Assembly: GCF_014280175.1 (NCBI RefSeq)
Contig: NZ_CP047931.1
Span: forward strand, 450,001 to 482,000
Source of the DNA: Synechococcus sp. A15-28
Lineage (GTDB): Bacteria; Cyanobacteriota; Cyanobacteriia; PCC-6307; Cyanobiaceae
Direction: 5' to 3'
Length of the DNA stretch: 32,000 nt
Positions 1 through 32,000 of the stretch are shown one piece after another; the stretch's first letter is position 1; the number at the start of each line of letters is the position of its first letter. A program made the translations under genes and the position numbers. The notes beneath the pieces were generated by a model, which had not been told where the DNA came from, searched no databases, and saw nothing but the letters and a program-made list of their open reading frames with translations.

Positions 1-2
1 GC

Positions 3-953
3 TTGCTGGCGGCCGCCAGTGGTTGTCTGATCACCCACCCCAATGTGATGAACGGGGCGGCGCTGTACTGGCGCGACCCCCGCATCCACTACGTGGAGGG
101 ATACGGGCTCGATCGCTTTGCTGTTGGCGACTGGGACCTCCGGCCGGTGCGGCGCCAGCGGATCGGCCTGCTGCTGGATGCCGGCATCGAAGCGGAATTG
201 GCACAGCGACAGATTCAGGTGGCCGAAGCCTGCCGAGCCAGCCTTGGTCTGGAGATCGGTCCGGTGGTGACGACGGATCAACCCCTGGAGGTGCAGCTGG
301 AGCAGGGCAGCAGTGGTTCTAGCTGGGGGCATCTGGGCCGTCCCGATGCCCTGCTCAGGGCTGGCGAGCGGCTCAGAACTGCTGGGGCCTCGGCCATCGC
401 CGTGGTGGCCCGCTTCCCTGAAGACCCAGCCAGTGAAGAGCTGGCGGCCTACCGCGCCGGGAGCGGCGTTGATGCTTTGGCGGGCGCAGAGGCGGTGATC
501 AGCCATCTGCTGGTGCGGCACCTGCAGATCCCCTGTGCCCACGCTCCCGCCCTGGCTCCACTGCCCTTGGACCCACAGCTGGATCCCCGGGCGGCCGGCG
601 AGGAGTTGGGGTACACCTTCCTGGCCTGTGTGCTGGTGGGCCTCAGCCAGGCGCCGGATCTGCTGCCGGCCGGACAAGGTCCACTTCAGGCCGCTCAGTT
701 GGGGGCAGTGGTGGCGCCGGAGGGCGCCCTCGGCGGAGAAGCCGTTCTGTCCTGCCTCGAGCGTGAGGTGCCGTTGATCACCGTGGCCAACCCCTCGGTT
801 CTGGATGTGTCGGCTGAGGCCCTCGGTCTTGACCACGGCGTGCGGCAGGCGACCAGTTACGCCGAGGCCGCCGGCTGGCTGCTGGCGCTGCGGGAGGGAG
901 TCGCGGCTGGTTCCTTGCAGCGGCCCCTGCCCCCGCTGGAGCGATTGACCTGA
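3..953 (+). CDS. conserved cyanobacterial hypothetical protein, 5'-truncated by the window edge (possibly DUF3326-type; family name from memory only)
   Basis: The frame is open from the window edge to TGA at 951-953. Composition matches the neighbouring core genes. The stop overlaps the ATG of the next gene (TGATG at 951-955). Confidence 0.7.
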   Translation: MLAAASGCLITHPNVMNGAALYWRDPRIHYVEGYGLDRFAVGDWDLRPVRRQRIGLLLDAGIEAELAQRQIQVAEACRASLGLEIGPVVTTDQPLEVQLEQGSSGSSWGHLGRPDALLRAGERLRTAGASAIAVVARFPEDPASEELAAYRAGSGVDALAGAEAVISHLLVRHLQIPCAHAPALAPLPLDPQLDPRAAGEELGYTFLACVLVGLSQAPDLLPAGQGPLQAAQLGAVVAPEGALGGEAVLSCLEREVPLITVANPSVLDVSAEALGLDHGVRQATSYAEAAGWLLALREGVAAGSLQRPLPPLERLT

Positions 954-1360
954 TGCCCGGAGGCTTCGCCCTGGATCCAGGCCCCTGCCCCTGTGGAGGT
1001 GGTGAGTACAGCCGCTGTTGCGGGCCGTTCCACCGTGGGGAGCGGCGGGCGGAGACCGCCGAACAGTTGATGCGTTCCCGTTATTCCGCCTTCGCCAAAA
1101 GGGAGGTGGACTACCTGCGTCGCACCCATGGCCAGCCGGCGCCGCGCCGCGCCCTGCTCCAGGCCTGCCGTCAGACGACGTGGCTGGGCCTGACGATCCA
1201 TGCCGTCGATGGGGGTGGTGGGGATGATCTGGAGGGAACCGTTCGCTTTGAGGCCCGGCACCAGCAGGGGGTGCTGGTGGAGACGTCGCTGTTTCAGCGC
1301 CGTGGTGGCTCTCTCGCTGGGGAGTGGCTTTACATCCGCGCCCTTGAGCTGAACGACTAA
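953..1360 (+). CDS. YchJ/UPF0225-family protein with SEC-C-type Cys motif
   Basis: ATG at 953 overlaps the upstream stop. The N-terminal CPCGGGEYSRCCGP motif is followed by AEQLMRSRYSAFA, which is typical of YchJ-like proteins. Confidence 0.8.
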   Translation: MPGGFALDPGPCPCGGGEYSRCCGPFHRGERRAETAEQLMRSRYSAFAKREVDYLRRTHGQPAPRRALLQACRQTTWLGLTIHAVDGGGGDDLEGTVRFEARHQQGVLVETSLFQRRGGSLAGEWLYIRALELND

Positions 1361-2469
1361 CGCAGGCAGGCCATCGGATGCCGAGGCGGAACCCCAAGGG
1401 CCTTGGCGACCCCTGGATGGCAGACGGATCCCTGCACGGTGTTCAGGCCGGAGAGCAGTTCCGGCCGTTCAGTGACGGCTTCCTCGAGGCCTCTGCCCGC
1501 AATACCAAGGATGTACGGAAGCGTCACGCTCACCAGGGCCTCGGTGGAGGTGAAGGGCACGGCCCCGGGCATGTTGCCCACGGCGTAGTGCTGCACCCCA
1601 TGGATGCAGACGGTGGGGTCGGTGTGGGTGGTTTCGCGGCTGGTGGCGATACAGCCCCCCTGGTCAATGGCCACATCGACGATCACCGAACCGGCTCGCA
1701 TCTGCTGCACCATCCCCTCATCCACCAGGGTTGGAGCCCGGCCTCCCGGCGTGAGCACCGCGCCGATCACCAGATCCGCCGTGGGTACAAGCCGCTCCAG
1801 CAGGCCGCGGCTGCTCACCACGCTCATTAATCTCCCGCGCCGGTCGGCCTCCAGGCTGCGCAGGCGTTGGGGAGAGCGATCCAGCAGCAGCACTTCGGCA
1901 TCCATGGCAGCCGCCGTGCGGGCGGCATTCCAGCCCACGGTGCCGGCCCCCAACACGACCACTCGTGCCGGTTGCACCCCGGTGCAGCCCCCCATCAACA
2001 CCCCACGACCTCCGTGGGGTTTCTCCAGCAGGTGTGCCCCCACCTGGGCTGCCAGCCGCCCGGCGATTTCGCTCATCGGCGCCAGCAGAGGCAGGCTGCC
2101 GTTCTCGAGTTGCACGGTCTCGTAGGCGATGGATGCGGTGCCGGCGTTCAGCAGGGCCTCCCCCACCTCGGGATAAGCGGCCAGGTGCAGATAGGTGAAC
2201 AGCACCATGTCGTTGCGCAGGAAGCCGAATTCCTCCGCCTGCGGCTCCTTCACCTTCACCACCAGATGGGCGCCCCAGGCCTCCTCACGGCTCACCAGCT
2301 GGGCCCCAGCTGTGGCGAAGGCTTCATCGCCGATGCCCGCTCCCGCCCCGGCCCCGGCTTCCACACGGACCTCCAGGCCCTGGCTCACCAGTTCCCGCAC
2401 CGCATCCGGGGTGAGGGCCACCCGCTGCTCGTCGACCTTGATCTCCTTGGGCACGCCGATGCTGGCCAT
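1357..2469 (-). CDS. ald: alanine dehydrogenase
   Basis: The translation reads MASIGVPKEIKVDEQRVALTP... and includes the NAD-binding VVVLGAGTVGWNAA motif. The track ORF runs to a TTG at 2520. The ATG at 2467-2469 gives the canonical M-x-IGVPKE N-terminus. Confidence 0.9.
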   Translation of the reverse strand: MASIGVPKEIKVDEQRVALTPDAVRELVSQGLEVRVEAGAGAGAGIGDEAFATAGAQLVSREEAWGAHLVVKVKEPQAEEFGFLRNDMVLFTYLHLAAYPEVGEALLNAGTASIAYETVQLENGSLPLLAPMSEIAGRLAAQVGAHLLEKPHGGRGVLMGGCTGVQPARVVVLGAGTVGWNAARTAAAMDAEVLLLDRSPQRLRSLEADRRGRLMSVVSSRGLLERLVPTADLVIGAVLTPGGRAPTLVDEGMVQQMRAGSVIVDVAIDQGGCIATSRETTHTDPTVCIHGVQHYAVGNMPGAVPFTSTEALVSVTLPYILGIAGRGLEEAVTERPELLSGLNTVQGSVCHPGVAKALGVPPRHPMACLR

Positions 2470-2554
2470 CGGGGCCGTCAGGACGGAGGCTGCCATGGGG
2501 GCGACTGGAGATCCCTTCAATCTGGCCCGATCCGCGCCGCTCCGCCAGCCGGCG

Positions 2555-4228
2555 TCAGCTGGCCGCGATCGGCAACCGCCAGCCGCTGCCGAAGGCCTGG
2601 GAACTGATCTTCAGCAGCGGTGCTGCCTGGCGGCGTTTGAATTCCGCCCGGCGCAGCAGTTGCTGCACCCGAGCCACCAGAGCGCTGTCATGGCCGGCGG
2701 CCACCAGGGTCTCCGCGGGGGTTCGCTCCTGGATCAGAGCCCGCAGCAATGGATCCAACTGTCCGTAGTCCGGCAGCGAATCGCTGTCCTTCTGATCCGG
2801 CCGCAGTTCGGCACTGGGCGGTTTGGTGCGAATCGCCGCTCCCACCACCTCACCCTCAGCCGGCAGCCCCAGGTCGCGTCGGCAGGAGGCTGCTTCTGGG
2901 CTGTCGATCCAGTCGCACAACCGGAAGACCGTCGTTTTGTAGAGGTCGCCGATAACGGCCAGTCCGCCGTTCATGTCTCCATAGAGGGTGCAGTACCCCA
3001 CCGCCAGTTCGGATTTGTTGCCGGTGGTCAGCAGCAGCTGCCCCTGCTGGTTGGCCACAGCCATCAGCAAGGTGCCGCGGATGCGCGATTGTAGGTTTTC
3101 GGCGGTGACACCCTCGGGTCCCTGCGTCAGGGCCGGCCGCAGACCGGCATCGAATCCCTCCATCAGGTCGCCGATCGGCAGGGTGTGGTGGGTGAGCTTC
3201 AGGCGCTGGGCCAGGGCCGTGGCGTCATCGATCGAGCCGGCGGAACTCCAGGGGGATGGCATCAACAGGGTGGAGATGTTCTCCGGCCCCAGCGCCGCCG
3301 CAGCGATCACGGCCACCAGGGCGGAATCGATGCCACCGCTCAAGCCCAAAAGCGCTTTCCCAAAGCCGCACTTGCGGGCGTAGTCCCGCACCCCCAGCAC
3401 CAGGGTCCGCAGCAGCAGTTCCTCATCCACCGGGGCTGTACCGGCTGAGATGGCTGGCGTTGCGCTGTCCCACATCTGCACAGCCTCCTGGCAGGGAGGC
3501 AGCTCCAGCAGGGCGTCGCCGTTGGAAGCGACCACGAAGCTGCTGCCATCGAACACCAGCTCGTCGTTGCCGCCGACCTGGTTGAGATACACCACCGGGC
3601 AGTTCAGGCGCCGGGCTGCCTGAGTCGCCAGCCGCCGGCGCAGCCCTGGTTTGCCGATCTCACAGGGGGAGGCCGCCAGGTTGATCAGCACATCGGGCTT
3701 CGCCTCCACCAGGGCCGCGATCGGGTCCGGTCCCGCCAGCCGCTCCCGTTGCAGCGCGTCCTCCACCCAGAGGTCTTCGCAGACGGTGAGCCCCAGCCGT
3801 TCACCCCCCGCCAGGGTCAGCAGGCAGGGGCCTTCGCCGGGGCGGAAGTAACGCCGTTCATCGAAGACGTCGTAACTGGGCAGCAGCTGCTTTCGGGCCA
3901 CACCGCGCCATCCCCGCTGGTCCACCAGGGCGATGCCGTTGTGAAGGCACGGGGCACGACCGTCCTCGCAGGGGAGGGCCACCCCCACCAGCAGGGGGCA
4001 ACGTCCATCGAGCTGGCTGACCAGCCAATCGAGCACGGTGTTCTGCAAGTCCAGCCGCGCTGGTTGCAGCAACAGATCACGGGGGGGATAGCCCCAGAGA
4101 GAAAGTTCCGGGGTCAGCAGCAGCGTTGCCCCCTCCGCGCTCGCGGTATGGGCGGCCGCCAGGATCCTCTCGGCGTTGCCCCGCAGGTCGCCCACCACAG
4201 GATTCAGCTGGGCCAGGGCCAGGCGCAT
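2555..4228 (-). CDS. nadE: glutamine-dependent NAD+ synthetase
   Basis: The N-terminal part is a CN-hydrolase domain (MRLALAQLNPVVGD..., LTVCEDLW). The C-terminal part is an NAD synthetase with the PP-loop LGLSGGIDSALV. The track ORF extends to 4540, but those 104 extra codons overlap nadD. The ATG at 4226-4228 overlaps the nadD stop (TGATG). Confidence 0.9.
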   Translation of the reverse strand: MRLALAQLNPVVGDLRGNAERILAAAHTASAEGATLLLTPELSLWGYPPRDLLLQPARLDLQNTVLDWLVSQLDGRCPLLVGVALPCEDGRAPCLHNGIALVDQRGWRGVARKQLLPSYDVFDERRYFRPGEGPCLLTLAGGERLGLTVCEDLWVEDALQRERLAGPDPIAALVEAKPDVLINLAASPCEIGKPGLRRRLATQAARRLNCPVVYLNQVGGNDELVFDGSSFVVASNGDALLELPPCQEAVQMWDSATPAISAGTAPVDEELLLRTLVLGVRDYARKCGFGKALLGLSGGIDSALVAVIAAAALGPENISTLLMPSPWSSAGSIDDATALAQRLKLTHHTLPIGDLMEGFDAGLRPALTQGPEGVTAENLQSRIRGTLLMAVANQQGQLLLTTGNKSELAVGYCTLYGDMNGGLAVIGDLYKTTVFRLCDWIDSPEAASCRRDLGLPAEGEVVGAAIRTKPPSAELRPDQKDSDSLPDYGQLDPLLRALIQERTPAETLVAAGHDSALVARVQQLLRRAEFKRRQAAPLLKISSQAFGSGWRLPIAAS

Positions 4229-4803
4229 CAGCGGAGGCTGGGGGACAGTCCGTACAGATTGTGCTGCAGCAGCAGCATCCACACCGGCGCGGGGATCTGC
4301 TGTTGCTGCGGCGACCGTCGCAGGGCGGAGCTGGCGCTGGCGGGCACCTGTAGCTCGAGCAGGTCGATGCGGGCACCCAACTGCTTCAGATCCTCCAGGG
4401 CCTGCTCGCTGAGAGGCCAGCCCTGGCGCGGAGCGATCGCCAGCCGGCAGCGCTTCAACCACTGGGCGGACGACTTCCAGGTCGGGATCAGTGCCGCCAG
4501 GTCGCTGCCCACCACAAACACCAGCTCCGCCTCGGGCCAACGGTTGCTGGCCTGCTCGATCGTGCGGATGGTGAAGGGATGGCTGAGGGTCTGGTCCTGC
4601 TGCAGCCGCGGATCATTGATCTCTTCCACCAGGGCCTGCAGCAGCTGGGCTCGGAGTGCCAGGGGGGCACCGTGCTGTTTCTGGGGGTTGTCGCTGGCCC
4701 AGGTGGCCACGTGGGGATAGAGCCCGAGCAGGCCTTCCAGCAGGGCCTGGTGGCCGCAGGTGGGGGGGTCGGCGCTGGTGCCCAGCAAGGCGATCTGCTG
4801 CAT
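4228..4803 (-). CDS. nadD: nicotinate-nucleotide adenylyltransferase
   Basis: MQQIALLGTSADPPTCGH is the nucleotidyltransferase HxGH-type motif. The ATG at 4801-4803 lies 5 nt after the upstream gene's stop. The track ORF starts 21 codons earlier. Confidence 0.85.
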   Translation of the reverse strand: MQQIALLGTSADPPTCGHQALLEGLLGLYPHVATWASDNPQKQHGAPLALRAQLLQALVEEINDPRLQQDQTLSHPFTIRTIEQASNRWPEAELVFVVGSDLAALIPTWKSSAQWLKRCRLAIAPRQGWPLSEQALEDLKQLGARIDLLELQVPASASSALRRSPQQQQIPAPVWMLLLQHNLYGLSPSLR

Positions 4804-4808
4804 GACGA

Positions 4809-6104
4809 TCAGGGCAGCAGCGGTTGCCAGTCGGGTTGGCGCCGCCCCTGCCAGCGCTGCATCCAATGGCGGACCACCGGATCCCGCTGTTCCAGCCGCT
4901 GCATCAGGGCGCCGGGCTGGCCCCCGCGTACCTGGAGAAGCTGGCGGGCCACCAGGGCCCCGGTGCGGCGGCTGGCGTGTACCGCCAGAGCGGCCTGGGC
5001 CACAGCGACGGGCGCGGCCGGCGCCAGGCTGGCCCCGCCACTCACCGGCACCAGCAGCAGCAACAGTTGCTTCAGCAGCCCCAGCCCCAGCTGCACGCCC
5101 CCCAGCAGGGCGTTCTGGCCGGAAAGTTGTTGGAGAAGTTGCCGCGTGGCGGATGGCGTGAGCGGCATGCCGTAGAGCTGGCAGAGCTGCAGCACCAAGC
5201 CGGTGTCGCAGGCCAGACCACCCGCCAGATCGAGGGCCATCAGCGGGTTCATCGCCACGGCGGTGGCTTTGGTGGCGGCATAGCGTCCGATCAGGCCCTG
5301 GGCGCTGCGGCGGTGCTGCTGCAGCCGCAGCTGCTGACGTTGCTGCTGGAAGCGATCGGCCTGGCGCAGGCTCTGCAGGGCCAGCACCAGTTCACCCTCC
5401 CGATCGAGCTGGTCGGTCAGCTGGTGTTTCAGGGGGCTGACCTGGACGGGGGCAGGGGCGCTCCGCACCCTGCCGTCGGCATCGAGCACCGGCCGGCGGG
5501 GGGCGGCCGCCACGGCGGTGAGGGGAAGATCCCTGGGCAGGCGTGAGCGGATGCTGGACAACAGTTGCGGCAGCTCGTGTTCGGGCCAGCGGTCGCTGCG
5601 GTTGAGCACCAGCCGCACGGGTTTGCCGCTGGCCTGGAGGGTCTCCAGGGCATCACGGTCGCAACGGGTCAGGTCGCTGTCGATCACCAGCAGCACGAGA
5701 TCCACCCCCATGGCCACCCGGGTCGCCAGGCGGGTGCGGCCGGCGGCATCGATCTCATCGATGCCGGGGGTGTCGATCAGCTCCACCCGCTGCAGACCGT
5801 TCAGCCGCAAGGGCCAGGCCACGGCCTGCTGGCGGCGGGTACTGCCGTGGGCCACATCGGTCTCCAGCAGGCGCTGGCCCACCAGGGCATTGATCAGGCT
5901 CGACTTGCCGACCCCCACCCGACCGAAGACGGCAATCCGGATCACCTTCTGGTCGAGCCGCTGCAGCTGACGGTCCAGCAGGGTCAGTTCCCCGCGCAGC
6001 AAGCCCTGTTCCCGGCGGTTGAGCTGCAGCTCCCGCCGCCAGCTCTGCAGCAGCTGCCGGCAGCGTTCGGTGGTGGCAGGGGGTGACGGAGCCATGGCCT
6101 TCAT
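4809..6104 (-). CDS. GTP-binding protein with C-terminal DUF697/YcjF-like hydrophobic domain
   Basis: GTPase motifs are present: P-loop FGRVGVGKSSLINAL, DTPG, and the NKxD-like NRSD. The C-terminus is hydrophobic and Gly/Ala/Leu-rich. The ATG at 6102-6104 forms an ATGA overlap with the upstream stop. The track ORF's extra 95 N-terminal codons overlap the upstream gene. Confidence 0.85.
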   Translation of the reverse strand: MKAMAPSPPATTERCRQLLQSWRRELQLNRREQGLLRGELTLLDRQLQRLDQKVIRIAVFGRVGVGKSSLINALVGQRLLETDVAHGSTRRQQAVAWPLRLNGLQRVELIDTPGIDEIDAAGRTRLATRVAMGVDLVLLVIDSDLTRCDRDALETLQASGKPVRLVLNRSDRWPEHELPQLLSSIRSRLPRDLPLTAVAAAPRRPVLDADGRVRSAPAPVQVSPLKHQLTDQLDREGELVLALQSLRQADRFQQQRQQLRLQQHRRSAQGLIGRYAATKATAVAMNPLMALDLAGGLACDTGLVLQLCQLYGMPLTPSATRQLLQQLSGQNALLGGVQLGLGLLKQLLLLLVPVSGGASLAPAAPVAVAQAALAVHASRRTGALVARQLLQVRGGQPGALMQRLEQRDPVVRHWMQRWQGRRQPDWQPLLP

Positions 6105-7099
6105 GCTGCCGGCTTGCGCCACCAGCCCGCTAGCACCGCCAGCACGGCTTCCGCGCCGATCACGCCGACGAAGCCGCCGAATTCGTCCACCACCACCCGC
6201 ACGCCGCTGCTGTCGCGCCGGAAGCCTGTGAGCAGGCGATCGGCCCGGATCATTTCCGGCACGTAGTCCACTGGCTCGCACAGATCCACCGGTGTCAGCA
6301 GCCCCCGGTTCTCCAGCAGCGCCGTCAGCAGCCGTTCGCGGTTGGCCACCCCCAGCACCTTGTCCACCTGGTCCCCCAGCACCACCCACCAGGGGGCGTT
6401 GTTGCCGAGCAGCAGCGACCGCTGGGCCTCGAGGCTGAGGCTTCCATCCAGGGTTGGGGCGGACACCCGCGGTGTCATCAGATCCCTGGCGGTGAGGTCG
6501 TTCAGCTGGAACACCTTGCCGATCATCGCGGCCTCATCCGCTTCGATTTCCCCTTTCTGGGACCCCAGCCGAGCCAGCAGTCGGATCTCCTCTTCGTTGG
6601 TGGTGATCTCCGATTCGGCTGTGATCGCTGGCAGCAGCCGTTCCAGCAGCAACACCAATGGACTGAGCAGCAGTCCCAGCCAATGCAGCAGCGGTGCAGC
6701 GGCCAGGGAGACGGGCAGGGCCAGGCGGCTGCCGAGGGCTTTGGGCAGGATCTCCCCCAGCAACATCACCAGCACGGTGAGCCCGATGGAAAACAGCGGC
6801 AGGGCTACTCCACCGATGCCCCGCTGCTCGAACAACCAGGCGGCGTAGCCCCCCAGCATCAGGCTGCCGAAGATGTTGAAGCCGTTGTTGGCGATCACCA
6901 GCACCGACAGAGTGCGGCCCAGCCGCTGGCGCAGTTTCGCCAGCCGGCGGGAGCCGGCCACCGGACGGCTGCGGGCCGCCAGTTCATGCACCCGGATCGG
7001 GTTCACTGTGAGCAGGGCCGCTTCCACTCCGGAGCACAGGGCCGACCCCAGCAGCACCACCAGCACCAACAGCAGCAGCACCAGCAGGTCGGATCGCAT
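6101..7099 (-). CDS. CNNM/DUF21 transmembrane domain plus CBS-pair protein (CorB/TlyC-like divalent-cation transporter family)
   Basis: ATG at 7097-7099. The N-terminal domain is hydrophobic and multi-TM. It is followed by DLMTPRVS... and VVVDEFGGFVGVIG, which are typical CBS-pair signatures of this family. Confidence 0.85.
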   Translation of the reverse strand: MRSDLLVLLLLVLVVLLGSALCSGVEAALLTVNPIRVHELAARSRPVAGSRRLAKLRQRLGRTLSVLVIANNGFNIFGSLMLGGYAAWLFEQRGIGGVALPLFSIGLTVLVMLLGEILPKALGSRLALPVSLAAAPLLHWLGLLLSPLVLLLERLLPAITAESEITTNEEEIRLLARLGSQKGEIEADEAAMIGKVFQLNDLTARDLMTPRVSAPTLDGSLSLEAQRSLLLGNNAPWWVVLGDQVDKVLGVANRERLLTALLENRGLLTPVDLCEPVDYVPEMIRADRLLTGFRRDSSGVRVVVDEFGGFVGVIGAEAVLAVLAGWWRKPAA

Positions 7100-7186
7100 C
7101 TGAGTCCGGCGTGAACGCCATCGTATCGACGCTTCCCGGTTGTACCAGCCGAGCTGCCATCCTGATCAGCTGAGCCTCACTCCGGC

Positions 7187-8515
7187 GTGCACGACTTCGA
7201 CCCCAGCATCCACGCCAGCCGGCGGCAGCGCTTCCTCGATCAGCTCGGTGCGGCCGCTGCCGTGATCCCGGCGGCGCCACTGGCCACCCACCACGCGGAC
7301 TGCGAGTGGCCGTTCCGCCAGGACAGCGATTTCTTCTACCTCACCGGTTTCGATGAACCGGATGCGGTGGCCCTGCTGCTGCCCCATCGACCGGAAGGCG
7401 AGCGCTTTGTTTTGTTCGTCCACCCCAAGGATCCGGCGGCGGAGGTGTGGACAGGCTTCCGCTGGGGGACCGAAGGGGCTGTCGAGCGCTACGGGGCCGA
7501 CATCGCTCTGCCACTGGATCAGCTCAGTGCCCGGTTGCCGGAGTTTCTCGATGGGGCTGAAGCCATTGCCTTTCGGGTGGGCCGTCATCCGGCGGTGGAG
7601 CCTCTGGTGCTCTCGGCCTGGGGCAGACAGCTGGACAGTTATGCCCGCTCCGGTATTGCAGCCCTCGGTCTGGTGGCGCCGACGCCGATCCTGCATCGCC
7701 TGCGACTGCGCAAGGAGCCCCATGAACTGGAGCGGATGCGGGAGGCCTGCCGCATCTCCGCTGAAGCCCACGAACGGGCCCGCGCGATGACCCGACCGGG
7801 GATGCATGAAGCGGAGGTGCAGGCTGCGATTGAGGCCCATTTCCGTGCCGCCGGCGCCCGCGGACCTGCCTACGGTTCGATCGTGGCCGGTGGGGACAAT
7901 GCCTGCGTTCTCCACTACACCGCCAACACCGCGGTTTTGCAGGACGGTGATCTGCTGCTGATCGATGCCGGATGCTCGATCGCCGACTACTACAACGGCG
8001 ACATCACCCGTACCTTCCCGATCAATGGGCGCTTCAGCGCCGAGCAGCGCGACCTCTACAGCCTGGTGCTGAAGTCTCAGGAGGCGGCCATCGCCGTTGT
8101 TGAGCCGGGCGGAACTGCGGAACACGTCCATGCCACGGCCTTGCGGGTGCTGGTGGAAGGTCTGGTGGAGCTGGGCCTGCTGATCGGAGATGTGGACGGA
8201 ATCATTCAGCGGGGTGATTACCGCCATCTCTACATGCACCGCACCGGCCACTGGCTGGGGCTGGATGTGCACGATGTGGGGGCCTATCGCCTCGGGGAAC
8301 AGCCCGCTGAGCTGGAGGCCGGCATGGTGCTCACCGTGGAGCCTGGTCTTTATGTCAGTGACCGCCTGACCGTTCCGGAAGGCCAGCCGGAGATCGAGGA
8401 GCGCTGGAAGGGCATCGGCATCCGGATCGAGGACGACGTAGCCGTCACCGGCGCTGGCCATGAGGTGCTCACGGCCGCGGCGCAGAAGAGCCTTGCTGCC
8501 ATGGAGCGGGCCTAG
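7187..8515 (+). CDS. pepP: Xaa-Pro aminopeptidase (M24B)
   Basis: GTG start at 7187, with no in-frame ATG nearby. M24B metal-ligand motifs are present: LIDAGC, HRTGHWLGLDVHD, VEPG and IRIEDD. Confidence 0.9.
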   Translation: MHDFDPSIHASRRQRFLDQLGAAAAVIPAAPLATHHADCEWPFRQDSDFFYLTGFDEPDAVALLLPHRPEGERFVLFVHPKDPAAEVWTGFRWGTEGAVERYGADIALPLDQLSARLPEFLDGAEAIAFRVGRHPAVEPLVLSAWGRQLDSYARSGIAALGLVAPTPILHRLRLRKEPHELERMREACRISAEAHERARAMTRPGMHEAEVQAAIEAHFRAAGARGPAYGSIVAGGDNACVLHYTANTAVLQDGDLLLIDAGCSIADYYNGDITRTFPINGRFSAEQRDLYSLVLKSQEAAIAVVEPGGTAEHVHATALRVLVEGLVELGLLIGDVDGIIQRGDYRHLYMHRTGHWLGLDVHDVGAYRLGEQPAELEAGMVLTVEPGLYVSDRLTVPEGQPEIEERWKGIGIRIEDDVAVTGAGHEVLTAAAQKSLAAMERA

Positions 8516-9669
8516 GCCACCTGCAGCAGGATCCAGAACAGAAAGATCACCAGCTTCATCAGGCCTTCGATGCCGGTGAGGCGGGCGTGGGGATAGCTGA
8601 GGATCAAGGTGAGGGCCAGCAGCACCATCTCGAAGGGTTCCAGCCCCAGGATCACGTCCGTGTTGGTGATCACCCCCAGCACCAGCACCGCCGGCACCGT
8701 GAGGCTCACCGTGGCCACCACGGAGCCGTAGAGGGTGTTGATCGAGCGCTGCACTTCCCCCTGGGAGGCGGCCTGTACGGCATTGAGTGCCTCTGGCGCC
8801 AGGATCAGGATCGCCACCAGCACACCGGCCAGGGAACTGGGCAGTCCCAGATCGGTGATGCCGGTTTCAATCAGCTGGCCCATCGATTCGGCGATCAGGC
8901 ACACCACCAGCAGACCCACCACGAGAAGCGTGGCTGCCTTCCACAACGTCAGACCCTGCTCATCGGCCTCCTGGTCCCCATCGTCGTGGATCACGAGGCT
9001 TTCGCGCTCGGTGTAAAGGTTGCTGTAGCGCCCCATCTGGGCCGTGAGGAACACGGCGTAGACCCCCAGGGCCACCACCGACAACACCACATTCACCGGT
9101 GTGCTGAAGTTCGCTTCGGTGGTGGTGCGGCTGAAATTGGGAATCACCAGGGCCAGCACGCACATCGTGCTGATCAGATCGAAATAGGTGAGGGCGCCCA
9201 GCAGGTTGGGACCCACCATCAAGCTGGTGTCGACTTTGCCGTTGTCGCAGAGGGCCCCGCGGCGGACGGCGGCCACCACGTTGCAAAGACCCGTGACTCC
9301 GGTGAGGGCGATCATCACCACGGAGAACATGGAATCCCGGGCCAGGGTCGGGTTGCTTTCGCCGGTGAGCATCGTGCTGGCGACCAACGCCAGTTCGATG
9401 GTCATCACAGCCGCCGTCAGCACCAGAGTTCCGTAAGGCTGTCCGATCAGTTCGGCCACCCGATCGGCCTGATTCGCCACGCTGCGGGACAGCAGCAGCA
9501 CCACGCTGCTGAGCATGATCAGCCCGCTGATCACGATCGCCGTGGGTTGCAGGATCAACCAGCCCATGACGTCGCTGAACTCGATCGAGGCCAGGGCGGC
9601 AAGGCCCACCAGGATCGGCAGCAGCAGCGAGATCAAGCCCCCGGTGCGTTGCGCGGCTGCATCGGTCAT
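8512..9669 (-). CDS. cation/proton antiporter, ChaA-like (CaCA superfamily)
   Basis: The 385-aa product is polytopic and hydrophobic, with two internally similar halves (..TIELALV.. and ..LAPEALNAV..). The ATG at 9667-9669 forms an ATGA overlap with the upstream HAD gene stop. Confidence 0.7.
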   Translation of the reverse strand: MTDAAAQRTGGLISLLLPILVGLAALASIEFSDVMGWLILQPTAIVISGLIMLSSVVLLLSRSVANQADRVAELIGQPYGTLVLTAAVMTIELALVASTMLTGESNPTLARDSMFSVVMIALTGVTGLCNVVAAVRRGALCDNGKVDTSLMVGPNLLGALTYFDLISTMCVLALVIPNFSRTTTEANFSTPVNVVLSVVALGVYAVFLTAQMGRYSNLYTERESLVIHDDGDQEADEQGLTLWKAATLLVVGLLVVCLIAESMGQLIETGITDLGLPSSLAGVLVAILILAPEALNAVQAASQGEVQRSINTLYGSVVATVSLTVPAVLVLGVITNTDVILGLEPFEMVLLALTLILSYPHARLTGIEGLMKLVIFLFWILLQVA

Positions 9670-10415
9670 GGCGTTGGTTCGTCCAGAAGCATCGGGAGCA
9701 TGTCCCAGGTTGCTCCCACAATGCGATCAGCCCCGGCGTCCTGCAGCTGCCGGTGATACGCCGATACATCGGTGATGTGCGGCGGGGCCACGGCAAAGCT
9801 GCGCCAGGGGAGCTCCGGTCGCCGCTCGCGGGCCTTGAGCACCGTGTGCACGTCGGCCACCGTGTCGCCGATGTAGGCGATCCAGCGGGGAACCTCGCCC
9901 GCACTCAATTGTTCAGCCAAGCGAATCAGGCCGGTGGGATCCGGCTTGTCCGGTGCATCGCCCATGGCGATCAGGGGGGGATCCTTCAGGCCAAGCCGTT
10001 GCTGCAGCACGTAGCGGGCGGAGGGGGGTTCGGCCCCGCTCACAAAGCCCCAACGAATCTGGTGCCGGGTGAGCTGCTCGAAGAAGGCTCGGTCTACCAG
10101 CAGCGGTTCGTCGCCGATGAAGCCTTGCCACTCAGCGGCATCGCCCTCGGGATCACCGCCGAAGTAGAAGCCGCTGAACACGTCGATCAGGGCATTCCGG
10201 CTTGGAACGTCGGTTCCATGGCGACGAAGCAGTTCCAGGCTGGCGTCCCAGTCGTTGTTCCAGGTGCCTTCAGCTTTGAGGGCATCGATGTCCGTCGCCG
10301 ATGGGCGCCAGCCGCTGTAGTGCTCCACCGTGACCTGAAGGGCGCGTCGGTAGCTGCCGGCCACATCACGGATGACACCGTCGATGTCGAACAGCAGGAT
10401 CGCGGGAGAACTCAG
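9666..10415 (-). CDS. HAD-superfamily hydrolase; start codon uncertain (see finding)
   Basis: The HAD nucleophile motif LLFDIDGVIRDV is encoded in frame upstream of the first canonical start, GTG at 10364. The later motifs GDAPDKPDP and YIGDTVADV are downstream. The 5' end given here is the in-frame CTG at 10413-10415. Confidence 0.75.
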   Translation of the reverse strand: MSSPAILLFDIDGVIRDVAGSYRRALQVTVEHYSGWRPSATDIDALKAEGTWNNDWDASLELLRRHGTDVPSRNALIDVFSGFYFGGDPEGDAAEWQGFIGDEPLLVDRAFFEQLTRHQIRWGFVSGAEPPSARYVLQQRLGLKDPPLIAMGDAPDKPDPTGLIRLAEQLSAGEVPRWIAYIGDTVADVHTVLKARERRPELPWRSFAVAPPHITDVSAYHRQLQDAGADRIVGATWDMLPMLLDEPTP

Positions 10416-10453
10416 GGGTTTGGTTTTGAGCGGCTGGTAGGTTAGTCGTTTGA

Positions 10454-11017
<564 letters not shown>

Positions 11018-11048
11018 TTCAAACGGTTTGTTTTTGAGTGATGAAGAA

Positions 11049-11073
11049 CCCCGCCGCAAGGTGGGGCTTTTTT
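11049..11073 (+). terminator. intrinsic terminator downstream of the PSRP-3 gene
   Basis: Stem CCCCGCC (11049-11055) / GGTGGGG (11060-11066) with loop GCAA, then C and TTTTTT (11068-11073). Confidence 0.8.
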
Positions 11074-11080
11074 ATCTCAT

Positions 11081-11104
11081 AAAAAAGCCGGGACTCATCC
11101 CGGC
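11081..11104 (-). terminator. intrinsic terminator downstream of atpC
   Basis: On the minus strand the sequence reads GCCGGGA-TGAG-TCCCGGC followed by TTTTTT (plus-strand AAAAAA at 11081-11086). It lies 30 nt past the atpC stop. Confidence 0.8.
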
Positions 11105-11133
11105 TGATTGATCAGATTGTTTGGCGGATGTGC

Positions 11134-11544
11134 TCAATCTGCAGACTTGCTGGCCTGCATGCGAGCGCGCGCTTCATTCAGCTGTTGCTGAGCTTTGACC
11201 TTTTCAGGGGAAGCCGGCTGACCTTCCATGCCATCCACCACGGTGGACGCTTTCTGGAAGTCGGCTTCAGCTGCACTGCCGTCGATGGTGCTGCCCAGTT
11301 CGGCTTTGTTCACCAACACGGTGACTTCATCAGCATCCACTTCCGCAAAGCCTCCCATGAGCGCGATGGAGTTCCAGCCGCCGTTGGAGCGAACACGGAG
11401 AACCCCAACGTCAATGGCGGTGAGGAGGGAAATATGGCCAGGCAGGATGCCGAGCTGACCGGTGGTGCTGGGCAGGATCACCTCATCGGCGCTGCCATCA
11501 AAGACGTTCTGGTCAGGTGCCAGCACGCGGAGGGTGAGGGACAT
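11134..11544 (-). CDS. atpC: F0F1 ATP synthase subunit epsilon
   Basis: The translation MSLTLRVLAPDQNVFDGSADEVILPSTTGQLGILPGHISLLTAI... is typical of the epsilon subunit. The gene lies directly downstream of atpD. Confidence 0.93.
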   Translation of the reverse strand: MSLTLRVLAPDQNVFDGSADEVILPSTTGQLGILPGHISLLTAIDVGVLRVRSNGGWNSIALMGGFAEVDADEVTVLVNKAELGSTIDGSAAEADFQKASTVVDGMEGQPASPEKVKAQQQLNEARARMQASKSAD

Positions 11545-11590
11545 GAACCTTGGTTCGGAGGGAGAAAGGGACGTCGGACAACAAGTGAAT

Positions 11591-11611
11591 GGGGGTGTGC
11601 ATCACACCCCC
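11591..11611 (-). promoter_or_regulatory. intercistronic perfect hairpin between atpD and atpC
   Basis: GGGGGTGTG (11591-11599), CAT, CACACCCCC (11603-11611): a 9-bp perfect GC-rich stem with a 3-nt loop. It sits in the 74-nt gap between the atpD stop and the atpC start. Confidence 0.6.
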
Positions 11612-11618
11612 ATCAGGA

Positions 11619-13142
<1,524 letters not shown>

Positions 13143-13224
13143 TTACCACTGCTGAGCCTGCACTCCTCCGGTTCGGTCAACCGCACAGGTCGGCGCTGGT
13201 GAGAGGGGTGCTCGCTTGCATACG

Positions 13225-13251
13225 TTGGCAGTCATCGACTCCGAGTGCCAG
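13225..13251 (+). promoter_or_regulatory. CIRCE-like inverted repeat (candidate HrcA operator) in the groES leader
   Basis: The sequence is TTGGCAGTC-N9-GAGTGCCAG. The canonical element is TTAGCACTC-N9-GAGTGCTAA, so each arm matches 7 of 9 positions. It ends 51 nt upstream of the groES ATG. Confidence 0.5.
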
Positions 13252-13301
13252 CTCGCGTCGAATCGGCGTTTCGGCGCCCTGTCCTTGCTTCTGCATTACC
13301 C

Positions 13302-13613
13302 ATGGCAGCTGTTTCTCTCAGCGTCTCCACCGTCAAGCCCCTGGGCGACCGCGTTTTCGTCAAAGTCTCCGAATCCGAGGAGAAGACTGCGGGCGGCATC
13401 CTTCTGCCCGATACCGCCAAGGAAAAGCCCCAGGTGGGTGAAGTGGTCCAGATCGGCCCCGGCAAGCGCAACGACGACGGCAGCCGTCAGGCTCCCGAAG
13501 TCGGCGTCGGCGACAAGGTGCTCTACAGCAAGTACGCCGGCACCGACGTCAAGCTGGGTAGCGACGAGTACGTCCTGCTCACCGAAAAGGACATCCTGGC
13601 CATCGTCAACTGA
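13302..13613 (+). CDS. groES: co-chaperonin GroES
   Basis: [49 protein letters not shown]... ATG at 13302. The track ORF starts 19 codons earlier. Confidence 0.95.
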
Positions 13614-13658
13614 GACGGGACCCGGACCTCAGCGTTTTTGAACACCTCCATTTATTAG

Positions 13659-15305
<1,647 letters not shown>

Positions 15306-15365
15306 AGCAATCAGAGAGGCTCTAGGGGCTACCCAACCCTTTGCCTTTGGTCTTCAAAAACATTT

Positions 15366-15389
15366 GGGATGCTCCGGCATCCCTTTTTT
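15366..15389 (+). terminator. intrinsic terminator of groESL
   Basis: GGGATGC (15366-15372), TCCG loop, GCATCCC (15377-15383), then TTTTTT (15384-15389). Confidence 0.85.
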
Positions 15390-15402
15390 ATTGCCTGCTC
15401 TT

Positions 15403-15411
15403 GGGGGGGGG
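15403..15411. repeat. G9 homopolymer at the left island junction
   Basis: Nine consecutive G residues, read directly from the sequence. They are immediately followed by the short hairpin GATGC-GTGAAAA-GCATC. Confidence 0.9.
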
Positions 15412-15531
15412 ATGCGTGAAAAGCATCTAAATAATGCGAAGCAGACTAAATTATGCTGCTGATATTACAATCTACCACCCTTGAAAATCTTCTACGTCTC
15501 AACACGCATGAAGTTGCAATCGCAGTGATCC

Positions 15532-15568
15532 TATTTCACCCCAAAGCAAATTGCTTTAGGGTGAAATA
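15532..15568. repeat. 37-nt near-perfect palindrome in the island's non-coding part
   Basis: TATTTCACCCCAAAGCAA-A-TTGCTTTAGGGTGAAATA. Seventeen of 18 arm positions pair. A T-rich run follows on the plus strand. Confidence 0.85.
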
Positions 15569-16009
15569 TGTTGTTTGATTTATGTGGTATTCATATATAG
15601 TAATGATATGGCTTCAACTGCGTCACCTATTCGCGTTTTTTAGTGGCTTGTATGCATTTTGAGGTTAGCTCTACGATTATTGCGATGCCGTGGTTTTGGT
15701 GTATCGCTATTGCTCCACTGAAGCAACAACAAATTTTTTCGAGATGACGTCCCTAAGTTTATATAAGCTCATGTACTACAAAAGGTCATTAGGATCGTTG
15801 GCTTTGTAACTATTGGTTGTTTAGCGCGACACGTATGCAAACGAATTCTTTAAATTACAATTACCATAGCATCTTTTGGCGATTGAGAAAAATTAATTGT
15901 TACTTTTACTTCCCTTCGAAACTGGTACGTAAATAATTGAATCTATTGCAGCCCGGAACTAATGATGCTTGCAAGAGTTCATAATGATTTCCTTGGACGC
16001 ATTTGCTAA

Positions 16010-16795
16010 TTAAGTAACATCTTTCACGACAATGCAGGAGTGCTTGATAAAGCTTATCATTGCTATTGATTGCAGATAGTCTTCTTCACTTTGCAACAAA
16101 CTTTTCAACGATTTGACGTCTGCAATAGTCAAACCAAGATTTTCCAAAAAGTTTTCGTCACTCGGATGTTCCCGGCGATCACCTGTTAGACGGCTTGCAA
16201 GGTATTGAAAAAAGCTGAAGGCGTCTAGTTTTTCTTTTCGTGCAAGTCCATGCCCTTGTCGAAATGAACCAAATGATGTATGAATGTCCTCAATGATATA
16301 GATACCGCCTTTATTTACTGTTTTAAATAATCTTTCGAAGCACTTGATTTGATGGTCCCAGTGATGAGAGGCGTCATCGATCACGATGTCATATGAATGG
16401 TCTTGAAGGGTATATAAAAATTTCTCATTGCCTAGGTCTCCGACAAAAGTTTTTACGTTTGGTATTAAATCCAGTTGTGTTGCAGATGATTTTATGTCGG
16501 CAATAAAAATCTCTGAGTTGTCTCCAAAATATCTTGACCATATTTTTGCAGATGCGCCAATGTTCCATTCCGGTCCTGCTCCAAGCTCGAGCAATGAGAT
16601 GTCCTTTTTCCCACGAAATTGCTTGAAAAAAATTTCATATTTCCTGAGATAATCATGCCCTTCCCCGCGAGATGAAAATCGTATATCTTTGCTTTGACTC
16701 CGATCTTTTGATGCTTTGTCACAGTTGTGCTCTAGGCCAAGTTGATCAAGTTCACTTTGGGAAGTTGGTATAATTAACAACTGCCAAGTGCTCAA
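16010..16795 (-). CDS. class I SAM-dependent methyltransferase (sugar/glycan O-methyltransferase-like)
   Basis: Motifs seen: SELDQLGLEHNCDK at the N-terminus, motif I LLELGAG, then IVIDDASHHWDHQ and GGIYIIEDIHTS. The only available starts are TTG codons (16795 or 16780). There is no in-frame ATG before the conserved domain. Confidence 0.75.
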   Translation of the reverse strand: MSTWQLLIIPTSQSELDQLGLEHNCDKASKDRSQSKDIRFSSRGEGHDYLRKYEIFFKQFRGKKDISLLELGAGPEWNIGASAKIWSRYFGDNSEIFIADIKSSATQLDLIPNVKTFVGDLGNEKFLYTLQDHSYDIVIDDASHHWDHQIKCFERLFKTVNKGGIYIIEDIHTSFGSFRQGHGLARKEKLDAFSFFQYLASRLTGDRREHPSDENFLENLGLTIADVKSLKSLLQSEEDYLQSIAMISFIKHSCIVVKDVT

Positions 16796-16879
16796 ATTAC
16801 AGTGCTCAATTTTATGTGAAAAAGTAGTGCACCTGGATGCCGGCCATGATATTGTATTAAAGCATCACATAATCAGTAT

Positions 16880-18349
16880 TTGAATCCTCGTAACGCCGGG
16901 GCGTTGGATGTATGCAGTCGTGATTTAATTGCGGGTTGGTTTTCTGTCGAGACTGGCACAGTGAGTCTCTCAATTGAAGGAATCTTATTTTCTCTTCAGG
17001 CTTCAATAAATCGACCTGATGTAGCTGCACATGGATTTCCCCTAAAGTCTGGCTTTCGTCTTAAAAGACAAAAGCACACAAAAATCTTTCGGTGGCTCGA
17101 CCATTGCTTGCAGAATCATCATGCAAGTATTCAATTAAGATGTTCTGCTAATAGTCCGTTGTGTTTGGCTGAGCGTCAGGTAACTCATAAATCTGACATT
17201 TATCGGAGAGTAAAAACAACAAAATTTGGTGATGAATTGTTTCATTTGTTGGAAGGATCTAAAGTATTAAATTACGACGGTCAAGCGCAGCAGGACGACC
17301 CCTATACAGCCCTACATCTTGGTTTAAGTGAAAAATTAACGGCTTCATGCTGTATTGACGCCTATGTCACCTCCACTTATGGAGTATTTGATCGTCTTGG
17401 CTATCCCTTTCAGGCTGGATTTCTTTGGCGCGGTTGTCGGAATGATGGAATTGAGGATTATCCCTTTGGTAAACCAAGAAAAGTACTAGTTTTCAAGCAA
17501 AGAAGAGTTCGCGCATTTGATCGAGGACTATACATAAGTGCTCTTATACTTAATCACTTTGGACACACATTGACGGAAGGGCTGTCGAGCTTATATCCGC
17601 TATTGTTGTGGAAAAATCAAGGCTTCGACCTTTCAAAAATAACAATTGTCATACCATTTGCATTTAGAAATGAAATTCGCAAATTGGCTGAGTTGTTAGC
17701 AATCCCTGAGGAGTCTTTTGTTTTCCCTGAAGATGAAAGCCAGTTTCTTTATTTTAAAGCTTTGTATATCCCTGACCCGACGATGGTTAATCGACGTTTT
17801 GTATCGCCTATGCATAGCAGTATTGTTAATGCTTATTTCACTTTGTTGAATGCTAATGAAGACTCCAGACCTGTTGGAATTCGAAGTTTTACGGGATCTA
17901 CTAAAGTTTATATTTCGCGGTCCGCTTTGGTTTCACCAAGTAGTCGAAATTACTCTGAGGAAAAGCAGCTAGAGCAACTACTGCAAGCTCGTGGATGGGC
18001 TATTTTTCATCCTCAGGATTATTCTCTTAAGGAACAGTTGGCTGTTTATCGAGGTTCTCAATTTCTTTGTGGTATTGACGGTAGTGCATTTCATGCACTA
18101 TTTGGCTTGAAGAGGATTACCGCAAAAATAATATTACTTACAGAGTCTGAATTTTTGGATAAAGTTTCACCATCATGGAATTATATTTTGCAATTTAACT
18201 CGCAGGGTGTTGACTGGCTGTCGCTGTGCTGCTTTGTCCGTAAAGGACTAAGTCTTCTACTTGATCAAAGCTCATATCAATCGAATCTAATTCTTGCTGA
18301 ACGAATAGATGAGCTCGCAGAGTTTAATTGTGCTGAGCCCAAGAATTGA
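16880..18349 (+). CDS. glycosyltransferase family 61 / DUF563-like protein with an N-terminal GW...RPDV module
   Basis: GT61/DUF563-like motifs are present: FGHTLTEGLSSLYPLL, KVYISRS, and SLKEQLAVYRGSQFLCGIDGSAFHALFG. The N-terminal LIAGWFS...INRPDVAAHGF module is common in glycan-modifying enzymes. TTG start at 16880, with no in-frame ATG before residue ~300. Confidence 0.7.
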   Translation: MNPRNAGALDVCSRDLIAGWFSVETGTVSLSIEGILFSLQASINRPDVAAHGFPLKSGFRLKRQKHTKIFRWLDHCLQNHHASIQLRCSANSPLCLAERQVTHKSDIYRRVKTTKFGDELFHLLEGSKVLNYDGQAQQDDPYTALHLGLSEKLTASCCIDAYVTSTYGVFDRLGYPFQAGFLWRGCRNDGIEDYPFGKPRKVLVFKQRRVRAFDRGLYISALILNHFGHTLTEGLSSLYPLLLWKNQGFDLSKITIVIPFAFRNEIRKLAELLAIPEESFVFPEDESQFLYFKALYIPDPTMVNRRFVSPMHSSIVNAYFTLLNANEDSRPVGIRSFTGSTKVYISRSALVSPSSRNYSEEKQLEQLLQARGWAIFHPQDYSLKEQLAVYRGSQFLCGIDGSAFHALFGLKRITAKIILLTESEFLDKVSPSWNYILQFNSQGVDWLSLCCFVRKGLSLLLDQSSYQSNLILAERIDELAEFNCAEPKN

Positions 18350-19185
18350 ATCATCTCATAATCTTTTGCGAAAAATTCATTGAATTTGGCTCGAAGTTTT
18401 GGCATTCTTTTGATGAATTCTTTGGCAGCCGTTGATGTAGGTAGCTCTTTTCTCTGGATGAGTGAATATGAGTTGATTTTTGCAAGTCTAGGATTATCTG
18501 ATTTAACCCAGCCTGAATCGGGCAATGTTGTGACGTTGATTTTTGGAGGCATGTAGCTGAGATCTAGATGTGAATTCACGAGTTTAAGATCGTCTTGAAA
18601 GTTTTCAATTCGAAGCTGAAGTAATTGAACATTTAACTCTTTAGCGCTTAATATTGTGTGTAATGACTTGGTGTCGGTTATTTGCGGTCTGAAATGTGAA
18701 TTAAGTGCCTGGGGATTGTCTTTATTGGAGGAGATATACCGCAAAAAATTCCTAAATGATAATCCAAAATGACCTTCGCTATTGATGAACGTTTCCTTCT
18801 TATTTCCGCTCTTTGCCTTTCTGATTTCGTGCGTCTTCTCTTCGATGATCTTTTCTAGAAATTGTCTTGAAAAACCTTCGAGGCTGTTGTATTTGTCAAT
18901 GGCCTTTCCTGTGTAGACCACAAATTTATTTATATAGCTACTCAGCATCCGGCTAACTGGGTCTCGTGTTGTCACGATGAGCGTCTTTACACTGCCGGCC
19001 TCAATGAGTCCAGGAAGTTGGGATAGATGAAAGTTGTAGCCTTCGCGCTGTAGAAAGAGCCTTTTGTCGCCTGGAATATTTTTGCGATCCAAAGCATTGG
19101 TGCACCAGTGGCCTAATGATGTGCATGCGCACTTCTCGCTCCAGGTAATTGCTGCTCTCTTGCCCGGAATGAAGTAAAAATTCAT
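18277..19185 (-). CDS. sulfotransferase (Sulfotransfer_2-like)
   Basis: Motifs seen: FIPGKRAAITWSEKCACTSL in the N-terminal PAPS 5'-phosphosulfate-binding-like region, TTRDPVSRMLSSY (RDPxxRxxSxY 3'-phosphate-binding motif), and NSHFRPQ (HxxPQ). ATG at 19183-19185. Confidence 0.7.
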   Translation of the reverse strand: MNFYFIPGKRAAITWSEKCACTSLGHWCTNALDRKNIPGDKRLFLQREGYNFHLSQLPGLIEAGSVKTLIVTTRDPVSRMLSSYINKFVVYTGKAIDKYNSLEGFSRQFLEKIIEEKTHEIRKAKSGNKKETFINSEGHFGLSFRNFLRYISSNKDNPQALNSHFRPQITDTKSLHTILSAKELNVQLLQLRIENFQDDLKLVNSHLDLSYMPPKINVTTLPDSGWVKSDNPRLAKINSYSLIQRKELPTSTAAKEFIKRMPKLRAKFNEFFAKDYEMIQFLGSAQLNSASSSIRSARIRFD

Positions 19186-19228
19186 GAATTAAATCAGCGT
19201 TTTGTGTGGTCGTTCGGGTCTCCAGGTC

Positions 19229-19459
19229 TTATCCCAGCCATCCAGCGCTCAAAATGACAGCCAAGCTCAGAAAGATGGCCAGGCAGGTCCAGGTGACGCG
19301 GTTCAGGGTGGCTTCGGCGCTGCTGGCGCTGCTGAACATCGAGCTGCCGCTGGCTGCCAGGCCGCCCATGCCGTCCCCTTTGGGGCTGTGGAGGAGCACA
19401 AGAACGATCAGCAGAAGACCGCTGCCGATCCAGGTCCAGGACAGGATGGACGTGAGCAT
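19229..19459 (-). CDS. secG: preprotein translocase subunit SecG
   Basis: The 76-aa product has two TM segments and the motif LLHSPKGDGMGG...SS. Its ATG overlaps the gpmI stop (TGATG at 19457-19461). Confidence 0.9.
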   Translation of the reverse strand: MLTSILSWTWIGSGLLLIVLVLLHSPKGDGMGGLAASGSSMFSSASSAEATLNRVTWTCLAIFLSLAVILSAGWLG

Positions 19460-21135
19460 CAGACGGGAAGAGGTAAACGGGCCGACAGTGGCGACGGGTC
19501 GACGTTGGTCACTGGTTCAATCAGGCTACGGCCTGTCATTGCTTCCGGTTGAGGCAGGTTGAGGATCTGCAGCAGGGTGGGAGCAATATCGGCGAGTCCG
19601 CCATCGCTGCGCAGTGTTATGGCGTTGCCGTAGCCGGGAAGCTTGCGCTGTTCACCCTCCACAAGAATGCAGGGAACCGGGTTGGTGGTGTGGGCCGTCC
19701 AGGCCTGACCGTCGGGACCTTGCATCAACTCGGCGTTGCCATGGTCCGCCGTGATCAACATCGTGCCGCCACGGCGGCCGACGGAATCCAGCAGGCGACC
19801 GACGCAGCGATCGACTGTGGCGATGGCCTCGGTGGCCGCATCCATCACCCCGGTGTGTCCCACCATGTCCGGGTTTGCGTAGTTAATCACGATCAGGCTG
19901 TAGGTGCCCTGGTTGATCGCGGCAATACAGCTGTCCGTGAGCTGGTCGGCAGACATGGCCGGTGAGAGGTCATAGGTGGCCACCCGCGGTGAGGGCACCA
20001 GATGCCGCTCTTCCCCCGGCAGCGGTTGCTCGATGCCACCGTTCATGAAGTAGGTGACGTGGGGATACTTTTCGGTTTCTGCCGTGCGGTACTGACGCAA
20101 CCCGGCACCGGCCACCACCTGACCCAGCAGATCGTCCAGGGGTTCAGGGGGGAAGGCCACGTCCACCGGTAAGTCCTGCTCCACCTGGGTGAAGGTGACC
20201 ACCTCCAGCTTTGGTGCATGCCGGCGCTCAAAGCCGTCGAAGTCCGGCAGGCAGAGCGTCTGGACAATCTGGCGCGCTCGGTCCGGGCGGAAGTTGAACA
20301 TCAGAACGCTGTCGCCGTCCTGCATCACGTCGCTGCTCAGGCGCACCGGCTCGAGGAACTCATCGGTGATGCCAGCGGCGTAGCTCTCGGCCAGCAGCTG
20401 CTGCGGGCTCAGGTCGCTGACAGGACGAGTGGGATCGGTATACAGGTCGTAGGCCTTCTCCGTGCGATCCCAGCGCTTGTCTCGATCCATGGCCCAGTAA
20501 CGGCCGCAGATGCTGGCCAGATGACCGACCCCAGCTTCCTCAATCGCCTTTTGCATCAGGGTGATTGAACCCATCGCGCTCTGGGTGGGCGTGTCGCGGC
20601 CATCGGTGATGGCATGGATGGCCACCTTCTGGATGCCGGCCGCAGCGGCCCAGTGGATCAGTCCGCAGAGATGGTTGACGTGGCTGTGAACGCCACCATC
20701 GGAGCAGAGCCCCAGCAGGTGAAGGGTTCCATGGCCGTTGCGCACGCGCTCCGCCAGCTTGGCCAGCGCGGGGGTGTCCTTCAACTGGTCGTCGCGCACG
20801 GTGTCGCTGATCCGCACCAGCTCCTGGCGGATGATCCGTCCCGCACCGATGGTGAGGTGCCCGACCTCGGAATTTCCCATCTGCTGATCCGGCAGTCCCA
20901 CATGGGATCCGCTGGCCTGGATCAGGGTGTGCGGATAGGCATGCCACAGCGCTTCCATCACCGGCGTGTCGCTCTGGCGAATGGCGTTGTGTTCGCTGTC
21001 GTTGCGGTGTCCCCAGCCATCCAAAATGGTGAGAACGACCGGGGCCACTCCCAAGTCGCGTCCTGAACCGTTGGAACTGCTCTGGTCCACGTACCCCCCG
21101 CTCTCGTCGGTTCTTAAGGACTTTTGCAGATTCAA
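19459..21135 (-). CDS. gpmI: 2,3-bisphosphoglycerate-independent phosphoglycerate mutase
   Basis: [26 protein letters not shown] and the C-terminal ITADHGNAE are seen. The start is ambiguous: the leader has no in-frame ATG, and candidates are TTG 21135, GTG 21090, TTG 21054 and GTG 21048. Confidence 0.92.
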
Positions 21136-21196
21136 CTTAACGCTCCATGGGCCGCCAGGCTCGTCTTTCCAGAGATCACCACACCGTCACCGCTCC

Positions 21197-21757
21197 ATGA
21201 CAGAACCGCTGGACACCGATCGGGTCGAAATTCTCTCGGATCGGGAGCTCGGCAGGACCCTGGCCCGCCTGGCCACTCAGGTGCTGGAGAGCGTGGACGA
21301 CAGCCGCACGCTCATGCTTCTGGGCATCCCCACCCGGGGGGTTCAGCTGTCCAAGGTGCTGGCACGGGAGCTGGAGCGGCTCAGCGGCCACGCCATTGCC
21401 CAAGGATCGATCGATCCCACCTTTCACCGGGATGATCTGGAACGGATCGGCACCCGTCTCCCCCAACTCACCACCCTGCCCAACAGCGTCGAAGGCCGGC
21501 AGGTGGTGTTGGTGGATGACGTGATCTTCACCGGGCGGACGGTGCGGGCCGCCCTGGAAGCGCTGCAGAGCTGGGGGCGTGCCCAGCGGGTGATGCTTCT
21601 GGCCATGGTGGATCGCGGCCACCGGGAACTGCCGATCCAGCCTGATTTCTGTGGCCGTGTGGTGCCAACCCGTCGCAGCGAAACCATCGAGCTGCGGTTG
21701 CGGGATGTGGACGGGGAGGAAGGGGTGTTCCTGCGGCGAATCAGCCGGCCGGCGTGA
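21197..21757 (+). CDS. pyrR: PyrR (bifunctional pyr regulator / uracil phosphoribosyltransferase)
   Basis: ATG at 21197. PRPP-binding motif VVLVDDVIFTGRTVRAA. The track ORF's 77 upstream codons are antisense to gpmI. Confidence 0.9.
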   Translation: MTEPLDTDRVEILSDRELGRTLARLATQVLESVDDSRTLMLLGIPTRGVQLSKVLARELERLSGHAIAQGSIDPTFHRDDLERIGTRLPQLTTLPNSVEGRQVVLVDDVIFTGRTVRAALEALQSWGRAQRVMLLAMVDRGHRELPIQPDFCGRVVPTRRSETIELRLRDVDGEEGVFLRRISRPA

Positions 21758-21962
21758 GTTCGTCGGCGCGGAAGTGGGCCTTGTAGCGACCGAAGGCCAC
21801 GATCACCGGCAGGGTGGGGCTGATCACGCGACCCTTCCAATCGTTCAAAACGGACACCACTTCACCGCTCTGACCCTTCATGTCGAAGGCTTCTCCACGG
21901 TGTTGGGGATGGTTGAAGACCACAACGGAGGCCTCGACCGTCACCTTGTCTCCCGCCTGCAT
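21741..21962 (-). CDS. ftrV: ferredoxin-thioredoxin reductase variable chain
   Basis: The 73-aa product is MQAGDKVTVEASVVVFNHPQHRGEAFDMKGQSGEVVSVLNDWKGRVISPTLPVIVAF...KAHFRADEL. It resembles the FtrV sequences I recall from other cyanobacteria. Confidence 0.8.
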   Translation of the reverse strand: MQAGDKVTVEASVVVFNHPQHRGEAFDMKGQSGEVVSVLNDWKGRVISPTLPVIVAFGRYKAHFRADELTPAG

Positions 21963-21992
21963 GGTCTATGACTCCATCGTGGGGGCATTTTG

Positions 21993-22838
21993 TCACGCTC
22001 CTGTCGGCCCCCGTCGTCGGCAGAAACTCTCCGGACCGTCCTCCTCCACCTGGCCACCCAAGGCACGGCAGCCGGCTTCGAATGCCTGCCATGGCTCCAA
22101 TCCCCGATCGAGCTGCTGTTGAACGGCCCGATCCAGTTTCGTTCCGCTGATCACATCCGAGCGGCCGTCGCTGTGCTGCTGATGCTCCTGGCTGTCTCCG
22201 ATCCGGGCAATGGCCACGTCAACTTTCTGGCGCTGGGGCTGGGTCTGGGCTCGCCACCAGGGGTGGTCGAGGCGGTTGTGGCTGTCGAGCGCTTCCCACC
22301 AGCGTTGCTGGTCCACCAGTTGAGTCAGCCGTTCAGCCTCCAGGCGATTGCGGTTCCAGGTCTCCCGCAGGCTGTCGCTGGAGGGGTTACCACCATTGGT
22401 GGCGGCGCGATCCAGCGGCTCCAGCATTGCGATCGATCCCTCCAGATCACCGGCCCGAAAGCGCTGCATGGCCCCTTCCCTCAGGTCCCGCCGCCAAACC
22501 TGGATCTGCTCCACATCCGTGGCGCTGGCCTGGTCGGATTGCACCAGCTGACGCTGCACCTGCAGGGCAGCAGCCTGATCGCCGCTGTTCCAGAGCTGGG
22601 CCGCCCGTTGGCGGCGGCAACGGGCCTGCTGTTGTGGTGCCCCCTCCCCCAGCCAGCGCAGGGCGGCCAGCTGTTCGGTGAGCTCAAGGCAGCGGCTCCA
22701 GTCCCCGCTGTCGAGCGCTTGCCGTAATCGCCCTGGAAGCTGCCGTTCCCACCAGAGGGCACCGCTCGCGAGGCTCAGCACCAGCGCGAGCGTCCCCACG
22801 ACCCAGAGCTGAAGCGGCAGCGGGCGACGTGGCGCCAC
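21993..22838 (-). CDS. hypothetical membrane-anchored protein (one N-terminal TM, then a Q/W/R-rich soluble region)
   Basis: GTG start at 22836-22838. The N-terminal segment LWVVGTLALVLSLASGALWW is hydrophobic. Coding-like composition continues for 281 codons. I did not recognise a family. Confidence 0.6.
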   Translation of the reverse strand: MAPRRPLPLQLWVVGTLALVLSLASGALWWERQLPGRLRQALDSGDWSRCLELTEQLAALRWLGEGAPQQQARCRRQRAAQLWNSGDQAAALQVQRQLVQSDQASATDVEQIQVWRRDLREGAMQRFRAGDLEGSIAMLEPLDRAATNGGNPSSDSLRETWNRNRLEAERLTQLVDQQRWWEALDSHNRLDHPWWRAQTQPQRQKVDVAIARIGDSQEHQQHSDGRSDVISGTKLDRAVQQQLDRGLEPWQAFEAGCRALGGQVEEDGPESFCRRRGPTGA

Positions 22839-22909
22839 GGTCAGGAGTTGTCACTTTTTGAGTTGTATGGAGTTCGCCCCCGGGGGGAAGCCTGGTGTGG
22901 ACGGCCTGG

Positions 22910-24490
22910 TCAGCGGACGTGGCCGAGATGCAGATCCGGCAGGCGGCGACCGCTGCGCAGATCGGTGACCTCGGCCTGCAGCCGGGCCTCCGCGTCCAGC
23001 TGCAGGCGTAGTCGCAGGCAGTCCTCGCCAGCCCGACCTGGAGGATCCAGGGGCAAGGGCGCGCTGGCCTCAGGCCAGGGCTGATGGCGGAGGTCGTCCT
23101 CCTCTTCCCGTTGAATGATTGGCAGGCCATTCACCTCAATCACGCGGAAGCGACGCTCGGATGAGGGTTCCCCGAACACCAGTTCCAGCTCAGTCTGTCC
23201 ATTCCGACTGGCGGCCAGCACCAGTTCGAACGGCTGCGGACTGGGCCAGGGCTGTCCAGCCACGAACAGGGGATGCCAGCGATGCTGCTGACTGCGTTGG
23301 TCCCAGATGCGCAGGGACACACCGTGTTGCAGCACATCCCGGATCGACACCCCAGGGGTGAGGCTCAGGGCTCCCAGGGCGACCGCTTCGACAGGGGGTG
23401 GGGTCAGCAGTGGTGCCGGTGCCGTGTTCTTCTCCAGCCAGCGTCGCAACCAGGGCAGTTGGGCGCCGCCGCCCACCGCCACCACGGCGTCGAGTTCGGT
23501 CAGATCGCAGCCGTGCCGTCGTCCCCCGGTGAGGGTGGCCTCCAGCAGCTGCCGCAGGGCTTCCGCCAGCCCGCGTTCCTCCAGCAGAGCCTCCAGCTGG
23601 CGGCGCGACATCCGCAAGGGTTGGTCCGCTGCGCCGTTCCAGGTTTCTTCGAGGACGGTCTGCTCCGCCAGCTCCGGATCGCTGAGTCGACGTTTGAGTC
23701 GTTCCGCCGCGTTCAGCAAAGCGGGCTGCAGTGGCGCCTCCGGGCAGCAGGCATTGGCGATCCAGCGATCGATATCACGTCCCCCCAGCCGTAATCCCGC
23801 CTTGCCCAGCACCTCGGCATTGCGCAACCGCTGGCGGCTGCTCTCCCCCAGCTGACGTCCACCCAGTCGCAGCAACTGGGCGATCGGCGCCGCCTTGCCT
23901 TCTCCCCCCTGCAAGGCCACCAGCGCCAGGTCGAGGGTGCTGCCGCCGAGATCGACCACGAGCAGTCGCGCCCCTGGGGGAAGGCTGGCCCCCAGGGCTG
24001 CCGCGGTGGGCTCATCCACCAGGGCGATCTCCTCCACCGGCAGCGCACTGCAGGCCTCCAACAGCCAGCTGCGGTAGTCGCGATAGGTCTCAACTGGCGC
24101 TGTCAGCACCAGGCGTTCCACCCGCAGCGTCTGGGGTAGGTGCCTCCAGATTGCTTCGAGCAGCAGGGCTCCGGCCTTGGCCGCCCGATCGCTCAGGTCC
24201 CGGCTGCCGGCCTCGGCGCTGCCGATGTGGCGCTTGAAATCCCTGGCCAGGTGGGGATCGTCCAGGTCGGCACGTCCCGCCTCAATCACCTGTTGCCCGA
24301 TCAGAGGGGATTCGTCGCCCAGCCACAGCAGGCTGGGGACTTCACCCCTCAGTTGGCTGATGGGGGGCAGGTCCAGCAGGCGTGGGCTGCTTCCGTCAGT
24401 TGCAGCGAAGGCCACCACCGATGTGGTGCTGCCCAGGTCGATGGCCAGCGTGCCTGGTTGAGATGAATTCTGAAGCTTTTCTTCTCCCAC
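22910..24490 (-). CDS. Hsp70-family ATPase (DnaK-like, non-canonical C-terminal domain)
   Basis: Actin-fold/Hsp70 motifs are present: AIDLGSTTSVVA, LVVDLGGSTLDLALV and VVAVGGGAQLPWL. The C-terminal ~150 aa do not resemble the DnaK substrate-binding or lid sequence. GTG start at 24488-24490. Confidence 0.8.
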   Translation of the reverse strand: MGEEKLQNSSQPGTLAIDLGSTTSVVAFAATDGSSPRLLDLPPISQLRGEVPSLLWLGDESPLIGQQVIEAGRADLDDPHLARDFKRHIGSAEAGSRDLSDRAAKAGALLLEAIWRHLPQTLRVERLVLTAPVETYRDYRSWLLEACSALPVEEIALVDEPTAAALGASLPPGARLLVVDLGGSTLDLALVALQGGEGKAAPIAQLLRLGGRQLGESSRQRLRNAEVLGKAGLRLGGRDIDRWIANACCPEAPLQPALLNAAERLKRRLSDPELAEQTVLEETWNGAADQPLRMSRRQLEALLEERGLAEALRQLLEATLTGGRRHGCDLTELDAVVAVGGGAQLPWLRRWLEKNTAPAPLLTPPPVEAVALGALSLTPGVSIRDVLQHGVSLRIWDQRSQQHRWHPLFVAGQPWPSPQPFELVLAASRNGQTELELVFGEPSSERRFRVIEVNGLPIIQREEEDDLRHQPWPEASAPLPLDPPGRAGEDCLRLRLQLDAEARLQAEVTDLRSGRRLPDLHLGHVR

Positions 24491-24552
24491 GCCGGTCCAG
24501 ACCGTGATGAGGGCACGGTGAATGAAGATTGAGATTAGTGGGACCCGCCTGG

Positions 24553-24837
24553 ATGGATCGCCTGCAGCAGCTGATTTTTTCCTTCTATCGGGAAGATCCC
24601 CTGATGGAAGAGCTGCTGGAACCCTTGCGGGATTGCCGTATGCGTCGCAGTTGGGGCAGCATCCGGATCGAGTGCCTCGATGCCGCCCATCTCGAGCAGA
24701 TCAGTGGGTTGCTGGTCCACCTGAGGCTTCCACTGGCAGCCCTGGGGCTCGGACGTCAGATCGTGCTGCGGGTGCCCGGCTCCCTGCAGCGCAGCTATCC
24801 GATGCATGTGCCGTTCCACAGCGACCAGCTGGCTTGA
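24553..24837 (+). CDS. conserved hypothetical protein (94 aa)
   Basis: The ATG at 24553 gives MDRLQQLIFSFYREDPLMEELLEP... The track ORF begins at TTG 24529. The gene lies divergent from the Hsp70-like gene and just upstream of rpoZ. Confidence 0.55.
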   Translation: MDRLQQLIFSFYREDPLMEELLEPLRDCRMRRSWGSIRIECLDAAHLEQISGLLVHLRLPLAALGLGRQIVLRVPGSLQRSYPMHVPFHSDQLA

Positions 24838-24876
24838 GGTGGCCCATTAAGGTGAAGTCTTGTGTGGGACCTGCAC

Positions 24877-25104
24877 GTGATTTCTGCCGGGGTGGATTCC
24901 AGTGACCTCGCCAAACGCGGCGAAAGCCTGATTCGGCAATCCAGCAACCGTTACCTCACCACGGTGCGCATTGCCTTCCGGGCCAAGCAACGCCGCTTTG
25001 ATGACTTCGACGGACTGTTGGAGGAATCCAGCGTGAAGCCCGTGCAGCGGGCCATCGTGGAACTGAGCGACGAGCAGGATCAGCCTGATCTGCTGCCCGG
25101 CTGA
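24877..25104 (+). CDS. rpoZ: DNA-directed RNA polymerase subunit omega
   Basis: [22 protein letters not shown]...[23 protein letters not shown] matches the cyanobacterial omega pattern. GTG at 24877 is the preferred start; the alternative is GTG at 24862. Confidence 0.85.
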
Positions 25105-25117
25105 TGGCGGCAGGGTC

Positions 25118-25501
25118 GTGATTCAGCAGGAGGGTCCCGGTTGGCGATTGGCCCGGGATCCCATGCGTGGCCAACACCCCGTCCTGATCGGAGGCGAGGG
25201 ATGGGCTTTTGAACTCACCGAGGACGAGTGGGCAGCCCTGGCAGACCTGGTGCTGACCCTTGAACGCCAGCATCGAGCGCTGGTGGATCAGCTGATGGCT
25301 GAGGAAGCGATTGAGTTGGAGCTGGATCGCGGGCTCTGGTGGGGATGTCTGCAGGGGGATCGGGCCAGCTGGAGTGTGTCGGTGGTGCTCACTCCGGCGG
25401 CGGGCCGAGGGGTGGAGGGCCACTGGCCCTCCACGGCGAGTGCGGCGATGGTCGCGGCGATGAGAACGCTGTGGGACAACCGCAATGATCAGTGCAACTG
25501 A
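25118..25501 (+). CDS. conserved cyanobacterial hypothetical protein (DUF1818-like; name from memory)
   Basis: GTG start at 25118, 13 nt after the rpoZ stop. The 127-aa ORF has coding-like composition and the sequence GPGWRLARDP...LIGGEGWAFELTEDEW. Confidence 0.65.
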   Translation: MIQQEGPGWRLARDPMRGQHPVLIGGEGWAFELTEDEWAALADLVLTLERQHRALVDQLMAEEAIELELDRGLWWGCLQGDRASWSVSVVLTPAAGRGVEGHWPSTASAAMVAAMRTLWDNRNDQCN

Positions 25502-25801
25502 TCGTTTGGCACTGACTGATTTCTTCCACGGGGCGCCGCTAGCTTGTGCACAGCTTTTCCACAGGGGTTTGCCGTTGATGCGCTAGGGCGCTTGCCGCTG
25601 TGGAAAAGGCGGTTGGCGGCGTCGGCTTGGTTGACGAGAAGTGGCCTCGGCCCGGTTGGCGATCGACTGGGGCGATCCGTGGCCAGGACTGCAGTCATGG
25701 CTTTGATCTCAGGCGGAGACCGATGCGAACGGCGGGATTGGCGTCGCCCTTGACGCGGTCATGCCCGTGTGGAGAAGTGGTGAGCAATCGGGAGCGACGA
25801 G

Positions 25802-26050
25802 ATGCCTCAGCAGCAGGAGTCCATGGCCATCGATGACGACAGCGTCGTCAGTTTTCAGACCGAGATGCCGTTGCCGCTGCAGCAGGCCATGACCCGTTTC
25901 ATCGAGGGGCATCCCAACTGGGATCAGTACCGCCTTGTCCAGGCGGCCCTGGCGGGGTTCCTGGTGCAGAACGGGATTGAGTCCCGGGAGATCACCCGGG
26001 TTTATGTGGGCAATATGTTTCGCCGGGAAACGCTGCTGCACGGCGTCTGA
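25802..26050 (+). CDS. small conserved cyanobacterial protein (DUF2811-like; name from memory)
   Basis: ATG at 25802 (alternative at 25823). It contains ...LPLQQAMTRFIEGHPNWDQYRLVQAALAGFLVQNG... Confidence 0.6.
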   Translation: MPQQQESMAIDDDSVVSFQTEMPLPLQQAMTRFIEGHPNWDQYRLVQAALAGFLVQNGIESREITRVYVGNMFRRETLLHGV

Positions 26051-26721
26051 GTTCGGCAGCAGGCCATCAGGACCAGTGCGCTGAAGGGCAGGCTCAGCAG
26101 CAGACCCAGGGAGGCGCCGATCAGTCCGAGCAGATTGATCCCACTGAGCAATCCCAGCAACGCCAGCATCTTGAGGCCGTTGTGGCGCACCAGCTGTCGG
26201 CTGTGGTCCATTGCCTGAAGGGCGCGGAGGCGATGGTGCACCAGCAGCGGCAGTGCCAGCACCTGGCTGAACATCCAGCACAGCATCAGCAGTCCTCCAC
26301 TCACCACCACAACTCCGGCCAGGGTGGTGCTCAGCCGGCCAGCGGCCCAGCTCAGGGTCTGGATCAGGGCCAGGCCCCCCAGCACGAGCAGCAGCTCGAA
26401 CAGCACCAGTCCTGTGGCCTGTCGCAGCAGCCAGCTCCAGCGGATCGGTGGCTCAGGTCTCGACTCCGGTGGCAGCAGCTGGTCCGCCAGCTTCAACAGT
26501 GCCAGGAGTGGCAGCAGGGGGAGCACCAGGCTGGCAACCACCGCAAGATCCCCTAACCAGGTCAAGCCGAGCCGGCGCAGATCCTCGCCAAGGAGGGCCG
26601 GACCGATGGCGCTGAGCAGCAGGACGTTCGCCAGCCCCACGCAGCGCCAGGGTGCCTTCCCGAAGCCGATCCAGGCCCGCGGGAGCAGCGTGACCAGAGG
26701 CAGCTCAGTGGAGGGGGCCAA
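26002..26721 (-). CDS. integral membrane protein, family not recognised
   Basis: The 239-aa product has several long hydrophobic segments. The TTG start at 26719-26721 overlaps the end of the upstream EVE gene, so the start is uncertain. Confidence 0.6.
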   Translation of the reverse strand: MAPSTELPLVTLLPRAWIGFGKAPWRCVGLANVLLLSAIGPALLGEDLRRLGLTWLGDLAVVASLVLPLLPLLALLKLADQLLPPESRPEPPIRWSWLLRQATGLVLFELLLVLGGLALIQTLSWAAGRLSTTLAGVVVVSGGLLMLCWMFSQVLALPLLVHHRLRALQAMDHSRQLVRHNGLKMLALLGLLSGINLLGLIGASLGLLLSLPFSALVLMACCRTQTPCSSVSRRNILPT

Positions 26722-27166
26722 GGCGTTCCAGCAGGTCGGCGGCTGTGGCAGCCGGTACCGGCAGGATCGAGAGGCGGTTGCCGCGTTTGATCACGGGCAG
26801 TTGCTTCTCGCTGTAAAGCTCCCGCAGTTGATTGAGGCTCAACAACTCTCGGAACTCCCCCATAAAGCGCAGCCTGGCGCAGTCCCAGCGCGGTTGTTCG
26901 CGCTTGGATTTCGGGTCGAAATACTTGGCGTCCGGATCGAATTGGGTGGGATCCACCAGGCCGATCTCCTCCACCTCCATCAGACCGATGATTCCGGGAG
27001 GCTTGCAATTCGAGTGGTAGAAAAAGGCCTGGTCGCCGATGGCCATGGAACGCATGAAGTTGCGGGCCTGGTAATTGCGGATGCCATCCCAGAGCGTGCT
27101 GCCTTCACGACGAAGATCGTCGATCCCATAGGCCTCGGGCTCGCTTTTCATCAGCCAGAAGGCCAC
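26705..27166 (-). CDS. EVE (PUA-like) domain protein
   Basis: AFWLMKSEPEAYGIDDL...WDGIRNYQARNFMR...GDQAFFYHSN is the classic EVE/DUF55 N-terminus. GTG at 27164-27166 is preferred; the track ORF starts at TTG 27184. Confidence 0.8.
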   Translation of the reverse strand: MAFWLMKSEPEAYGIDDLRREGSTLWDGIRNYQARNFMRSMAIGDQAFFYHSNCKPPGIIGLMEVEEIGLVDPTQFDPDAKYFDPKSKREQPRWDCARLRFMGEFRELLSLNQLRELYSEKQLPVIKRGNRLSILPVPAATAADLLERLGPLH

Positions 27167-27241
27167 GTGCAGATTTCCTCGCAAGTGTTTTCATCATCCG
27201 CTCTTCTGCTGGGAGCAGTGGATTAATCGATTCGATTTGTC

Positions 27242-28630
27242 TCAGTTGCTTCCGCTTTGCACCTGGTGAATCAGCTGTTTGAAGTGATCGCCCCGCGCTT
27301 CGAAATCGCGGTACTGATCAAAGCTGGCGCAGGCCGGTGAGAGCAGCAGGTTGGAGGCTCCCAGCGCCTCTGCACGCTGAACGGCCTGGTCCACAGCAGC
27401 GGACAGGTCGTTGCAGAGGCTCAGCGGACCAGGGAAGCCTGACGTGGTGATTAGCCCCTGCAGTTCCTCGGCGCCAGCCCCGAAAAGCACCACGGCACAG
27501 GCCCTGCGGTTCAGTTCCGCAAGCCAGTCGCTGGCATCCCCCTGCTTGGTGGTTCCCCCCGCCAGGACCACCACCGGACCCCGCATGGCCCGCAGCCCCA
27601 CTGCAGCAGCGTCGTAATTGGTGGCTTTGCTGTCGTTGAAGACCTGCGCGTTTCTGATGCGCCCGAGCGGTTCGAGGCGATGAGGGACTCCCGGGAAGGA
27701 ACGCAGCCCCGCTTCGATTGATGCAGGGCTGAGGCCGATCTGCAGCGCCGCGGCGGTTACCAGCAGTAGGTTCTGGTGGTTGTGGGACCCCGGCATGGCC
27801 AGTGCTTCAGCGGGGAACAACCGCTGGGTTGGCTCGTGGACCCAGCCTTCGTCGTCGATCCAGAGGTCGGCGGGGAGACCATCGGGTTGGGCCGACTCCG
27901 CACTGACCCAGATGCCGCCGTTCCAGCTCCGGCGCTGCTGGCGCAGGTCGGGATCATCGGCGTTGAAGATGGCCTGGTCGGAGCGTTCGAGCAGGCCGCG
28001 CTTGATCGCCCGATAGGCCTCGACGGTGCCGTGGCGTTCCAGATGATCCGGGGTGAGCGTGGTCCAGATGCCGATTCGGGGGCGGATGCGGTCGGCGGCT
28101 TCGATCTGGTAGCTGCTCAGTTCCATCACCAGCCAGTCGGGTGGTGCGGCTGACTGTTGCTGCAGGCTCAGGGCCATGTCGGCGGCGGACACGCCCATGT
28201 TTCCGCCCATGGGAGCGGCCAGGCCGGCTTTGCCCAGCACATGGCTGAGTAGATGGGTGACGGTGGTCTTTCCGTTGGTGCCGGTGATGCCCACCCAGGG
28301 GATGTGCTGCAGCGCGTCCCAGGCCACAGCCATCTCTCCATCCACGGCGATGCCGTGCTGGCGCAATTGCTCGATCGTTGGGTGGTCCCAGGGGATCCCT
28401 GGGCTGATCACCACCCGTTGCACGTCATCCAGCCAGGGGCGAAAGCTGTCGATGGCGAAAGGGGACTGCAGTCGCACCTCAATCCCCTGTTCTCGCAGTG
28501 ATTCAGCTTTGGCCTCCAGCAGTTCACCCTGGCCGGAGTCGATCACGGAGACGGAGTGACCGGAGGCCTGCAGCAGGCGCGCAGCTCCCAGGCCCGAGCG
28601 CCCAAGTCCGATGACGACGGTTTGAGCCAT
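27242..28630 (-). CDS. murD: UDP-N-acetylmuramoylalanine--D-glutamate ligase
   Basis: VVIGLGRSGLGAARLL and the Mur ligase P-loop GITGTNGKTTV are present. ATG at 28628-28630; the track ORF starts at TTG 28648. Confidence 0.92.
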   Translation of the reverse strand: MAQTVVIGLGRSGLGAARLLQASGHSVSVIDSGQGELLEAKAESLREQGIEVRLQSPFAIDSFRPWLDDVQRVVISPGIPWDHPTIEQLRQHGIAVDGEMAVAWDALQHIPWVGITGTNGKTTVTHLLSHVLGKAGLAAPMGGNMGVSAADMALSLQQQSAAPPDWLVMELSSYQIEAADRIRPRIGIWTTLTPDHLERHGTVEAYRAIKRGLLERSDQAIFNADDPDLRQQRRSWNGGIWVSAESAQPDGLPADLWIDDEGWVHEPTQRLFPAEALAMPGSHNHQNLLLVTAAALQIGLSPASIEAGLRSFPGVPHRLEPLGRIRNAQVFNDSKATNYDAAAVGLRAMRGPVVVLAGGTTKQGDASDWLAELNRRACAVVLFGAGAEELQGLITTSGFPGPLSLCNDLSAAVDQAVQRAEALGASNLLLSPACASFDQYRDFEARGDHFKQLIHQVQSGSN

Positions 28631-28759
28631 CGAGTTCAACTGCGCCAATCGCTTGGCAGCCTACGGGGATGAGCAGAAATACTGGAAAGTAATTTGGAGG
28701 TGAAATTTTGGCTTTGTACTAAATCTTGAGCGGCAATCTCTCCGCTTCGTTTAATGAAA

Positions 28760-28831
28760 TGGGCGATACTGGATTTGAACCAGTGACTCCTACAATGTCA
28801 ATGTAGTGCTCTACCCCTGAGCTAATCGCCC
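28760..28831 (-). tRNA. tRNA-Val (anticodon GAC)
   Basis: The minus strand reads GGGCGAT TA GCTC AGGGGTA GAGC A CTACA TTGACAT TGTAG GAGTC ACTGG TTCAAAT CCAGT ATCGCCC A. All four stems pair perfectly in a cloverleaf. The anticodon is GAC. CCA is not encoded. Confidence 0.93.
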
Positions 28832-28903
28832 GAAATGAAGGCAACCAACGTGCACTGTCGGTTGATTTCGGTATTAGAGATTAGCAGCAGGCCTGCCCGC
28901 ACT

Positions 28904-29683
28904 TCAGCGGCGCATCAGTTCAATCCGCCAGCGCTCCCGCTTGGTCAGGGTGCATGACAACAGCTCGAGGCTGCCGCGATCCTGCAGCTGCAGGCGATCA
29001 CCCACCTTCAGTTCGCGACTCCCCTGGCGGACCGGTTCCCAGTTCAACCGCAAGCGTCCAGCCTTGATCTGACTGACCACCTTGGATCGAGACATCCCGA
29101 ATCCGGCTGAGGCGATGGCATCGACTCGGCAGGAGGCTTCCACTGTGGTGAGCCGTTTCGGATTGCGTTGGGCCGGCAGTTGCAGCTGCGTGATCTCGAG
29201 AACGTCGCAGTGAATCTCCACATCCCGGAGCTGTCCGCGGCGCCCCTGCAGATGTTCGGCTGCGCTTGGGCTGATCAACCCCTGGCCGCCCCGATCGCCG
29301 CGCACCCAGAGATCACCGAGATCATGGGGTTCGGCTCCCATGCTGTGCAGGGCCGATCGCAGGTCATCAGGACTGATGGGGTCAAACAGAAAATTGCCTT
29401 CGATCAGCAGTCCCTGGATCGGCGGGGGCAGCTCCACCGGCTGATCACGGCGATGGCAGAGCATTCGGCAGCGTTCGGCCCCCGGATGACCGCCGTCGCG
29501 CTGCCAGGCCAGTTCGCTGAGGCTGCTCAGTCGCTCCAGCGCTTCCTCCTGCAGAGGGGCATCGACAAAGGCACTCCAGGTCGGTTGCCAGGTGCGCAGC
29601 ACCACCTCGGCCAGATCCAACAACGCCGCCAGACCCACGGGGTGGCGGGCTTTGGTCAGCAGTTCGTCCCGCGGCAGCCTCAC
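28904..29683 (-). CDS. S4-domain RNA-binding protein (YlmH-like; 'photosystem II S4 domain protein' in cyanobacterial annotations)
   Basis: The C-terminal S4 motif is RVDAIASAGFGMSRSKVVSQIKAGRLRLNWEPV. The GTG start at 29681-29683 overlaps the upstream stop (GTGA). Confidence 0.8.
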   Translation of the reverse strand: MRLPRDELLTKARHPVGLAALLDLAEVVLRTWQPTWSAFVDAPLQEEALERLSSLSELAWQRDGGHPGAERCRMLCHRRDQPVELPPPIQGLLIEGNFLFDPISPDDLRSALHSMGAEPHDLGDLWVRGDRGGQGLISPSAAEHLQGRRGQLRDVEIHCDVLEITQLQLPAQRNPKRLTTVEASCRVDAIASAGFGMSRSKVVSQIKAGRLRLNWEPVRQGSRELKVGDRLQLQDRGSLELLSCTLTKRERWRIELMRR

Positions 29684-30180
29684 AGGTCGTTCAGCCGCAC
29701 CACCTGCTGCGGTCGGTTGCGTTGCACCACTTGCCAGGGCGCTTCGATGCCGTTGGGGGTCTCCACCAGCACCAACCAGGAGCCCTCATCCCGTCTGTTG
29801 CGCAGGATGCGCACGCCGGCTTCGTTGTCGGAATCCACGCTGGCCGCCGCGGCATAACTGCCCATCAGACCGGACCCCATCCCCATCAGTCCACCGATCA
29901 GCGTTTCCCCCCAGGGCCCGAAGGCCGCGAAGGTGGTGAGGTTGGTGATCTTGGTGAAGGTCACGCCCGCCAGAAAACCGAAGGGCATCAGCCAGCGGGC
30001 CATCGCCTTCTGCCGCCGTTGGCGGGTGAGATTGGGACTGAGCAGGGGCACGCTGTCGATGGCGTCCCCCTCCGGCGGAATCGCCTGGCACGTCAGCAGG
30101 GGTACGTCTGTGCCCCGCAGCTGCTCGGTCAGTCCTTCGGCTGCGGTCTGATCGGCCAGAACCACGACGCAAACGGGCAT
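29680..30180 (-). CDS. conserved hypothetical membrane protein with a glycine-zipper segment
   Basis: ATG at 30178-30180; the track ORF begins two codons earlier at GTG 30186. The central hydrophobic, Gly-rich segment is LIGGLMGMGSGLMGSYAAAA. Confidence 0.6.
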   Translation of the reverse strand: MPVCVVVLADQTAAEGLTEQLRGTDVPLLTCQAIPPEGDAIDSVPLLSPNLTRQRRQKAMARWLMPFGFLAGVTFTKITNLTTFAAFGPWGETLIGGLMGMGSGLMGSYAAAASVDSDNEAGVRILRNRRDEGSWLVLVETPNGIEAPWQVVQRNRPQQVVRLNDL

Positions 30181-30282
30181 TCGCACACATCCTGAGGGCT
30201 CAATTCTGAACCCTGTCCTGCGAAGTTCAGGGGCAGTGAATGCCGATCACTACAGTTCGGCGCGGCAGTACCGCGCCCAGCG

Positions 30283-31869
30283 ATGTCCAAAGTTCTGGTT
30301 TCCGACCCGATTGATCAGGCCGGGGTCGACATTCTCAGCCAGGTGGCTCAGGTGGACCAGCGTCCTGGTCTCTCCCCCGAGGAACTGGTCAGCGTGATCG
30401 GTGATTACGACGGATTGATGATCCGTTCCGGCACGCAGGTGACCGCTGAGGTGATCGCGGCTGCATCCAAGCTCAAGATCATCGGCCGCGCCGGCGTCGG
30501 TGTGGACAACGTCGATGTGCCGGCCGCCACCCAGCGGGGGGTGCTGGTGGTGAATTCCCCGGAGGGCAACACGATCGCGGCGGCGGAGCATGCCCTGGCG
30601 ATGATGCTCACCCTGTCGCGGCATGTTCCCCAGGCCCATGCAGGCATGCGGGCCGGCAAATGGGACCGCAAGAAGTACGTCGGCAACGAGCTCTACAAGA
30701 AGACGCTCGGCGTGGTCGGGCTGGGCAAGATCGGCTCCCACGTCGCCCGCGTCGCCCGGGCCATGGGGATGGAGGTGATCGCCTACGACCCTTTCATCGC
30801 CGCTGACCGCGCCCAGCAGATGCAGGTGCGGCTCACCGAGCTGGATGAGTTGTTCCGCACTGCGGATTACGTGACGCTGCACATCCCCCGCACCAAGGAC
30901 ACCGAGAACCTGGTGAATGCGGAGCTGCTGCGCACAATGAAACCCACCGCACGGATCGTGAACTGTGCCCGTGGTGGTGTGGTGGATGAAGCGGCCATCG
31001 CTGAGGCCATCAACAACGGCGTCATCGCCGGTGCCGGCCTGGATGTGTATGCCAGCGAACCTCTGGCGGAGGACTCGCCCCTGCGGGCGGTGGAGCGCGG
31101 CCTGGTGCTGACCCCCCACCTCGGTGCGTCCACGGAGGAGGCTCAGGAGAACGTGGCCACTGATGTGGCGGAGCAGATCCGCGACGTGCTGCTGGGGCTG
31201 CCGGCACGCAGCGCCGTCAATATCCCTGGCCTGAGTGCCGAGATCATGGAGCGGCTGAAGCCGCATCTGCAGCTGGCGGAAACCGTCGGTCGCCTGGTGA
31301 GCCAGCTCTCCGGCGGCCAGGTTCAGGAACTGGAACTGCGTTTGCAGGGGGATTTCGCCAACCATCCCTCCCAGCCGCTGGTGATCGCCTCGCTGAAGGG
31401 TCTGCTGGGGGCGGTGCTGGGGGACAGTATCAACTTCGTCAACGCTTCTTTGGAAGCCAAGGCCCGCGGTATCCGCGTGCTGGAGGTGAAGGATGAAGCC
31501 AGTCGCGATTACGCCGGCGGTTCACTTCAGCTGATCAGTCGCGGTGATCAGGGCAGCCGCAGCGTCACCGGCGCGGTGTTTGCCGATGGAGATCTGCGGA
31601 TCACCAGCATCGATGAGTTCCCTGTGAACGTGACCCCCAGCAGCCACATGCTGTTTACTCGCCACCGGGACATGCCCGGCATCATCGGCCAGCTGGGATC
31701 CATGCTCGGTGAGCACAACGTGAACATCGCAGCGATGCAGGTGGGACGGAAGATCGTTCGCGGTGATGCGGTGATGGTGCTGAGCATCGACGACCCGATC
31801 CCCGCAGCGTTGCTGCAGACCGTCACCGCGATTGAGGGCATCCAGGAAGCCCATCCGGTGAGCCTCTGA
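30283..31869 (+). CDS. serA: D-3-phosphoglycerate dehydrogenase
   Basis: MSKVLVSDPIDQAGVDIL..., NAD motif VVGLGKIGSHVA, and a C-terminal ACT-like region. The product is 528 aa. Confidence 0.95.
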   Translation: MSKVLVSDPIDQAGVDILSQVAQVDQRPGLSPEELVSVIGDYDGLMIRSGTQVTAEVIAAASKLKIIGRAGVGVDNVDVPAATQRGVLVVNSPEGNTIAAAEHALAMMLTLSRHVPQAHAGMRAGKWDRKKYVGNELYKKTLGVVGLGKIGSHVARVARAMGMEVIAYDPFIAADRAQQMQVRLTELDELFRTADYVTLHIPRTKDTENLVNAELLRTMKPTARIVNCARGGVVDEAAIAEAINNGVIAGAGLDVYASEPLAEDSPLRAVERGLVLTPHLGASTEEAQENVATDVAEQIRDVLLGLPARSAVNIPGLSAEIMERLKPHLQLAETVGRLVSQLSGGQVQELELRLQGDFANHPSQPLVIASLKGLLGAVLGDSINFVNASLEAKARGIRVLEVKDEASRDYAGGSLQLISRGDQGSRSVTGAVFADGDLRITSIDEFPVNVTPSSHMLFTRHRDMPGIIGQLGSMLGEHNVNIAAMQVGRKIVRGDAVMVLSIDDPIPAALLQTVTAIEGIQEAHPVSL

Positions 31870-32000
31870 TGTGGTGGCGTCTTACGATGGCGTGTCCTCC
31901 TGAATTGGAGGAATCGCTGGTTTGGAAACTGACGGACCTCGGTCTGCACCGCCATGCGGTGCAGCATGCTCCGGAGACGCCGGATCAGAAGCAGCTGCTG
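31869..32000 (+). CDS. prmA: ribosomal protein L11 methyltransferase, 3'-truncated by the window edge
   Basis: The ATG at 31869 overlaps the serA stop (TGATG). MWWRLTMACPPELEESLVWKLTDLGLHRHAV... resembles cyanobacterial PrmA N-termini. Only 44 codons are visible. Confidence 0.55.
   Translation, partial: MWWRLTMACPPELEESLVWKLTDLGLHRHAVQHAPETPDQKQLL

Follow-up and report, generated by a model that had tools for sequence, protein, structure and literature searches.

The interval between groEL and secG in Synechococcus sp. A15-28 carries three genes of foreign composition and no mobility genes, which raises the question of what kind of element it is, how it arrived, and what its enzymes might make. 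The window studied here, a stretch of 32,000 nucleotides, was proposed in an earlier note to contain a compact, horizontally acquired cassette that may decorate a surface glycan or glycoprotein. The analysis now favors, with a probability of roughly 0.7, the reading that a small flexible genomic island of the replacement type occupies the interval between the convergent genes groEL and secG in marine picocyanobacteria, and that the block is one of its alleles and serves in glycan tailoring.

A low-GC interval between groEL and secG

Measured from stop codon to stop codon, the interval is 3923 nt long with about 0.39 GC, and is the only low-GC stretch of the 32-kb window (Table 1). In 300-nt windows, GC is 0.36-0.43 across 15450-18900 versus about 0.64 (0.59-0.67) in the flanks, and third-position GC (GC3) of the methyltransferase, GT61 and sulfotransferase ORFs is 0.36, 0.31 and 0.43, versus 0.84, 0.82 and 0.78 for groEL, secG and gpmI. 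These figures confirm the GC drop noted earlier, and the groEL terminator also proved real, with a hairpin at 15366-15383 followed by a T-run (-14.1 kcal/mol, z -3.0). The limits first given for the block, 15390-19200, are replaced by those in Table 1 on the basis of homology with other alleles. The earlier statement that mobility features are missing agrees with the ORF list, the tRNA search and the repeat search: no integrase is present among the ORFs of the window, no tRNA lies near the island, and no flanking direct or att-like repeat was found around it. There is also no Rfam match in the island, and no export, polymerase or PAPS-synthesis gene in the window.

Table 1. Coordinates of the island, its parts and its flanking genes
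Feature	Position	Strand	Remarks
groEL, conserved left flank	13671..15305	+	Cpn60_TCP1 258 bits; homology with loci carrying other cargo stops at 15305
Replaceable unit, whole groEL-secG intergenic interval	15306..19228	.	Homology limits; 99.2-99.8% identity in L001 and L173-L182 despite flank divergence
groEL intrinsic terminator	15366..15390	+	7-bp GC-rich stem, 4-nt loop, T-run
ORF-less stretch	15391..16009	.	Between groEL and the methyltransferase gene, whose 3' ends converge
Near-perfect hairpin	15532..15568	.	17-bp stem; inside ORF-less stretch
MycE/TylE-like SAM- and metal-dependent sugar O-methyltransferase (predicted)	16010..16795	-	261 aa; 256 aa by other callers
GT61 glycosyltransferase	16880..18349	+	Catalytic region about residues 150-486
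Sulfotransfer_2-family protein	18277..19185	-	302 aa in A15-28; common form 285 aa
secG, conserved right flank	19229..19459	-	SecG 62 bits
gpmI (phosphoglycerate mutase), right flank with recombination breakpoints	19459..21135	-	

The stretch of about 620 bp said to lack any ORF of at least 60 aa is as described, the longest ORF wholly within 15390-16010 being 41 aa. No gene relic was found in 15391-16009 by tblastx against all fetched loci other than L001, which bears the same island, and SNP density among island copies is 0.7-1.3% in this stretch versus 0.2-0.7% in the three genes; it is probably spacer or decayed DNA. On the minus strand its hairpin has a folding energy of -25.4 kcal/mol (z -6.5); one variant carries an uncompensated change in the stem.

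Alternative cargo and recombination mosaic

The gpmI-secG/groEL synteny is conserved across picocyanobacteria, with an interval as short as 72 nt and as long as 4.7 kb; in most Prochlorococcus loci it is 72-98 nt at about 0.32-0.34 GC, and a few hold inserts of up to 2.3 kb. Alleles cease to be homologous precisely at the groEL and secG stop codons, and low-GC alternative cargo occurs directly after SecG proteins that are 88-100% identical. This cargo is GT2_4/GT92-like in L006 and L160, an unknown 325-332-aa ORF with a GT2 in L168 and L171, and a sulfotransferase allele (52%) in L091 and L092, with TPR-GT41, MscL or a DNA methylase at the site in more distant relatives. The same block in all relatives, which the earlier note had named as evidence against acquisition, is not what was found: relatives with identical SecG carry other cargo.

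The island is 99.2-99.8% identical (divergence 0.2-1.3%) in L001 and L173-L182, with flanks that diverge by up to 16%, and secG always travels with it, at 0-1.3% divergence in all contigs that bear the island, including those with gpmI at 7-16%. In L174, with flanks 7.6-16% divergent, breaks lie near 14600 (groEL) and 19460, and L178 has its breakpoint in groEL at 14900-15100, the groEL breakpoints being located in the 3' half of the gene. On the other side, L175 has a 7% divergent gpmI and a breakpoint across 19500-20300, and L001 has a break near 20330 (gpmI) together with a groEL 3' end that is 4.8% divergent, 12 of 14 changes being synonymous. The presence of the same island in divergent backgrounds, with breakpoints within groEL or gpmI, indicates exchange by homologous recombination in the conserved groEL and secG/gpmI flanks as the route by which the island arrived, and such exchange also accounts for the absence of mobility genes. 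The pattern of flanks and island is the signature described for replacement flexible islands (Lopez-Perez 2014, PMC4033161). Horizontal acquisition, as proposed earlier, is supported by the foreign composition, by the different cargo in SecG-identical relatives, and by an island at least 99.2% identical in backgrounds that diverge by 5-16%. Substitutions among the island copies number about 10 synonymous and about 10 non-synonymous, too few to test selection reliably. Chimerism of the metagenome contigs is conceivable in principle, but ten independent assemblies agree.

Encoded proteins and their likely product

All protein motifs listed in the earlier note are present in the three ORFs, and its family assignments stand, with that of the methyltransferase now narrowed. 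This protein is predicted to be MycE/TylE-like, a class acting on sugar hydroxyls, from PDB matches to MycE (3ssm, E 2.6e-13) and TylE (8ia9, E 6.4e-10), and because of these matches the assignment is kept despite a Methyltransf_31 score of 26.7 bits, marginally below the cut-off of 27. By alignment, D141, H144 and D170 correspond to MycE Asp275, His278 and Asp304, the metal and base residues being kept, and the motifs are LELGAG (residues 69-74), DDASH (140-144) and IIED (167-170). Metagenomic homologues, about 45 in number, are 36-49% identical. Methyltransferase and GT61 genes form a recurrent module, the two being adjacent in five of six independent contexts (the window, L090, L183-185, L186 and L187, with L086-89 the sole exception) and fused in P0009; in L186 the pair lies within a polysaccharide cluster beside an APS kinase, and in L183 beside a GT4 and an ABC exporter.

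Assignment of the second protein to GT61/DUF563 is borne out by the Glyco_transf_61 profile (56.3 bits, cut-off 27) and by its fold: residues 150-486 of the structure model exceed a pLDDT of 90, and the best 16 matches in a PDB fold search are all POMGNT2, the only protein found at E<=1e-5, at low TM-scores of about 0.35. The family-wide invariant residues G228, H229, R347, S402 and H405 are present, as are the motifs FGHTLTEG (227-234) and GIDGSAFH (398-405). The closest relatives are only 32-41% identical, and all 25 found at E<=1e-30 have alignments beginning from residue 140 on. Gene calls vary (489, 462 and 394 aa), the first 124 codons of the ORF contain no ATG, and the start codon and N-terminal 145 residues are uncertain.

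The sulfotransferase gene lies on the strand of secG and starts 43 nt past the secG stop codon; no terminator separates the two. Its Sulfotransfer_2 match, at 33.2 bits (cut-off 22), spans residues 69-170 only, and recurs in 3/3 members of its cluster; the structure model has pLDDT 35, and sequence search gave no PDB relative. Only two clusters of this protein occur among 5.8 billion proteins, and the protein is a near-orphan. It has TTRDPVSRMLSSY at residues 72-84 and HFRPQ at 164-168. Its motifs resemble the 5'-PSB loop (xKCACTS) and 3'-PB motif (RDPxSRxxSxY) of the family, and ITWSEKCACT, TTRDPxSRMLSSY and HFRPQ are invariant between alleles 52% identical. Residue Q286 is a stop codon in metagenomic copies, the stop having been mutated in A15-28. 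The index of the sequence collection lists the 285-aa form in 121 blocks, and the allele bearing it is common in nature, in ocean metagenomes.

Each of the three proteins is predicted to be soluble and to reside in the cytoplasm; no 19-residue window reaches membrane-helix hydrophobicity (maximum Kyte-Doolittle <=1.25). In the preferred reading, a DNA tract spanning the island would recombine between Synechococcus lineages via the conserved groEL and secG/gpmI flanks. GT61 would add a sugar, the methyltransferase, Mg2+/SAM-dependent, would methylate a hydroxyl of the already attached sugar, and the PAPS-dependent Sulfotransfer_2 enzyme, its gene probably read through from secG, would sulfate. 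The product would most likely be a methylated, sulfated side-branch or terminal residue of a polysaccharide on the cell surface, synthesized on the cytoplasmic side and then exported. We infer the reaction order, donor sugar, acceptor, expression and selective agent, and the same holds for the earlier proposal, in which a single residue would be added before O-methylation and O-sulfation, the acceptor would lie at the surface, and the product may have a role in phage or grazer recognition. Selection by phages or grazers on such a structure would be expected to give the variety of alleles that the site displays.

Instead, the target of glycosylation could be a protein (a pilin, porin or other surface protein), with methylation and sulfation of its sugar to follow. 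The sole solved GT61 structures matched are of POMGNT2, an enzyme active on an O-mannosyl peptide; the family also includes EOGT, a protein glycosyltransferase; and the cassette itself encodes no polymerase, flippase or initiating transferase. However, homologous methyltransferase-GT61 pairs lie in polysaccharide-type clusters (GT2, GT4, UDP-glucose dehydrogenase, ABC exporter), bacterial GT61 genes are reported from capsule loci (PMC11641403), and the known clade III glycoprotein candidates, swmA and swmB, are absent from A15-28 (PMC7522525), so that SwmA is ruled out as the acceptor. Protein glycosylation is regarded as unlikely.

It is more doubtful still that the block is passenger DNA, non-functional or unexpressed, hitch-hiking with recombination tracts, since more than 10 independent contigs carry all of its three ORFs intact, catalytic motifs are kept versus homologues at 36-52% identity, and the allele occurs widely in ocean metagenomes. 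Such a reading would suit the unameliorated composition, the ORF-less stretch of 700 nt, the missing ATG start of GT61, the mutated sulfotransferase stop, and a non-synonymous/synonymous ratio among copies only mildly below neutral. A shade less probable again is that the cassette modifies a glycolipid or a small glycosylated metabolite, in the way that MycE and TylE act on macrolide sugars; among solved structures, those closest to the methyltransferase belong to natural-product sugar O-methyltransferases, but no PKS, NRPS or lipid-synthesis genes lie in or beside the island, and the alternative alleles are glycosyltransferases typical of envelope loci. That a cyanophage delivered the island, whether as a moron or as a lysogenic-element remnant, is highly improbable, for although cyanophage genomes have a GC content similar to the island, none of the three genes has a close match by tblastn in 50,697 phage records (sulfotransferase, no match; GT61, one weak match at 23% identity; methyltransferase, about 34% identity or less, mostly in mycobacteriophages), integrase, att and tRNA features are absent, and the mosaic breakpoints lie in host genes.

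Comparison with known systems

The methyltransferase shares with MycE and TylE (macrolide deoxysugar 2'-O-methyltransferases) a catalytic core of about 150 residues, the SAM motif and the metal and base residues, but it lies in an envelope-type island rather than a macrolide cluster, and differs from MycE in lacking the N-terminal auxiliary domain (261 aa versus about 400) and a residue aligned to Tyr208. The GT61 family comprises POMGNT2/AGO61, EOGT, plant xylan arabinosyl-/xylosyltransferases and bacterial DUF563/COG4421, the last being "capsular polysaccharide biosynthesis" proteins; the A15-28 protein has the Pfam domain, fold and invariant residues of this family, but is predicted to be soluble, without a signal anchor, and has an unmatched extra N-terminal region of about 145 residues. 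The sulfotransferase resembles Sulfotransfer_2 carbohydrate sulfotransferases (HNK-1ST/CHST type) in its above-cut-off Pfam match and PAPS-site-like motifs, and differs in being nearly an orphan. Unlike the system for the sulfated exopolysaccharide synechan in Synechocystis (xss, compared by description), it lies outside any large xss-like cluster with Wzx/Wzy or regulators.

As a locus, the island is like the replacement flexible islands of aquatic prokaryotes (Lopez-Perez, Martin-Cuadrado and Rodriguez-Valera 2014, PMC4033161) and like O-antigen/capsule loci that are exchanged via conserved flanks, in its fixed site between core genes, non-homologous cassettes of equivalent glycan function (synthesis or tailoring) in close relatives, identical cassettes in different clonal frames, absence of mobility genes, and mostly synonymous SNPs that increase at the boundaries. 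It is far smaller than typical O-antigen islands (3.9 kb and three genes versus 20-60 kb) and encodes tailoring enzymes only, lacking genes for a polymerase, a flippase or sugar-nucleotide synthesis; because the interval is essentially empty (72-98 nt) in some lineages, the site is partly an additive locus. With the low-GC, glycosyltransferase-rich hypervariable islands of marine Synechococcus and Prochlorococcus (Dufresne 2008, PMC2441476; Dore 2020, PMC7522525) it shares deviant composition, a preponderance of glycosyltransferases and carbohydrate-modifying enzymes, and a proposed role in the avoidance of phages and grazers, and the earlier description as a hypervariable envelope-modifying locus fits the former account; those islands, however, are defined at >=10 kb and often lie near tRNA or mobility genes. 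In summary, a variable surface-glycan island is an already known kind of system, and what is new here are the stop-to-stop limits of the allele, the alternative cargo, the recombination mosaic and the recurrent methyltransferase-GT61 pair.

A low-GC block between groEL and secG

The interval separating groEL from secG (15306-19228) is the sole low-GC stretch of its kind within the 32-kb window, which belongs to Synechococcus sp. A15-28. The flanks have a GC of 0.59-0.67, and from about 15400 to 19000 the value drops to 0.36-0.43. GC3 is 0.36, 0.31 and 0.43 in the three genes of this island and 0.84, 0.82 and 0.78 in the flanking groEL, secG and gpmI, respectively. No integrase or transposase ORF and no Rfam family was found at the island, a search for flanking direct (att-like) repeats returned none, and ARAGORN placed the nearest tRNA at 28760; the island does not qualify as an integrative mobile element of the phage, ICE or tycheposon-like kinds. 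Together, the GC drop, the gene order and the missing mobility features confirm what an earlier note had observed from the sequence alone, a low-GC block lying between the two genes with no integrase, transposase, tRNA or flanking direct repeat.

Features of the groEL-gpmI region and associated sequence elements (window coordinates)
Feature	Position	Strand	Remark
groEL	13671-15305	plus	
Inverted 17-nt match	15270-15286 and 19362-19378		brackets the island
groEL terminator	15366-15383		hairpin, then T-run
ORF-less stretch	between groEL terminator and methyltransferase gene		about 620 nt; longest ORF wholly inside 41 aa
Hairpin in ORF-less stretch	15532-15568		near-perfect 17-bp stem
Methyltransferase gene	16010-16795	minus	
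GT61 gene	16880-18349	plus	
Sulfotransferase gene	18277-19185	minus	
Sulfotransferase C-terminal extension	18277-18330		codons 286-302
secG	19229-19459	minus	
gpmI	19459-21135	minus	
Unannotated 528-aa ORF	30283-31869		131 nt before window end

The earlier claim of roughly 620 bp devoid of any ORF of 60 aa or more also holds. SNP density in this stretch is slightly above that of the island genes. A structured RNA or tRNA remnant was rejected, as Rfam (even at E<=1) and ARAGORN were both empty, and a pseudogene relic was likewise rejected for genes present in the loci fetched by then, as tblastx against these, leaving out L001 (a contig with the same island), gave no match. The stretch contains a hairpin of -25.4 kcal/mol on the minus strand (z -6.5), without an Rfam match, and L001 provides a natural variant of it with an uncompensated T>G at 15534. 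The inverted 17-nt match that brackets the island is 88% complementary; it pairs the groEL Gly-Gly-Met tail with the secG GDGMGG motif and is likely a coincidence of codon content.

Three predicted glycan-tailoring enzymes

The methyltransferase is identical to the A15-28 database entry WP_186587534 ("methyltransferase domain-containing protein"). Its placement in the Methyltransf families, as proposed in the earlier note, is marginal by Pfam (Methyltransf_31, 26.7 bits against a cut-off of 27) and is sustained by homology to the structures of MycE (3ssm; E 2.6e-13, residues 25-177) and TylE (8ia9; E 6.4e-10). MycE active-site residues comprise Tyr208, Asp275, His278 and Asp304, including the Mg2+ ligands (PMC9275233). 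Assuming a 20-residue tag offset in 3ssm_A, the last three align with D141, H144 and D170 of the island protein; Tyr208 falls in a MycE insertion that has no counterpart there. MycE also possesses an N-terminal auxiliary domain and a tetrameric architecture; that domain is absent from the 261-aa island protein, whose match begins at chain residue 177 of 419. Because the domain and a Tyr208 counterpart are both missing, the protein is assigned as a predicted relative of the catalytic core of metal-dependent sugar O-methyltransferases and not as a MycE orthologue. Its homologues form about 45 clusters, all metagenomic, at 36-49% identity.

The glycosyltransferase was placed in GT61, as the earlier note had suggested, both by profile search (Glyco_transf_61, PF04577; 56.3 bits against a cut-off of 27, residues 227-408) and by fold. 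GT61 enzymes carry out inverting glycosyl transfer from a nucleotide sugar. When 1.84 billion representatives were searched exhaustively with HMMER, 1363 relatives came back, only 25 of them at E<=1e-30 (32-41% identity), and all of these 25 align from about residue 140 onward. In an AlphaFold model built from 32 relatives, residues 150-486 are confident (pLDDT mostly above 90) and residues 1-145 disordered, and POMGNT2, a GT61 enzyme of known structure, accounts for every one of the 16 best PDB fold matches (E 5e-7 to 7e-6, probability 1.0), with a TM score of only about 0.35. Seven residues do not vary over the alignment: G228, H229, R347, P378, Q386, S402 and H405. The true start is uncertain: the first 124 codons lack ATG, and the start has been called variously at TTG-1, GTG-28 and TTG-96, at 16880, 16961 and 17165 respectively. 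Four substitutions fall within codons 1-145, and three of them are synonymous, which weakly suggests translation of this region. The exact ORF sequence was not found on record; it shares a 90%-identity cluster with the A15-28 entries QNI41566 and WP_222930189 ("glycosyltransferase family 61 protein"). The second-closest relative (41% identity; L190:6001-7299) stands alone in a low-GC islet directly after a GMP-synthase-type gene, on a TARA contig of about 0.50 GC from another picocyanobacterium that also carries Psb34 and CbiD genes.

The sulfotransferase is identical to A15-28 entry WP_186587536 ("sulfotransferase family 2 domain-containing protein"). Its expected membership of Sulfotransfer_2 was upheld by profile search with partial coverage, PF03567 scoring 33.2 bits against a cut-off of 22 and covering only residues 69-170 (profile positions 83-164 of 252); all three cluster members match the family. 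A search of 5.8 billion proteins recovered only its own 99% cluster and one homologue of 52% identity, P0055, and by this measure the protein is close to an orphan. ITWSEKCACT (residues 13-22), TTRDPVSRMLSSY (72-84) and HFRPQ are kept between the two, the second in the conserved form TTRDPxSRMLSSY. ITWSEKCACT and TTRDPxSRMLSSY are candidate PAPS-binding motifs that look like the 5'-PSB and 3'-PB of HNK-1ST-type enzymes, a resemblance to be taken as a lead; the putative 5' motif lies outside the Pfam-aligned region. The structure model from a three-sequence alignment was unusable (pLDDT 35), and no PDB relative was found by sequence, a profile search giving chance matches alone. Codon 286 is CAG in A15-28 and a stop in every metagenomic copy, and P0055, at 285 aa, stops at the matching position; the A15-28 protein is therefore 17 residues longer. 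The extension lengthens the overlap with the GT61 gene from 22 to 73 nt. As the gene starts 43 nt past secG on the same strand with no intervening terminator, it is probably co-transcribed with secG.

No segment of membrane-helix-grade hydrophobicity was found in the three proteins, and the enzymes probably act in the cytoplasm. Genes for PAPS supply and for export lie outside the window. None of the three proteins matched a PADLOC anti-phage defence profile, and a known defence system was rejected on that basis.

Homologues of the methyltransferase adjoin a GT61 gene in five of six independent contexts, which makes the pair a recurrent module. Besides the window, these are L090, a low-GC islet with two GT61 genes in a host whose GC is 0.70-0.77; L183-185 (0.67 GC), beside a GT4 gene and an ABC exporter; L186:4908-8355 (about 0.32 GC), in a polysaccharide cluster, with genes for APS kinase and a DHHA1-family protein directly after the pair; and L187 (0.73 GC). 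The exception without an adjacent GT61 gene is L086-89. Since APS kinase is needed to make PAPS, the L186 context ties the module, in another organism, to PAPS metabolism. A natural protein in which an FkbM-type methyltransferase is fused to a GT61 domain (P0009; Sulfitobacter mediterraneus, 588 aa) independently supports a functional coupling of GT61 with O-methylation. MycE-type enzymes methylate sugars that are already attached, and the simplest reading is therefore that GT61 would add a residue which the methyltransferase would then modify.

Alleles and exchange at the groEL-secG site

SecG served as the probe in a survey of the site that covered metagenome contigs and, for each species, one genome. 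Wherever the contig reached groEL, gpmI-secG facing groEL was kept in most of the 160 loci fetched in this way, and the order is common to Synechococcus, Cyanobium and Prochlorococcus. In most Prochlorococcus loci the interval is 72-98 nt at about 0.32-0.34 GC, a few having inserts to 2.3 kb; elsewhere it reaches up to 4.7 kb. On several contigs SecG is 88-100% identical, yet other low-GC cargo directly follows secG, and nucleotide homology to these loci ends exactly at the secG stop (19229) and the groEL stop (15305). Among the alternatives are a GT2_4/GT92-like protein with a coiled-coil ORF (L006, L160), an unannotated 325-332-aa ORF with a GT2 (L168, L171), a 370-aa unannotated ORF (L151, L065) and a 52%-identical sulfotransferase allele (L091, L092); more distant relatives carry TPR-GT41 proteins, an ammonium transporter, MscL or a DNA methylase. 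Glycosyltransferases thus recur at the site. Differing cargo beside a SecG of 88-100% identity indicates that the block is neither ancestral nor universal, and the comparison across relatives proposed earlier finds other cargo in its place.

The unannotated ORFs next to secG (L168:185-1183, L171:218-1195, L151:1490-2602 and L065:6898-8010) have N-terminal HxGxHKTGTT (HxGxxKTGTT) or HVGAQKCASSS motifs that resemble sulfotransferase PAPS loops. A sulfotransferase identity is not claimed for them, since they have no Pfam or NCBIfam match and no mutual similarity. One contig with a 100% identical SecG, L093, ends within secG, and many island contigs are just 2-5 kb; short-read assemblies tend to break at the locus or close to it, as would be expected if several alleles coexist in one sample.

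Ten further contigs were found with the same island. The island differs from that of the window by only 0.2-1.3% and secG by 0-1.3%, with flanks diverging by up to 16%; a near-identical island in such different backgrounds substantiates the horizontal acquisition previously proposed. L174 differs by 13.4% in the atpB region, 7.6% in the 5' half of groEL and 16% in gpmI, and switches sharply near 14600 and 19460. L175 has a gpmI that is 7.3% different, and L178 shows a break at 14900-15100. L001 has 14 changes in the last 289 nt of groEL, 12 of them synonymous, followed across the island by an identical secG and 870 identical nt of gpmI, divergence returning near 20330. Identity is about 99.3% along the whole of L173, a same-species MAG, whose groEL has a slight excess of SNPs in its 3' half. 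Breakpoints vary by contig, always within the conserved flanking genes (groEL or gpmI), and SNPs at the island boundaries are mostly synonymous. Such a pattern has been described (PMC4033161) as the signature that homologous recombination leaves when replacement flexible genomic islands are exchanged, a process that explains how the cassette could arrive without mobility genes.

A phage origin was rejected after 50,697 phage records, searched by tblastn with each of the three proteins, yielded remote methyltransferase matches, one weak GT61 match, no sulfotransferase and no close relative. The closest GT61 and methyltransferase relatives (38-49% identity) do not identify a donor lineage; they themselves lie in low-GC islets of high-GC or picocyanobacterial contigs. 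Two contigs from a single run (L002 and L004; ERR315862) join the GT61 end to a reversed gpmI/secG/sulfotransferase segment (window 16802-18409, 19670-18326), with the fold-back at the convergent GT61/sulfotransferase overlap. A sulfotransferase-secG inversion was rejected here as a probable misassembly, because the single-run join would truncate gpmI.

Predicted role and relation to known islands

The best explanation of these findings is a small replacement-type island that carries a predicted glycan-tailoring set for a surface polysaccharide. GT61 would add a sugar residue, the methyltransferase would modify it after attachment, and the cassette would be exchanged by homologous recombination through its groEL and secG/gpmI flanks. 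The main rival is that the same enzymes serve protein glycosylation; SwmA is excluded as the acceptor, since A15-28 lacks both swmA and swmB (PMC7522525). Tailoring of a small molecule is less likely, and so is non-functional passenger DNA.

A more specific and rather improbable proposal is that the pair and the near-orphan sulfotransferase form a portable, self-contained capping module, placing one residue, blocked by O-methyl and O-sulfate groups, on the non-reducing end or a branch of a surface glycan. If so, the surface of open-ocean Synechococcus would bear an epitope, both sulfated and methylated, that could be switched in one 5-kb recombination event, a minimal unit of surface-antigen switching and, to our knowledge, the first evidence of glycan sulfation in marine picocyanobacteria.

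Synechococcus is among the major primary producers of the sea, and the prevailing view is that cell-surface diversity encoded in genomic islands allows it to coexist with phages and grazers. The locus is unusually small and clean, with three genes, exact stop-codon boundaries and several alleles visible in metagenomes, one of them recently transferred, and so offers a tractable test case: exchanging the 4 kb that separate groEL from secG would be expected to alter one defined surface epitope and could show whether methylation and sulfation of a single residue affect phage adsorption. The analysis also provides a functional lead for a widespread, uncharacterised bacterial pair, the MycE-like methyltransferase and GT61, and for a sulfotransferase lineage with almost no relatives.

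In summary, the locus reveals no new kind of system. The island genes are already annotated in public records, low-GC islands rich in glycosyltransferases are a well-known trait of marine Synechococcus (PMC2441476), and their recombinational replacement has been described (PMC4033161). What is new is a precise delimitation of a very small hot spot with its allelic series, direct sequence evidence of the recent transfer of one allele across lineages, and the methyltransferase-GT61 module. An exposed, phage-targeted structure, such as replacement islands encode, is the product predicted here from the enzyme families. The other traits of such islands are shared directly: a fixed position between conserved core genes, non-homologous cassettes of similar function in close relatives, and one cassette in different clonal frames with breakpoints in the flanks.
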